NCBI GenBank assembly: GCA_963832165.1
Contig: CAWHTE010000003.1
Coordinates: 448,001-512,000 of the forward strand
Source: an uncultured delta proteobacterium
GTDB taxonomy: Bacteria; Myxococcota_A; UBA9160; SMWR01
Direction: 5' to 3'
DNA: 64,000 nt
The notes beneath the pieces are model-generated. The model was not told the DNA's origin and did no database searches. It worked only from the letters and a program-made list of their open reading frames with translations. Position numbers and translations under genes: made by a program. Of the stretch, positions 1 to 64,000 are shown one piece after another (positions within the stretch are counted from its first letter, which is position 1; every line of letters starts with the position of its first letter).

Positions 1-1
1 G

Positions 2-460
2 GTCGGCGTACACCTGTTCGGCACGTTCCTGTTCATGCGCGAGGTGGCGGCGCAGCACTGGCACGCGCTGTTCAAGCAGAACGACAATCAGCCGCTCGCC
101 GACGGCGTGAACCGCTTCATCATCAACTTCTCATCGGTCAGCGCGCGCAACGGCAACATCGGCCAGATCGACTACACGGCGGCCAAGGGCGCGATCGAGT
201 CGGCCACCAAGACCGCCGCGCGCGAGTTCGCGAGCTACCGCGCGCGCGTGAACGCGATCGCACCCGGGCCCGTGAATACGCCGATGCTCGCGGCGGTCGG
301 GGAGGGCGGCATCGAGGCGATGTCGCGCTCCACGCTCGTGGGGCGTGTCGCCGACCCCGACGAGATCGCGGCGACGGTCGCCGCGATCGCCGACCCGAAG
401 CTGTTCGGCTACACGACGGGCCAGGTATTCGCCGCGAACGGTGGCATGTATCTGGACTGA
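2..460 (+). CDS. SDR family oxidoreductase (FabG-like), 5'-truncated by the window edge
   Basis: NFSS, YTAAK (YxxxK), VNAIAPG and TGQVFAANGG motifs; frame is open to the window start. Confidence 0.9.
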   Translation, partial: VGVHLFGTFLFMREVAAQHWHALFKQNDNQPLADGVNRFIINFSSVSARNGNIGQIDYTAAKGAIESATKTAAREFASYRARVNAIAPGPVNTPMLAAVGEGGIEAMSRSTLVGRVADPDEIAATVAAIADPKLFGYTTGQVFAANGGMYLD

Positions 461-506
461 TCGGCGCGCCTTCGGCGCGCGGGATGCGAACTTGGTTGTT
501 CGTGCG

Positions 507-698
507 GCCGGGGTGGTTGGCTTGCTGCGGCTCATGGCTCGCCGGCCTGGGGGTGACGTTCTCTCTCGCCCGAAGGGTCCGAAGCCAGCGATTGCTTCAG
601 GCTTTCAGGTTGCCGGTCCAACCCAAGTGGCCACGAGCCGTGCGACGGCCCGTGGCCGGCTCCGCTTTACTTCGCCGCAGCAAGCCAACCACCCCGGC
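507..698. repeat. Element bounded by perfect 25-bp inverted repeats (MITE/REPIN-like or structured RNA)
   Basis: gccggggtggttggcttgctgcggc (507-531) is the exact reverse complement of 674-698; internal hairpin at 629-657; lies between convergent genes. Confidence 0.75.
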
Positions 699-743
699 AC
701 TCGAACTCGAACGCCCTGGACGCGTGAACCTCTCGATGCGCTA

Positions 744-885
744 GGCCGGGCGCTTGAATTCGCCGCCGGAGGCGTTGGTGATCCTGGAGCATATGCGTCT
801 CCGAGCCGGCAACCGTTGTGCTCCGGTGCACCGTCGTGCACGCCGACGGAGCCACAACGCCGACGCGGCGAATCAACGCCCGGCC
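744..885. repeat. Second long imperfect inverted repeat/hairpin
   Basis: ggccgggcgcttgaattcgccgc...ggcgttggtgatcc pairs imperfectly with ggagccacaacgccgacgcggcgaatcaacgcccggcc. Confidence 0.5.
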
Positions 886-910
886 GCAGGCAGGAACACC
901 GCGGGCCGCC

Positions 911-1732
911 CTACTCGACCTTCACGGGCTCCTTGGCGCGTTCGAGCGCTGCGATCACCTTCGCGAAGCGGTCGGCGATCAGCGGCTCGAACTCGGGGTG
1001 CGTGAAGACGTAGAGCGCGCCTTCGCGCACGCCGCGCAGCGCGTGGCGGCCGACCTCGAGCGGGTCCATGCCCTCGGCCATGCCCGGCGTGATGATGTCG
1101 AGCTGATCCGGTGCACTGCCGAGCGCCGCGGGGCGGTTGCGCGAGGCATCGCCGAGGTTCGTGTTCGTCCAGCCCGGACACAGCACCGAGACGCCGATCC
1201 CACGCTGTGCGAGCTCGAGCGCGAGCGATTCGCTGTAGGCGACCACCGCGTACTTGGTGGCGCTGTACATCCCGAGCACGGGGCCCGAGAGGAAGCCGCC
1301 CACGGAGGCCGTGTTCACCACGTGCGCGCGCGTTCCGCTCGCGAGCCAGCGCGGCACGAACGCGCGGCAGCCGTTGACGACGCCGAAGAGGTTCACGCGG
1401 ATCAGCCAGTCCCAGTCCGCCGCGCTGAACTCGTGGATCGCGCCGCCCTGTGCGACGCCGGCGTTGTTGAACAGCACATCGACGCCGCCAAAGCGCGCGA
1501 AGGCCTGATCGGCGAGCGCCTCCAGGTCGGCCGGATCGCTCACGTCGGTGCGCACCGCGAAGGCGGCCGTCCCGGCGGCCTCGAGCTCGCGCGCGAAGCG
1601 CTCGGCGGGGGCGAGCTCGATGTCGGCGAGCACCACCCGCATGCCCTGCTCGGCGCACGCGCGCGCGATGCCCGCACCGATTCCGCTCGCACCGCCCGTC
1701 ACCACCGCCACGCGCCCCGAAAGGTTCTCCAT
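911..1732 (-). CDS. SDR family NAD(P)-dependent oxidoreductase
   Basis: MENLSGRVAVVTGGASGIG, NNAG, YSATK; GGAGG RBS upstream of ATG 1732. Confidence 0.92.
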   Translation of the reverse strand: MENLSGRVAVVTGGASGIGAGIARACAEQGMRVVLADIELAPAERFARELEAAGTAAFAVRTDVSDPADLEALADQAFARFGGVDVLFNNAGVAQGGAIHEFSAADWDWLIRVNLFGVVNGCRAFVPRWLASGTRAHVVNTASVGGFLSGPVLGMYSATKYAVVAYSESLALELAQRGIGVSVLCPGWTNTNLGDASRNRPAALGSAPDQLDIITPGMAEGMDPLEVGRHALRGVREGALYVFTHPEFEPLIADRFAKVIAALERAKEPVKVE

Positions 1733-1772
1733 GAAGCCTCCTGCGCCGCAAGCATCGCATATGCTGTGCGCC

Positions 1773-2756
1773 GTGGACGAGCCCCAGCGTGTGTTCGTGA
1801 CGCGCGAAATCCCCGAGGCCTCCCTGAAGCTCCTGGCCGAGGGGCTGCCCGGCGCGCGCATCGACGTACACCGCTCGGCGGAGCGACTCTCTCCGCGCGA
1901 GCTCGAGCGCGCGGCGCGCGGGGCCACCGCGCTCGTGTGCACGCTCGCCGATCGCATCGACGCGGCGCTGCTCGAGGCGCTCGCGCCGCCGCTGCGCGTG
2001 GTGGCGACGTTCGCAGTCGGCTACGAGAACATCGACCTCGACGCCGCGCGCCGGCTCGGTGTGCACGTCGCGAACACGCCGGGCGTGCTCACCGACGCGA
2101 CGGCCGAGGTCGCCGTTGCGCTCGTGCTCGCGTGCGCGCGGCGCGTCGCCGAAGGCGACCGGTTCGTGCGCGCGGGGCGCTTCTCGGGCTGGGGTCCGCT
2201 CGCGCACCGCGGGCACGCGATCTACGGGAGCACGGTGGGAATCGTCGGCGCGGGTCGGATCGGCCATCGCGTCGCGGCGACGCTGCGCCGCGGCTTCGAC
2301 TGCGAGATCCTCGTGCATTCGCGCCGCGTTCCCGCACAGCCGGATTGGCAGCGCGAGCTCGGCGCGCGCTTCGTGCCACTCGAAGAGCTGCTCGAGCGCT
2401 CCGACGCGATCTCGCTGCACTGTCCACTCACGGCGGAGACGCGCCACCTGATCGACGCGCGCGCGCTCGCGCGCATGAAGCGCAGCGCGGTGCTCGTGAA
2501 CACGGCGCGCGGTCCGATCGTCGACGAGAACGCGCTCGTGGCGGCGCTGCGCGCGGGCACGATCGCGGCCGTGGGGCTCGATGTGTACGAGGACGAGCCG
2601 CGTCTGGCTCCGGGGCTCGCCGAGCAGGGCAACGCGGTGCTGCTTCCGCACATCGGCAGCGCCACACACGCGGCGCGCGATGCGATGGGCCGGCTGTGCG
2701 CCGAGGCCGTGATCGCGGAGCTCTCGGGTCGCGCCGCTGCCCATCGGCTGGTTTAG
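1773..2756 (+). CDS. D-glycerate dehydrogenase / glyoxylate reductase (D-2-hydroxyacid dehydrogenase)
   Basis: AVGYENIDL, NTPGVLTDATAE, GAGRIG, VNTARG, LDVYEDEP, PHIGSAT; start is GTG 1773 (alternative ATG 1761). Confidence 0.92.
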   Translation: MDEPQRVFVTREIPEASLKLLAEGLPGARIDVHRSAERLSPRELERAARGATALVCTLADRIDAALLEALAPPLRVVATFAVGYENIDLDAARRLGVHVANTPGVLTDATAEVAVALVLACARRVAEGDRFVRAGRFSGWGPLAHRGHAIYGSTVGIVGAGRIGHRVAATLRRGFDCEILVHSRRVPAQPDWQRELGARFVPLEELLERSDAISLHCPLTAETRHLIDARALARMKRSAVLVNTARGPIVDENALVAALRAGTIAAVGLDVYEDEPRLAPGLAEQGNAVLLPHIGSATHAARDAMGRLCAEAVIAELSGRAAAHRLV

Positions 2757-2767
2757 ATTCTCTCGGG

Positions 2768-3538
2768 ATGCGTGTCGCCACCTGGAACATCAACGGACTC
2801 CGCTCGCGCCTGGCGCTGCTCTTGCACTGGCTCGCAGCGCGCAAACCCGACGTGGTGGCACTCCAGGAGCTCAAGCTCACCGACGCGCAGTTCCCGCACG
2901 CCGAGCTCGAGGCGCAGGGCTACCACGCGGCCGTGCACGGCGAGAAGGGCTGGAACGGCGTGGCGATCCTCGCGCGCAAGCCGCTCGAGTCGGTGCAGGT
3001 GGGTCTGCCCGGCGCGGACTTCGGCGCGCGCATGGTCACCGCGCGCGTCGAGGGCCTGTCGGTCGCGAGCGTGTACTGCCCGAACGGCAAGTCGGTCGCG
3101 CACGAGGACTTTCCCCGCAAGCTCGCCTGGTTCGACGCGCTCGCGGCGCATTGGACGGCGAGCCATCCGCCCGGCGATCCCGCGCTCCTGTGCGGTGATT
3201 TCAACCTGTGTCCCGCGGCGCTCGACAGCTGGAACGAGGCCGGCTTCACGGGCGCGATCTTCCACACCGAGCAGGAGCGCGCGCGCTTCCGCGCGCTGCT
3301 CACCGCGGGGCTGTTCGATCTGTTTCGCGAGCGCAATCCGGAGCTGCAGGCGTTCACGTGGTGGGACTACCGCGCGGGCGCGTTCCACAAGCGCCAGGGG
3401 CTGCGCATCGACCTGCTGCTCGCCACGCGGCCCGTGCTCGAGCGCGTGACGGCCGTGGAGATCGACCGCGAATACCGCAAGAAGCAGGACGGCCTCACGG
3501 CGTCCGATCACGCGCCGGTGTACGCGGACCTCATTTGA
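2768..3538 (+). CDS. xth: Exodeoxyribonuclease III
   Basis: MRVATWNING, LQELK, YCPNG, GDFN, FTWWDYR, GLRID, SDHAPV. Confidence 0.95.
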   Translation: MRVATWNINGLRSRLALLLHWLAARKPDVVALQELKLTDAQFPHAELEAQGYHAAVHGEKGWNGVAILARKPLESVQVGLPGADFGARMVTARVEGLSVASVYCPNGKSVAHEDFPRKLAWFDALAAHWTASHPPGDPALLCGDFNLCPAALDSWNEAGFTGAIFHTEQERARFRALLTAGLFDLFRERNPELQAFTWWDYRAGAFHKRQGLRIDLLLATRPVLERVTAVEIDREYRKKQDGLTASDHAPVYADLI

Positions 3539-4112
3539 TTCCCTGGTCGCGGTAGAACCAGTCGAGGATCTCGCGCGCGAGCTGATCCTTCGAACGATCT
3601 CCGCACTCGATCACGTGATCGGCGGCGCGGCGATACCACGGATCGCGGCGCTTCATGATCTGGCGGAAGCTGTCGTCGCCCGAGAGAGCCGGCCGGTCCT
3701 CGTCGCCGTCGATGCGCGCCTCGAGATAGTCGAGCGTGCGGTGCAGGTACACGATCCGCCCGTAGCGACGGAGCGCATCGACTTTGCGCGCGCTGTAGCG
3801 CTCGCGGCCGTCGCCATCGAGCTCCACGACCACGCCGCCGCCGGCGTCGATCAGCGCCCCTCCCTCGACCGCGGCGACCTTCTCGACGACCGCAAGCTCG
3901 CGCGCGCGGAAGCCGGCCCATCCCTCTCGCGCGACGAGGCCGGGGATTTTCTCCCCATCGGCCTCATAACGCATCAATGCGTCGAGAGAGAACAGCATGA
4001 AGTGTCGGTTGGTGCGCGCGAGCCGCTTCGCGATCGAGCTCTTGCCGCAGCCGCGCCCACCCACGAGGACGAGGTTTTTTTTCAACGGAGGGTGCTCAAC
4101 TCGTTTGCCCAT
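3531..4112 (-). CDS. aroK: Shikimate kinase
   Basis: P-loop GGRGCGKS, GWAGFRARE, GGGVV, RPAL, R..WYRRAAD. Confidence 0.85.
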   Translation of the reverse strand: MGKRVEHPPLKKNLVLVGGRGCGKSSIAKRLARTNRHFMLFSLDALMRYEADGEKIPGLVAREGWAGFRARELAVVEKVAAVEGGALIDAGGGVVVELDGDGRERYSARKVDALRRYGRIVYLHRTLDYLEARIDGDEDRPALSGDDSFRQIMKRRDPWYRRAADHVIECGDRSKDQLAREILDWFYRDQGIK

Positions 4113-4169
4113 CTAACCGACCTTTTGGGGCGGGTAAATGTCGCGAATCCTGCGTTGCTCCGGTACCCG

Positions 4170-5096
4170 ATGAATCTGCGTGGTGTACTCGCCTTCCTGC
4201 TGACGCATGTGATCGCCGTCACAGCCTCGGCAGTGCTGATCGACGGCCTCAACGGCGCGCTCGACGTGGCTCCGTTTCCCGAGCCCGTGCTCGACCACAT
4301 CGGCGTGCGCGGCGGCCTCTCGGCGATCTACCTCGGCAACGGCATCGTGCTCACGGCCAATCACTGCGGCCCCGGCGACGTCTGGTTCGGCGGACAGCTC
4401 TACCACTATGTGCCGGGCTCGGCGGTGCGGCTCGTGAATGATGACGGCACCTACGCGGACCTCATGATGTTCGAGGTTCACCCGCGCCCGAACCTGCCCG
4501 AGCTCCCCATCGTGTCGAGCCGACCGTTGGTGGGCTCGGTCGTGAAGCTGGCGGGCAACGGATTCGACCGCGGCCCCTCGCTCGTGTGGGATCCGAACGG
4601 GAGCGGCGCGCCCGGGCCCACTGGAGGTTATGCGTGGGCTCCGAGCAGCAGCGTGCGCTGGGGTCACAATGTGCTCGAGGTGGTTCCGACGGCGCGCGTG
4701 TTCAACACGATCGCGCTCGGCACGATCTTCCACAGCGGGTTGCTCTGGCCCGAAGCGCAGGCCGTGACCGGGGACTCCGGCGGCGGCGTCTTCGCGCTGA
4801 CGTTGCTCGGGGGGTGGCAGCTCGCGGGCGTGATGATCGGCATCACCCAGTACGCGGGTCAGCCCCCGAATACCTCGTTCTACGGACAGAAGACCTACTT
4901 CGCCGACGCCGCCTACTACCGCCCCCAGCTGGTCGACGCGGTCGATCTACCCGAGCCGGGCGGGGCGCTCGGCGCGGGTGCGGCGCTGCTGTTCTTGCTG
5001 GCCTGCAAGCGCCGCGAAGCGGCGCGCGCAGCGAGGCGAAGCGGAGCGAAGGCGAAAAGGTGGCCTCCGGGTTCCACAGTAACTCGGAAGTCGTAG
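4170..5096 (+). CDS. Secreted trypsin-like serine protease with PEP-CTERM-like sorting tail
   Basis: Signal peptide; VLTANH (His), ADL (Asp), GDSGG (Ser); C-terminal LPEP + hydrophobic stretch + KRR. Confidence 0.8.
   Translation: MNLRGVLAFLLTHVIAVTASAVLIDGLNGALDVAPFPEPVLDHIGVRGGLSAIYLGNGIVLTANHCGPGDVWFGGQLYHYVPGSAVRLVNDDGTYADLMMFEVHPRPNLPELPIVSSRPLVGSVVKLAGNGFDRGPSLVWDPNGSGAPGPTGGYAWAPSSSVRWGHNVLEVVPTARVFNTIALGTIFHSGLLWPEAQAVTGDSGGGVFALTLLGGWQLAGVMIGITQYAGQPPNTSFYGQKTYFADAAYYRPQLVDAVDLPEPGGALGAGAALLFLLACKRREAARAARRSGAKAKRWPPGSTVTRKS
5005..5051 (+). repeat. REP-like GNA-triloop palindromic repeat, copy 1 (in-frame in the 3' end of the protease gene)
   Basis: gcaag-cgccgcGAAgcggcg-cgcgcagcgag-gcGAAgc-ggagcgaag; related to the reverse complement of 44132-44176. 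Confidence 0.6.
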
Positions 5097-5172
5097 TCCT
5101 TGGTCGCGTCCTAGCCTCGCCGAGACGCCGACTGCGTTGACGCGCGGGGGAGGTCGGTCACCCTCCTCGATC

Positions 5173-7245
5173 ATGGATCGGTGCCGCGCCCTGCTGCTGC
5201 TCGCCGCGTGCTGTGTGGCACTCGTGCATGCGGAGGGCGCGTGGGCACAGGGCGCCGCCGGAGCCACCCCCGGCGGCTCGGTCCGGGTCGCCTATCGGAA
5301 CGCGTCGATCACGAGCGTGGTGACCGACATCGCGCGCGCCACGGGCGTTTCGCTGATCTACGACGAGACGGTGTCCGGGCTCGGCACCGTCACGATCGAG
5401 GGGCCGACCCAGGTGAGCCGCGAGGAGGCGCTGGCACTGATCGACAGCCTGCTCCTGTTGCGCGGCTTTGCGGCGGTGCCGGGGCCCGGAGGAGTGCGCA
5501 AGATCGTCGCGATCAACGGCGCCCCGAGTCCGTGGACCGCGAGCTCGGAGATCCCCGACAGCGACGCGCCGGTCACGACGCTCCTGCGCCTCGAGAACGC
5601 GAACGCCACCGACATGGTGCCCGTGATCACGCCGTACCTCGGGACGAACGCCACGGCCGGCGCCTTCGAGCCGACCAACAGCCTGATCCTGTCGGGCCCG
5701 GCGTCGCTCTTGCGCACGCTGCGCACCGCGATCCAGGCGCTCGACCAGGATGCCGCGGGCGAGGCGTTGATCTGGCCGCTGCGCGTCGCAGACGCGGAGA
5801 CCGTCGCGGACCAGCTGCTCGAGATCGAGGGCGAGCTCGAGGTGCCGTTCGTGTCGACCGATGTGCGCCGCAACGCGCTGCTCCTGCGCGTGCGCCCGGG
5901 CGAGACCGAGCGCGTGCGCGCGCTCGTCGACCAGCTGGACCGCCCCGCGCACGGCGCCGCGCGCATGCAGGTGGTGCGGCTGCGCTATGCCGATCCGGAG
6001 AAGCTCGCCGAGCAGCTCACCGAGCTGCGCAGCGAGGGCACGACGGGCGACGGCCAGGGGGCCGATCCCGCCGCGCTGCGCGCGGGATTGCGCGGGCTCC
6101 CGTTCGAGGTGGCACCCGACATCGCGACACACTCGCTCGTGCTCTCGGGGCCGCCCGAGGTGATCGACGCGGTGCTCGACGTCGTGAGCGAGGTCGATCG
6201 CGTCCCGGCGTCGGTGCGCCTGGAGATCCTGGTCGCGGGCGTCGATGTCGACGATCGCCTCGCGCTCGGCGTCGACTATCTGATCCCCACGCTCTCCAAC
6301 CCGAAGGAACCAGACGATCTGATCGCGGCCGTGCGCTCGACCCCGAGCGGCGGCGGCATTCCGCCGTCGATCGAGCGCACGTTCCTCGCCGCGTTCACGC
6401 GCGCTCCGCTGCTGATCACGATCATCGACCCGGTCACGGGCGCGGCGATTCCGATCTCGCTGCCGCGCGAGCAGGGATCGATCACGATGGACGGCCGCAC
6501 CGTGAAGTCGGAAGTAATGATGCAGCCGCACCTCCTGATCACGAGCGGCGAGGAGCACGAGATCTTCGCGGGCGACAACGTGCCGGTTCCGGTCGCGAGC
6601 CCGGAAACGGGAGGCACGGTGGGTACGGGGGGCACCGGCGGCACCGGCGGCACGGGAGGCACTGGCGACACGGGGACCGGCACCGAGGCCACCGATGCCG
6701 GCAATGCCGCGCTGGCGGCGGAGGGCACCGGAGACGGCGGAACGACCACGGGCGGCGAAACCGGAGGCACGGGGACCGGCGGATCGGGGTCGTCGGACCT
6801 CACGGTGCGGCAGAACATCGAGCGCAAGGATGTCGGTACGACCTTGCGCGTGACACCGACGGTCGGCGAGCAGGGCGGCGTGACGCTCGAGCTCCACGTC
6901 GAGGTGAGCTCGCTGCGGGAGTCGGTGGCCGGGCCGGTCGAGGAGGTCGGGCCGACGATCGCGGAGACCACGATCGACTCGACGATCCGGCTGCGCGGCG
7001 GCGAGTTCGCGGTGATCGCCACCGCGGCGCGCCCGGTGACACAGGAGACCCGAACCGGGACACCGTGGCTCATGGACATCCCGGTGATCGGCTGGGCGTT
7101 CCGCTTCACGAGCGAAGAAACCATGAACCGCCATCTGCTCGTCGCCGCGCGCGCAGAGATCCTGCGCCCCGAGTCGCACGACCTCGCGAATCGACTCGCG
7201 CGCGAGCTCGCACCACCCGCTGCTGCTGCACCCGCGCAGCACTGA
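5173..7245 (+). CDS. gspD: Type II secretion system secretin (GspD family)
   Basis: Signal peptide; N0 and repeated N domains (TNSLILSG, RRNALLL, THSLVLSG); secretin motifs RKDVGTTLRVTP, TPWLMDIPVIGWAF. Confidence 0.85.
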   Translation: MDRCRALLLLAACCVALVHAEGAWAQGAAGATPGGSVRVAYRNASITSVVTDIARATGVSLIYDETVSGLGTVTIEGPTQVSREEALALIDSLLLLRGFAAVPGPGGVRKIVAINGAPSPWTASSEIPDSDAPVTTLLRLENANATDMVPVITPYLGTNATAGAFEPTNSLILSGPASLLRTLRTAIQALDQDAAGEALIWPLRVADAETVADQLLEIEGELEVPFVSTDVRRNALLLRVRPGETERVRALVDQLDRPAHGAARMQVVRLRYADPEKLAEQLTELRSEGTTGDGQGADPAALRAGLRGLPFEVAPDIATHSLVLSGPPEVIDAVLDVVSEVDRVPASVRLEILVAGVDVDDRLALGVDYLIPTLSNPKEPDDLIAAVRSTPSGGGIPPSIERTFLAAFTRAPLLITIIDPVTGAAIPISLPREQGSITMDGRTVKSEVMMQPHLLITSGEEHEIFAGDNVPVPVASPETGGTVGTGGTGGTGGTGGTGDTGTGTEATDAGNAALAAEGTGDGGTTTGGETGGTGTGGSGSSDLTVRQNIERKDVGTTLRVTPTVGEQGGVTLELHVEVSSLRESVAGPVEEVGPTIAETTIDSTIRLRGGEFAVIATAARPVTQETRTGTPWLMDIPVIGWAFRFTSEETMNRHLLVAARAEILRPESHDLANRLARELAPPAAAAPAQH

Positions 7246-7322
7246 GTTGATTCGAGCACCGAAAGGACGCGCGCGTGCGTGCGATACACTGCGCGGCCAT
7301 CAGCGCGCACGGGAGAGCGAAC

Positions 7323-8387
7323 GTGAACGTCGGAATCCTGCTGATCTTCCAGAACTATCAAGGCCGCTACTCCGACGAGGAGATGGTGCGCGATCAGATC
7401 CGGATCGCCGATCTCGCCGAACCGCTCGGCTTCGACTCGCTGTGGCCGCCGGAGCACCACTTCACCGACTACTCGGCGTGCCCCGACAACGTCCAGTTCC
7501 TGTCCTACATGGCCGCGAAGACCCACACGATCAAGCTCGGGACGGGTGCCGTGATCGTGCCCTGGAACGACCCGCTGCGCGTGGTCGAGAAGATCGCGTT
7601 CCTCGACCACCTGTCCGGTGGGCGCGCGATCCTCGGCCTCGGGCGCGGCCTCTCGCGCGTGGAATACGAGCACTTCGGCATCGAGATGAACAGCGCGCGC
7701 GACCGATTCGACGAGGCGTCGCAGATGATCATCGACGGGCTCGACAAGGGCTTCATCGAAGGCGACGGCCCGTACTACCCGCAGATCCGCACCGAGATCC
7801 GCCCGCGGCCGCTGCGCAGCTTCCGCGACCGCTTCTACAGCGTGGGCATCTCGCCCGAGTCGGTACAGCAGGTGGCGAAGCTGGGCGCGCGGCTGATGGT
7901 GTTCTCTCAGACCCCCTGGGAGATGTTCAAGGACGGCGCGCTGGCCGCCTACCGGAAGGCCTGGGCCGAACATCAGGAGGGGCCGCCTCCGCCGCCGCTC
8001 ACGGGCGACCTGATGTTCTGCCACGAGGATCCCGCACAGGCCGAGGCGCTCGCCTACGAGTACATGGCCAACTACTACCTCTCGATCCTCAAGCACTACG
8101 AGCTCATGAGCGAGCACTTCAAGGGCACGAAGGGCTACGAGTTCTACAGCAACGCGAGCGACGGGCTGCGCGCGGTCGGGCTCGAGAACTCGGCGAAGAT
8201 CTACACGGGCATCCAGGCCTGGGGCACGCCCGAGCAGCTGATCGAGAAGCTCCGCAAGCGGCGCGAGCTGCTGGGCGACTTCGAGCTCTCGCTGATCTGC
8301 CACTACGGCGGGATGCCCGTCGAGGTGGCCGAGCAGAGCCTTCGGCTGTTCGCCAAAGAAGTGCTGCCCGAACTGCACCGCTGGTAG
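7323..8387 (+). CDS. LLM class flavin-dependent oxidoreductase (luciferase-like monooxygenase)
   Basis: AEPLGFDSLWPPEHHF, LDHLSGGRAILGLGRG, LFAKEVLP. Confidence 0.92.
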   Translation: MNVGILLIFQNYQGRYSDEEMVRDQIRIADLAEPLGFDSLWPPEHHFTDYSACPDNVQFLSYMAAKTHTIKLGTGAVIVPWNDPLRVVEKIAFLDHLSGGRAILGLGRGLSRVEYEHFGIEMNSARDRFDEASQMIIDGLDKGFIEGDGPYYPQIRTEIRPRPLRSFRDRFYSVGISPESVQQVAKLGARLMVFSQTPWEMFKDGALAAYRKAWAEHQEGPPPPPLTGDLMFCHEDPAQAEALAYEYMANYYLSILKHYELMSEHFKGTKGYEFYSNASDGLRAVGLENSAKIYTGIQAWGTPEQLIEKLRKRRELLGDFELSLICHYGGMPVEVAEQSLRLFAKEVLPELHRW

Positions 8388-8487
8388 TCGCGGCGCGCTT
8401 CTAGAATCTGCAGCGCTTTCACCCGCGTCCGCGCAGGGATTGCAAAGGACTCCCGCGCGGGGATCGCGTGCGTGCGCCGTATCGCGG

Positions 8488-8503
8488 CGGCACGGCGGTT
8501 GCA
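8488..8503 (+). promoter_or_regulatory. Sigma-54 (-24/-12) promoter
   Basis: cGGCACGgcggTTGCa matches TGGCACG-N4-TTGC, with GG-N10-GC spacing. Confidence 0.7.
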
Positions 8504-8559
8504 TTGATCTCCTTCGAGTGCGGCGACCCCCGCCGTGCTCCAGAACAGGGAGATCCAAA

Positions 8560-8931
8560 ATGAAGAAGAACACGACCTGGACGATCTGCGGCTTGACGCT
8601 TCTCAGCCTGGCGCTCTACGCCCCCAGCGCTCTCGCGCAGGACGTACAGCAGGAGAAGACCACCACCACGACCACGACCAAGACTTTCAGCTCGGGCACC
8701 GTGAGCACGATGAGCCCCGAGTCGATCGTAATCCGGACGTCGGGGGCGGCAGCTCCGATCACCTACGAGTTCACGGAAACCACGACCTACGTCGACGAGG
8801 CCGGTAATCCGGTCAAGGTCGAGACGGTGAAGACGGGCGTCCCGGTGACGATCTATTACTCGCAGGACGGAGACAAGATGGTCGCCACGAAGGTGGTCGT
8901 GAAGAAGACGGTCAGCCCGCCGAAGGGGTAG
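8560..8931 (+). CDS. Small exported protein (poly-Thr linker, beta-rich domain), paralog 1
   Basis: Sec signal (ALA|Q); clear similarity to 9144-9506 (ETTTYVDEAGNPV, VTIYYS..GDKMVA.KVVVK). Confidence 0.8.
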   Translation: MKKNTTWTICGLTLLSLALYAPSALAQDVQQEKTTTTTTTKTFSSGTVSTMSPESIVIRTSGAAAPITYEFTETTTYVDEAGNPVKVETVKTGVPVTIYYSQDGDKMVATKVVVKKTVSPPKG

Positions 8932-8995
8932 ACCCTTCCCGATTCGTCGAGCATCAGCTCGCAGCAGGTCTCGCGCGCGTCAGCCGGGTGATCTG
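8932..8995 (-). pseudogene. Degenerate relic of part of hemB
   Basis: Aligns with hemB 9755-9817, including an exact 19-mer tcgtcgagcatcagctcgc; translates PADARETCCELMLDES vs PANAREALRELMLDES. Confidence 0.65.
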
Positions 8996-9072
8996 ATTGC
9001 ACAATCTGCATCCGCCGCGGCGCATGATTCCGCTGACCGCGCCCCGGATGGCGTCGAGCGCCGTCCGGGGCG

Positions 9073-9088
9073 CGGCACGTCGTTTGCA
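9073..9088 (+). promoter_or_regulatory. Sigma-54 (-24/-12) promoter
   Basis: cGGCACGtcgtTTGCa with GG-N10-GC spacing, upstream of paralog 2. Confidence 0.7.
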
Positions 9089-9143
9089 CATTTGGGCGTG
9101 ACGGCGCAATCCGTGCGCCGTGCGATCGAACGGGGGAATCACC

Positions 9144-9506
9144 GTGAACAAGAACGCCCTCCGGACGCTTTGCGGACTGACGCTTCTCGGCGTGGCGCTG
9201 TCTGCCCCGAGCGTCCTCGCGGAACCGGCGCGGCCGAAGAAGCCCACCACGACGACCACCGCCACGATGAATCGGTCGGGATTCGTCAGCGAGCTCGGTC
9301 CGGACACGATCGTGATCCGGACGGCGACGTCGGTTCTGCCCTTCGCCTATCAGTCCACCGAGACCACGACGTTCGTGGACGGCGCCGGGAACCCCGTCCA
9401 GACGGACGTGGTGAAATCCGGCGCGGAGGTGACCATCTACTACTCCAAGTCCGGAGACAAGATGGTCGCCAGCAAGGTGGTCGTGAAGGAGACGCCTAGC
9501 GGCTAG
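9144..9506 (+). CDS. Small exported protein, paralog 2
   Basis: GTG start after GGGGGA; signal peptide; paralog of 8560-8931. Confidence 0.8.
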   Translation: MNKNALRTLCGLTLLGVALSAPSVLAEPARPKKPTTTTTATMNRSGFVSELGPDTIVIRTATSVLPFAYQSTETTTFVDGAGNPVQTDVVKSGAEVTIYYSKSGDKMVASKVVVKETPSG

Positions 9507-10474
9507 CCGCGCAGCAATCGCGCCGCGTCGAGCGCGCCGTAGGTGAAGATCACGTCGGCGCCCGCGCGCTTGAGCGAGAGCAGGCTCTCGAGCAGACAGC
9601 GGTCGTAGTCGAGCCAACCCCGCTCGGCCGCGGCGCGCAGCATCGCGTACTCGCCGCTCACGTGATAGGCGGCCACCGGCAGTGCCGTGTGATCGCGCAC
9701 CAGGCGGATGATGTCGGCGTAGACGAGGGCGGGCTTCACCATCACCCAGTCGGCACCCTCCGACTCGTCGAGCATCAGCTCGCGCAGCGCCTCGCGCGCG
9801 TTGGCCGGGTCCATCTGGTAGGTCTTCTTGTCGCCGCTGCGCGGCGCCGAGTCGAGCGCCTCGCGGAACGGTCCGTAGAACGCCGAGGCGTACTTCGTGC
9901 AGTAGCTGCCGATCCCGACTTCGGTGAAGCCCGCGCCGTCGAGCGCCTCGCGGATCGCGAGCACGCGGCCGTCCATCATGTCGGAGGGCGCCACGATGTC
10001 GGCGCCGGCCTCTGCGTGCGAGACCGCCATCGCGGCGAGGATCGGCAGCGTCTCGTCGTTGTCGATCCGCTCGCCGATCAGCACGCCGTCGTGGCCGTCC
10101 GACGAATAGGGGTCGAGCGCGACGTCCGTGATCACGAGCAGCTCGGGGTGAGCGGCCTTGAGCGCGCGCACGCTGCGCTGGAGCAGGCCGTCCGGCTTCG
10201 CGCATGCGCTGCCGCGCGGATCCTTTTCGGCGTCGGGGATCACCGGGAACAGCGCCACGCCCGGCACGCCCAGAGCGACGGCTTCCCCGGCCTTCTCGAC
10301 GAGCCGATCGATCGAGAGTCGCGCGTGACCCGGCATCGATTCGATCGGCGACGCGAGCCGCTCGCCCTCCTGCACGAACAGCGGCAGCACGAGGTCGTCG
10401 GGCGAGAGCTGGGTCTCGCGCACGAGGCGGCGCAGCACGGGATTCCGGCGATTGCGGCGCGGGCGGATCAACAC
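9503..10474 (-). CDS. hemB: Porphobilinogen synthase (delta-aminolevulinate dehydratase)
   Basis: DVALDPYSSDGHDG, APSDMMDGR, KYASAFYGPFR, YQMDP, MVKP, AYHVSGEY. Confidence 0.97.
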   Translation of the reverse strand: MLIRPRRNRRNPVLRRLVRETQLSPDDLVLPLFVQEGERLASPIESMPGHARLSIDRLVEKAGEAVALGVPGVALFPVIPDAEKDPRGSACAKPDGLLQRSVRALKAAHPELLVITDVALDPYSSDGHDGVLIGERIDNDETLPILAAMAVSHAEAGADIVAPSDMMDGRVLAIREALDGAGFTEVGIGSYCTKYASAFYGPFREALDSAPRSGDKKTYQMDPANAREALRELMLDESEGADWVMVKPALVYADIIRLVRDHTALPVAAYHVSGEYAMLRAAAERGWLDYDRCLLESLLSLKRAGADVIFTYGALDAARLLRG

Positions 10475-10488
10475 GCCGCCATGTTACC

Positions 10489-10923
10489 TCACGAAAAGTC
10501 CGCGTCGCTGAACTGGGCGAGCCGCTCGATCCACCACTTGGGCGCCTGCGACATCAGCGTGTTCAGGTCCCAGTAGTCGCGCCAGAGCGTGATCTTGCCT
10601 TTGCGCACCTCGTGGATCGTCACGAACGGGTTGGTGACCTTCTCGCCGGTCTCGAAGTGCCAGGTCTCGGTGTGCTCGATCACCACGGTGTCGCCGTCGG
10701 CCACCACGCGGTGGATCTCGTGCTCGAATCGCTGCACGGGGTCGAGCCCGAGCCGCAGCCGTTTCACGACATTCTCGGGTCCGACCGCGCCTTCGTCGGG
10801 CGTCGGCACGTCCTCGTAGAAGCCGTGCTCGTCGATCAGCGACGCCACACCTTCCCAGTCCTTCTGGTAGAGGCAGTTCCACATCCGATGGACGATCTCG
10901 CGATTGCTCTGCTGCTGGCTCAT
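10489..10923 (-). CDS. NTF2/SnoaL-like protein (limonene-1,2-epoxide hydrolase-like)
   Basis: YEDVP, VADGDTVVIEH, GKITLWRDYWD. Confidence 0.85.
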   Translation of the reverse strand: MSQQQSNREIVHRMWNCLYQKDWEGVASLIDEHGFYEDVPTPDEGAVGPENVVKRLRLGLDPVQRFEHEIHRVVADGDTVVIEHTETWHFETGEKVTNPFVTIHEVRKGKITLWRDYWDLNTLMSQAPKWWIERLAQFSDADFS

Positions 10924-10938
10924 GCGGCCCTCCGCTGT

Positions 10939-12351
10939 CTAGTTACTCGGCCCGTCGTCGCGGTGCCAGACCAGATCTCCAGCGCACCACGTGGCGCGCA
11001 CGCCGTCGCTCGAGAGTCGCACGCGCGCGTCGCGCCACGGGCGGTCGAGCAGGCACAGGTCTGCGGGTGCCCCGATCGCGACGGTGCGTGCGGGCCCGCC
11101 GGGATCGCAGAGCGGCGCCGCGTAGAGCGCGAGCGCCTGCTCGGGCGAGACCGCTTCACCGGGGCCGAGCGTCGCCCCGTCGCCTGTCGTGCGGCTCACC
11201 GCCGCCGCCATCGCGCGCCAGGGATCCGGCGAGCCGTAGGGCGCGTCGCTGCCCGCCGCGAGCGGCACTCCGGCCGCGAGCCAGCCGCGCGCGCGGTAGA
11301 GCCACGGCAGGTCTTCGGGATCGACATCGCGGCGGTAGTCGTCGCCGCGTTCCGCGAGAAAGTGCGGCTGCGTGACGACGCGCAGCCCCAGCTGCGCGGC
11401 GAGCGCGACGAGCTCGGGCGGCGCGACGGACGCGTGCTCGAGCCGGTCGCCGGGGCGCGTCCCCGCGTCGCGGAGTGCGGCCGCTGCGAACATCCCCTGC
11501 GCGCGTGTGACGCAGTGAACGGCGAAGCTTCGACCCGCACCGTGGGCGGCGCGGATCCGCGCGCAGAAGTCGTCGAAGTCGGGCAAGAGCGTCTCGTCGA
11601 GCAGGGCCTTCACCGCGCCGCGCGCCACGCGCGCCGAGCCGGGCTCGGGCAGATCCGGCTCACCCATCACCAGCAGCTGCTGCGGCAGCGCTCCGCGCTC
11701 GGCGGCGTCGCAGAGTCGGCGCAGCGCGGCCGCGTCGTTCCCGGCGCTCGCGTCGGTCGCGCCCGTCACGCCGAACGACGCGAGCTGCGCGCCCACGCCG
11801 GCGAGGTCGGGTGCCTCGCCGCGCACCTGCTCGCGCAGCCACGCGTCGGCGCGGAAGAGCCGCCCCGTGACGCGGCCGCGCGGATCGCGCTCGGCGCCCT
11901 CGGGCCAGACCGCCCCCGCGCGTTCGAGCTCGGCCACGCCGGCCGAGTTGAGCACCCAGAGAGCGCCGGTGCGGTGCTGTACGCGCAGCGGCCGATCCGC
12001 GACCCACGCGTCGAGGCGATCGCGGTCGAGCGGTCCCGCCACCGACTCGTGATAGGCGACGCCGCGCAGCCAGCCGCGCCCGCGCTCGGACGCGTGGCGC
12101 AGCGCCGCCGCGAGCTGATCGGCGGTCGCGACCGCGGGCGGGCCGCACGCGATCGACGTCTGCGCGGCGGCGAGCGCGTGCAGGTGTACGTGGTGGTCGT
12201 GCAGGCCCGGGATCAGCGCGCCGCCGCGCGCCTCGAGCACGGGCTCATCGGCCTGCCGCGCCAGTGCAGCGCCGATCTGCGCGATCCGACCGCGCGTCAC
12301 CCGCACATCGAGCGGTGCGCGCCCGTCGATCTCGGCGCCGCGGATCAGCAC
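10939..12351 (-). CDS. Amidohydrolase family protein (amidohydrolase 3)
   Basis: LIPGLHDHHVH, AVHC, RLEHA, AGSDAP; GTG start overlaps the upstream stop. Confidence 0.88.
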   Translation of the reverse strand: MLIRGAEIDGRAPLDVRVTRGRIAQIGAALARQADEPVLEARGGALIPGLHDHHVHLHALAAAQTSIACGPPAVATADQLAAALRHASERGRGWLRGVAYHESVAGPLDRDRLDAWVADRPLRVQHRTGALWVLNSAGVAELERAGAVWPEGAERDPRGRVTGRLFRADAWLREQVRGEAPDLAGVGAQLASFGVTGATDASAGNDAAALRRLCDAAERGALPQQLLVMGEPDLPEPGSARVARGAVKALLDETLLPDFDDFCARIRAAHGAGRSFAVHCVTRAQGMFAAAALRDAGTRPGDRLEHASVAPPELVALAAQLGLRVVTQPHFLAERGDDYRRDVDPEDLPWLYRARGWLAAGVPLAAGSDAPYGSPDPWRAMAAAVSRTTGDGATLGPGEAVSPEQALALYAAPLCDPGGPARTVAIGAPADLCLLDRPWRDARVRLSSDGVRATWCAGDLVWHRDDGPSN

Positions 12352-13709
12352 GCGAGCTCCCGCCGCAACGCCTCGGTGTCGGCGCCCGCCGCACGAGCAC
12401 TCGCGGGCGCGCAGCGCGCGCGCGGCGCGGCCACCGGAGCCTCGTCGCCGCCGACCGCGACGCGCGCGCGATCCGCGGCCCCTGATACCTCGCACTCGCC
12501 GCTCGGCGCGAATGCGAGCGCGTGTGCGGTCACGTCGCAGAGCGCGAGGTCGAGCAGCACGCCGCCGCCCGCGCGCCAGCTCGCCCAGGTGGCGACGGCC
12601 GCGTGCAGCCCCGTGAGCGGATCCGCGATCGCATCGCCACAGAACAGCGGCCCGTCTTCATCGGCGACCGCGTGCGCCGCACCCGCGGCCACGGCGGCGT
12701 CGTCGCCGAACGCGACGCGGCCGGGCGGTGCGTCGGTGCGCCCGTAGCCCGTGATGCTCGTCCACACGCGGCCCGTGCGCGCGGCCACGAACGCTTCGGC
12801 GTCGATCCCGAGCTGGGCGAGCGCGCGCGGTCGCGCGCTCTCGATCACGACGTCCGCGGACGCGATCAGCGCGTCGAGCAGCGCCGCGTCGCGCGCGTCG
12901 CGGAAGTCGAGCACGGCGCTGCGCTTGCGCGCGTTCAACACGGCGTAGAACCGGGGCTCGCCCGCGCGCGCGCCGTCGAGCCGCTGCGCGCTCTCGATCT
13001 TGATCACGTCCGCGCCCGCGTCGGCGAGCAGCTCGGCGCACAGCGGGCCTGCCCAGAGCGCGGAGAAATCGAGCACGCGCGGCGCGCGGCGCGGCGGCTC
13101 GCCGCGCGGGCCGCACGCGGCCGCGCGGACCCAGCTCGGTGAGCCCAAGGGCGCCGGCGCGGCCGGTGCGAACGCGAGCCCGAGCCAGCGCGCGCGCTCG
13201 GCGAGCCATGCGAGCGGGCGCCGCGGAAGCTCGCGCGCCGCGAGCTCCCAGTCCCACCCCGCGCCCAACTCCACCTCGAGCCATGCGGGCAGCGCGCGCC
13301 GGTCGTCGTCGCGCGCGAGTGTCAGTGCGGCCCAGCCGTCGGCGGCGCGCAGCAGTCGGCAGGCTCCGCCCGGCGCGACGCGCCCGCGGCGCTCGAGACC
13401 GAACAGCGCCGCGCGCTCCGCGAGCAGCCCGGCGGGATCTTCCGGCGCGCGCGCGCCCAGCGCCGCGAGCGCGCGACCCGCACCAGCCGCGCACGAGGCG
13501 AGCGCACCGCACGGCACGCGCGGCAGGGCTTCGGGCCTGCCCGTGAGCGCCATGGCGCCGCTCTCGGCCCACGCGAGCGCGGGGTGGCGATCGTCGGGGC
13601 CCGGCCTCGATGCGACCCGCAGGCCGAGATCTGCGAGCAACCGGCGCGCGTAATCCGACGCCGCGCCCGTACCCGCCACCTCGACGCGCTCGGACGGGGG
13701 GCTCGCCAC
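12345..13709 (-). CDS. CoA transferase (CaiB/BaiF family III)
   Basis: RVLDFSALWAGPLC, GADVIKIES, NARKRS, ITGYG, AIADPLTG. Confidence 0.88.
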   Translation of the reverse strand: MASPPSERVEVAGTGAASDYARRLLADLGLRVASRPGPDDRHPALAWAESGAMALTGRPEALPRVPCGALASCAAGAGRALAALGARAPEDPAGLLAERAALFGLERRGRVAPGGACRLLRAADGWAALTLARDDDRRALPAWLEVELGAGWDWELAARELPRRPLAWLAERARWLGLAFAPAAPAPLGSPSWVRAAACGPRGEPPRRAPRVLDFSALWAGPLCAELLADAGADVIKIESAQRLDGARAGEPRFYAVLNARKRSAVLDFRDARDAALLDALIASADVVIESARPRALAQLGIDAEAFVAARTGRVWTSITGYGRTDAPPGRVAFGDDAAVAAGAAHAVADEDGPLFCGDAIADPLTGLHAAVATWASWRAGGGVLLDLALCDVTAHALAFAPSGECEVSGAADRARVAVGGDEAPVAAPRARCAPASARAAGADTEALRRELAC

Positions 13710-13776
13710 GGCCGCGATTCTACCGGAGTGGTGTAAATTGCCCGGTCGCAACCCGCGTCTCGAGGAACGAACCCCC

Positions 13777-14085
13777 ATGCCCCAACTCAAGCCCGGCACC
13801 CGCATCAAGAGCGCCGTGTGCGCGACGGAATTGATGGTGATCCAGGCCCCCGCCGGCGACACGGACGTGCGCTGTGGCGGTGCGCCGATGCTCGGGATGA
13901 GCGATCCCAAGCCCGAGCGTGCGATCGACCCCAACCTCAAGGCGGGCAGCCAGATCGGCAAGCGCTACGTGGACATGGGCGGGACGATCGAGCTCCTGTG
14001 CACGAAACCCGGCGAGGGCACGCTTGCACTCGGCGACGCGCCGCTCGTGCTCAAGGAAGCCAAGCCGCTGCCCGCGTCGGATTAG
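13777..14085 (+). CDS. Small hypothetical protein with an internal duplication (desulforedoxin-like pattern)
   Basis: GAGGA RBS; two similar halves GTRIKSAVCATELMV...CGGAPM and GKRYVD..GTIELLC..GEGTL..GDAPL. Confidence 0.75.
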   Translation: MPQLKPGTRIKSAVCATELMVIQAPAGDTDVRCGGAPMLGMSDPKPERAIDPNLKAGSQIGKRYVDMGGTIELLCTKPGEGTLALGDAPLVLKEAKPLPASD

Positions 14086-14091
14086 TCGCGC

Positions 14092-15144
14092 ATGGCGAGC
14101 ACACCGTTCCGTGTCTCGCCGCGACCCGCCACTCCGATCCTGTCGCTCGCGAGAGCGATCGAGCGCCTGCAGACGCCGGACGTGTACGAGGCCTACTCGC
14201 CGCTCACGGGCGAGCCGCTGTTCGCAGTCGACCTCGGCGCGGAGACGCGCTGGCCCGAGGAGATCGCGCTCGCGGTCGCGCGCGAGGCGCTCGCCGAGCT
14301 GCCGTGCCCGTCGATCGCGCTCGCGCAGGGCCTGCTCGCACCGGCCGCGGAAGCGCTACTCGCCGAGTTCGACACGGTCGTGGCGACGCCGCAGGAGCTC
14401 GAGCTCGTGGCGGACGGCGTGTTCGGGCATCCGCTGGCGGCGCAGGCGCTCGCGCAGCTGTTGCGCCTCTCGGCCGGAAGCTCGGTGCACGAGGGCCTCG
14501 TGGCCGAATCGCTCGTGTACTCGACGCTCCAATCGGGCCCCGAGTTCGCAGCGTGGCTCGCTGCGCGCCCCGACCCGAAGCCGCGCCCGCAGCCCGACGG
14601 TCCCGCGGTGCGCATCGATCGCGTCGAGGGGCGTCTCGAGCTCTGGCTCAATCGGCCCGAGAAGCGCAACGCATTCTCCGCCGAGATGCGCGATGCGCTC
14701 TGCGAGGGACTCGCGCTCGCGGTGATGGACCGCAGCGTCGAACGCATCTCGCTGCGCGGCGAGGGGCCGGTGTTCTGCAGCGGCGGCGATCTCGACGAGT
14801 TCGGCACGCTGCCCGATCCGTCCACCGCGCACGCGATCCGCTCCACGCGCCATCCCGCGCGCCTGCTGCACGCGCTCGAGCCCCGCGTCGACTGCGTGGT
14901 GCACGGTACCTGCGTGGGCGCGGGCGCCGAGCTGCCCGCGTTCGCCACGCGCGTCGTCGCGCGCCCCGACGCCTCGTTCCGGCTGCCCGAGCTCTCGATG
15001 GGGCTCGTGCCGGGCGCTGGGGGCACCGTGAGCCTGCCGCGCCGGATCGGCCGCCAGCGCACGGCGTGGCTCGCGCTCACGGGCGCTGCGATCGACGTCG
15101 AAACCGCGCTCTCGTGGCGCCTCGTGGACTCGATCGCCGAGTAG
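14092..15144 (+). CDS. Enoyl-CoA hydratase/isomerase family protein with an N-terminal extension
   Basis: LNRPEKRNA, FCSGGDL, CVGAGAEL, LPELSMGLVPGAGGT. Confidence 0.88.
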   Translation: MASTPFRVSPRPATPILSLARAIERLQTPDVYEAYSPLTGEPLFAVDLGAETRWPEEIALAVAREALAELPCPSIALAQGLLAPAAEALLAEFDTVVATPQELELVADGVFGHPLAAQALAQLLRLSAGSSVHEGLVAESLVYSTLQSGPEFAAWLAARPDPKPRPQPDGPAVRIDRVEGRLELWLNRPEKRNAFSAEMRDALCEGLALAVMDRSVERISLRGEGPVFCSGGDLDEFGTLPDPSTAHAIRSTRHPARLLHALEPRVDCVVHGTCVGAGAELPAFATRVVARPDASFRLPELSMGLVPGAGGTVSLPRRIGRQRTAWLALTGAAIDVETALSWRLVDSIAE

Positions 15145-15159
15145 CAGGGGAGCCGCCCG

Positions 15160-16827
15160 TTGAACGATCGATCGAATGCTGGTTCCGCGCCCACCGGCCG
15201 CGGCCAGAGCGAGTGGATGGTCATCGGAGCGTCGTCGCTCGGCACGATGTTCGAGTGGTACGACTTCTTCCTCTACGGCTCGCTCGCCGCCAACATCGCG
15301 AGCCAGTTCTTCTCTGCCGCCAACGAGACGAGTGCGTTCATCTTCGCGCTGGCTGCATTCGCCGCGGGGTTCCTCGTGCGCCCGTTCGGCGCTCTCGTGT
15401 TCGGGCGCATCGGCGACGTCGTCGGCCGCAAGAGCACGTTCCTGGTCACGATGGCGATCATGGGGTTCGCGACGTTCCTGGTCGGGCTGCTGCCGAGCTA
15501 TGCGCAGATCGGCATGGCGGCACCGATCGTGCTCGTCGGTCTGCGGCTGTTGCAGGGGCTCGCGCTCGGCGGCGAGTACGGCGGCGCGGCGATCTACGTC
15601 GCCGAGCACGCGCCGCCCCACCGGCGCGGCTTCTACACGAGCTGGATCAACGCGATGGCGACGGCGGGTCTGCTGCTCTCGCTGCTCGTGATCATGGCCA
15701 CACGCGCGAGCATGAGCGTGGGTGACTTCGCGGCGTGGGGGTGGCGCATCCCGTTCCTCGCATCGGCGCTGCTGCTCGGGATCTCGCTGTGGATCCGCCT
15801 GCGGCTCGAGGAGAGCCCGGTCTTCCGACGCATGAAGGCCGAGGCCACCACATCGAAGGCGCCGCTCGCCGAAGCGTTCGGAAACTGGGGCAACGTGAAG
15901 CTCGTGCTCGCGGCGCTGTTCGGGGCGGTCGTGGGCTCGGCCACGATCTGGTACACGGGACAGTTCTACTCGCTGTTCTTTCTCGAGCGCGTTCTCAGAG
16001 TGGACGGGCTCACGGCGGCCGAGCTCGTGACGATCGCCCTCGCGCTCGCGGCGCCGTCGTATGTCTTCTTCGGCTGGCTCAGCGACCGGATCGGACGCAA
16101 GACCGTGATCATGACGGCGTTCGCGCTCGCCGTGCTCAGCTTCTTCCCGGCATTTCGTGTGCTGACCGAGGCGGCGAATCCGAAGCTCGCGCGCGCTCAG
16201 GAGTCAGCGCCCGTCGTCGTGCACGCGGATCCCGCGGCGTGCTCGTTCCAGTTCGATCCGGTGGGAGGCAACGCGTTCGACGAGCAATCGTGTGACGTCG
16301 CCAAGTCGTTCCTTTCCCAGGCGGGCGTCAGCTACGAGACCGCGCCCGTTGCGGCGGGCGTGGCCGCCCAGATCCACATCGGTGCCGTGGTGGTGAAGGC
16401 GCCAGAGCTCGGCGCCGTACCGCGCGACGAACGCCAGGCCGCCGTGAGCGCGTTCCGGGGCGAAGCGCGCGCTGCGCTCGACGCGGCCGGCTATCCCGCG
16501 ACGGCGGACGCGGACGAGATCAACCGGCCGCTCGTGGTCGCGATCGTGGCGTATCTCGCCATCATCGCCGCAATGGGTTATGCGCCGCTCGCCGCGCTCT
16601 TCGTCGAGCTGTTCCCGGCCCGCATCCGCTACACGTCGCTGTCGCTGCCGTACCACCTGGGAACGGGATGGGTCGGAGGGCTGCTCCCCACGACCGCATT
16701 CGCAGTCGTCGCGGCGACCGGCGATATCTATTCGGGCCTGTGGTATCCGATCGCGTTCGCGTCGCTCTCGCTGGTCGTGGGGCTCTGGGCGTTGCCCGAG
16801 ACGAACGGTCGCGACATCGACGCCTGA
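15160..16827 (+). CDS. MFS transporter (MHS metabolite:H+ symporter family)
   Basis: GTMFEWYDF, GRIGDVVGRK, GGEYGGA, WGWRIPF, LSDRIGRK, ELFPARIRY. Confidence 0.93.
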   Translation: MNDRSNAGSAPTGRGQSEWMVIGASSLGTMFEWYDFFLYGSLAANIASQFFSAANETSAFIFALAAFAAGFLVRPFGALVFGRIGDVVGRKSTFLVTMAIMGFATFLVGLLPSYAQIGMAAPIVLVGLRLLQGLALGGEYGGAAIYVAEHAPPHRRGFYTSWINAMATAGLLLSLLVIMATRASMSVGDFAAWGWRIPFLASALLLGISLWIRLRLEESPVFRRMKAEATTSKAPLAEAFGNWGNVKLVLAALFGAVVGSATIWYTGQFYSLFFLERVLRVDGLTAAELVTIALALAAPSYVFFGWLSDRIGRKTVIMTAFALAVLSFFPAFRVLTEAANPKLARAQESAPVVVHADPAACSFQFDPVGGNAFDEQSCDVAKSFLSQAGVSYETAPVAAGVAAQIHIGAVVVKAPELGAVPRDERQAAVSAFRGEARAALDAAGYPATADADEINRPLVVAIVAYLAIIAAMGYAPLAALFVELFPARIRYTSLSLPYHLGTGWVGGLLPTTAFAVVAATGDIYSGLWYPIAFASLSLVVGLWALPETNGRDIDA

Positions 16828-16828
16828 G

Positions 16829-19234
16829 CTACAGCCCGGTCGGGCGCGTCCCGATCACCTGCGCTGCCTCGAGCTCGTCGAGCTCTGCGTCGGCCAGGCC
16901 GAGCAGACCGCCCAGGATCTCGCGGTTGTGCTCGCCGAGCGTCGGCGCAGGGCTGCGCAGCCAGCGCTCGACGCTCGCGAAGCGGAACGGCGGCGCGCAG
17001 ATCGGATGCGTCCCCACGACGGGATGGGTGAGCGTCTCGTAGAAGCCGCGCGCGACGAGCTGCGGATGGCGGTAGGTGGTGCGCGGATCGACGACGGGCG
17101 CGGCGGGCACGCCCGCGGCGACGAGCTCCGCGACGGTGGACTCGAGCTCGCGCTCGGCGGCCCAGCGCGCGAGCTCGGCGTCGAGCAGGTCGTGCTGCGC
17201 GCGGCGTCCCGCGTGGTGCGCGAGCTCGGTGTTCTGCGCCCACGCAGGGCGCCCGAGCACGCCGATCAGCGCCTGCCACTGCGCGTCGCTCTCGATCGAG
17301 AGCGCGAGCCATTGCTCGCGCCCGCGGCACGCGTAGAGGTTCTGCGGGGCCGCGTGCGGCGCGCGGTTGCCCTCGCGCTGCAGCACGACGTCGTGCGCGC
17401 CGTGCTCGACGATCTGCTCCGCGGCCGCGTTGAGCGCGCCCTCGACCATCGTGCACTCGACGAGGTGGCCGGTGCCGGTCCGTTCGCGCTCGGCGAGCGC
17501 CACGAGCGTCGCGAACGCCGCGTGCGTGCCCGCGAGCGGGTCGCACGGGCCGCGCTGGATGCGCGGCTGGTCGTGCGGATGGCCGGTCAGCCACGCGAGC
17601 CCGGTGATCTGCTCCATCGTCTGCGCGAAGCCCACGTGATCGCGCCACGGTCCCGAGAGCCCGAACGCGGGCATGCGCACGAGGATCGTCGCGGGCGAGA
17701 GCGCGTGCACCGAATCCCAGTCGAGCCCGAACTGCTCGATCACGCGCGGCGAGAAGTTCTCAACGAACACGTCGCAGGACGCGATCAAGCGCTTGGCGAG
17801 CGCGAGCCCGCGCGCGTCGGCGAGGTTCAGCGTGAGGCCGCGCTTGTTGGTGTTCGCGGACAGGAAGATGTGGCTGTACTCCCACCAGCTCGGCACGTGG
17901 CCGATCAGCGCGCCGCCGACCATGCGCATGCCGTCGGGGCGCTGGATCGCCTCGAGGTGGATCACGTCGGCGCCGAGCACGGCGAGCATCCACGTCGCCG
18001 AGGGCCCGGCCCACCACGCGGTTGCGTCGAGCACGCGGATGCCCGCGAGCGGAAGTCCGTCGCCCGGCGCGCGCCGCGCGCCCGCGGGCGACGGGGCTGC
18101 GACAGGTGCTTCGATCGCGTCTGCGTGTGCTCGCCGAGGCGCGGGCGTCGGACGCGGCGGCGCGGGATCGCTGGTCGTCGATCCGGTAGGGCGGGCGCGG
18201 CTGCGCGAACCCGCCCGACGGGTTCTTCAGGAACACACCGCGCGCCGCGAAGTGCTCGTGCTCCTTCACGCTGCGCCCGTCGTGCACGGGCGCCACGGGG
18301 ATCCGCAGCAGCGCCGCGCGCTCGACGATCTCGGCCGTGGTGTGCTGCGTGGTCCACGCGCGCACGGCCGCGTTCCACTCGTCCATGCGCGCCCAGCGGC
18401 CGGTGATCTTCGCGAGCTCCTCGTCCTCGAGCAGATCGGTTCGCTCGATCAGGAGCAGGAAGTCGCGGTACTGCTGACGCGAGTTGGTGTTGAAGCCGAC
18501 CCAGCCGTCCTTCGTGGGCTCGATCGACGGCAGCTCGATGCTGCGAGCCGGCGTGCCCGCGACGTCGGGCCGGCCGAGCATGCTGTTGAGCAGGTCGGTG
18601 TACATCGTGCCCGCGATGTTCATCACCTCGAGCAGCGAGAAGTCGACGTGCTCGCCGAGCCCGTGCGCGCGCGCGCGACGCATGCGCGGCGAGCGCCGCC
18701 ACCGCCGCGAACGTGCCACCCACCCACTCGGTGGTGCGCCCGCCGGCCATCACGGGCGGCTGCGAGGCGAGCCCGCGCGTTGCGATCGAGCCCGCATTCG
18801 GCCTGGATCGTGAACTCGGTCGAGGCGCGCCCCGCGTACGGCCCCGTGCGCCCGAACGGCGTGATCGAGAGCACGACGAGTCCCGGATGCCGCTCGGAGA
18901 GGCTGGCCGCGCCGAGCAGGTCCTGCTCGAACGACTCGACCACGAGATGCGCGTCGGCGACGAGCGCTTCCACCCGCGCGTCGCCGGGAGCGCCGACGAC
19001 CGAGCGCTTTCCCGCTGCCAGGAACTGGAACAGCGGCCCATCGCGCCCGGCGAGCTCGACGCCGCTCGCGGTGAACCTGCGCAGCGGGTCGCCGCCGGGC
19101 GGCTCCACCTTCACCACATCGGCGCCCGCGTCGCAGAAGAGCTTCGCCGTGTAGCCGCCCGCGATCCCGGTCGAGAGATCGATCACGCGCAGGTCGCGCA
19201 GTCCGTGCAATGCAGGTGCTCCTTCGCGGAGCAT
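16829..19234 (-). pseudogene. Double-domain CaiB/BaiF CoA transferase, broken by at least 4 frameshifts in this assembly
   Basis: Segments in three frames: RVIDLSTGIAG/GADVVKVEPPGGDPLR; GGTFAAVAALAA; GEHVDFSLLE; PRLGEHT; RVLDATAWWAGP...APTLGEHN. Shifts near 18792, 18684 and 18170-18120. Start may be TTG 19210. Confidence 0.8.
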
Positions 19235-19264
19235 TCTACGCCGCGCCGGCGTGGTTGGCCGTGG

Positions 19265-22249
19265 CTACGCGGTGACTGCGGGGGGTCGCGTGGTCTCGAC
19301 GGCAGCGCGCGGTTCTCCAGCGAGCATGCGGCGGTCGGCTGCTGAATCGCGCGTTCGAGCGGCCCTGGTCTCCTGCCATCTCGCCAGCAGCTTCATGAGC
19401 TCGGCGTCATTCACGGGTTTGACCAGGTGCCCATCGAAGCCCGCTTCTCTCGACTTCCGGCGGTCTTCCTGTTGCCCCCAGCCGGTCAGCGCGAAGATCG
19501 CGATGTCTCGGCCGCCCTTCATGTCGCGGATGCGGCGGCACGCTTCGTAGCCGTTCAGCTTCGGCATTCCGATGTCGAGCAGGATCACGTCTGGCGCGAG
19601 GCTCGCGGCCGCTGCGATGGCCGCCTCGCCATCGTTCGCCGTGTGGGCCTCGTTCCCGGAGAGCGCCAGCACCTCGGCGAGAACATTCGCGGCCGGGCGG
19701 CTGTCGTCGACCACGAGGATGCGGAGTCGAGTGGCCACGGACGAGGCACCCGCCGTCGGCACCACGGGTCGCACGGCAGGCGCCTCGAGCACGGGAAGTC
19801 GCACGACGAACTCGCTCCCTCGACCCGGGCCCTCGCTGTGCGCTGTGATCGTGCCGTCGTGCAGCTCCACGATCCTCTTCACCAACGTGAGCCCGATGCC
19901 CAGGCCTCCCTGGGATCGCTCCAGCGTCCCGTCTACCTGGGTGAACAGATCGAAGATCGTCCCGAGCGCTCCGGACGGGATTCCGATTCCGGTGTCCATC
20001 ACGGAGATGACGGCCTGGTCTCCATCGCGACGCGCCGTCAGCCAGATCCGGCCGCCCGGCGCGGTGAACTTGCGGGCGTTCTGGAGCAGGTTGCTGAACA
20101 CCTGACCCAGGCGGATCTCGTCGCCGCTCACGTAGAGGGGATCCCGCGGCAACGTCAGCTCCACCTGATGCTCGAACCCGTTCGAGTGCGTGCGAGAAGA
20201 GACGGTGGCGGCGCGCAGGATCGCCGCGAGCTCCACGGTGTCGCGCTGCAGCGTCAGCTTCCCGTGGCTGATGCGACTCGTGTCCACCAGGTCATCGATC
20301 AGTCGCACGAGCAGATCGATCTGCTGCCCCATCATCGCGCGCATTCTCTCGATGGTGCCGAGATCCAGACCGGTGCGACTCAACACGGTCAGTGCGCTCG
20401 AAATCGGGGCGAGCGGGTTGCGCAGCTCGTGGGCGAGCATCGCCAGGAACTCGTCCTTGCGTCGGTCCGTCTCCCGGAGCGCCTGCTCCATCTGCTTGCG
20501 ATCGGTGATATCGATGATCGAGCCGATGTAGCCCTGGAACACGCCATCCGGGCCGAAGCGCGGCCGGCCCGCCGCGATCACCCAGTGGCACTCCCCATCC
20601 GCCCGGAGGACGCGGTATTCGAGCGAGATGACTGCGCGGTTCTCGTGTGCGACGCGGCACGCATCGCGCGTGGCCTCCCGATCGTCCGGATGCACGGCAT
20701 CGAGCCACCCGACTCCGAGCGCACTCTCCTCCGCCTGACCCGTGAACTCGTACCAGCCCCGCGACAGGAACGAACACTCGCCGCTCGTCTCGGTCACCCA
20801 GACCATCGCCGGAGCCGTGTCGGCGAAGCTGCGGAAGCGCTCCTCGCTCTCGCGGAGCGCCTGCTCGGCCTGCGTGCGCTCGATGGCGACGGCCGCCAGG
20901 CGCGTGGCGTGCTCGATCAGCTGCCGGTCGTGCGGGCCGGGATCGTGCGGTTGGCGGTAGTACATGGCGATCGTGCCGAGGAGCCGGCCGTGAGGGGACA
21001 GGATGGGCGTCGAGCAGCACGCGCCCAGGCGGTGCTCGGCCGCCAGCGCCTTGAAGTCAGACCACTTGGGGTCCGTTGCGATGTCGGCGACGAAGACCGG
21101 GCGGCGTTCGAACGCCGCCGTGCCGCACGAGCCCACGCCGGGTCCGATGCGGATCCCATCGATCGCCCGGATGTACGCGTCGGGAAGGCTCGGCGCAGCA
21201 CCGTGCGTGAGGTGCTGCCCCGACTCGTCGATCAGCAGCACGGAGCAGAGCAGGCCCTCGCTCGACAGAGATTCGATCTGGCGCGTCAACGCATCGAGCG
21301 TGTCGCGTAGCGGCACGCTCGACGTGATCTGCTCGAGCACCGTCTTCTCCGCCGCGAGCAAGCCCTCCGCGCGGTGCCGATCGGTGATGTTGTTGATCAG
21401 CACGGCGAGCTTCGGGGTGCCACCTTTGTCGATCCGCGTCACCAGCACATCGAACCAGTACTTTCCGTCCTGGCTGCGCCGTTCGACGCGCGTCGGCTGA
21501 CCCGTGCGGGCCGTTTCGCGGAAGAACTCGAGCCACTCGGGGTCGAGGTCCGGCACCACTTCGCGCATCGTGCGGCCGACTGCCGCGCCGAGGCCGGTCA
21601 ACGATGCGAACGCAGGATTCACCTCGAGCAGGCGGTAGTCGTGCGGCTCGCCCTGTTCGTTCGCGAGCACCTCGCAGGCGCAGAATCCCTCGTCGATCGA
21701 CTCGAATAGCGCCCGGTACCGCTCCTCGCTCGAGCGCCGCGCATCGACCGCGTGCGCGCGCTCCACGGCCTCCCACGTCCGGTTGGCCACTTCGCCGACG
21801 AGCGCGCTCTCCGAGTGGTGCCACGAGCGCGGCTTCACGCCATGCGCGGCGAGCGCGGCGACCCAGCGGCCGTGCTTGACCAGCGGCCAGCAGATCACCG
21901 CGCGAAAGTCGCGCTTCTCGTAGGAGGGCTCGCCCGCGGTGAGCGGATCGGATCGGAGATCGGCGATGACGACCTCCCGCCCACTCGTCATGTGCGAGAT
22001 CATCGCCGGCCCAAAGCACGACACGGAGCGAACGCCGACGGCGCTCGCCACGCCCGGCCGCGTCCAGTCGCGGTACACGGTCTCGCGATCGTTCGGAACG
22101 TCGATCTCGCAATAGACCACGCGATCGAGTTCGAGATGCTCACCGAGCAGACGACTGGCGAGCTGCACGATCTCGTCAGCGTCGGAGAGCGGTCGCAGCG
22201 CGTCGCTGAACTCTGCGAGGAATCGCTGGCGGTCCTTGCCGTCTTGCAC
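19265..22249 (-). CDS. Hybrid sensor histidine kinase/response regulator (GAF-PAS-GAF-PAS-HisKA-HATPase-REC)
   Basis: LAHELRNPL, NLLQNARKFT, DTGIGI, GLGIGL, ILVVDD, LLDIGMP; GAF (GSCGTAAF) and PAS (VHPDDR, DITDRK) segments. Confidence 0.95.
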   Translation of the reverse strand: MQDGKDRQRFLAEFSDALRPLSDADEIVQLASRLLGEHLELDRVVYCEIDVPNDRETVYRDWTRPGVASAVGVRSVSCFGPAMISHMTSGREVVIADLRSDPLTAGEPSYEKRDFRAVICWPLVKHGRWVAALAAHGVKPRSWHHSESALVGEVANRTWEAVERAHAVDARRSSEERYRALFESIDEGFCACEVLANEQGEPHDYRLLEVNPAFASLTGLGAAVGRTMREVVPDLDPEWLEFFRETARTGQPTRVERRSQDGKYWFDVLVTRIDKGGTPKLAVLINNITDRHRAEGLLAAEKTVLEQITSSVPLRDTLDALTRQIESLSSEGLLCSVLLIDESGQHLTHGAAPSLPDAYIRAIDGIRIGPGVGSCGTAAFERRPVFVADIATDPKWSDFKALAAEHRLGACCSTPILSPHGRLLGTIAMYYRQPHDPGPHDRQLIEHATRLAAVAIERTQAEQALRESEERFRSFADTAPAMVWVTETSGECSFLSRGWYEFTGQAEESALGVGWLDAVHPDDREATRDACRVAHENRAVISLEYRVLRADGECHWVIAAGRPRFGPDGVFQGYIGSIIDITDRKQMEQALRETDRRKDEFLAMLAHELRNPLAPISSALTVLSRTGLDLGTIERMRAMMGQQIDLLVRLIDDLVDTSRISHGKLTLQRDTVELAAILRAATVSSRTHSNGFEHQVELTLPRDPLYVSGDEIRLGQVFSNLLQNARKFTAPGGRIWLTARRDGDQAVISVMDTGIGIPSGALGTIFDLFTQVDGTLERSQGGLGIGLTLVKRIVELHDGTITAHSEGPGRGSEFVVRLPVLEAPAVRPVVPTAGASSVATRLRILVVDDSRPAANVLAEVLALSGNEAHTANDGEAAIAAAASLAPDVILLDIGMPKLNGYEACRRIRDMKGGRDIAIFALTGWGQQEDRRKSREAGFDGHLVKPVNDAELMKLLARWQETRAARTRDSAADRRMLAGEPRAAVETTRPPAVTA

Positions 22250-22395
22250 GTCGCCTCGTGAGTTGCAGACGGAACGAAGTCGGTTGCAGAATAACTCCTC
22301 GGCGCTCGAGCGCAGCCGCTCATCCGTTAAATAATCTGCGCGCGCAATGCGGCAATTTGCCCCGTGTCGCGACTAATTCGCGTTCGCAGTGGGGC

Positions 22396-23628
22396 TCAGG
22401 CCAGCGCTACGGGCAACGCGGCCAGCACGCGGAAGAGCGAGGCGCCGTACGCGAGCTCGTCTTCGCCGACCGCGAGCTCGAGCGACGACGTGCGCCGCAC
22501 GAGGGCGCCGATCGCCTCCTGCGCCTCCATGCGCGCGAGGTGGGCGCCGAGACAGAGGTGCGCGCCCCCGCCGAACGCCAGGTGCGGGTTGGGATCGCGC
22601 GCCACGTCGAAACGCTCGGGCGCTTCGAACTGCTCGGGGTCGCGATTCGCCGAGCCGAGCATCGCCATGAGGACCGCGTCCTTCGGGATCGACTTTCCGC
22701 CGAGCTCGAAGTGGGCGTGGGCCACGCGGATCGTGAGCGCGATCGGACCATCGTGGCGCAGGCACTCTTCGACGGCGCGCGCGATGAGACCGGGCTCGGC
22801 GCGGAGGCGGGCGAGCTCCGCCGGGTGGCGGAGGAGCGCCAGCACGCCATTCCCGATCAGGCCGATCGTGGTCTCGAAGCCTGCGATCAGGAGCCCGATC
22901 GACTGCGAGAGCAGCTCGGTCTCGGAGAGCCGATCGCCCTCCTCCTCCGCGCGGACGAGCTGGCTCAGAAGGTCGTCCGCGCGCGCGGCGCGGCGCTCCG
23001 CATGGAGTGCTCGGAAGTACTCGGCGAGCGCGGCGCCCGCTTCGCGCGCGTCGTCCAGGTTGGGATTGCCGAGCGACGCGGTGAGCAGATGAGTTGCCCG
23101 CGCGGTCCACTCGGTGAAACGCGCCTGGTCCGCGGTCGGGACGCCCATCAGCTCGCAGATCAGCGTCGCCGGGATCCGCAGCGCCAGCTCCTCGATCACT
23201 TCCATGTGGCCGCGCGCGAGCGCCGCGTCGACGCTCTCCTCGGCCAGCGCGCGCGCCCGCGGCCGCAGCTGCTCGACCGCGCGGGGCGTGAAGGCCTTGC
23301 TCACGAGTTTGCGCAGCCGCGTGTGGTTGGGCGGATCCTGGCTCAGCATGAACTGGCCCGGGCCCCAGTCGGGAAGATTCTGCGCCAGCCCCGGCAGGCC
23401 TCCGGCCGCCGTCCGCACACCGACCGGCGCGTCGCGGAGCACCCGCAGCACGTCGGCATAGCGGGCGATCTGCCAGACGCCGATCGGCGTCCGGTGGACC
23501 GGATCGACGCGGCGCAGATTGTCGAACAGCGGGTAGGGATCGCGGCGAATCCGCTCGCGCGCGGCCGGATCGAGGAAGTTCATGCCCAGCCACGGATCGT
23601 TCGGGTCGATGTCGGAGTGGAACGTCAC
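22396..23628 (-). CDS. Cytochrome P450
   Basis: DPPNHTRLR, AGFETT, EECLR, FGGGAHLCLG heme motif; GTGA overlap with the upstream gene. Confidence 0.95.
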   Translation of the reverse strand: MTFHSDIDPNDPWLGMNFLDPAARERIRRDPYPLFDNLRRVDPVHRTPIGVWQIARYADVLRVLRDAPVGVRTAAGGLPGLAQNLPDWGPGQFMLSQDPPNHTRLRKLVSKAFTPRAVEQLRPRARALAEESVDAALARGHMEVIEELALRIPATLICELMGVPTADQARFTEWTARATHLLTASLGNPNLDDAREAGAALAEYFRALHAERRAARADDLLSQLVRAEEEGDRLSETELLSQSIGLLIAGFETTIGLIGNGVLALLRHPAELARLRAEPGLIARAVEECLRHDGPIALTIRVAHAHFELGGKSIPKDAVLMAMLGSANRDPEQFEAPERFDVARDPNPHLAFGGGAHLCLGAHLARMEAQEAIGALVRRTSSLELAVGEDELAYGASLFRVLAALPVALA

Positions 23629-24830
23629 GCCGCCGCCCCGCTCGCGCGCAGCTCCACGATCTGCGCCGGGGTGCGGCCGAGCTCGGCGAGGATCTCGTCG
23701 GTGTGCTGTCCGTGCGCGGGCGCCATCGCGCGCGGCGCCCAGGGCGTGCCGCCGAAGTCGACCGGCGTCGCCGGCAGCTTGGTGGTGGTATCGCCGTCGG
23801 GCACGTCGACGAAGCCGCCCGCTGCGTGCACCTGCGGGTCGGCCATCACCTCGTCGACCGATTGCACGGGCGCCCACCAGAGGTCGGCCTCGGCGTCGAA
23901 GATCTTTCCCCAATCGTCGCGCGAGCGCGTCGCGAAGATGCGGTCGAGCTCGGCTATCAGCACGGCGGCGTTCTGCGCACGCGCCTGCAGCGTCGAGAAA
24001 CGGGGATCGTCGATCCACTCCGGGTGACCGACCGCGCGCGCGAGCGGAGGCCAGTGACGGTCGCCCTCGAGTCCGACGATCCAGAACCACTTGCCATCGC
24101 GGTCGCAGTAGTTGTTCACGCACGGATTGCCCATCGACGCGCGGTTCGCGACGCCGACGCCCACGCCGAAGCGCACCGCCACCGAGAGATCGAAGCTGAT
24201 CGTGTAGAGGCCCTGGCGCAGCAGCGAGGTCATCACGAGCTGTCCCTCGCCCGTGCGCTCGCGGTGGAACAGCGCGGCCGCGATCCCGCCCGCGAGCGAT
24301 TGGCCCGCGGTGTGGTCGCCCATGCCGCCGCGCTGGAACGGCGGGTGGTGGCCCGGTGCGGTGAGCAGGCCCGCGAGGCCCGAGCGCGCCCAGTAGCCCG
24401 CGATGTCGTAGGCGGCCTTGTCGGCATCGGGGCCCTCGAAGCCGTAGCCCGTGATCGCGCCGTAGATGAGCCGCGGATGCCGCGCGAGCAGGGTCTTGTG
24501 ATCGAGGCCCAGCCGCCCGAGCGCTGCGGGGCGGACGTTGCTCAGGAACACGTCCGCCTCGGCGATCAGCTCCGAGGCGATCTCACGTCCGGAGCTCTTG
24601 GTCAGGTCGAGCACGATGCTGCGCTTGCTGCGATTGTCGTTCTCGAAGATCGGGTTGAAGGGCAGATCTGCGCCCAGCATGCGCGAGAAGGTCCGCGCGG
24701 GATCGCCGATCCCGGGCGGCTCGATCTTCACCACGTCAGCGCCCCAGTCGGCGAGTACGCCGCCCGCGGCCGGGCCCGCGACCCAGACGCCGATTTCCAC
24801 CACTTTCAAGCCCGACATCGGTCCCGGCAT
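23625..24830 (-). CDS. CoA transferase (CaiB/BaiF family III)
   Basis: VVEIGVWVAGP, WGADVVKIEPP, NRSKRS, ITGYG, GMGDH, APAHGQHT. Confidence 0.92.
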   Translation of the reverse strand: MPGPMSGLKVVEIGVWVAGPAAGGVLADWGADVVKIEPPGIGDPARTFSRMLGADLPFNPIFENDNRSKRSIVLDLTKSSGREIASELIAEADVFLSNVRPAALGRLGLDHKTLLARHPRLIYGAITGYGFEGPDADKAAYDIAGYWARSGLAGLLTAPGHHPPFQRGGMGDHTAGQSLAGGIAAALFHRERTGEGQLVMTSLLRQGLYTISFDLSVAVRFGVGVGVANRASMGNPCVNNYCDRDGKWFWIVGLEGDRHWPPLARAVGHPEWIDDPRFSTLQARAQNAAVLIAELDRIFATRSRDDWGKIFDAEADLWWAPVQSVDEVMADPQVHAAGGFVDVPDGDTTTKLPATPVDFGGTPWAPRAMAPAHGQHTDEILAELGRTPAQIVELRASGAAA

Positions 24831-24953
24831 CGCCTGCCTCCTGGTGACTCGGAGTCGCATGAATATCGCATTGACTCCGCGCGCGGGTCATCGCACCCTA
24901 ACTCCTTCTCCCGGCCGCCCTGGCCGCCCACCCCAGCCAGAAGAGACCCCCCA

Positions 24954-26306
24954 ATGCCCGGAAGCGACGGAACTCAAAGCGCCGCCGATACGCGACGCCT
25001 ACTCGCGAGCCGCAAGATCGAGCGCGTCGTGGTGCTCGGCGCGAACGGCACGATGGGCTACGGCAGCGCCGCGCTGTTCACCCAGGCGGTTCCCGAGGTG
25101 GTCTTCCTGGCGCGCACCAAGGCGAAGGCGGAGGAGGCTCTCGGCGATGCGATCCGCCAGGTGCGCTCGCCCACGGTGGCTTCGCGCGCGGTGGTCGGCG
25201 ACTACGACCACGATCTCGGCAAGGCCGTCGCGAGCGCGGACCTGATCTTCGAAGCGCTCACGGAGGACTTCGAGGTCAAGAAGGCGATGTTCGACCGCGT
25301 CGAAGAGGCGCGCCGCGACGACAGCATCATCGCGACGGTCACGTCGGGCCTCTCGATCAACGAGTTGTGCAAGAACCGCAGCGCGTCGTTCCAGAAGAAC
25401 TTCCTGGGACTGCACTTCTTCAACCCGCCCAACGTGATCGTGGGCACCGAGCTGATCGCGGGACGAGACACGGACCCCGCCCTGGTCGACTTCATCGAGG
25501 CGTTTGCACGCGTGCGGCTCGGCCGCGAGATCGTGCGCACGCACGACACGCCCGCGTTCGCAGGCAACCGCGTGGGCTTCAAGGTCCTGAACGAGGCCGC
25601 GCAGCTCGCCGAGCAGATCGGGCCGCTCCTGGTCGACCGGATCGTGGGCCCGTACACGGGCCGCGCGCTCACGCCGCTTGCGACGATCGACCTCGTCGGC
25701 TGGGACATCCACCGCGCGATCGTCGACAACGTGTACGAGAACACCAAGGACGAGGCGCACGAGACGCTGAAGCTGCCCGCCTACATGGACAAGCTCATGG
25801 AGAAGGGCGTGCTCGGCAACAAGACCGGGCGCGGCTTCTTCTGGAAGGAAGGGCAAGGTCCGCCACGTGCTCGAGCCCGTGAGCGGGAACTACCGACCCG
25901 GAGTCGGAGCTCAAGCTTGCCCGACCTCTCCTACATCGCCGACGTAGCGAATCTCTACAGCCAGGCGCGTTATGCAGAGGGCATCCAGGTGTTCCTGAAT
26001 GCCGAAGGCGACGAGGCTGCGCTCGCGCGCAAGGTGATCGCCGGCTACCTCTCGTACGCGTTCCTGCGCGTGGGCGAGGTGACCGATTCGATCGACGGCA
26101 TCGACCGGATCATGGGTGCGGGCTTCAACTGGGCGCCGCCCTCGGTGCTCGTCGACACGATGGGCGCAGACTCGGCGGTGCGGCTGATCGAAGAAGCCGG
26201 GCTCGCGGTGCCTGATGCAATTTCGCGCGCCGCCCGGGCCGGCGAGCCGAAGCGTTTCTTCCGCGATCGACAGGTCAACACCGGTAAGTTCTTCGTCGCG
26301 AACTGA
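24954..26306 (+). CDS. 3-hydroxyacyl-CoA dehydrogenase family protein
   Basis: VLGANGTMG, FEALTEDFEVK, TVTSGL, GLHFFNP, FAGNR, LGNKTGRGF; locally scrambled segment at about 25850-25920. Confidence 0.9.
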   Translation: MPGSDGTQSAADTRRLLASRKIERVVVLGANGTMGYGSAALFTQAVPEVVFLARTKAKAEEALGDAIRQVRSPTVASRAVVGDYDHDLGKAVASADLIFEALTEDFEVKKAMFDRVEEARRDDSIIATVTSGLSINELCKNRSASFQKNFLGLHFFNPPNVIVGTELIAGRDTDPALVDFIEAFARVRLGREIVRTHDTPAFAGNRVGFKVLNEAAQLAEQIGPLLVDRIVGPYTGRALTPLATIDLVGWDIHRAIVDNVYENTKDEAHETLKLPAYMDKLMEKGVLGNKTGRGFFWKEGQGPPRARARERELPTRSRSSSLPDLSYIADVANLYSQARYAEGIQVFLNAEGDEAALARKVIAGYLSYAFLRVGEVTDSIDGIDRIMGAGFNWAPPSVLVDTMGADSAVRLIEEAGLAVPDAISRAARAGEPKRFFRDRQVNTGKFFVAN

Positions 26307-26325
26307 CGGACGGAGGAGGGGAGCC

Positions 26326-27562
26326 ATGACAGCGAAGCCTGAGGTCTACGTCCTCGGCGGGTACATGACCGATTTCGCCCGCAACTGGACGAAGGAGAAC
26401 AAGCACTTCTCGGCGCTCATGCGCGAGGCCGTGATCGGCGCGCTCGAGCGCACCGGGATCGCGCCCGAGGAGATCGAGAGCGCGCACGTCGGCAACTTCG
26501 CTGCCGAGCTCTACTGCATGCAGGGTCACCTCGGCGCGTTCTTCACCGAAGTGCACCCGGCGTTCTCGGGGCTGCCCACCTCGCGCCACGAGGCCGCCTG
26601 CGCGTCGGGCAGCATCGCGCTGCTCGCGGCGTCGGCGGAGATCGAGGCCGGGCGCTACGACCTCCAGGCCGTGGTCGGCATCGAGCAGATGAAGACGGTG
26701 TCGGCCGCCGAGGGCGGCTCGTTACCTCGGCACCGCGGCGTGGTACGCCGAAGAGGCGAAGGGCGTCGAGTTCCCGTTCCCGAAGCTGTTCGGTCGGCTC
26801 GGCGACGAGTACGACAAGCGCTACGGGCTCAAGGACGAGTACCTCGCCGAGATCAGCAAGATCAACTACGCGAACGCGAAGAAGAACCCGAACGCGCAGA
26901 CGCGCACCTGGTACATGAACAAGGAGCACGCGCTGTGCCGCACGGACGACAATCCGGCCGTGGGCGGTCGGATCCGGATCGCGGACTGCTCCCAGGTGAC
27001 CGACGGCGCGGTGTGCGTGTTCCTCGCCTCTCGCGAGTACGCCGAGAAGTACGCAAAGGGCACCGGCCGCAAGCTCTCCGATATCCCGCGCATCAAGGGC
27101 TGGGGGCACCACACGGCGCGCCTGCGCTTCGAGGACAAGGTCGCCGAGAGCCGCAACGACCGCTTCGTGCTGCCGCACGTGCGCAGCACGATCACGGACG
27201 CGATGGAGCGCGCGGGCATCGGCGACGTGTCGGGCGTCGACGCGATCGAGACGCACGACTGCTTCACCACCTCCGAGTACATGGCGATCGACCACTTCGG
27301 GATCACCGCACCCGGCGAGAGCTGGAAGGCGGTCGACCAGGGCTGGCTCGAGATCGATGGCAAGCACCCGATCAACCCGAGCGGCGGACTGATCGGCGCA
27401 GGCCATCCCGTGGGCGCCACGGGCGTGCGCCAGCTGCTCGACGCGGTCTGGCAGGTGACCGGCGAGGCCGGCGACTACCAGGTCGAAGGCGCGAAGAACG
27501 TGCAGACGCTGAACATCGGCGGCAGCGGCACGACCAGCGTGAGCTTCATCGTCGGCGTGTGA
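26326..27562 (+). CDS. Acetyl-CoA acetyltransferase / SCP2-type thiolase (one frameshift at about 26721)
   Basis: RHEAACASG in the first frame; [22 protein letters not shown] in the second; removing one T at about 26722 joins them. Confidence 0.88.
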
Positions 27563-27599
27563 GGTCCGCGATAGCATGCGCCTCGATCCGGAGGTGCCT

Positions 27600-29678
27600 A
27601 TGCCGCGCGCCCTGTTCGCCGCCACACTCGCGTTCGCTGCACTCGCGTGCTCGGGGTCACCCGAGCGAGCGGCGGCTCCGCCGCCGCTCGTAATCGACGA
27701 CGCGCGCCTGCGCGCGGCTGCCGACGAGCCGCAGAGCTGGCTCACCTACGGCGGCAGCTATGCGGAGCAACGCTTCAGCAAGCTCGCGCAGATCGACGCG
27801 GCCAACGTCGCGAAGCTCGGCCTCGCCTGGTACTTCGACACCGATCTGCCGCGCGGCCACGAGGCCACGCCGATCGCCGTCGACGGCGTGATCTACACCA
27901 CGGGCTCCTGGAGCGTGGTATTCGCCGTCGACGCGCGCACGGGGAAGCTGCTCTGGCGCCACGACCCGCAGGTGCCGCGCGCGACCGGCGCCATCGCGTG
28001 CTGCGACGTGGTGAACCGCGGCGTGGCCGTCTACGGCGGGCGCGTCTACGCGGGGACGCTCGACGGCCGGCTCCAGGCACTCGACGCGGTGACGGGCGAC
28101 GTGGTGTGGTCGGTCATGACGGTCGACCCCGATCAGTCGTACACGATCACGATGGCGCCGCGCGTGGTGAAGGGCAAGGTGATCATCGGCAACGGCGGCG
28201 CCGAGCTCGGCGTGCGCGGCTACGTGTCCGCCTACGACGCCGTCACCGGCGCACAGGTGTGGCGCTTCTACACGGTGCCGGGAGATCCCAAGAAGCCCTA
28301 TGAGACTCCCGAGCTCGCGAAGGCCGCCAAGACCTGGGATCCGAGAGGCCAATACTGGAAGCAGGGCGGCGGCGGGACCGTCTGGAACGCGGTCGCGTTC
28401 GACCCCGACCTCGACCTGCTCTACGTCGGCACCGGCAACGGCTCGCCCTGGAGCAAGCACGTCCGCAGCCCGAGGGGCGGCGACAACCTCTTCCTGTCGT
28501 CGATCCTCGCGCTGCGCCCCGACACCGGGAAGCTCGTCTGGCACTACCAGACGACGCCCGGCGACATGTGGGACTACACGGCCACGCAGGACATCGTGCT
28601 CGCGGACCTCACGATCGCGGGGAAGCCCCGCAAGGTGCTGATGCAGGCGCCCAAGAACGGCTTCTTCTACGTGATCGATCGCGCGACCGGTGTGCCGATC
28701 TCTGCGGAGAAGTTCGCGACCGTGAACTGGGCGCAGCGCGTCGACAAGAAGACCTGGCGCCCGGTCGAGGCAAAGAATCTCGACTACCGCAGGAAGCCGG
28801 TCGAGATCCGACCCTCGCCGATCGGCGCGCACAACTGGCAGTCGATGTCGTTCAATCCGCAGACGGGCCTCGTCTACATCCCCGTGAACGAGGTCCCGTG
28901 GCCCTTCCTGCTCGATCCCAAGTACAAATTCCAGCCGGGCACCTGGAACGTCGGCTACGACATGACGGTGGCCCGAGAGTTCCCGCGCGAGATCGTCTCG
29001 GGGCATCTGCTCGCGTGGGATCCGATCGCCCAGAAAGAGGTCTGGCGCGCGCAGTACATGATCCCCTGGAACGGAGGCACGCTCACGACGGCGGGCAATC
29101 TCGTGTTCCAGGGCACCGCGCACGGCACGTTCTCGGCCTATCGCGCCAACGACGGCGCACCGCTCTGGGAGCAGCCCGCCGGTACCGGCATCATCGCGGC
29201 GCCCATCACCTACCAGCTCGACGGCGTGCAATACGTCGCGGTGATGGCCGGGTGGGGCGGCGCGTTCGCGCTCGTCGGTGGCGATGCGGCGGCAGCCGCG
29301 GGTGTGCACCGCGAGTCGAACTTCGGCCGGCTGCTCGTGTATCGGCTCGACGGCAAGACCGCGCTGCCTGCGGCGCGCGCCGAGCGATCTCCGCGGCCCG
29401 GGGCGTTGCCCAGCAAGTTCGACAAGAAGATCGTCGAGCGCGGCAGCTACACATTCGCCCGGTGGTGCGCGACCTGCCACGGCGCGGGCGCGGTGAGCGG
29501 CGGCGTGCTGCCCGACCTGCGCAAGGCGGATCCCGCGATCTACGACGCGCTGCCGATGATCGTGCTCCAGGGCGCGCGCTCGGCGAACGGCATGCCGCGC
29601 TTCGATGCATTCCTGAACAACGATGACGTCACCGCGCTGCGCGCGTATCTGCTCACGCGTCGCGCCGCATTGCACTGA
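27600..29678 (+). CDS. PQQ-dependent quinohemoprotein alcohol dehydrogenase (type II), lipoprotein
   Basis: Lipobox ALAC; vicinal CC in [35 protein letters not shown]-terminal CATCH cytochrome c. Confidence 0.93.
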
Positions 29679-29694
29679 ACCGGAGGCCCGCCCC

Positions 29695-31467
29695 GTGCGC
29701 ACCACCCGACTCGCCTGGATCGCAGCCGCGCTCGCACTCGCCGCGTGCGGCGCACCGCCGCCCGCGCCGACGATCGATCCGATCACCAGGCGCACGACCG
29801 CGAGCGGCGAGGTGGTCGGGTTCGTCGCCGCGAACGGGAGCCACGTCTGGCGTGGGATCCCGTACGCGGCGCCGCCGACGGGTGCGTTGCGCTGGCGCGC
29901 GCCGGTGGATCCCGCGCGCTGGTCAGGTACGAGGGAGGCGCTCGCGTTCGGCGCGCGCTGCCCGCAGTACACGAGCCAGCTCGAGTCCACGCGCGAGCTC
30001 GGCACCACGTATGGCAGCGAGGACTGCCTCACGCTGAACGTCTGGGCGCCGCCGAAGTCCGGGGCGGAGCGGCTGCCCGTGATGTTCTGGATCCACGGCG
30101 GCGGCAACGTGCAGGGCGGCAGCGACTTCTACGACGGCGCCGTGCTCGCGGTGAATCAGCGCGTCGTGGTCGTCACAGTGAACTATCGGCTCGGGGCGCT
30201 CGGCTGGCTGCGCCACGCTGCGCTGCGCGAGGGCGTCACCTACGAGGAGGCGTCGGGCAACTTCGGCACGCTCGACATGATCCAGGCGCTGCGCTGGGTG
30301 CACGAGAACATCGGCGCGTTCGGCGGCAACCCGAACAGCGTGACGATCTTCGGCGAGAGCGCGGGCGGGCGGAACGTCTTTGCGCTGCTCCAGTCGCCGC
30401 CGGCGCGCGGGCTCTTCCACGGCGCGATCGTGCAGAGCGGCGGAACGCGCTCGAGCAGCCTCGACGAAGCCGAGCAGTCGGTTGCCGACCCCGCGGTTCG
30501 CCGCGGGCCGGGCTCGCACCATCTCCTGGAACGGCTCGCGGGTCGCGAGCGGGTCGCGGGCATGACCCACGCGGAGATCGCGGCGTTCCTGCGCGCCCAG
30601 ACTCCCGATGCGATCCTCCGGGCGTATCCCGAGACCGACAGCGAGGGCGATCACACCGGCTTCTACGAGTTTCCCCAGCATTTCCGCGACGGCGTCGTGC
30701 TTCCGCGCGTCGAGGCACCTGCGGCGTTCGTCTCGGGCGCCTACCACCGCGTGCCGGTGATCGTCGGCACGAACCGCGACGAGGCCAAGCTGTTCATGTT
30801 TGCGTCGTCCAAATACGTCCGACGATTCCTGGGTGTTCCGAGACTCCGCGACGAATCCGCCTATCAGCGCGAGGCGAGCTACCGGAGCCGATTCTGGAAG
30901 GCGTTCGGCGCCGATGAGCCTGCGGCCGCGATGCGCCGCGTGCAGGGAACGAGCGTGTACGCCTATCGCTTCGACTGGGACGAGGAGCCGAGCATCTTGG
31001 GCGCGGATCTCGGCCAGATGCTAGGCGCGGCACACGTGATGGAGGTGCCGTTCGTGTTCGGCCACTGGAATCTCGGTCCGAACAGCAAGCTGCTGTTCGA
31101 CGAGGACAACGAGCCGGCGCGACTCGAGCTCTCGCAGGCGATGCAGTCGTACTGGGGCGAGTTCGCGTGGACCGGCTCGCCCGGGCGTGGGCGCGATGGG
31201 AAGCAGCCCGCATGGAGCGCATGGGATCCGAGCCAGCCGACCGCGGGCAAGTACATCGTATTCGACACGCCCGCCGGCGGCGGAATCCGCATGGCGCACG
31301 AGACCGAGAGCACGGCCGGGCTGATCGCCGAGCTCTCGCGCGATCCGGAATGGGACAGCGCCGAGCGCTGCGCGCTGGTCGCGGAGTGGACGCGCGACGT
31401 GCCGACCGTCGTCGCGCATGCGGGTGAGCTCGGCTGTCAGGCGCCTGCGGTCGCGAGAGGGGATTAG
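29695..31467 (+). CDS. Carboxylesterase type B, lipoprotein
   Basis: Lipobox LAAC; GIPYA, SEDCLTLN, HGGG, GESAG (Ser), GTNRDE (Glu), GAAH (His). Confidence 0.93.
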   Translation: MRTTRLAWIAAALALAACGAPPPAPTIDPITRRTTASGEVVGFVAANGSHVWRGIPYAAPPTGALRWRAPVDPARWSGTREALAFGARCPQYTSQLESTRELGTTYGSEDCLTLNVWAPPKSGAERLPVMFWIHGGGNVQGGSDFYDGAVLAVNQRVVVVTVNYRLGALGWLRHAALREGVTYEEASGNFGTLDMIQALRWVHENIGAFGGNPNSVTIFGESAGGRNVFALLQSPPARGLFHGAIVQSGGTRSSSLDEAEQSVADPAVRRGPGSHHLLERLAGRERVAGMTHAEIAAFLRAQTPDAILRAYPETDSEGDHTGFYEFPQHFRDGVVLPRVEAPAAFVSGAYHRVPVIVGTNRDEAKLFMFASSKYVRRFLGVPRLRDESAYQREASYRSRFWKAFGADEPAAAMRRVQGTSVYAYRFDWDEEPSILGADLGQMLGAAHVMEVPFVFGHWNLGPNSKLLFDEDNEPARLELSQAMQSYWGEFAWTGSPGRGRDGKQPAWSAWDPSQPTAGKYIVFDTPAGGGIRMAHETESTAGLIAELSRDPEWDSAERCALVAEWTRDVPTVVAHAGELGCQAPAVARGD

Positions 31468-31563
31468 CGCCTGGTCGCCACCGATCGCGCGCTCGCACGC
31501 GCTGCGGGCGCTGCCTCGCTGCTCGCGCTCGGTGCGCTGTTCTGGCCCGCTGCGTTCCGGCGC

Positions 31564-33630
31564 ATGTTCGTGTTCGGCGATCTGGGTGCCTTCTTCCTGC
31601 CGTTCCGGATCTTTCGCGCGGAGCATCTCGCGCACGGGATCACCCCGCTCTGGATGCCCAACCTGTTTTGTGGCTTCTACGCGCACGGCGAGGGTCAGAT
31701 CGGGATCTTCCACCCGCTCCGCTGGCTGTTGTATCGCCTGCTGCCCTTGTCCGAGGCTTTCAACCTCGAGTGCATCCTCCCTTACCCGCTCGCACTGATC
31801 GGTGTGGCGTTGTTTCTGCGCCGTCTCGCGCTTCCCGCAAGCGCGGCGATCTTCGGCGGCGCGACCTTTGCACTCTCTGGTTACCTGACCGCTCGGCTCA
31901 CGCACCTGAACGCGATCGCGGTGGTCGCCCACCTGGGATGGCTGCTCTTCGCGATCGATCTTCTCTTGCGCGGGTCCGGTCGCGCGCGCTGGCGTGCCTG
32001 GATCGGCATCGCGCTCGTCACGGGCTCGCAGCTGCTGGTGGGTTATCCGGCGGCCGTCGCCTACTGCTGGCTGATCGCGATCCCGTACGCGGTGTTCATC
32101 GCGGTGAGCGATCGCCGGGTCGGCCCCTTGCTCGCGGTCGGGGGCGCCTTCGCGGTGGGGATCCTGCTGGCCGGCATCCAGCTCGTGCCGACGTACGAAT
32201 ACCTGGCGGCGTCGCTGCGCGCCCAGTCGACCTATGACTTTCTCACCGAACAGTCGCTGCATCCGGTGAATCTGTTCACGATCGCCGGGCCCTGGCTGTT
32301 CCGTAGGTACCTGTTCATGGAACAGACGTACAACCCAGTGGAGCAGGTGTGCCATCTGGGCGCCGTCGCTCCAATCGCGGCTCTGTGGATGTTGCTGCGC
32401 TGGCGGCAACTCGGAGCTCTGCGTCCGCTCGTCGCAGGCCTGTTTGGACTCTCCGCGCTCGCGTTGGTGCTGGCGCTGGGCCGGCACACCGGTCTCTATC
32501 GATATTTCCTCGAGCTTCCGCTGGTCGGCTCGCTCCGGGTTCCGGCCCGCTACGTCATCGCGCTGTTCTTTTCCGGCGCGGTGTTCGCGGCGATCGCCTT
32601 CGCGGATCTCCAGCGCGCTGAATCGACCGCCGAGCTGCGGCGTCGCGCCCGGTGGATCTGGATCGTTCCCGGGGTGAGCGCGTGTGTGGCCGGCGCTGCG
32701 CTCGCCATGATCCGCAATCCCGAGTGGGGACCGGATCTCGCGAGCCAACTGAACGCGCCGGGCTGGATTGCCGTCGGTCCGCTCGTCTTCGTGCTCGCGG
32801 CGGCGTTGTTCACGTTCGCCGCGCGCGGCCACCGTACCGCGCTATACGGTCTTCTCGTGCTCACGCCCGCGGAACACGCGATCTACGCCGTCCCGTGGTG
32901 GTGGAGCAACCCGCCGAGGACGATCGCCGAGTATCGCGCGGGTATCCCTCGAACCGAGGTGTCCCCTCCGTTCCGCATCGCCACGACATCGGATTGGGGA
33001 TGGGCGGGACCGCCATTGCGTTGGTGGGGTTCGACCCGGTTGATCGTTCGCGATGCGCGATTGGTATCGGGTTACGCGGGGCTCATTCCGGCGAAGCAGC
33101 TCGACTACGCGACAGCCGCGGCCCGGCGCGTCACGGGCGCGGCCTTGCTTCTGGAGCCGCCGCGTCTCGTCACGAGCCTATCCGGCGCGTTGTCACGCGC
33201 GCGGCTCGTGACCCGCGCGGTGCTCAGTGCGCAGCCCGCGATCGACATCGAGGCGATCGACGTCGCGAACGCTGCGTTGGTCGAGGAACCCATCGATCTC
33301 GAAGTCGGACCTGCCGGGACCGCGGCGATCGAAGAGGAGCGAGCCGGAGCGCTCCAGATCCAGGTCGAAGCGCCGACGCGTCAGCTGCTAGTGCTCGCGG
33401 AGAGCTTCCACCCGGGCTGGCAGGTTCTCGTCGATGGAGCGGCTGCGCGCGTGCTGCGGGTGAACGGAGATTTCATGGGAGTGCTCGTCGATCCGGGAGT
33501 GCATGCGGTGCACTTCTCCTTCGCACCGCGTAGCTTCGTGGTGGGCCGCTGGACGAGCCTCGCTGGAATCGGGATCGTGCTCGCGGTGGCTCTCGCTGGA
33601 CTGCTCGGCGGCTCCGCTCGCGGCGCGTGA
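31564..33630 (+). CDS. YfhO-like multi-pass membrane protein (putative GT-C glycosyltransferase)
   Basis: GD near the N-terminus, PLWMPNLFCG, many TM segments, LRVPARY, LVLAESFHPGW, V..G.H.V.F; true start may lie slightly upstream. Confidence 0.8.
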   Translation: MFVFGDLGAFFLPFRIFRAEHLAHGITPLWMPNLFCGFYAHGEGQIGIFHPLRWLLYRLLPLSEAFNLECILPYPLALIGVALFLRRLALPASAAIFGGATFALSGYLTARLTHLNAIAVVAHLGWLLFAIDLLLRGSGRARWRAWIGIALVTGSQLLVGYPAAVAYCWLIAIPYAVFIAVSDRRVGPLLAVGGAFAVGILLAGIQLVPTYEYLAASLRAQSTYDFLTEQSLHPVNLFTIAGPWLFRRYLFMEQTYNPVEQVCHLGAVAPIAALWMLLRWRQLGALRPLVAGLFGLSALALVLALGRHTGLYRYFLELPLVGSLRVPARYVIALFFSGAVFAAIAFADLQRAESTAELRRRARWIWIVPGVSACVAGAALAMIRNPEWGPDLASQLNAPGWIAVGPLVFVLAAALFTFAARGHRTALYGLLVLTPAEHAIYAVPWWWSNPPRTIAEYRAGIPRTEVSPPFRIATTSDWGWAGPPLRWWGSTRLIVRDARLVSGYAGLIPAKQLDYATAAARRVTGAALLLEPPRLVTSLSGALSRARLVTRAVLSAQPAIDIEAIDVANAALVEEPIDLEVGPAGTAAIEEERAGALQIQVEAPTRQLLVLAESFHPGWQVLVDGAAARVLRVNGDFMGVLVDPGVHAVHFSFAPRSFVVGRWTSLAGIGIVLAVALAGLLGGSARGA

Positions 33631-33638
33631 ATAGCGGA

Positions 33639-36503
33639 CTACCGCCGCTTCCGTAGCAGGCAGAGCAGCGCCAGCCCTGCGCCGAGCAGCCCGCCGCGCG
33701 TGGGCTCGGGGACGTAGTGCACGGCGAACGTGCCGGCGAGCGTGCCGGTTACGAGGTCGGGGCGACCGTCGGCGTAGAGGTCGGCGGCGGCGGGGGCGGA
33801 CTTGTCGCCGACGTCTTCACCCGTCAGCGGGTGAAGGGCATGCGCCGGTTCGAATGCCGGCTCGGTCACTTCTCCGTTCTGGAGGTAGACGAACCGCCCG
33901 GACCTCGCGCCGGAGACGAGGTCGAGATCGCCTTCGCCGTCGAAATCGCCGATCGCGGGGCTCGTGTAGTGCACGGCGGTCGTGCCATCGAACGGATTCA
34001 CGGCGCCGTCGCGCGGGACGAAAATCGGACTCGTCGCGCTGCCGAGGTTCTCGAAGTAGCCGAGGCCGCCGTAGTATTGGCCGACGACGAGGTCGAGATC
34101 GCCGTCGCGGTCGAGGTCGGCGAAGGCGGGCGCGCAGCTATCGCTGCCGAAGGCGATCAGGCCGAACGGATTCGCGACCGGGGCTGCGAACAGCGGCGCT
34201 GTCGCGCTCCCCGTGTTCGCGAAGTAGTCGAAGTCGCCCGCGCGGCGCCCGGCCAGCAGGTCGATGTCGCCGTCGCCATCGAGATCTCCGAACGCAGGCT
34301 TGGCCTCGTCTCCGACGTCGCGGCCGTCCAGCGGGTTGGCGGCGCCGGTGCGCGCGGCGAACGCCGGGCTCGTCGCGCTGCCGGTGTTCTCGAAGAAGAG
34401 GAACGTCCCCAGGTCCTCTCCGGCGAGCAGATCGAAGTCGCCGTCGGCGTCGAGGTCTGCGAGCGCAGGCCCAGCCAGCGATCCCAGGTCCTGGCCATCG
34501 AGTGGATTGGCAGGACCGGTCAGTTCGACGAAATCGGGCGCCTGCTGCACGACGAAGCTTTCGAAGTAGCTGAAGGCGCTGCCAGTGACGAGATCGAGGT
34601 CGTCGTCGCCGTCGAGGTCGCCGAGCGCGGGCCTCGCTGCAAAGGGCGGGGCATTCAACGGGTTCGCCGTGCCCGCAACGAACGCGGGCTTCGCCGCGCT
34701 GCCGGTGTTCTCGAAGTAGTAGACGAGGGCGAAGATGGAGCCCGACAACACGTCGAGGTCCCCGTCGCCGTCGAGGTCACCGAGCGCGGGCAGCGTGTAA
34801 TTTCCTACCTGGCTCTGGCCGTTCAGCGGGTTGGCGGCGCCGGTGCGCGCGGCGAATGCCGGGCTCGTCGCGCTGCCCGTGTTCTCGAAGAAGAAGAAGG
34901 TCGCCGGGGGGTTGTACGTGCCTTCGCCCGAGATCAGGTCGAGGTCGCCGTCGCCGTCGAGGTCGCCGAACGAGGGGTACGGGCGTATTCCAATGTCCTG
35001 CCCGTCGAGCGGATTGGCTGCGCCCGTTCGCGCAATGAACGCCGGACTCGCCGCGCTGCCGGTGTTCTCGAAGTAGAGGAAGGTCCCGTCGATTCCTCCG
35101 AGGCCGACTCCACCGACGAGGTCGAGGTCGCCGTCGCCGTCGAGGTCGCCGAGCGCGGGCTTCGCATAGGCTCCGACATCCTGGCCATTCAGCGGGTTCG
35201 CCGCTCCCGTTCGCGCAGCGAACGCGGGACTCGTGGTGCTGCCCGTATTCTCGTAGTAGAAGAAGGTCCCTCCGCTGCCTGGGCCGCTGACGAGGTCGAG
35301 GTCGCCGTCGCCGTCGAGGTCGCCGAGCGACGGCGCTCCCCCGGACTGACCTTCGAGCGGGTTGGCCGCGCCGGTGCGCTGCACCAGGCGACCGCGCAGA
35401 TGCTCGAAGTAGTTGAAGACGCCGTCGGACTCGCCCGCGATGAGATCGGGATCGCCGTCGCCGTCGAGATCGCCGAGCGCGACCGCGGCGCGCGCGTTGC
35501 CCGTGCCCAGATCCAGATTGGCGAGCGGATTTGCCGTACCCGTGCGCGGGACGAACGCCGGGCTCGTCGCGCTGCCCGTGTTCTCGAACGTGAGGAATGT
35601 TCCGGACAGCTCTCCCGCGACGAGATCGAGGTCGCCGTCGCCATCGAGATCGCCCAAAGACGGCGTCGAATAGCCGCCCACGTCTTGGCCATTCAGCGGG
35701 TTCGCGGCGCCCGTGCGCTCGGCGAACGCGGGAGAGGTCGCGCTGCCGGTGTTCTCGAAGTAGTTCAGGACGCCGTCGCCCTCGCCGGCGACGAGGTCGA
35801 GGTCGCCGTCGCCGTCGAGATCGCCGAACGCCGGGTTCGAGCGGTAGCCGAGGTCGTGGCCCGCGAGCGGATTGGCGGCGCCGGTGCTCGGGAGGAAGGC
35901 CGGGCTCGTCGCACTGCCGGTGTTCTGGAAGTAGGCGAACGTGGCGTTGCTGTTCCCGGCCAGCAGATCGAGATCGCCGTCGCCGTCGAGATCGCCGAGC
36001 GCAGCGGAGGAGTCGAGTCCGACGTCGTGGCCGTTCATAGGGTTGGCGGCGCCGGTGCGTTGGATGAAGAGCGGGTTGCTCGCGGTGCCCGTGTTCTCGA
36101 AGTAGCTGAACGTCCCGTTGAACCCTCCCGCGACGAGATCGAGGTCACCGTCGCTGTCGAGGTCGCCGAGTGCGGACGTCGAATAGGCTCCGACATCCTG
36201 GCCGTTCAGCGGGTTCGCCGCGCCGGTCAGCGCGGCGAACGGCGGGAGCTCGGCGCCGGCCGGCGCCGCGCCGAGGCCGAGCAACGCGACCGCAAGCGCC
36301 GAGCTCGCGGCGACGCTGTGCAGCACCCAGCGCAGGTAGGGCTCGTCGCGCCGGTGGCGGCGCACGAAGCGCCGCGCGGCCGCGCGCAGCTGCTGGCGCG
36401 TGCCCGCTCCGGCGGCCCGCGCCCGCTCGACAAGCAGCCGCGCGCACTGCGCCTCCAGGCCAGGCCGGTCGCGCGGTGCCCCGATTTCCGCAAGCCGCGA
36501 CAT
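33639..36503 (-). CDS. FG-GAP/VCBS repeat protein with PEP-CTERM tail
   Basis: Many roughly 55-aa repeats with GDLDGDGDLDL and YFENTGSATSPAF; C-terminal VPEPTRGGLLGAGLALLCLLRKRR. Confidence 0.9.
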   Translation of the reverse strand: MSRLAEIGAPRDRPGLEAQCARLLVERARAAGAGTRQQLRAAARRFVRRHRRDEPYLRWVLHSVAASSALAVALLGLGAAPAGAELPPFAALTGAANPLNGQDVGAYSTSALGDLDSDGDLDLVAGGFNGTFSYFENTGTASNPLFIQRTGAANPMNGHDVGLDSSAALGDLDGDGDLDLLAGNSNATFAYFQNTGSATSPAFLPSTGAANPLAGHDLGYRSNPAFGDLDGDGDLDLVAGEGDGVLNYFENTGSATSPAFAERTGAANPLNGQDVGGYSTPSLGDLDGDGDLDLVAGELSGTFLTFENTGSATSPAFVPRTGTANPLANLDLGTGNARAAVALGDLDGDGDPDLIAGESDGVFNYFEHLRGRLVQRTGAANPLEGQSGGAPSLGDLDGDGDLDLVSGPGSGGTFFYYENTGSTTSPAFAARTGAANPLNGQDVGAYAKPALGDLDGDGDLDLVGGVGLGGIDGTFLYFENTGSAASPAFIARTGAANPLDGQDIGIRPYPSFGDLDGDGDLDLISGEGTYNPPATFFFFENTGSATSPAFAARTGAANPLNGQSQVGNYTLPALGDLDGDGDLDVLSGSIFALVYYFENTGSAAKPAFVAGTANPLNAPPFAARPALGDLDGDDDLDLVTGSAFSYFESFVVQQAPDFVELTGPANPLDGQDLGSLAGPALADLDADGDFDLLAGEDLGTFLFFENTGSATSPAFAARTGAANPLDGRDVGDEAKPAFGDLDGDGDIDLLAGRRAGDFDYFANTGSATAPLFAAPVANPFGLIAFGSDSCAPAFADLDRDGDLDLVVGQYYGGLGYFENLGSATSPIFVPRDGAVNPFDGTTAVHYTSPAIGDFDGEGDLDLVSGARSGRFVYLQNGEVTEPAFEPAHALHPLTGEDVGDKSAPAAADLYADGRPDLVTGTLAGTFAVHYVPEPTRGGLLGAGLALLCLLRKRR

Positions 36504-36696
36504 CTGAATCGCCTCTGTCGCAACCGAGAGGTTGCCGCCACTACTAACACGCGCGGCCAGCCGGTGGGAAGAGGGAGTTGGCAGGCTTGCTATTCGAGTC
36601 TCGAAGTATTCCGGGGTCGCCCGACGAATGGTCGGGCGCTGCCGGAGAGCGTCGTTTATTCGATGAGCTCGCGCAGAGCGGATCGGGGTGCTCGAG

Positions 36697-39600
36697 CTAG
36701 GTGATTGACCGCCACCTTCCGCGCGCCAGTCCCGCCACCGCGAGGACACCACAGGCGAGCAGCAGCGTCGCCGACGGCTCGGGCAGGCAGTGGACCGTCA
36801 GCTTCGGACGGTGACCGCTGGTCGCGTGCTCGGCCGAGCGGATGCCCACGCCGCTGACTCCCGTGGGCACGATGATCCAGCCCTTGTTGCTCGCGGGATT
36901 CGCCTGCCAGGCGACGATGCTCGAGGTCACGTCGAGCGTGTAGGCGGTCTCTGTACCCACGAGGGTTCCGGGCGCCTGCGCGGGCAGGGCGGTCGCAACG
37001 TAGTCATCGCCCGCTTGCGCCCCGGCCAGGGCTCCGAAGCCCGCGTAGTCCGTGTTGCCATCCCAGTCGATCAATACCTCGTGGACGTTGCCGGGATTCC
37101 CGTTGTCGTCGAGGACGTAGGTGAGCTCGGCGGATCCGATCTGCGCGTTGTCCGGGATCGGGCCCCCCTCACTCGTGAACAGGTCTTCGAAGCGCAGCAG
37201 CGTGAACTTCTGCGGGTCGTTGTCCCAGAACAGGTGGTCCTCGCCTCCGTGTGCGCCGGTGCTCACCTCGATGTAGGTATCGACCGAGCCCGCATAGCCG
37301 CCTTCACCCAGTTGAAACGATTCCGTCGTGCAGACGTCCAGACCGTCCACGCACGAGTTGGTCCCGGTGGTCCACACCGCGCCGACGATGTTGGCGTCGT
37401 TGCTGTTGCCGGTGGCGTCGTACGCGGTGGTTCCGGCGCCCTCGTCGAGCACGAAGCTTCCGAGCAGACCGGTGGCCTCGATGATCGTCATGTGCATCTC
37501 GGCCTGGATCTCTGCCTGGCTGCGCGCGTGATCCCAGACCCGCACGTCGTGGATCTGGCCGTTGAATGCTCCGGCCGGGACGCCGGTCGAGTTGAAGGCC
37601 GCGCCGATGCCGAAGTGTTGGATGCTGTCGCCTCGCGGGACCAGTCCCACGACGCTCGTGGCCTCGAAACGGCCGTCCAGGTAGAGATTCCAGGCGTTCC
37701 CGTCATAGGTGGCGGCCACGTGGTGCCAGACGCCGGTCGTGATCGGGGTCGTGCCGTGCACCGGATGGTTCGAGCTGTCTACGGCGGCCTCGAAGTCCGC
37801 GGCGAGCACGTTGGTCGTGTTGGCAATTCCGAGGAAATAGTTGGCGTCGATGTTGGTGCCGTTGACGGGGTCGTCGCCCTCGCCGAACCCCTTCGCGATG
37901 ATCGGGACACCCGTTACCCCTCCGCTGCCGGAGCTGGCTGTCGCGCCTCCGCCATCCCAATAGATCCAGCCCTCGATCGTGAACGTGTTGGAGCCGAGCG
38001 TCGACGGTTCGGGGCGGGTCACGTGATCGTTCGTGCCGTCGAAGTCGAGTACGCCCGTGATCGGCACGTCGTGGCAGACATCCTCGGTGCAGAGATTGCC
38101 GTCATCGCAGTCGGCATCGTCGGAGCAGCAGCTCGGGTCGACCGTCGATTGGCAGCTGCCGTTGCCCATCGAGACGAGGTTCGTCGCGGTCCAGCCGGCG
38201 TTACCGGCCAGCGTGCCGTTGTTGCCGTTCACCGAATCCGCCGCCGTCGCCCCGGTGCCCTCGTCCAGGCCCCAGCGACCCCGCAGATCCACGTTGCCGC
38301 TGATCGGCTGATGCATGCCCGCGGCGATCTCGGACGCGGAGAGCGCGCGAGCCCAGACACGCACCTCGTCGAGCTGGCCCTGGAAGGCGCCGTCTGCCGC
38401 ATTGAGGGAGGTCATCGAGGTTCCGATCGAGAACGGCTGGATGCTGTCGGACCGCGGCACGGTCGAAGTCGCCACGGGTGTGCCGTCGAGCACCCCGTTC
38501 AGGTAGAGACGGAAGCTGGAGCCATCGAAGGTGACCGCAGCGTGGTGCCACACGTTGTTCGTGATCGGCGTCGCGCCGGTCACGGGATGGTTGTTCGGAC
38601 TGGGGCCGGTGTGCTCGAAATCTGCGACGAGCACGCCCCCGGCGGCGTCCGAGATTCCCAGGAAGTAGTTGGCATCCTGGTTGGTACCGTCGGCTTCGCC
38701 ACGGCCCTTGGCGACGAGCGGAACGGCCACCACGCCGCCCGTGCCGGTGCTGGCCGTGTCGCCGGTGCCGGTGCGGCGGAACCACGTCTCGACCGTGAAC
38801 TGCGCCAGCCCGAGCTCGGTATGGGTGCTGTCGTCACCGAACGTGACCCAGTCACCCGTTCCATCGAGCGTGAGCGCGGCGAGGTTCGGCTGGATGCAGG
38901 CATCCAGTGTGCAGCTGTCCGTGTCGTTGCAATCGTTGTTCGTCACGCAGCAACCGACCGGCGCGATGTTCTCGCAGGTATTGGTTCCGAGATTGCACGA
39001 ATCCGCGGTGCACGTGTTCGCGTCCGCGCAGTCCACGTCTGCTTCGCAGCAGCCGTTGATCGCGTTGTTCACGCACAGACCGTCCACACAGGCGTCGGTG
39101 GTGCAGATGTCGGCATCGGCGCAATCCTCGTCGACGGTGCAGGCATTCGCGAGATAGCTGACGGCGAGCATCGGCCGGTCCGCGGGATCGGGTGCGTATT
39201 CGCCGGTTCGGATACCGGCGCCGCTCGGGCCGGTCGGAACGAAGATCCAGCCCTGGTTGGTGCTCGGCGCGGCAGACCACGCCGCCACGCTCCCCGTGAC
39301 GTCCAGCGTGTGCGGTGTGCGGGTATCGCCCGGAGCGGAGCCGGATGCCTGACCCACGAGCGCGGAGTCGTAGTCCTCGTCGGCCTGGGCGCCCGGCGTC
39401 ACGCCGAAGCCGGCGTGGTCGATGGTGTCGGTCCACGGGATGGTGATCCGGTGCACGTTCGCGGTGTCGCCGTTGTCGTCGGCCACGTAGTGGAGAATGG
39501 CCGAGGTGATCGTGGCGCCCTGCGGAATCGGGCCCCCCTCGGTGTCGAAGAGCGCTCCGAAGCGCAGCAACCCGAACTTCTCGGGGCTTCCGTCCCAGAA

Positions 39601-40734
39601 GAAGCTCTCCTCGGTGCCGTGGGATCCGGTCGAGACCTCGAGGTAGGTGTCCGTGGCACCGGTGTAGCCACTTGCACCCTGCTGGAACGTGACCTGGTTG
39701 GGCGTGTTGGGGAAGCCGCCGTTCATGTCGTAGGGAAGCGTGAACTGACTGCCCGAGTCGGTCTCGAACGCGTTCAACGTCGGTGAGTAGGTGCGGACCG
39801 AGATGAGGTTGTTGGCGGGCTGGAACTCGAGGATGCGCAGCCAGCCGTCGCCGCCGTTGGTGCGGCCCTGATAGTCCGAGAGCAGCGTGTGGACGGTGTT
39901 TCCGTTGAAGGTGTCGGAACGCCGGCTTTCGGAAGAAACGTGCCCACCGAGGATCAGGAAGAGATTCGGATGGTGCTTGAGACCCTCGTAGAGAGCAGAG
40001 CCCTGGTTGCTGAACAGGGGACTCGCGCCGGAATCCAGCACGTGATGGCTCACGACGATCGCACGGCGCGCGCTGTAGGTCGTGAGGACCTCGTCCGCCC
40101 AGGCAATCACGGCCTGGCGAAGCGCCGTATTCGACGACATGTACTCGATGTGGAGGATGATGAAGTCGTAGCCGTTCGCGCTGAAGAGCTGATAGGTATT
40201 GTCGTGATTGATGCCGAAGTGGCCGCCGAAGTAGCCGCGACAGATCGAGGCGGGACAGAATCGATCGGGGCCGAAGTAGCTGTTGTAGGTGGTGGTGGTC
40301 GTGCCCTGGTCGGGATGGTTCACGTCGTTGACGGTCGGAATGCTCCCGGGAGTGCCGTTCGGGGCCTGATCGTGATTGCCCACGGCCACACCGAACGGGA
40401 TGCCGTCCGGGTAGTCGACGCCGGTGGCCGTCTCGATCGTCTGGAAGGCGAGATCGGCAATGTCGAACTCGCTGATCACGTTGCCGTTCTGAGTGCAGTC
40501 CCCGAGCTCGGTCACGAAGCGGATGTCGAGGACGTCGCGGTTCGCTGCGATCCAGTCGGTCTGCGCCTCGAAGATGCCGAGATGGGCGACGCACGATCCA
40601 CCGCCGGTACAGGTGTAGAACTGCGTGTCGGGCAGCGCGATGACGGTGAAATCATCGGCCTGGCCGCGGGCCGGAGTGGGGGCCCACCCGAACGAGAGTG
40701 CACAGACGAGGCTGAGCAGGGACGAGAACCGCAT
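36697..40734 (-). CDS. Large exported protein: metallophosphoesterase + DNRLRE-like + Cys-rich repeats + 2x LamG + DNRLRE-like + PEP-CTERM
   Basis: Signal peptide; PDTQ, LGD, GNHD, SHH, GGH phosphoesterase motifs; CTxDxC repeats; WHHxAxTxDG and LDEVRVW LamG motifs; LPEPS-TM-RGRWR tail. Confidence 0.88.
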   Translation of the reverse strand: MRFSSLLSLVCALSFGWAPTPARGQADDFTVIALPDTQFYTCTGGGSCVAHLGIFEAQTDWIAANRDVLDIRFVTELGDCTQNGNVISEFDIADLAFQTIETATGVDYPDGIPFGVAVGNHDQAPNGTPGSIPTVNDVNHPDQGTTTTTYNSYFGPDRFCPASICRGYFGGHFGINHDNTYQLFSANGYDFIILHIEYMSSNTALRQAVIAWADEVLTTYSARRAIVVSHHVLDSGASPLFSNQGSALYEGLKHHPNLFLILGGHVSSESRRSDTFNGNTVHTLLSDYQGRTNGGDGWLRILEFQPANNLISVRTYSPTLNAFETDSGSQFTLPYDMNGGFPNTPNQVTFQQGASGYTGATDTYLEVSTGSHGTEESFFWDGSPEKFGLLRFGALFDTEGGPIPQGATITSAILHYVADDNGDTANVHRITIPWTDTIDHAGFGVTPGAQADEDYDSALVGQASGSAPGDTRTPHTLDVTGSVAAWSAAPSTNQGWIFVPTGPSGAGIRTGEYAPDPADRPMLAVSYLANACTVDEDCADADICTTDACVDGLCVNNAINGCCEADVDCADANTCTADSCNLGTNTCENIAPVGCCVTNNDCNDTDSCTLDACIQPNLAALTLDGTGDWVTFGDDSTHTELGLAQFTVETWFRRTGTGDTASTGTGGVVAVPLVAKGRGEADGTNQDANYFLGISDAAGGVLVADFEHTGPSPNNHPVTGATPITNNVWHHAAVTFDGSSFRLYLNGVLDGTPVATSTVPRSDSIQPFSIGTSMTSLNAADGAFQGQLDEVRVWARALSASEIAAGMHQPISGNVDLRGRWGLDEGTGATAADSVNGNNGTLAGNAGWTATNLVSMGNGSCQSTVDPSCCSDDADCDDGNLCTEDVCHDVPITGVLDFDGTNDHVTRPEPSTLGSNTFTIEGWIYWDGGGATASSGSGGVTGVPIIAKGFGEGDDPVNGTNIDANYFLGIANTTNVLAADFEAAVDSSNHPVHGTTPITTGVWHHVAATYDGNAWNLYLDGRFEATSVVGLVPRGDSIQHFGIGAAFNSTGVPAGAFNGQIHDVRVWDHARSQAEIQAEMHMTIIEATGLLGSFVLDEGAGTTAYDATGNSNDANIVGAVWTTGTNSCVDGLDVCTTESFQLGEGGYAGSVDTYIEVSTGAHGGEDHLFWDNDPQKFTLLRFEDLFTSEGGPIPDNAQIGSAELTYVLDDNGNPGNVHEVLIDWDGNTDYAGFGALAGAQAGDDYVATALPAQAPGTLVGTETAYTLDVTSSIVAWQANPASNKGWIIVPTGVSGVGIRSAEHATSGHRPKLTVHCLPEPSATLLLACGVLAVAGLARGRWRSIT

Positions 40735-40765
40735 CGGCACCTTCCGGCACCCACCCACGACCTCG

Positions 40766-40805
40766 CATTATGTGTCACCTCGAGCGCTCCAGGATTCACA
40801 TAATG
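40766..40805. promoter_or_regulatory. Imperfect 40-bp palindrome in the divergent intergenic region of two PEP-CTERM genes
   Basis: cattatgtg (40766-40774) / cacataatg (40797-40805) with inner cct.gag/ctc.agg pairing. Confidence 0.45.
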
Positions 40806-40944
40806 TGTTGGTGCACCTCGATCTCGATTAACACGCGTTCTGTCGCGACGAGTTCTGCGGAAGGGCCCCCGGACAGAAAAACTTCGCAGACCTAAGGGGT
40901 TGCCGTGTGCGGTTGCCGCCGGGGCCGACTCCGCGAGGATCTTG

Positions 40945-42849
40945 ATGATGCAGCTCGGATACCGTGATCGTCTGTCCGGCTCCATGGCCCGCCTCGGGCT
41001 CGCGGCTTGCGCCGCGCTCGTTCTCGTCCCGCTGGCGGCGCTCGCAGTCGACCCGCCGACGCCCCTCGTTCACTACGACTTCAACGAGACCGGCAACGCA
41101 CCCGGCAGCAGTGGCAGCGAGAGGCGCCCGCTCAAGATGCGCAACGACGCGGGTACCACGCTCGACTTCCACTCCGCCGACGGAGACGGAGTGAGCGGCA
41201 AGCCGGGCGATCGCGCGTTCGAGAATTTCGGAGCGTCCGACCACGGTTCGGTTGCGAGCGCGGCCACGAACGGATTCCGAGCCGACCAGAGCGACAACCC
41301 CGCCCTGGACGGGCTCGCGCAGTTTACGATCTCGGGATGGTTTCGAACCGAGACGACGAGCACTCTCGCCGGAAAGACGCCGAGAGTCGTGATCAATCAC
41401 GACAGCGAGGCTGGATCTTCCGGCGACGGCTTCAACCTCCAGTTCTTTGGTGATACCGACGGCGACCTCAAGCTCGAGGTCGACGACGACACCGGCGGCG
41501 GAGTCAATACCACCGGCGCGCGCTACGCGGCCAAGCAGACCTGGGTGTTCTTCGCAGTCAGCTACGACGGCAACGCGACCACCAACAACGTCAACTTCTA
41601 CGTCGGCTTCCGAAACGACGCGGAGGCGGGCGGCGGCCCGGGCTCGGCGGACGTGGCCCTCGTGACCACGACCTCGCTCAACCGGGGCCCGGTCGACGGC
41701 GAGAGCGTGGGGTTGAGCGTCGGCAACCGTCCGGCGGGGGATCGCCCGTTCGACGGCCAGCTGGACGAGATCCGCATCGACGCCGCGCTGCTCGACGCGG
41801 CGACGCTCGAGACCGTGCGCGAAGGTGCGCTCGTGGATCCATCGCCGAGCGGATTGGTTCTCGTCGATACGAACAACGTCGGCACGCAGGTCCTGGATCA
41901 GAACGCCGCGACGGTCACGGTGGACGAGCTGAGTGGCGTCACCTACGACCCGGATCAAGACGTGTTCTGGGCGATCGGGGACAGTGGTGGGCGGCTGCTC
42001 AAGATCGAAGCCGACTTCGATTGCGATGGCTTCATCGTCAATGCCACTGCCGTCTCGGCCGTGACGCTCGCCGACAATCTGGACTTCGAGGGTGTGGCCT
42101 ACAGCGGAGCCGGCTCGAACCGCGCCTTCATCTGCGACGAGGGGACCAGCTCGCTGAGCGAGTACGCGCTCTCCGACGGCACCTTCGTCCAGGGCGCGAC
42201 CGTTCCCGCCGTGTTCGACAACGCGCGATTCAATCGCAGCTTCGAGGGGCTCGCGCGATCGTCGAGTGGCGAGATGATCGTCGGCGTCGAGCAGGCGTTG
42301 ACCGTCGACGGCCCGGCCGGGACCTCGAGCACGGTACCGACGATCTCCCGCTGGCAGCGCTACGACGCCGCGCTGGGTCTCGACGGTCAGGTCGCCTATC
42401 AGGTCGAGCCCGCGCACGACACTCCGGTCGGCGAGACCGGCAGCGGTGTCTCGGACATCCTCTTCACGCTGGAAGACTCCCTGCTCGTCATCGAGCGCTC
42501 CGAGGCGAACGGCGAGTTTCTGGCGCGGATCTTCGAGGTCGACCTCTCGAACGCGACCGACGTGAGTCAGGGAAGCCTCGGCGCCGGACTGATCGGCGGC
42601 AGCTACACGCCGGTAGCCAAGAGGCTCGTGCTCTCGGACGACCGGCTCGGAAAGATCGAGGGGCTGGCCGCGAAGACTGTCGAATGTGGTGCCGAGGACG
42701 TCCAGGTCCTGCTCGGCGTCCAGGACGACACGGGCACGAACATCATCAGCAGCTTCGTTCGCGTCGTGCCGGAGCCCGGGTCAGCAGTGCAGCTCGTCGC
42801 CGGCACGCTCGCGCTCCTCGCGCTGGGCGGGCGGTCGCGGCGTAGCTGA
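40945..42849 (+). CDS. Exported LamG-like + phytase/esterase-like beta-propeller protein with PEP-CTERM tail
   Basis: Signal peptide; FTISGWF, WVFFAVSYDG, GQLDEIRI; ELSG, DFEGVA, NRSFEGLA, KIEGLA; VPEPGS-TM-RSRRS. Confidence 0.82.
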   Translation: MMQLGYRDRLSGSMARLGLAACAALVLVPLAALAVDPPTPLVHYDFNETGNAPGSSGSERRPLKMRNDAGTTLDFHSADGDGVSGKPGDRAFENFGASDHGSVASAATNGFRADQSDNPALDGLAQFTISGWFRTETTSTLAGKTPRVVINHDSEAGSSGDGFNLQFFGDTDGDLKLEVDDDTGGGVNTTGARYAAKQTWVFFAVSYDGNATTNNVNFYVGFRNDAEAGGGPGSADVALVTTTSLNRGPVDGESVGLSVGNRPAGDRPFDGQLDEIRIDAALLDAATLETVREGALVDPSPSGLVLVDTNNVGTQVLDQNAATVTVDELSGVTYDPDQDVFWAIGDSGGRLLKIEADFDCDGFIVNATAVSAVTLADNLDFEGVAYSGAGSNRAFICDEGTSSLSEYALSDGTFVQGATVPAVFDNARFNRSFEGLARSSSGEMIVGVEQALTVDGPAGTSSTVPTISRWQRYDAALGLDGQVAYQVEPAHDTPVGETGSGVSDILFTLEDSLLVIERSEANGEFLARIFEVDLSNATDVSQGSLGAGLIGGSYTPVAKRLVLSDDRLGKIEGLAAKTVECGAEDVQVLLGVQDDTGTNIISSFVRVVPEPGSAVQLVAGTLALLALGGRSRRS

Positions 42850-42855
42850 CGCGTT

Positions 42856-44106
42856 CTAACCGTCGTCCTGTGAATCCGTCCAGCGCCGGAACACGAGCGA
42901 GGTGTTCACGCCGCCGAAAGCGAAGTTGTTGGAGACGATGATCTCCGCGGCGAGCTCGCGCGGCGCGCCGATCACGTAGTCGAGCGCTGCGCAGCGCGGG
43001 TCGGGGTGCTCGAGATTGTGGGTCGGCGCGACCCAGCCCTCGCGCAGCATCTCGAGGCTGATCCAGGCCTCGAGCGCGCCGCACGCGCCGAGCGTGTGCC
43101 CCATGTGGCCCTTCAGCGTGGAGACGGGAACGCGCGGGCCATACGCGCGCATCGTGGCCTCGCTCTCCGCGATGTCGCCCACCTCGGTACCCGTGCCGTG
43201 CGCGTTCACGTAGTCGATCGCGCCCGCGTCGAGACCCGCATCGGCGAGCGCGAGTCGCATCACCTGCTCCATGCCCTCCGGGCTCGGGTTGGTCATGTGC
43301 AGCCCATCGCAGTTGGTGCCGTAACCGAGCACCTCCGCGACGATCCGCGCGCCGCGCGCGCGCGCGAACTCGAGCTCCTCGAGCACGAGCGAGCCGGCTC
43401 CCTCGGCCACCACCACGCCGTCGCGTTCGGCGTCGAACGGGCGCGGCGTGCACTGTGGCTCGTCGTTGCGCGTGGAAGCGGCGAGCAGGATGTCGAAGAT
43501 CGCGCCGTCGATGCCGTCGATCTCCTCGGCGCCGCCTGCGACCATCACGTCCTGGCGCCCGAACCGGATCGCCTCGTACGCGTAGCCGATCCCCTGGCTG
43601 CCCGAGGTGCACGCGCTCGTTGTGGGGATGATCCGGCCGCGCAATCCGAAGAACTGCGCGATGTTCGCGGCGTTCGTGTGGCTCATGAAGCGGATGAAGT
43701 CGCTGCCGCGAATGCCGCTCGTGGTCTGCTTGCCGTAGAACTGGCGAGCGTATACCTCGAGCGCGCGCGGGCTGCCCTGGGTGCAGCCATACGCGACGCC
43801 GGTGCGTCCGTCGCCGAGCGCGGGGTGTCCGACCAGGCCCGCATCCGCGAGCGCGAGCTCGGTCGCGCGCGTCGCGAGCAGCGAGTCGCGCCCCATGCTG
43901 CGCGTCTTGTGGCGCGGCCAGTCGTCGGGCGCAGTGAAGTCCGGCACCGGCGCCGCGACGCGCGTGCGCAGACCCGCGATTCCGTCCCAGGCGTCCATGC
44001 GCACGACGCCGGACCGGCCCGCCATCAGGCTCTCGCGCACGGCCTTCCAGCCGCTCCCGATCGGGGCGATACCCGACATCCCCGTGACCACCACGCGTCG
44101 GCTCAT
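42856..44106 (-). CDS. Beta-ketoacyl-ACP synthase (FabF-like, aryl-polyene-cluster type)
   Basis: MSRRVVVTGM, TSACTSGSQ, YVNAHGTGT, KGHMGHTLGACG, SNNFAFGG. Confidence 0.93.
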   Translation of the reverse strand: MSRRVVVTGMSGIAPIGSGWKAVRESLMAGRSGVVRMDAWDGIAGLRTRVAAPVPDFTAPDDWPRHKTRSMGRDSLLATRATELALADAGLVGHPALGDGRTGVAYGCTQGSPRALEVYARQFYGKQTTSGIRGSDFIRFMSHTNAANIAQFFGLRGRIIPTTSACTSGSQGIGYAYEAIRFGRQDVMVAGGAEEIDGIDGAIFDILLAASTRNDEPQCTPRPFDAERDGVVVAEGAGSLVLEELEFARARGARIVAEVLGYGTNCDGLHMTNPSPEGMEQVMRLALADAGLDAGAIDYVNAHGTGTEVGDIAESEATMRAYGPRVPVSTLKGHMGHTLGACGALEAWISLEMLREGWVAPTHNLEHPDPRCAALDYVIGAPRELAAEIIVSNNFAFGGVNTSLVFRRWTDSQDDG

Positions 44107-45108
44107 CGCCTCTCCTTCGCGGGGGTCCACGCTTCGCGCGCCTCCGGCTCGCTGCGCGCGGCCTCCGGCCGCTTGCTCTCCGCCCACACGTCGTAGAAGT
44201 TGAACCATTGGTAGGGCGCCTGCAGCAGGTAGTGCTCGAGGCGCCCCGCATAGGCGGCCGCGAGCTCGCGGAGGCGCTTCGTCGCGCTCGTTTCGGCCGA
44301 AGTCCACCTGCTCCGCGAGCACTTCCGCGAACACGCGGTAGCGCGGACCCGGGCCGCGCAGCGCGACCATGAAGAAGAGCGGGCAGTCGAGCAGACCCGC
44401 GAGCAGGTACGGCGCCTCGGGCAGCTCGATGCGACCGCCGAGCAGGGTCACCGCGCGGGTGCGCCCGCGCTCGGCCGGCTCGACGCGGTCGCCCAGCATG
44501 GCCACGAGCTCGCCGCGCTCGATGCAGGCTCGGATCTGCAGCACGGTACCCATCGAGTCGCGTTCCACCTGGATCACGCGCAGCTGCACGTCGGGCGAGA
44601 GCGCGCGGAACACCGCATTGATGCGCGGCGCGTGCTCGGTGTACATGAGCACGTTGACGGTGCGGCGATCGCGCTCGGCGAGCGCGCGCAGCGCGTCGAA
44701 GCTGCCGAGGTGGGCGCCCACGACGATCGCGCCGCGCGAGGGTTGGAGCAGACGGTCGAAGTGCTCGCGCCCGAACACCTCGAACGCGAGATGGCGCTCG
44801 CGCCCGAACCAGAGCTCGAGCCGGTCGAAGATCGAGAGCGCGAACGCCCGGAAGTGCAGGAAGCTCGTCCATGTGCCGGGCGCGCGTCCGAGCGCGCGCG
44901 CGCCATCGGGTGAAGCCGCCACGCGATGCAGGTACGCGAGCGACGCGCGGCGCTGTACGCGTCCGGTCAGGAAGAAGTAGGCGACGATCGCGTGCACGAG
45001 CACGAGCGAGAGCGGCCGCCCGAACCAGCGGTAGCAGGCCACCGTGATGCGCAGGCCGAGCATCGAGCCGCGCTCGGCGGCGCGCGTCCAGTTCGTGTGT
45101 CCGCTCAC
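44103..45108 (-). CDS. LpxL/HtrB-like lipid acyltransferase (one frameshift at about 44282)
   Basis: ERGS, GAHLGSFD, MLGDR; shifted frame continues RLEHYLLQAPYQWFNFYDVW and ends with an ATGA overlap on the KS gene. Confidence 0.85.
44132..44176 (-). repeat. REP-like GNA-triloop palindromic repeat, copy 2 (in-frame in the 3' end of the acyltransferase gene)
   Basis: Reverse complement gcaag-cggccGGAggccg-cgcgcagcgag-ccGGAgg-cgcgcgaag matches the layout of 5005-5051. Confidence 0.6.
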
Positions 45109-45575
45109 GCCGAAGGCCCTTCTGGGAAGAAGCGCCGCATCAGCGGGTCGACCCAGGCGCCCGTGAAGTGATGGAACCGCCACGACCGCACCAACCACTC
45201 CGCGCCGAACAAGAGCGCCATGAGCAGATAGGAGATGAATCCCGTGTAGAGCGTCCAGAGCCATAGCTCCGCGAACCACGCGAGCCCGAAGCAGACCGCA
45301 GCGTTCGCGGCGAAGAACGCGCACCACACCGCGGTCGTGGTGCGGCAGTGGCGCACCTGCGCCGCGGACAGATCCGGCTCGCGCAGCCGCGCGAGCTGCT
45401 CGACGAGGGTCGGGCCACTGCGCAGCGTGCGGCCGAATGCGAACAGGAGGCCCAGGTTGATCAACACGGGCACGAGCAGCAGCGCGCGCGCGTCCCAGCG
45501 CGGCTCGAGCCAGCGCAGGAATGCGAATACCGCGAACGGATAGGCGACCGCCGAGAGGCCGCGTACGAGCTTCAT
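45105..45575 (-). CDS. Membrane protein of aryl-polyene/xanthomonadin clusters (COG4648-like)
   Basis: PVLIN..LLFAFGRTL, LVEQLAR, T.VW..FF..N, WTLYTG.ISY.L...LF..E. Confidence 0.75.
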   Translation of the reverse strand: MKLVRGLSAVAYPFAVFAFLRWLEPRWDARALLLVPVLINLGLLFAFGRTLRSGPTLVEQLARLREPDLSAAQVRHCRTTTAVWCAFFAANAAVCFGLAWFAELWLWTLYTGFISYLLMALLFGAEWLVRSWRFHHFTGAWVDPLMRRFFPEGPSA

Positions 45576-45859
45576 CACCCGCCGGCGGCGCTCCGCGCAA
45601 ACGCAGCCCGGATCGCATCGACCGCGTCGGCCACGGTGCGCACCGATTTGAGGTCCTCCTCGTCGAGCTTGATCCCGCGCTCCTCCTCGAGCGAGACAGC
45701 CAGGTCGACCAGGTCGATGCTGTCGAGGTCGAGATCGTCGATCAGGTGCTTGGAGAGCTCGATCTCGGAGGGCTCGAGGCCGAACTCGGCCTGCATCGTC
45801 GAGCGGAGCACGGCGAGGACGTCCTCGCTCGTGGGCGTGGCGGTGGCGGGCGACGGCAC
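45575..45859 (-). CDS. Acyl carrier protein
   Basis: DLDLDSIDLVDL phosphopantetheine motif; acidic, 94 aa. Confidence 0.92.
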   Translation of the reverse strand: MPSPATATPTSEDVLAVLRSTMQAEFGLEPSEIELSKHLIDDLDLDSIDLVDLAVSLEEERGIKLDEEDLKSVRTVADAVDAIRAAFARSAAGG

Positions 45860-45873
45860 GGGCCAAAATTACC

Positions 45874-46614
45874 TCAAGGATCGGACCGCAGCAGCGAGGT
45901 GAGGGCGCGGCCCGCCGCGATCAGCGCGAGCCGCGTGTGGAGCCACGCGATGCGCGCGGTGTCGCGCACGACGTGGAAGTGGGACACGCCGCCCTCGGCC
46001 GCGGACAGGTAGCGCACGCGCGTGGGCAGGTTGCGCACCGGGGTACCGGCCCAGACCATCCGCACGGGCAGCTCGAGGTCGAACTCCATGTGGTCGCCGC
46101 GCGCGCGCGCTGCGAGCGCGGCCGCGAGCGGATACACGCGAAACCCGCACTGGGGGTCGGTAATGGCGCGGCTGCCCGTCTCGACGCTGACCCAGAAGAT
46201 GCTGAGCTGACGCGCGAACGCGCGCGCGCGCGGCTGGCTCGCGTCGAACACGGGACGGCCCAGGATCAGCGCCTCGGGGTGGGCGCGTGCCTCGGCGAGG
46301 AAGCGCGGCACGTCCCCGAGGTCGTGCTGGCCGTCGGCGTCGACCTGGAGCACATGGGTCGCGCCGAGACGCTGCGCCGCCGCGAAGCCCGTCTTGACCG
46401 CCGCGCCCTTGCCGCCGTTGTGCGCGCGCCGCTCCACCCGGGCGAGGCCCGAGCTCTCGATCTTGTCCACGGCCGCGCGCCCCGCGGCGCCACTGCCGTC
46501 GTCGACCACGACCACGTCCGAGACGTGGGCGCGCACCCCCTCGACCACCGCCCGCACGGTCGCGGGGTTGTCGTAGGTCGGGATCACCGCGCAGACGCGA
46601 AACGGCAGGGTCAC
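45874..46614 (-). CDS. Glycosyltransferase family 2
   Basis: VIPTYDN, VVDDGS, NGGKGAA, VDADGQH, DPQCGFRVYP. Confidence 0.92.
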   Translation of the reverse strand: MTLPFRVCAVIPTYDNPATVRAVVEGVRAHVSDVVVVDDGSGAAGRAAVDKIESSGLARVERRAHNGGKGAAVKTGFAAAQRLGATHVLQVDADGQHDLGDVPRFLAEARAHPEALILGRPVFDASQPRARAFARQLSIFWVSVETGSRAITDPQCGFRVYPLAAALAARARGDHMEFDLELPVRMVWAGTPVRNLPTRVRYLSAAEGGVSHFHVVRDTARIAWLHTRLALIAAGRALTSLLRSDP

Positions 46615-47902
46615 GCGCTTGCGCCGGTCCGCTCGTTCGCGCGGCGTTGCCGCCGTGCGAGCCAGAGCAGCATCCCGATCGCGGGCCACACGCGCCAGGT
46701 GAGGTGTCACCGACCCCGCCAGCACCGAGACGATCTCGCGCCGCAGCCATGCAACGCCGGGACGGCCGTGAGGCGGGCGCAGGAACACCTCGCGGAACGC
46801 CGGGTCGTACCAGGCGTAGATGAAGCGGGCGTAGACGCCGAGCTGTGCGCGGCTCTCGCGCGCATAGCGCGCGAAGTCGCGCGCCACGGGCAGTCGGCCC
46901 GCCGCGAGCGCGCGCGTGGCCGCGAGGCTCGCGCGCTCGGCCCCCGTCATCGCGAGGTGCACCCCGGACGAGAACACGGGATCGAGGAATGCGCCCGCAT
47001 CGCCGATCGCGACCCAGCCGTCCCCTGCGAGCTCGCGCAGGCGGTACTGGAAGTCGGCGGTGGCCTCGACGGGGCGCGTCTGGGGCGCACCGCGCAGCCG
47101 CCGCGCGACCGCGGGCACCTGCTCTAGCACCTCGCTCCAGATCGCGTCGTGGTCGGCGCCCGCAACGGCGCCGCGTTCGGTACCAGTCGCGGTCGAGCAC
47201 GGCGCCCACCGAGGCGCCGCCGTCGGCGAACGGGATCAGCCACATCCAGCCGAACGCAGTGGCGACCACCGCGATCGTGCCCGCGTCCTCGCCAGTCGAG
47301 CGGATCGCATCGCCGTAGTGGCAGTAGAGCGCCACGCGGTGGAGCTTCGGGTCGCGCTGGCGAAGCGCGAGCTGTGCGCCGATCGCGGTGGCACGCCCCG
47401 AGCAGTCGGCGACGAGCCGCGCGCGCACGCGCGTGCGCGCGCCGTCGGGCCCTCGCAGCACCACACCCGTGGCGCGCGCGTCCGCGAAGATCACCTCCTC
47501 GACGAGCGTCCCGTCGCGCGCCTCGACACCGGTCTCGAGCGCGGCGTCCCAGAGGATCTGGTCGAAATCCGCACGCCGCACCTCGTAGGAGTGGTCGGCG
47601 ATCCAGCGGCTCGCGTTGGGGAAGTGCGAGTACTCGGGCTGGTCGCCGTCCGCGAAGCAGAAGTAGGCGCCGTACTTGCGCACGAATCCGGCCTTCTCGA
47701 AGCGCTCCGCCACGCCCAGGCGCTGCCAGAGCGGCATCGTCGCGGGCAGCAGGCTCTCTCCGACGGAGAAGCGCGGGTGGCGCGAGCGCTCGACCAGCAG
47801 CACCTCGTGCCCCGCGCGCCGCATCAGGTGGGCAAACGTGGTGCCGGCGGGGCCGCCGCCGATCACCACGGCGTCATACTGCTCGCGAAGGGCCCGCGTC
47901 AC
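46611..47902 (-). CDS. Flavin-dependent halogenase-like oxidoreductase (frameshifts at about 47163 and 46700)
   Basis: GGGPAG, PRFSVGESL, F.RKYG, GWMWLIP, GDAGAFLDPVFSSGV; the corrected C-terminus ends with a GTGA overlap on the GT2 gene. Confidence 0.82.
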
Positions 47903-47933
47903 GGGGGCATTCTAGTCGATAGACTTCGCGACG

Positions 47934-48725
47934 ATGCGCCGCCTCGCGCGAGAGCTCTACCGCTACGTCGCCACCGCGCAGGGCTGGCTCTGGGTCGGCA
48001 GCCTCACGCTGTTCTTCGGCCTCGTGCCGATCCCGCTCGCGCTGCTGCTCGCCCGGTTCTGGCCCGGAGCGGGGGAGTGGTTCGCGGATTTCACGCACCG
48101 CACGCTCGCGCTCTACGGCCGGACCTGCATGTACATGAAGATCGGCGTCGAGGGCGCAGAGCGGCGCGTCGCCGGCACGCGGATCCTCGTCGCGAACCAC
48201 CAGTCCTGGCTCGATCCACTGGTCTTGATGGGGCTGGAACCGCGGCTCGCGGGCCCCGTGAAGCGCTACATGCTGCGCGTGCCGATCTTCGGCGCGGTCC
48301 CGCGGCTCGCGGGCTTCTTCCAGAGCGACGTGGGCGAGCTGCCGTCGCTCGAGGAGATGGCGCGCTGCGTCGCCACGGCGCGCGCGCGCGGCGGCAGCCT
48401 GCTCTTCTTTCCGGAGGGCACGCGCTCGAAGGACGGCGCGCTCGGCGCGTTCCACCGCGGCGCGTTCCGCACCGCGTTCGACCATGGACTCGCCATCCAG
48501 CCCGTCGTGATCGAGGGCCTCGACCGCGTGCTGCCGCGCCACGGTCCGATCGTGCAGACCTACGGCCGACAGCTCGTGCGCGTTCGTTACCTCGCGCCGA
48601 TCACGCCGCCGTTCGACATGCCGGGCGCCCTGCGGCGCGACGTCGTGCGCGGACTCGCGGAGCGCGCGCACGACGTGATCGCCGAGGATCTCGAGGCGAT
48701 GCGCAAGTCGCGGACGGAACGCTAG
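47934..48725 (+). CDS. Lysophospholipid / 1-acyl-sn-glycerol-3-phosphate acyltransferase (PlsC family)
   Basis: ANHQSWLD, FFPEGTRS, FHRGAF. Confidence 0.92.
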   Translation: MRRLARELYRYVATAQGWLWVGSLTLFFGLVPIPLALLLARFWPGAGEWFADFTHRTLALYGRTCMYMKIGVEGAERRVAGTRILVANHQSWLDPLVLMGLEPRLAGPVKRYMLRVPIFGAVPRLAGFFQSDVGELPSLEEMARCVATARARGGSLLFFPEGTRSKDGALGAFHRGAFRTAFDHGLAIQPVVIEGLDRVLPRHGPIVQTYGRQLVRVRYLAPITPPFDMPGALRRDVVRGLAERAHDVIAEDLEAMRKSRTER

Positions 48726-48731
48726 CCGCGT

Positions 48732-49421
48732 TCACGCGCGCGCGAGGAAGACCACGTTGGTCTCCTGTTCGCCGAACACGCGATTCTCGAAGCACACGCG
48801 CTCGACGCGGGTCTGCGCGAACACGCGCGCGAGTGCGGCCGCGAAGCGCGGAGACTCCGCATACGACCACACGCCGAGCACGCCGCCCGGCGCGAGGTGG
48901 CGCCGCGCGCGCTGCAGGCCGTCTTCGGAGTAGAACGCAGCGCTCTCGCTCCCGAGCGGCTCATCGGGCGAGTGGTCGACGTCGATCAGGATCAGATCCC
49001 AGCGTTCCTCGCTCTCCCGAGCGATCCGCGCGTAGACGTCACCGTGCGACACGGCCAGCCGCGGATCCGCCATGAGCGGCGCGGAGAGCGGCAGTCTGCC
49101 ATCGCGCAGCCAGCCGATCACGGGTGCGAGATATTCGACCACCTCGACGCGCGCGACGAGCGGCGACGCGAGCACCGCGTGCGCGGTGTGGCCGAGGCCG
49201 AGGCCACCCACGAGCACTGAGAGATCCGCGCCCGCGTGCAGCGCGATTGCGCTCGACGCGAGTGCGCGCTCGGAGTCGGTGTTCACGCTGCTCATGAGGA
49301 AGTGGTGGTCGAGCGTGATCTCGGTGACCACCGTGGCCGGGTCGCTCTCGAGCGCCTGCTGCCGCAGGCATACGAGGCCGAGCGGGCTCTCCTCCGCGGC
49401 GAGATATTCGGGTGTCTTCAC
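48732..49421 (-). CDS. Spermidine synthase-like SAM-dependent protein
   Basis: VLVGGLGLG, VEVVE, LIDVDHSP, LAPGGVLGVWS. Confidence 0.82.
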   Translation of the reverse strand: MKTPEYLAAEESPLGLVCLRQQALESDPATVVTEITLDHHFLMSSVNTDSERALASSAIALHAGADLSVLVGGLGLGHTAHAVLASPLVARVEVVEYLAPVIGWLRDGRLPLSAPLMADPRLAVSHGDVYARIARESEERWDLILIDVDHSPDEPLGSESAAFYSEDGLQRARRHLAPGGVLGVWSYAESPRFAAALARVFAQTRVERVCFENRVFGEQETNVVFLARA

Positions 49422-49429
49422 GCGGTGCG

Positions 49430-49846
49430 TCAGCGCTCTTCCAAGCGGTAGACGTTCCAAGGCCCCAGGAACGGCCGCATCACCGACAGGAAGACGTGCG
49501 GTGTCCGGCCGTACTTCGCGGTGAATGCCTCGTTCACGCGGTTGAAGAGCTCGGGATCCTTCACGGGAACCGCGCGGACCGGAATCTCCTTGTCCCCGAT
49601 GCGCAGCGCTGCGGCCGAGTCGCGCTCGAGGTCCGCGCGCCAGCCCGTGTTGCGCGTGCGGATGAAGCCCTGATCGTCGAGCACGACGAGCCAGATCTTC
49701 ACCTCGCGCGGCGTGCCGTCCTCACCGTGCACGACCGCGAGGATCTCCTGCTCGTCCACGAACTCCGACCACGCCGCGCGCGCCGAGTCCGCAGATGCGA
49801 ACGAGAGGGCGCACGCCAGCGCAAACGCCGTGAGTGCGACCCGCAT
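49430..49846 (-). CDS. Exported DUF2255-like / split-barrel protein
   Basis: Signal peptide; DGTPREVKIWLV, W...., VNEAFTAKYG; GAGGAG RBS. Confidence 0.65.
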   Translation of the reverse strand: MRVALTAFALACALSFASADSARAAWSEFVDEQEILAVVHGEDGTPREVKIWLVVLDDQGFIRTRNTGWRADLERDSAAALRIGDKEIPVRAVPVKDPELFNRVNEAFTAKYGRTPHVFLSVMRPFLGPWNVYRLEER

Positions 49847-49871
49847 CGGTTCTCCTCGTCGTCGAGTGGGG

Positions 49872-51077
49872 TCAGGCGCGCCGCGCGATCTTCGCGAGGT
49901 GCTCCACCTGGCCGTCGTCGCGTGCGAGCAGCACGTCATTGTAGCTCGACTCGCCGCGGTGGTTGTAGGCGTCGGCGCGCGCGTACGATAGCAGCACGCA
50001 CTTGCGGAACGGGCCCGGGCCCGTGGGCGGCGGCGCCGCGTGCATGATGTCGCCGTAGTGGAGCGTGACGTCGCCGGCGTCGGCGGCCAGACCGATGCCG
50101 CGCGGAGCGCGCGGGTCGGTGGCCTCGAAGAAGCCGAGCGATGCCTCGTGGCTGCCCGGCAGCATGCGCAGCTCGCCCGTCTCGGGGCGCGACGGCGCGA
50201 GGTAGATCGAGAAGATCAGCACCGGGCACATCGTCGCGTGGCCGCCCATCCCGCAGTCGCGATGCCAGGGCAGGTCGGAGAGGCCCTCGGTCATGAGCGG
50301 ATTCTTGATCAGGATCGCGACGCCGTCGCCCCACTGCTCACGGGGGACGAGCGGATGGTGCGAGAGCGCCGCGAGGTCCGCGATGCGCGGATCGCGCGCG
50401 AGCCCGCGCAGCTCTGCGTCCTCCTGGCCACAGCGCGTGACGCGGCACAGCACCTCGTTGCCGGCCGCGTTCTTGCCCCACCACGAGCGCTTGTCCCCCT
50501 TGCGCGCGCGACTCTCGAGCGCGAGAGCGCGCTCTTGCAGGAGCCGGGTTTCCTCGCGCGAGAACACGCCCTTCGCGAGCAGGTAGCCGGCGGTGCGCAG
50601 GAAGTGCGCCATGTCGGCGCGTTCGTCCGTGAGCGCGAAGCCCTGCATCGGGTCGAGCGGCCGGCCGCGGCGGTCGCGCAGGTCGGCGCGCTCGGGCGCG
50701 AAGACCGGTCGGCCGTGATACATCGCGCGTAGCCCGGGCTCCCACCGCACGAAGCGCATCGCGTCGCCCCGGGTGCAGCGCACGCGGCCCGCGTACAAGA
50801 GGCCCGGCGCGGACTCGAGGTCGTGCGCGAGCTCGGACCAGTGTTCGCGCGAGAGCTCGATCACCGTCTGCGCATCCGCGTCGCCGGCCACTACGTCGAC
50901 GCCACCCTCGCGCGGCCGATAGGTGAACGCCTCGCCGCCCGGAATCCGGAACGCGAGACCGCCTAACGCGATCAGCTCGTCTCGTGCCGCGAGCGCGCCA
51001 TGGCCCGCGGCGAGCCGGCGCGGCAGCTCCTCGCGGTGGAACGCGCAGAAATCGAGCGGGGTGAACGCGGAGCTCAC
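49872..51077 (-). CDS. Phytanoyl-CoA dioxygenase family (Fe/2OG) protein with a putative N-terminal SCP2-like domain
   Basis: WHRD, LPGSH, AGDVTLH, MH facial-triad motifs; GGAGG RBS. Confidence 0.8.
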   Translation of the reverse strand: MSSAFTPLDFCAFHREELPRRLAAGHGALAARDELIALGGLAFRIPGGEAFTYRPREGGVDVVAGDADAQTVIELSREHWSELAHDLESAPGLLYAGRVRCTRGDAMRFVRWEPGLRAMYHGRPVFAPERADLRDRRGRPLDPMQGFALTDERADMAHFLRTAGYLLAKGVFSREETRLLQERALALESRARKGDKRSWWGKNAAGNEVLCRVTRCGQEDAELRGLARDPRIADLAALSHHPLVPREQWGDGVAILIKNPLMTEGLSDLPWHRDCGMGGHATMCPVLIFSIYLAPSRPETGELRMLPGSHEASLGFFEATDPRAPRGIGLAADAGDVTLHYGDIMHAAPPPTGPGPFRKCVLLSYARADAYNHRGESSYNDVLLARDDGQVEHLAKIARRA

Positions 51078-51220
51078 GCGGAACCTCCGGCGCCCGACCA
51101 TTGTAGATGGCGCAACCCCAACCGTCTTCTAGTATTGCCCTCGACGCTTCGCGCCCGGTGGGAGTTGCCACCGGGCATTCGGCGAGGACGGCTCGTGTCC
51201 GCCCCGCGCAGGAGAACGCG

Positions 51221-53194
51221 ATGACCCAGGTACGGCTCCCGGACGGGAGCACGCGCGAGCTTTCGGCGGGCGCGAACGCCGCGGACCTCGCGGCAGCGAT
51301 CGGCCCCGGACTCGCGAAGGCAGCCGTGGCCGCCAAGGTGAATGGAGAGATCGTCGATCTGTCCCGGCCGCTGCCCGAGGGTGCCGACGTGGCGCTGCTC
51401 ACGCGCAGGGACCCCGAAGCGCTCGAGGTGCTGCGCCATTCGGCCGCGCACCTGATGGCCGACGCGATCCTGCGCCTGTTCCCAGCCGCCGAGCTCACGA
51501 TCGGGCCCGTGGTCGAGGACGGCTTCTACTACGACATCTACCTGCCCGAAGGGAAGATCACGCCCGACGACTTCTCGCGCATCGAGGAGGAGATGGCGCG
51601 GATCGCGCGCGAGGATCACCCGTTCCAACGCTGCTCGGTCAAGGACCCGGAGCGCGACGAGAATTTCGCGCGCTACCGCGCGATCGACGGCGGACACAAC
51701 AAGTTCAAGCAGGAGATCGTCTCCGACATCCGCGCGCGCGGCGACGAGATCTCGCTGTACCGGCACGGCGATTTCGTGGACCTGTGCCGCGGGCCCCACG
51801 TGCCGAGCACGGGTTGGCTCGAGAACGTGAAGCTCACGAGCGTCGCGGGCTCGTACTGGCGCGCCGACGCGTCGCGCGAGCAGCTCGTGCGCGTGTACGG
51901 CACGGCGTTCTTCGACAAGAAGGAGCTGAAGGAGCATCTGCGCCTGATCGAGGAGGCGAAAAAGCGCGATCACCGCGTGCTCGGCGAGCAGCTCGATCTG
52001 TTCAGCTTCCACGAGGAGGCGCCCGGCTTCCCGTTCTTCCACCCGAACGGCACCGTGCTGTTCCATCTGCTCACCGACACGATGCGCGGGCTCCTGCGCC
52101 GGCGCGGCTACCAGGAGGTGAAGGCGCCGCTCGTTCTCTCGGAGGAGCTGTGGCACACGTCGGGCCACTACGACAACTACCTCGAAAACATGTTCTTCAC
52201 GAAGCTGAAGCTGCGCGACGCCAACGATCCGGAGCAGGTGCACGAGGACGTCGAGGAAGACCGCCCGATGGCGGTGAAGCCGATGAACTGCCCGGGCCAT
52301 CTGCTCGTCTACCGCACGCGCCCGCGCAGCCACAACGAGTTCCCGCTGCGCTTCTCGGAGATGGGGCTCGTGCACCGGCGCGAGCTGTCGGGCGTGCGCC
52401 ACGGCCTGTTCCGCGTGCAGGCGTTCACGCAGGACGACGCGCACCACTTCTGCACGCCCGAGCAGATCGAAGCGGAGATCGGGATGCTGATCGCGTTCTT
52501 CCGCGAGGTGTATGCGAAGTTCGACCTGGACGACGTGCGGATCGAGCTGTCGACGAGGCCCGAGAAGAGCATTGGCAGCGACGAGATCTGGGAGAAGGCC
52601 GAGGCCGCACTGCGCGGAGCGCTCGAGTCGCAGCAGATTCCGTACACGCTGAACGAGGGCGACGGCGCGTTCTACGGGCCGAAGATCGACTTCCACATCC
52701 GTGACGTGCTCAAACGTTCGTGGCAGTGCGGCACGATCCAGCTCGACTTTTCGATGCCCGCGCGCTTCGCACTCAGCTACATCGGCCCCGACGGTCAGCG
52801 CCACACGCCCGTGATGATCCACCGCGCGTGCTACGGCAGCATCGAGCGCTTCCTCGGGATCCTGATCGAGCACTACGCGGGGCGCTTCCCGCTGTGGCTG
52901 GCTCCGGTGCAGGCGGTCGTGATCCCGGTGAGCGACAAGTTCCTCGATTACGCGCGCGCCGTGCACGAGCAGCTGCTCGACGCGGGGCTGCGCGCCGAGG
53001 CGAACCTCAAGGACGACCGCGTCGGCTACAAGATCCGCGAGGCGAGCCTGCGCAAGCTGCCCTACGCGATCGTGGTCGGCGAGCGCGAGCAGGCGGCAGG
53101 CACGCTCAACGCGCGCTCGCGCGACGCGGGCGAGCTCGGGGAGATGAGCGTCACGGATTTTCTCGCGCGCGTCGCGCAGGAGAGCGCCGCTTGA
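51221..53194 (+). CDS. thrS: Threonine--tRNA ligase
   Basis: TGS domain, RHSAAHLMA, GFYYD, DLCRGPH, RDHR, KPMNCPGH, FTQDDAH, GAFYGPKID, MIHRA. Confidence 0.98.
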   Translation: MTQVRLPDGSTRELSAGANAADLAAAIGPGLAKAAVAAKVNGEIVDLSRPLPEGADVALLTRRDPEALEVLRHSAAHLMADAILRLFPAAELTIGPVVEDGFYYDIYLPEGKITPDDFSRIEEEMARIAREDHPFQRCSVKDPERDENFARYRAIDGGHNKFKQEIVSDIRARGDEISLYRHGDFVDLCRGPHVPSTGWLENVKLTSVAGSYWRADASREQLVRVYGTAFFDKKELKEHLRLIEEAKKRDHRVLGEQLDLFSFHEEAPGFPFFHPNGTVLFHLLTDTMRGLLRRRGYQEVKAPLVLSEELWHTSGHYDNYLENMFFTKLKLRDANDPEQVHEDVEEDRPMAVKPMNCPGHLLVYRTRPRSHNEFPLRFSEMGLVHRRELSGVRHGLFRVQAFTQDDAHHFCTPEQIEAEIGMLIAFFREVYAKFDLDDVRIELSTRPEKSIGSDEIWEKAEAALRGALESQQIPYTLNEGDGAFYGPKIDFHIRDVLKRSWQCGTIQLDFSMPARFALSYIGPDGQRHTPVMIHRACYGSIERFLGILIEHYAGRFPLWLAPVQAVVIPVSDKFLDYARAVHEQLLDAGLRAEANLKDDRVGYKIREASLRKLPYAIVVGEREQAAGTLNARSRDAGELGEMSVTDFLARVAQESAA

Positions 53195-53248
53195 CGGAAA
53201 CGTGCTCGGCGTGCCAAGAAACGGGTTACACAACGGAGGACGAATGAG

Positions 53249-53896
53249 ATGACGACTCCCTTCAATCTGAGTGAGACGGACCGCCTGCTCTCGACCACGC
53301 GCGCGGTGCGCAAACGGCTGGACTTGAATCGCCCCGTCGAGAAGAACGTGATCCTGGATTGCATCCGGCTCTCGCAGCAGGCGCCCACGGGCAGCAATGG
53401 CCAGTCGTGGCGCTGGGTCGTGGTGACGGACGCCGGCAAGCGCGCCGAGCTCGCGCGGCTCTATAAAGAGGTGGGCGACCAGTACCTCGAGATGGCACGC
53501 AACAACGTGCCTGCCGGCGACGAGCAGACCAAGCGCGTCTACGACTCGGCGTTCTGGCTGAAGGACCACCTGCACGAGGTGCCCGTGCACGTGATTCCGT
53601 GTGTTGTCGGTCGGCTGCCCGAGAACGCGCCGCACGGGATGGTGGCGTCGATGTACGGATCGATCTTCCCCGCGGTCTGGAGCTTCCAGCTCGCGTTGCG
53701 CTCGCGCGGCCTCGGCTCGACGCTCACGACGCTGCACCTGTTCCGCGAGGCCGACGCGGCGAAGCTGCTCGGGATTCCGGAAGGCGTGAGCCAGGTGGCG
53801 CTGCTGCCGATCGCCTACACGACGGGCGTGGACTTCAAGGTCGCGAAGCGGCCCGCGCCCGAGACGATCACGTCGTTCGACAGCTGGAGCGCTTGA
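53249..53896 (+). CDS. Nitroreductase family protein
   Basis: TTRAVRKRLD, QAPTGSNGQSW, LALRSRGLGS. Confidence 0.9.
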   Translation: MTTPFNLSETDRLLSTTRAVRKRLDLNRPVEKNVILDCIRLSQQAPTGSNGQSWRWVVVTDAGKRAELARLYKEVGDQYLEMARNNVPAGDEQTKRVYDSAFWLKDHLHEVPVHVIPCVVGRLPENAPHGMVASMYGSIFPAVWSFQLALRSRGLGSTLTTLHLFREADAAKLLGIPEGVSQVALLPIAYTTGVDFKVAKRPAPETITSFDSWSA

Positions 53897-53915
53897 CGGG
53901 TGACGTGAGGCGACC

Positions 53916-54788
53916 GTGCCGCTCTCTTCCGACACAGTCGGCGCGATCGGGGAGCCGCTGCGGTCCGCGATCGATGCGCGCTGGACCATGGCCTTCGCTG
54001 CGGGTCTGGGCGAAGCGCGGGCGGCCTACCTGGACACGCGCACGCGCGCTGATGTGCTCGCGCATCCGCTGTTCCCCGTGTGCTTCGAATGGCCCGCGTT
54101 TCTCTCGACGCGTCATCTGCCGATCGACGACACCTTGTCCCGCGAGGAACGGCTGCGCGGCGTGCACGCGTCGCACGAACTTTTGCTGCACCGGCCTCTG
54201 CGCGCGGGCATCGAGGTGGAGACGCGCGCGACGATCAGCCGCGTCGAGCAGCGCCCTGCGGGCGCATTCCAGGTCGTGCGGCTCGACACCCGCGACGCCG
54301 CCGGAGCGAAGGTGTGCACGACCTGGTACGGGTCGATCTTCCGGGGCGTGGCGGTCATGGGTGGAGATCGCGCGCTCGGCGACGAGCCGGAGGCGCCGGC
54401 GCCGATCGCGCCCGACGCCGCGCCGCGCGACACGCGCGAGATCATGCTCGCCGCGACCGCCGCGCATGTCTACACCGAGTGCGCACGGATCTGGAACCCG
54501 ATCCACAGCGATGCGGCGGTGGCGGCGCGCGCGGGGCTTCCGGGCATCATCCTCCACGGAACGGCGGCCCTCGCCCTGGCCGTCGGCGCAGTCGTCGACG
54601 CAGTACTGGGTGGCGATCCGGAGCGCGTGGAGCGCGTCGCGGTGCGCTTCACCGCGATGATCCGATTACCCTCGCGATTGCGGGTGCGGATCTTCTCGCC
54701 CGAACGCGACCCCTGCATCCGCTTCGACGTCCTGAACGACGAGGAGCAGATCGCATTGCGCAGCGGCCTGGTCGCCGCGCGCGCCTGA
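53916..54788 (+). CDS. MaoC-like double hot-dog (R)-enoyl-CoA hydratase/dehydratase
   Basis: GVHASH, WNPIHSD..VA..AGLPGIILHG. Confidence 0.85.
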   Translation: MPLSSDTVGAIGEPLRSAIDARWTMAFAAGLGEARAAYLDTRTRADVLAHPLFPVCFEWPAFLSTRHLPIDDTLSREERLRGVHASHELLLHRPLRAGIEVETRATISRVEQRPAGAFQVVRLDTRDAAGAKVCTTWYGSIFRGVAVMGGDRALGDEPEAPAPIAPDAAPRDTREIMLAATAAHVYTECARIWNPIHSDAAVAARAGLPGIILHGTAALALAVGAVVDAVLGGDPERVERVAVRFTAMIRLPSRLRVRIFSPERDPCIRFDVLNDEEQIALRSGLVAARA

Positions 54789-54801
54789 CCGGAGGTACGA
54801 G

Positions 54802-56379
54802 ATGTCCGACGCAACCGGCACGATCGCGGTGCACGCGGAGCGCGATCCGAGCCGGGTCGCGGTGATCTACGGAAACGGCGACTTCGTCGAGACCTGGGGC
54901 GAGCTCGAGCAGCGCTCGCGGCGCTGGGCGCATCTCCTGCGAGCGCGCGGGCTCGCGCGCGGCGGGTGCGTCGCCGCGATCGTCGGCAACGACGATCCCG
55001 TGTTCATGGATCTGTTCTGGGCGTGCCACCGGATCGGGGTCTACTTCACGCCCGTCAACTGGCACCTCCAGGAGCCGGAGATCCAGTACATCGTCGACGA
55101 CTGCGACGCCGACGCGATCGTGGTGTCGCCGCGCTTCGCGGCGACGGCCGCGCGCGTGGCGCCGCAGTGCCCGAAGGCGCAGGTGCGCATCGTCACGGGC
55201 GGCTCCGCGCCAGGCGGGTTCGAGACACTCGCCGACGCGCTGGCCGAGACCCCTGAGGACGCGCCGCTTCCGGATCAAGCCGAGGGCTCGATCATGCTCT
55301 ACTCGTCGGGCACGACGGGGCGCCCGAAGGGCGTGCGCCGGCCGCTGCCCGACGGCCCCCCCGGCGAGCCCGGCACCACCGCATTCGCGCGCGGTTTCAT
55401 GGGGCTGTTCGGGCTCGGCGGCGACGAGCGCTACCTCGTTCCCGCGCCGCTCTACCACGCGGCCCCGCTCGGGTGGAGCACGAACCTGATGCGCAACGGA
55501 TCGTCGGTGGTGATCATGCCGCGCTTCGATCCGGAGCTCGCGCTGCAGATGATCCAGGACCAGCGCGTGACCGCGTCGCAGTGGGTGCCGACCCACTTCC
55601 GCCGGCTGCTCCAGCTCCCGGAGGCCGTGCGCGCGAAGTACGACCTGTCGTCGCTGCGCTTCGCCGTGCACGCGGCCGCACCGTGTCCGATTCCCGTGAA
55701 GCAGCAGATGATCGCGTGGTGGGGAGATGCGATCGTCGAGTACTACGCCGGCACCGAGGGCGGCGGAACCCTCGTGCGCGCGCGCGAGTGGCTGGAGCGC
55801 CCGGGCACGGTGGGACGCCACTGGGCGGGCGGCAAGATCTGGATCCTCGACGAGGACGGCAACGAGGTGACCCGGCCCGGTGTCGAGGGCGCGATCTATT
55901 TCCCGACGCCGCCGGGCGTGACGCGTTTCTCGTACCACAAGGACCCGGCCAAGACCGCGAAGACCTATCGCGGCGATCTCTACACGATCGGCGACATCGG
56001 CTATCTCGACGAGGCGGGGTATCTGTTCCTCACCGATCGCCAGTCGAACATGATCATCTCGGGCGGCGTGAACATCTATCCGCAGGAGACCGAGAACCAC
56101 CTGATCGTGCACCCGAAGGTCGACGACGTCGCCGTGATCGGCGTGCCCGACGAGGAGATGGGTGAGGCGGTGAAGGCCGTGGTGATCCCGGCCGCGGGCG
56201 CGGAGCCGGGTCCCGAGCTCGAGGCCGAGCTGATCGCCTGGTGCCGCTCGGGGATCGCCCACTACAAGTGCCCGAAGACGATCGACTTCGTGCGCGAGCT
56301 TCCGCGCACCGAGACGGGCAAGATGGCCAAGCGCGTGCTGCGCGACCGCTACTGGGGCGAAGGTCGCAAGCTGGTGTAG
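54802..56379 (+). CDS. Acyl-CoA synthetase (AMP-binding)
   Basis: YSSGTTGRPKG, YYAGTE, GDIGYLD, ISGGVNIYP, LPRTETGK. Confidence 0.95.
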   Translation: MSDATGTIAVHAERDPSRVAVIYGNGDFVETWGELEQRSRRWAHLLRARGLARGGCVAAIVGNDDPVFMDLFWACHRIGVYFTPVNWHLQEPEIQYIVDDCDADAIVVSPRFAATAARVAPQCPKAQVRIVTGGSAPGGFETLADALAETPEDAPLPDQAEGSIMLYSSGTTGRPKGVRRPLPDGPPGEPGTTAFARGFMGLFGLGGDERYLVPAPLYHAAPLGWSTNLMRNGSSVVIMPRFDPELALQMIQDQRVTASQWVPTHFRRLLQLPEAVRAKYDLSSLRFAVHAAAPCPIPVKQQMIAWWGDAIVEYYAGTEGGGTLVRAREWLERPGTVGRHWAGGKIWILDEDGNEVTRPGVEGAIYFPTPPGVTRFSYHKDPAKTAKTYRGDLYTIGDIGYLDEAGYLFLTDRQSNMIISGGVNIYPQETENHLIVHPKVDDVAVIGVPDEEMGEAVKAVVIPAAGAEPGPELEAELIAWCRSGIAHYKCPKTIDFVRELPRTETGKMAKRVLRDRYWGEGRKLV

Positions 56380-56469
56380 AGCGTCGCGCGCGTGGACGAG
56401 AGCGCGGCGAGCACCGCCGAGGAGACGGTCACCCGCCGCGCGCTCTGATTCAGCGCATAGAAGAAGCGA

Positions 56470-56670
56470 TTACTTGCGGCGCCGCGACACGAGGCCGGCC
56501 ACGGTCAGCGCCACGCCCATGAGGAGCGCGCCGCTCGGCTCCGGAACCGGAGCCGGAGGCGGGGTCCCGCCGCCGCACAGGAGGATCCCCAGGAGGCAGA
56601 GATCCGCGAGTGCCGCGGTCGGCACCAGGAACAGAAGCGCAGAGAACAGCAGAGTCTTGGTCAACTTCAT
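56470..56670 (-). CDS. Minimal PEP-CTERM protein (66 aa)
   Basis: GGAG RBS; signal MKLTKTLLFSALLFLVPTAALA; core DLCLLGILLCGGGTPPPAP; tail VPEPSGALLMGVALTVAGLVSRRRK. Confidence 0.8.
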   Translation of the reverse strand: MKLTKTLLFSALLFLVPTAALADLCLLGILLCGGGTPPPAPVPEPSGALLMGVALTVAGLVSRRRK

Positions 56671-56786
56671 GATCAGCATCTCCAGCGGGTGCAGGTGAAT
56701 CGAGTTGGCTGTTGGTGGCCCCGAGCCGCCTCGAGGTGACAGGTCCTCGGGGGAAGTCGCGGGTCCGGAGTTCGTCCGGCCCGCGA

Positions 56787-56816
56787 ATTCTCTCATGATT
56801 TTGGAACGGGGGTCAA
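56787..56816 (-). promoter_or_regulatory. Putative sigma-70 promoter of the minimal PEP-CTERM gene
   Basis: Minus strand TTGACC-N18-GAGAAT with TG just upstream of the -10, followed by a hairpin-rich leader. Confidence 0.45.
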
Positions 56817-56837
56817 TACCTACAGTAAGGGATCTGG

Positions 56838-58334
56838 CTATCCCCTAGGGGATCCCCAGCGCGTCTCGAGCAGATCCAGCCCCTTGAGCAGCGCGTTGCG
56901 CAGGTCTCGCGGGTCGATCACGTCGTCGTAGGTCAGGCCCGCCGCCATGCCCCACGGCCCGGACCGCTGTCGGGCTTCGACCTTGGCCTGCGTGGCCTCG
57001 TCGAGCTTCGCTGATTTCCCGCCGGAATCGGCGGGCATCGCGTCCATCGTGACGCCCGGAAACGCGAACGAGAGCGTCTGATGGTCGAACGGGTTCTGGC
57101 CCATCGTGACGGCCCCGAAGCCGAACGATTTGCGCATCGTGACGTGCAGCTTCGGCACGCGCGCGCGGCGCTGCGCCTTGAACATCTTGCCGCCCCACTT
57201 GAGGATGCCGTCGCGCTCGGCCTGCGTGCCCGCCATCACGCCCGGATTGTCGGCGAGGAACACGAGCGGAAGGCCGAATGCGTCCGCGGTCGCGATGAAG
57301 TCCATCGCCTTGATCGCGGCAGGGCTGTCGACCGCGCCTGCGCGAACGGCCGGGTTGTTGGCGAGGATCGCCACCGAGCGCCCGCCGAGCCAGGCGAGTG
57401 CGCACACGAGCGAGCGCCCGTAGCGCGGCTGGATCTCGAGCAGGCCGCCCTCGTCGACGAGCTCCTCGAGGATCGGGAGCACCTTGTAGGGGCGGCGGTC
57501 GTTCGCGGGCATGATCTCGAGGATCCGCTCGAGCCGACGCGGTCCGGTGTCGGGTCCGCTGCGGCGCGGCGCGCGCTCGTCGCAGCTCGACGGGAAGTAG
57601 CAGAGATAACGCCGCGCGAGCGCGATCGCGGCCGCGTCGTCGGGCGCGACGTTGTGCGCGGTGCCCGCGATCTCCGCGCAGATCTTGGGACCGCCGAGCT
57701 CGTCCTTCGTGACGTCTTCGCCGGTCGCGGCCTTCACGAGCGGCGGACCGCCCGTGAACATCGATGCGCCCTCGCTCATGATCGTGATGTCGGAGAGCGG
57801 CGAGGTGAGCGCGCCGTGTCCCGCCGACGCGCCGAGCACGAGACACACCATCGGCACCTGGCCCGACAGATCCGCGAGCGCGAGCAGGTCGTTCGGCGCG
57901 CGGCCCGCGTGTCCGCCGAGCGTGCTCGTGAGCCGGTGGCCCGCGCCGTCGAGCATGAACACGAGCGGCACGCGCTCCTGCAGCGCGAGCTCGCAGATCC
58001 GATAGCGCTTGGACATCGCGCCGATCCCGATCGAGCCGCCGAGCACGCTGAAGTCTTCGGCGCCCGCGAACGCGGTGCGGCCGTCGATCTTGCCGAAGCC
58101 CGCGACGAGTGCGTCGGCCGGGATCTCCGTGCCGCCCGCGAGCGCGCCGATCTCGACGAACGTGCCCGGATCGAACAGGTGCGCGATGCGCTGGCGCGCG
58201 TCGAGCTTGCCCCGCCCGTGCAACAGGCGCCCGATGCGCTCGGGCCCGCCCATCGCGCGCGCGGCGGTCTGTCGGCGCTCGAGCTCGTCGAGCAGGGGTT
58301 TCCAGCCGTTCCAGGGATCGCCAGCGTCGCTCAC
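56838..58334 (-). CDS. Acyl-CoA carboxylase carboxyltransferase (beta) subunit
   Basis: GKLDARQRI..LFDPGTF, DFSVLGGS, MFTGGP, ELGG, DNPG, DDVIDP. Confidence 0.9.
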   Translation of the reverse strand: MSDAGDPWNGWKPLLDELERRQTAARAMGGPERIGRLLHGRGKLDARQRIAHLFDPGTFVEIGALAGGTEIPADALVAGFGKIDGRTAFAGAEDFSVLGGSIGIGAMSKRYRICELALQERVPLVFMLDGAGHRLTSTLGGHAGRAPNDLLALADLSGQVPMVCLVLGASAGHGALTSPLSDITIMSEGASMFTGGPPLVKAATGEDVTKDELGGPKICAEIAGTAHNVAPDDAAAIALARRYLCYFPSSCDERAPRRSGPDTGPRRLERILEIMPANDRRPYKVLPILEELVDEGGLLEIQPRYGRSLVCALAWLGGRSVAILANNPAVRAGAVDSPAAIKAMDFIATADAFGLPLVFLADNPGVMAGTQAERDGILKWGGKMFKAQRRARVPKLHVTMRKSFGFGAVTMGQNPFDHQTLSFAFPGVTMDAMPADSGGKSAKLDEATQAKVEARQRSGPWGMAAGLTYDDVIDPRDLRNALLKGLDLLETRWGSPRG

Positions 58335-58395
58335 GACATCCTCCGCGCGCGATGTTATATCAGCGGTCCCTCGCCACCCGCCCGGAGCAGACAGC

Positions 58396-59475
58396 ATGGA
58401 TTTCGGCCTGTCCGACGAGCAGCGCCTGCTCCAGGACACGATCCGCGGCTTTGCCGCCGCGGAGTGTCCGCCGGCGCGCTTGCGCCCGCTCTTCGAAGCG
58501 GGGCAGGGGCACGACCCCGGGCTCTGGAAGGGACTCGTCGAGATCGGCGTCGCGGGTCTCGCGTTGCCGGAGGATCACGGCGGCAGCGCGCTCGAGGTGC
58601 TCGATCTCGCGCTCGCGGCCGAGGTGATCGGCGAGAGCGCGCTGCCGGTGCCGTTCCTGGGTCACGCGCTCGCGGGTCTCGCGATCGCGTGGGGCGGCAG
58701 CCCGGAGCAGTGCGCCGCGTGGCTCCCGCGCCTCGCGACCGGCGACACGCTCGCGACGGTCGCACTCGGCGAGCCCGGCGAGCGCTGGCAGCCCGAGCAG
58801 TGGCAGGCCGAGCTCGCGCGCGGGCGGATCTCCGGGCGCAAGAGCTTCGTGCCCGACGGTGGCGCGGCCGATCTCATCGTGGTGGGAACGCGCGGCGGCG
58901 GGCTCGCGCTCGTGGTGCGCGGTGCCGCGGGCGTTCGCTGCGAATCGATGCCCGGCGTGGACCGCACGCGATCGCTCTCCGAGCTCGATCTCGCGCGCGC
59001 CGAGGCGGAGCCGCTGCCCGACGGCGCGAACGTCTCCGCGCGCGTGCGCGACACCGGGCTCGTGCTGCTCGCGGCCGACGCGTTCGGCGCCGCGTGGCGC
59101 CTCCTGCGCATGACGGCGGCCTATGCGGGTACGCGCGAGCAGTTCGGCACGCGGCTCGCTCAGTTCCAGGCCGTCAAGCACCAGCTCGCGAATGCGGTGA
59201 CCGAGCTCGAGCCGACGCGTGGACTGCTCTGGTACGCCGCGCACGCGGTCGATCGCCTGCCCGAGCGCGCCGCGCATGCGGCCGCCGTGGCGAAGGCGCA
59301 CATCACCGATCGCGCCGTCGGGATCGCGCGCGATGCGGTCGAGCTGCACGGCGGGATCGGCTACACGTGGGAATCGGACGTGCAGATCTGGTTCAAGCGC
59401 ATCTTGTTCGACCGCGCGTTCCTGGGCACGCCCGAGCTGCACCGCGAGCGCAGCGCGCAGCTGGCAGGTTGGTAA
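58396..59475 (+). CDS. Acyl-CoA dehydrogenase (short subunit of a tandem pair)
   Basis: MDFGLSDEQ, REQFG..LAQFQAVKH, LHGGIGYTWE. Confidence 0.92.
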   Translation: MDFGLSDEQRLLQDTIRGFAAAECPPARLRPLFEAGQGHDPGLWKGLVEIGVAGLALPEDHGGSALEVLDLALAAEVIGESALPVPFLGHALAGLAIAWGGSPEQCAAWLPRLATGDTLATVALGEPGERWQPEQWQAELARGRISGRKSFVPDGGAADLIVVGTRGGGLALVVRGAAGVRCESMPGVDRTRSLSELDLARAEAEPLPDGANVSARVRDTGLVLLAADAFGAAWRLLRMTAAYAGTREQFGTRLAQFQAVKHQLANAVTELEPTRGLLWYAAHAVDRLPERAAHAAAVAKAHITDRAVGIARDAVELHGGIGYTWESDVQIWFKRILFDRAFLGTPELHRERSAQLAGW

Positions 59476-60674
59476 TGGATCTCCGTTACGACGAGAACTA
59501 CGAGCTGTTCCGCGCCGAGCTGCGCGAGTTCCTGCGCGGCTGGCCGCTCACGGGTGCGGAGGCGCAGCTCCCGCAGCGCGAGCGCGAGGCGCTGTTCCGC
59601 GCGCGCGGGATCGAGCGCGGCTACGTCTACCGGCACATTCCGGCCGAGTACGGCGGCGCCGGTCGCGAGCCCGACGTCGTGATCGATCAGATCCTGTCCG
59701 AGGAGTACGCGCTCTCGGGCGCTCCGGGTCCACTGCTCACGCAGGGCGCCGGGATGCTCGCGCCGACGCTGCTCGACATGGGCCGCGAAGACCAGAAGCA
59801 GCGTTTCGTCGCGCGCGCGCTCAAGGGCGAGGACGTCTGGTGCCAGGGCTACAGCGAGCCCGGCGCGGGCAGCGACCTCGCGGCGCTCACGGCGCGCGCG
59901 GAGCTCGTCGGAAGCGAGTGGGTGATCCACGGCCACAAGATCTGGACCTCGGGCGCGGACAAGGCGGATTACATGTTCGGCCTGTTCCGCACCGAGCCCG
60001 ACGCGCCCAAGCACGGCGGCATCTCCTACCTCTTGCTCGACATGCGGCAGCCCGGCATCACGGTGCGGCCGCTGCGCGAGATGACCGGCGGCGCGATGTT
60101 CAACGAGGTGTTCTTCGACGGCGCGCGCACCCCGGCCGACTGGATCGTCGGCGAGCGCGGGCAGGGCTGGCAGGTGTCGCGCGCCACGCTCAAGCACGAG
60201 CGCAACATGATCGGCAACCCGAACGCGATGCGGCGCCTGTTCGACGAGCTGGTCGCGATGCTGCGCGCGGGGCACGCGCTCGAGCGACCCGAGGTGCGCC
60301 AGCGGCTCGCGGAGATCGAGGGCTACCTCCTGTCCCACGAGTACACGGGGCGGCGCATGCTCACCTCGACCGCGCGCGGCGACACCGACGACCTGGCGCT
60401 GCCGAGCCTGCTCATGAAGCTCTACGGCACCAACCTGCGGCGTCGCATCTCCGAGCTCGCCTACGACGAGATCGGCTCCGCGGGCCTGCTCGAGCCGAGC
60501 GAGGCGGAGCAGCAGCCGCTCGCGACCGGCACGCCCGGCACCTGGACGGCGCGCATGATGAGCGCGATCGCCGTCGCGATCGCGGGCGGCGCCTCGAACA
60601 TCCAGCGCAACATCATCGGCGAGCGCGGCCTCGGCTTGCCGCGCGATCTCCACGCGCGCAAGAAGCACTCGTAG
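59475..60674 (+). CDS. Acyl-CoA dehydrogenase
   Basis: WCQGYSEPGAGSDLA, GHKIWTS, FNEVFFD, HER, IAGGASNIQRNIIGER; TAATG coupling with the upstream gene. Confidence 0.93.
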   Translation: MDLRYDENYELFRAELREFLRGWPLTGAEAQLPQREREALFRARGIERGYVYRHIPAEYGGAGREPDVVIDQILSEEYALSGAPGPLLTQGAGMLAPTLLDMGREDQKQRFVARALKGEDVWCQGYSEPGAGSDLAALTARAELVGSEWVIHGHKIWTSGADKADYMFGLFRTEPDAPKHGGISYLLLDMRQPGITVRPLREMTGGAMFNEVFFDGARTPADWIVGERGQGWQVSRATLKHERNMIGNPNAMRRLFDELVAMLRAGHALERPEVRQRLAEIEGYLLSHEYTGRRMLTSTARGDTDDLALPSLLMKLYGTNLRRRISELAYDEIGSAGLLEPSEAEQQPLATGTPGTWTARMMSAIAVAIAGGASNIQRNIIGERGLGLPRDLHARKKHS

Positions 60675-60703
60675 GGCGGGAGAAGCCGAAGGCGGATCCC
60701 GCC
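60675..60703 (+). terminator. Stem-loop immediately after the ACAD pair (possible terminator or REP-like hairpin)
   Basis: ggcggga...tcccgcc enclosing gccGAAggc; no clear U-tract. Confidence 0.35.
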
Positions 60704-60790
60704 ATGCCGGATGGTCGAACACCAGCGATCGATCGCTATCCTGATCGTATCGGGGGGTGGGAGGCGCGATGCGAGGCATCCACCCGAGCG

Positions 60791-61477
60791 ATGCTGTTCG
60801 CTGACCGAGCCGACGCGGGGCGCGTGCTCATAGAGCGCCTGGGCGCCTACGCGGATCGGCCCGACGTGACCGTGCTCGCGCTGCCGCGCGGCGGCGTCGT
60901 GGTGGCATACGAGGTCGCGCACGCGCTGCGCGCTCCGCTCGATGTCCTCGTCGTGCGAAAGCTCGGCGTTCCGGGCCACTCCGAGCTCGCGATGGGTGCG
61001 ATCGCGAGCGGTGGCGCGCGCGTGCTTTCCCCCGACGTGATCGGAATGCTCGGAATCACGCAGTCGCAGATCGAGGCGGTGGCGGTGCGCGAGCAGTCCG
61101 AGCTGGAGCGCCGCGAGCGCGCCTATCGCGGCACGCGCGTGGCTGCGCCGATCTACGGACGCATCGTGTTGCTCGTGGACGACGGTCTCGCGACCGGCGC
61201 GACGATGCGCGCGGCGGTGCGGTCGGTGCGCGAGCATGAGCCGCGTCGGGTGGTCGTGGCCGTACCGGTTGGCGCTCCGGAGACCTGTGCCGAGCTGCGC
61301 ACCGAAGCCGACGAAGTGGTGTGCGCGCGCTCGCCCGAGCCGTTCTGCGCCGTGGGCGCGTGGTACGACGAGTTCTCGCAGACGGGCGACGACGAGGTCC
61401 GCGAGCTGCTCGCGCGCGCGGCGCGCGAGCTCGGCGGCGCCGCGTCGTCGTCGCATGCGGAGGGAGGCATGCGATGA
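60791..61477 (+). CDS. Phosphoribosyltransferase family protein
   Basis: FADRADAGR, LPRGG, VRKLG, LVDDGLATGATM, AVGAWY. Confidence 0.9.
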   Translation: MLFADRADAGRVLIERLGAYADRPDVTVLALPRGGVVVAYEVAHALRAPLDVLVVRKLGVPGHSELAMGAIASGGARVLSPDVIGMLGITQSQIEAVAVREQSELERRERAYRGTRVAAPIYGRIVLLVDDGLATGATMRAAVRSVREHEPRRVVVAVPVGAPETCAELRTEADEVVCARSPEPFCAVGAWYDEFSQTGDDEVRELLARAARELGGAASSSHAEGGMR

Positions 61478-61623
61478 TCCGCAAGCTAGCCGATGGCCGC
61501 TATCGCCTCTATTCGCGCAAGCGAAATCCCAGGACCGGCCGGCGCCGCAACCTCGGGACCTTCAATTCGCGCGCGGCTGCGCAGAAACACGAGCGCGCCG
61601 TGCAGTACTTCAAGCGCCGCTGA
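61474..61623 (+). CDS. Small basic hypothetical protein (49 aa)
   Basis: GGAGG RBS and ATGA coupling; MIRKLADGRYRLYSRK...NLGTF...HERAVQYFKRR. Confidence 0.75.
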   Translation: MIRKLADGRYRLYSRKRNPRTGRRRNLGTFNSRAAAQKHERAVQYFKRR

Positions 61624-62208
61624 TCAGCGCCCCTTCAGCAGCGCTTCCTTCAAGTCCTGCTGGACCGGCTTCGCTCCGAGCCAGATCTTGAGCAGCGCGC
61701 GCTGGAGATCCGGCCCCGCGATCGATCCCTGCGGCTTCCCCTTGAAGGTCACGCTCGTGGCGCCGGTGGTCGTGAAGTCGATGTCGATCGCGTCGCCCTC
61801 GGCCACGTCTCCGAACGCCGTGAACAGCTTCTCGATCTCGTCGAGCTTCGGCTTCAGCGCCGCGAGCTCCGCCTCCGTGTTGTTCGCCTGGATCCCCTCG
61901 TCGAAGGCGTCCCAGATCGTGCTCGCGCCGAGCGCGCGCTTCAGCACGAGTCGCACGCGCCGGAGCTGGCTTCCGCCCGCGATCACGGCATCGGCACTCG
62001 TCGTGCGAGACGGCAGGTAGAGCCCGATCACGTAGATCTTCAGCATCAGCTTGGTGCGCAGCCCGGCGCCGTTGAGGATCAGCGGAACACCCCCGACATC
62101 GATCGAATCGCTCAGCTTCACACCGGACACTTCCATTGCTCGACTGCTACTCGCGATTGCGGCGATTGCGACCGCCGCGATCATCCACGCGCCCATCGAT
62201 TTCTTCAT
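61624..62208 (-). CDS. Chalcone isomerase-like exported protein
   Basis: Signal peptide; LNGAGLRTK...YVIGLY, ALLKIWLG..PVQ.DLK..LL. Confidence 0.88.
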   Translation of the reverse strand: MKKSMGAWMIAAVAIAAIASSSRAMEVSGVKLSDSIDVGGVPLILNGAGLRTKLMLKIYVIGLYLPSRTTSADAVIAGGSQLRRVRLVLKRALGASTIWDAFDEGIQANNTEAELAALKPKLDEIEKLFTAFGDVAEGDAIDIDFTTTGATSVTFKGKPQGSIAGPDLQRALLKIWLGAKPVQQDLKEALLKGR

Positions 62209-62226
62209 GGCAATCTCCTTGTGGGT

Positions 62227-63072
62227 TCAGATCCGGACGGGGTGTACCGGTGCGCCCGCGACGTCGACGCGCGTGCGCAGCACGCAGCCGCGCAGGTCGG
62301 GATCGCCGGTGTGATCCGCCGTGGTGACGATCAAGTCGCAGCGGTCGGCGCCCGCGAAGCACACGCTCGTGACGACGTGCGCCGGTACGGCGAGGCTGCG
62401 ATCCACCGTCCCGTTGGTTCGGTAGCGGTCGACGCGGCCTCCACCCGCCGACGCGACCCACACGCCGCCGAGCACGTCCACCGCGATACCGTCGGGCCGT
62501 CCGTTCACCATCGCCCAGGTGCGGCGCGCGCTGGCATTGCCCGCGCGGTCGAAGGTGTGTACGAAGATCACGCCCGCGCGCGTGTCGGAGTGATAGAGCG
62601 TTCGCTCGTCCGGCGAGAGCGCGATGCCATTCGCGTGCAACACGCCGCCGTACACGACGTGCGCCTCGCCCTCCTTGTCGATCCGGTAGCACTCGCCCGG
62701 TACCGGCTGCGCGTTCGGGTCGAACACCGCGAAGCGCAGCGCGCCCGCGTAGACGCGGCCCGCCGTGTCGGTGCACAGGTCGTTCCAGCCCGGCAGTCCC
62801 GGGATCGAGAGCAGCGTGCGCGTGACGCCCGCGTGCACGTGCACGATGTCGCGACCCGAGCACACGACGCCTCCGTCGGCGTGCAGCGCGATCCCGCCGA
62901 CGCCGCGCCGCTTCGGCACGAGCGTGCTGACCGCGCCGGCGCGGTCGACGCGGTACACGCCGCCGCCGAGGACGTCGCTGAAGACGATGGCGCCCGCGGC
63001 GTCTTCCGTGGGGCCTTCGACGAGTCCGTAGCCGCGCGCGAGCACCTCGAAGTGCACGGGCTGCGGCGTCAC
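62227..63072 (-). CDS. SMP-30/gluconolactonase/LRE family protein
   Basis: LVEGP, FSDV, WND, ANGIALSPD, PDGIAVD, TSVCFAG. Confidence 0.9.
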   Translation of the reverse strand: MTPQPVHFEVLARGYGLVEGPTEDAAGAIVFSDVLGGGVYRVDRAGAVSTLVPKRRGVGGIALHADGGVVCSGRDIVHVHAGVTRTLLSIPGLPGWNDLCTDTAGRVYAGALRFAVFDPNAQPVPGECYRIDKEGEAHVVYGGVLHANGIALSPDERTLYHSDTRAGVIFVHTFDRAGNASARRTWAMVNGRPDGIAVDVLGGVWVASAGGGRVDRYRTNGTVDRSLAVPAHVVTSVCFAGADRCDLIVTTADHTGDPDLRGCVLRTRVDVAGAPVHPVRI

Positions 63073-64000
63073 TGATCCTGATCCTGGTCTTGGTCCTGAT
63101 CTTGATCCGCGCACGGGCCTTCGCAGGGAACGAACACGTCGAGCACCTCGCGGCGCAGCGGGTACTGTTCGGGATGCGCCGCCTCTTCCTCCTGCCAGCC
63201 ACCGCCGAGCGCGCGGTACAGCTGAACGACGCTGAGCAGCGCGCTCAGACGATTGCGCGCGAGCGCGTTCTCGGCCGGAAACAGCTCCTGCTGCGATTCG
63301 AGGACCTCGTAGTAGTTCGCGAGGCCGCCCGAGTAGCGCGAGTTCGACAGGCGCACGGCGTCCTGGAGCGCAACGACCTGCCGCTCGAGCTCGACGTTGG
63401 CGGCGAGGTACTTCTGGCGCGCCACGAGCGAGTTGGAGACCTCGGCCAGCGCGTTCAGCACCGTTCGCTCGTAGGCCAGGAGCGACTCCTCCCAGGCGGC
63501 GACGTCGAACTTGTATCCGTAGTAGAGCCGGCCGCCCTGGAACAGCGGGCCCGTCACGGCGGCGCCGATCGACCACACGTTGCCCGACTTCTTGACGATG
63601 TTCTCGATCTCGCTGCTCTGACCGCCGTAGAGCGCGGTGAGGCCGATCCGGGGCAGGAAGCTCGCGATCGAGACACCCACCTGCGCGTTCGCCGCGACGA
63701 TGTTCTCCTCGGCTTGCAGCACGTCGGGGCGGCGCCGCAGCAGCTCGGCCGGCAGCCCCGCCGGCACCTCGGGCGAGTAGTCCTGCTCGACCAGGGCGCT
63801 GCCGCGCGCGATGTCGCTCGGATGTCGCCCGAGCAGGATCGAGAGCTGGTTCTCCTTGGCCACGATCTGGCGCTCGAGATCCGGGATCGCCGCGGCCGTA
63901 CTCGCGAGCGCGGCCTCCGCGCGCGAGGTCGCGAGCCGCGTGCCGACGCCGCCGGTGAGCTGACGCTCGAAGAGGTCGAGCGTCTGCTGGAACGAGTCCC
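63069..64000 (-). CDS. RND efflux outer-membrane factor (NodT/OprM family), 5'-truncated by the window edge
   Basis: VPAGLPAELLRRRPDVLQAE, PLFQGG, VQLYRALGGGW. Confidence 0.93.
   Translation of the reverse strand, partial: DSFQQTLDLFERQLTGGVGTRLATSRAEAALASTAAAIPDLERQIVAKENQLSILLGRHPSDIARGSALVEQDYSPEVPAGLPAELLRRRPDVLQAEENIVAANAQVGVSIASFLPRIGLTALYGGQSSEIENIVKKSGNVWSIGAAVTGPLFQGGRLYYGYKFDVAAWEESLLAYERTVLNALAEVSNSLVARQKYLAANVELERQVVALQDAVRLSNSRYSGGLANYYEVLESQQELFPAENALARNRLSALLSVVQLYRALGGGWQEEEAAHPEQYPLRREVLDVFVPCEGPCADQDQDQDQDQDQ

Follow-up and report, generated by a model that had tools for sequence, protein, structure and literature searches.

The locus described here raises the question of what a PEP-CTERM protein can be for when hardly anything stands between its export signal and its sorting tail. 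In the 64,000-nucleotide stretch of DNA that was analysed (hereafter the window), the initial annotation had described a 66-aa open reading frame with a ribosome-binding site, a signal peptide and a VPEP-TM-RRRK tail, and had read the residues in between as a disulfide-capable peptide. The same sequence was found by us on the minus strand, with a GGAG ribosome-binding site in front of it. The gene, termed P0001, and its parts are:

56470..56670, minus strand: mini PEP-CTERM gene P0001, 66 aa (reading frame, tail-HMM matches, codon usage, family of 82)
56680..56683, minus strand: GGAG ribosome-binding site, 9 nt 5' of the ATG (sequence)
56605..56670, minus strand: predicted signal peptide for Sec export (residues 1-22), cut after P17-T-A-A-L-A22 (sequence, conservation of Ala22 and Pro17)
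56548..56604, minus strand: passenger of 19 residues, a hydrophobic head followed by a Gly/Pro stalk (sequence)
56598-56596 and 56577-56575, minus strand: the passenger cysteines Cys25 and Cys32 (sequence)
56473..56547, minus strand: PEP-CTERM tail (VPEP, transmembrane helix, RRRK), residues 42-66 (HMM matches)

P0001 codes for a minimal PEP-CTERM protein

P0001 is a genuine coding gene. It comprises 66 codons on the minus strand, from an ATG at 56670 to a TAA at 56472-56470. With a codon-usage model trained on its own genome, the frame obtained a log-likelihood of +11.6, compared to -15 to -51 for the remaining five frames, and its GC3 is 0.88. Since the in-frame extension of 42 codons 5' of the gene scored -7.8, we place the start at 56670 (or at an overlapping ATG at 56679) and not at 56796, and rejected a 108-aa version of the protein that would begin at the upstream start.

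We infer the 22-aa signal and its cleavage after Ala22 from the n/h/c layout and from the conservation of two residues: Ala22 is invariant in 20 of 20 aligned homologues, and both Ala22 and Pro17 are conserved in at least 90% of a larger alignment of 79. The tail passed the HMM check proposed in the initial annotation, scoring 23.1 bits against TIGR02595 (cut-off 16), and reached 22.3 bits against PF07589 (cut-off 20.7). Pro43 and Glu44 are invariant in all 79 aligned sequences and Pro45 is present in at least 90%, a conservation that is partly a product of the search. The tail is of a family-specific type, SGALxMG, and the only one of this type in its own genome. Taken together, P0001 has a PEP motif, a helix, a basic C-terminal cluster and a predicted signal, and there is an exosortase in the genome; in each of these respects it is a PEP-CTERM protein.

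An AlphaFold model of P0001 (pLDDT 72.8, pTM 0.32) consists of a helix at residues 2-32, a loop and a helix at residues 45-65, and carries no information about a Cys25-Cys32 bond. A lipoprotein processed by signal peptidase II was also considered and rejected: the residues preceding Cys25 are A-D-L, without a canonical lipobox, and more than half of the homologues (57/82) have no passenger cysteine at all.

The homologues are equally short and patchily distributed

Profile comparison places P0001 in an unnamed family of tiny proteins from uncultured bacteria, in which some 20 fast-changing residues are all that separates the export signal from the sorting tag. Profiles were required, as a single-sequence search with P0001 matched, among 17 candidates, the query alone. 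A first profile, built from nine mini-proteins of the same genome and of relatives, brought full-length homologues to light; a second one, together with an unindexed search, extended the set to 82. These members comprise 74 of the top 77 hits of the second-profile search and 8 picked by eye from 150 hits of the unindexed search. The three left out of the top 77 (P0091 and P0294, which look frameshifted, and P0283, which was omitted) have no passenger cysteine; 25 lower-ranking hits, which belong to other families or match in the tail only, were left out as well. The passengers of the 82 members are 8-36 aa long, with a median of 20, and signal and tail are similar throughout. The initial annotation had asked whether the reading frame is conserved and whether its orthologues might be much longer: the frame is conserved, with 82 homologues and five loci that keep window neighbours, and the orthologues are equally short.

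A search of genome contigs returned two loci, both tail-only matches from other lineages, and among viral contigs 35 pattern matches were obtained, none of them related to P0001. Ten of the 30 metagenome loci examined carry family members. A neighbour from the window is retained in five loci (L049, L053, L054, L055 and L066), namely the carboxyl transferase in L049, L054 and L066, and the acyl-CoA synthetase in L053, L054 and L055. The family copy in genome G005 has an upstream gene in common with L066 (60% identical). Full-length high scores were found in two of 44 reference genomes of the host's family; class-wide, where 27 candidates were scored for each of 225 genomes, four genomes matched at E 1e-11, two of the four being weaker, more distant matches. 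In G001 (95% complete) and G003 (90% complete), the gene is absent at the orthologous position, with both flanking enzymes present and other genes between them. The low number of genomes with full-length matches and this absence from G001 and G003 mean that the gene is dispensable at the genus level. By these comparisons the gene is conserved, but confined to part of one lineage. Three pairs of members (P0250/P0258, P0318/P0253 and P0069/P0262), each from contigs of equal length, may represent two family genes on one contig, a coincidence partly expected by chance.

With regard to existing models, none in NCBIfam seems to cover the family: the matches of P0001 are restricted to the tail region, and over 79 members the best E-values are about 1e-7 or weaker. 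The named PEP-CTERM subfamilies (PepA, XDP1, FxDxF and others) gave no full-length match above cut-off; P0001 matched them by the tail only and far below.

Passengers are anionic and carry either two cysteines or none

The 82 passengers are almost always anionic, with 340 Asp/Glu compared to 45 Lys/Arg in 1661 residues. They are amphipathic or Asp-rich, and 28 of the 82 were placed in a residual class, 'acidic/other'. The first ten passenger residues have a helical periodicity with its maximum at 90-100 degrees (p<0.1 for 41 of 80 sequences), in a test in which four cleavage sites were mis-set. The head of P0001 itself is uniformly hydrophobic and not amphipathic (p 0.96).

Cysteine was found zero times in 57 passengers and twice in 25, and in none of the 82 is the count odd. 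Random placement of the cysteines would lead to about 29 peptides with an odd count, and the minimum in 5000 trials was 16. After dereplication at 60% identity, 35 members without cysteine and 10 with the pair remained. On a tree of signal plus tail, which is of low resolution (44 columns), the cysteine state changes 8 times, compared to a mean of 21.7 for shuffled states, and always as a pair. The passenger had initially been called disulfide-capable, and this idea was borne out insofar as the two cysteines seem to be under joint selection, each of the 82 members having either none or two. Because the count is 0 or 2 and never odd, an intrachain disulfide between Cys25 and Cys32 is likely, the pair being optional across the family.

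The C-x6-C loop described in the initial annotation is not conserved in the family. The spacing among the 25 pair-bearing members is x4 in 14, x5 in 7, x6 in one (P0001), x7 in 2 and x8 in one, so that C-x6-C was rejected as a family motif. At the locus itself the loop is not conserved either, as positional orthologues bear non-Cys amphipathic or Asp-rich peptides.

Even and odd cysteine counts stand at 48:17 among the PEP-CTERM proteins of the genome and at 1507:1788 among proteins not scored as exported; a crude 'signal-like' class shows no even bias (252:258). Neither DsbB nor VKOR was found in this genome, which is 89% complete, and in five relatives DsbB was found in two and VKOR in none. 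Nine DSBA-family matches were found. In view of the even-Cys bias without DsbB or VKOR, another disulfide oxidant may be used. G005, which is 99% complete, likewise has no detected DsbB or VKOR.

The passenger varies far faster than its surroundings

Over the 82 members, mean pairwise identity is 43% in the signal, 28% in the passenger and 67% in the tail, the last value being inflated by hit selection. Syntenic copies of the mini gene are 54-61% identical to that of the window (pN 0.26-0.33), while the flanking enzymes are 85-95% identical (pN 0.03-0.09). Pooled over 35 pairs, not independent of each other, that were drawn from nine genes in frame, pN/pS is 0.65 for the signal, 0.64 for the passenger and 0.45 for the tail, compared to 0.10-0.30 for the flanking genes; the passenger value is to be read with caution since it rests on unreliable alignments. 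With the same proviso for the passenger, the ratio below one that had been proposed as a check was obtained in all three segments. At fourfold-degenerate sites the mini gene differs in 51 of 115 positions and the flanks differ in 377 of 1225, a weak hint that the alleles of the mini gene are older.

One and the same chromosomal site carries different types of passenger: with a Cys pair in the window, L049 and L054, amphipathic without cysteine in L053, and Asp-rich in L055 and L066. The close pair L050/L052 differs in only two bases, both of them non-synonymous and both within the passenger, which is too few to show positive selection. The rapid change of the passenger fits relaxed constraint as much as it fits diversifying selection. 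Selection appears to act on the physical character of the passenger and not on its exact sequence.

The gene stands between metabolic enzymes, and its promoter-like site was not found in four orthologous loci

The surroundings of P0001 contain the following elements:

56838..58334, minus strand: upstream neighbour, carboxyl-transferase-family enzyme; a synteny marker, presumably outside the system (Pfam, synteny)
54802..56379, plus strand: convergent neighbour, acyl-CoA synthetase; a synteny marker (Pfam, synteny)
56787..56816, minus strand: putative sigma-70-like site, without counterpart in four orthologous loci (motif scan)
56399..56462, no strand assigned: 3' element, a 14-nt motif (56449-56462) and then a hairpin rich in GC, located between the two convergent genes (motif comparison; fold z -2.7)

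The neighbours scanned are enzymes of acyl-CoA metabolism or variable inserts. Among them, several of which have no Pfam match, we found no receptor, kinase, transporter, modifying enzyme or exosortase beside the gene, and no adjacent EPS or exosortase locus. A cassette for a peptide pheromone or RiPP was rejected, with no receptor, transporter or modifying enzyme adjacent among the annotated neighbours, as was a dedicated pair of exosortase and substrate, since neither the window nor the set of scanned neighbours contains an exosortase. The signalling role suggested earlier gains no support from this neighbourhood.

The interval between carboxyl transferase and acyl-CoA synthetase is possibly a site with a variable content of envelope genes. 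In G003, it holds two glycosyltransferases, and in L054 an extra TPR/beta-barrel-like gene. The interval in G005 contains a 71-aa open reading frame without Pfam match (L134:316-531; G005:C182, minus strand), which presumably resembles a Flp-type pilin. Farther off in the window, at 63069-63863 on the minus strand, there is an open reading frame that by eye resembles an outer-membrane efflux protein and ends in a DQ repeat.

The gene had also been credited with promoter-like elements of its own. One sigma-70-like site (56816-56787) was indeed found in the window upstream of P0001, with 9 of 12 consensus matches against a mean of 0.0 in shuffled sequence, but the identical scan gave none in the upstream regions of four out of four orthologous loci. 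A sigma-54 promoter, as in PEP-CTERM genes controlled by PrsK/PrsR, was rejected: we obtained no box at up to 2 mismatches in the 3.2 kb scanned. Since the sigma-70-like site is missing from all four orthologues and a sigma-54 box was not found, an own promoter for P0001 is unproven.

Downstream, the 14-nt motif follows directly after the stop codon in L049, L050, L053, L054, L055 and L060, flanked by short inverted repeats. It is present behind most orthologues, and the copy in the window (56449-56462) is the reverse complement, resembling a hairpin-loop inversion. Conservation regardless of orientation would be compatible with a DNA-binding site.

The genome encodes several exosortases and other short PEP-CTERM proteins

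The genome has six PF09721 matches above cut-off, corresponding to four intact genes and the two halves of a split one, and one match below. The set of exosortases thus comprises four intact genes over the Pfam cut-off, one gene that a frameshift has split and a short gene of XrtH-like type. Two of the exosortases pass the TIGR02602 cut-off, and none reaches that of XrtA. No exosortase gene lies within the 64-kb window, the nearest match being about 72 kb away. The split gene stands beside an EpsI-like gene at G000:C3:208551-209508, with the frameshift near 208950, possibly an assembly error. Two long exosortases, at G000:C5:125510-133493 and C5:150930-157365, are located near PEP-CTERM proteins with a Cys-His pair in their tails, which suggests paralogue-specific tail types.

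In the same genome, 88 PEP-CTERM-like genes were called. Their median length is 289 aa; the shortest three code for 69-80 aa and the next for 130 aa. No long protein with the tail type of P0001 was found among the proteins of this genome. Two further short PEP-CTERM genes, at C7:149203-149574 and C11:220105-220383, are of a separate 'LGADC' type; the C7 copy has syntenic counterparts in G001, G005 and G006, and the C11 copy has PES in place of PEP. Dozens of unrelated mini PEP-CTERM proteins with arbitrary-looking spacers occur among the search matches. The layout is therefore less exceptional than the initial annotation suggests: two more mini PEP-CTERM genes are present in this genome and dozens of unrelated ones elsewhere. 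At the other extreme, P0122-P0125, P0127 and others are long (up to 2500 aa) and contain 4-10 PEP-CTERM-like stretches in their interior.

Discussion

The known system closest in build are the PEP-CTERM substrates of exosortase (EpsH; TIGR02595, PF07589), with which P0001, going by the parts of Haft et al. 2006 cited here (PMC1569441), shares the signal, the PEP motif, the helix and the basic C-terminus, and also the single-gene layout, exosortases elsewhere in the genome and rapid evolution. It differs from the usual substrates in its passenger of about 20 aa, compared to the 289-aa median of the PEP-CTERM genes in its own genome, and in cysteine content, which is 3.0% in the passengers of the family and 0.4% in the PEP-CTERM proteins described in that source. 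The short VPDSG-CTERM (PF18205) and VPEID-CTERM (PF27847) proteins resemble P0001 in layout and differ in the tag; these two tags are not named in any paper of the literature searched. Look-alike clusters in the Atlas, 68-84 aa long with VPDSG-, VPEID- or PEP-CTERM tags, scored 0.90-0.91 with 132-152 shared features and serve as leads only. The LGADC-type mini proteins have the same minimal layout and come from the same lineage, but have a single cysteine after the signal, a Gly/Ser spacer, another tail type and a wider spread in the genus. Archaeosortase ArtA with its PGF-CTERM substrates, a homologous protease family, provides the model of tail removal and lipid attachment; it differs in being archaeal and in that the substrate described in the cited passages is a large S-layer glycoprotein (PMC7157517; 10.1101/2023.06.07.544157). 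The nearest functional precedent is the flocculation protein PepA (NF033554), a PEP-CTERM protein with a role in surface and floc; P0001 matches only the tail of this 261-position model, at 16.9 bits compared to a cut-off of 80. By title or start of the abstract, we found no paper on minimal PEP-CTERM peptides, and short members may sit in supplementary protein tables. Particular to the P0001 family, as judged from its sequences, is a passenger that varies far faster than its neighbours but retains its charge, a strict pairing of cysteines and, in many cases, amphipathy.

We favour, at a little better than an even chance, the reading of P0001 as an exosortase-anchored, strain-variable envelope peptide. 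With only some 20 residues between signal and sorting tag, the product is likely to be a short envelope peptide and not a folded protein. Judging from motif and conservation, the precursor would be exported by Sec and cut by signal peptidase after Ala22, and the pairing statistics suggest that Cys25 and Cys32 would be oxidised to a loop. From what is known of the family, an exosortase of the genome, acting in trans, would remove the transmembrane tail at the PEP motif, and, by analogy with archaeosortase, the peptide may be moved onto an acceptor, either a lipid or a polysaccharide. This would give a Pro/Gly/Asp stalk topped by an anionic head of hydrophobic or amphipathic character, a product that might tune surface adhesion or the contact of cells with EPS. 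PEP-CTERM proteins have been linked to floc formation and cell-to-EPS adhesion, with Zoogloea PepA and Nostoc CrtB as adhesion precedents, and the passages cited leave open whether such proteins are anchored or released (10.1101/2023.06.07.544157; PMC12188702). Against an anchored peptide speak the members with only 8-10 passenger residues, which look like spacers, and also the size of the 'acidic/other' class, the non-amphipathic head of P0001 itself, the failure to find DsbB or VKOR in its genome or an even-Cys bias in the 'signal-like' class, and the dispensability of the gene at the genus level.

The passenger might, conversely, be no more than a tolerated spacer, with the function provided by the membrane tail or by the event of processing; the protein could, for instance, serve as primer or carrier when lipid or EPS is attached, or act as a small membrane partner of an exosortase. 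This would agree with a tail that is the most conserved part of the protein and unique in form within its genome, with the shrinkage of some passengers to 8-10 aa and with the arbitrary-looking spacers of so many unrelated mini PEP-CTERM proteins. A spacer, however, has no need for paired cysteines that are gained or lost together about eight times on the signal-plus-tail tree, or for recurring amphipathic heads, and the gene adjoins neither an exosortase nor an EPS locus; we therefore consider this explanation rather unlikely, while giving it due weight. There is a slim chance that the exosortase hydrolyses the tail and frees a peptide, cyclic or linear, that would act as a signal specific to the strain. 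This peptide is short, predicted to be exported and hypervariable across syntenic loci, both base differences between L050 and L052 change the passenger, and release in place of anchoring is left open for exosortases in the passages cited (PMC12188702). The two substitutions are, however, too few to speak for positive selection, no receptor, kinase or transporter gene occurs among the neighbours scanned (several without Pfam match), and the alleles of low complexity, rich in Asp, that occupy the same locus would make poor specific ligands.

Equally improbable, in our view, is that P0001 is in practice no exosortase substrate and persists, after signal cleavage, as a 44-residue single-pass peptide of the inner membrane. 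The distance of about 72 kb to the nearest exosortase match would speak for it; the conservation of Pro43, Glu44 and Pro45, albeit partly a product of the search, speaks against it, as does the description of most PEP-CTERM genes as single-gene operons served in trans (PMC1569441, as far as cited). That P0001 is, finally, what a deletion has left of a long PEP-CTERM gene, now in decay, is largely refuted and highly improbable. PEP-CTERM genes are described as turning over fast in the cited part of the same source, and two matches (P0091 and P0294/L056) look frameshifted near the N-terminus. Against decay stand the 82 short homologues, nine DNA copies that are all in frame with pN/pS below one, a genome without any long protein bearing this tail, and best full-length matches in the 225 genomes of the class that are all short (27 candidates scored per genome). 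The gene is conserved and its homologues are all short, and the remnant reading therefore fails.

Returning to the anchored envelope peptide, an extension that we regard as unlikely, if attractive, would make the exosortase a route of peptide lipidation: anionic lipopeptides of ribosomal origin, some of them cyclised by a disulfide, might coat the cell, the head serving as a determinant of strain identity or phage evasion under diversifying selection, with allele types exchanged at one site. The significance of the finding is limited, as mini signal-plus-tail proteins occur commonly, the gene has a patchy distribution and its host is uncultured. In the passages cited, the acceptor of bacterial exosortase substrates and the crossing of the outer membrane by their products are still open (PMC12188702; 10.1101/2023.06.07.544157). 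A natural substrate that would leave a product of about 2 kDa is well suited to the mapping of cleavage site and adduct by mass spectrometry, and the 82 natural variants indicate what exosortases may tolerate, a guide of use in peptide display. Should the variable heads turn out to be identity tags, they would represent a new use of the exosortase pathway.
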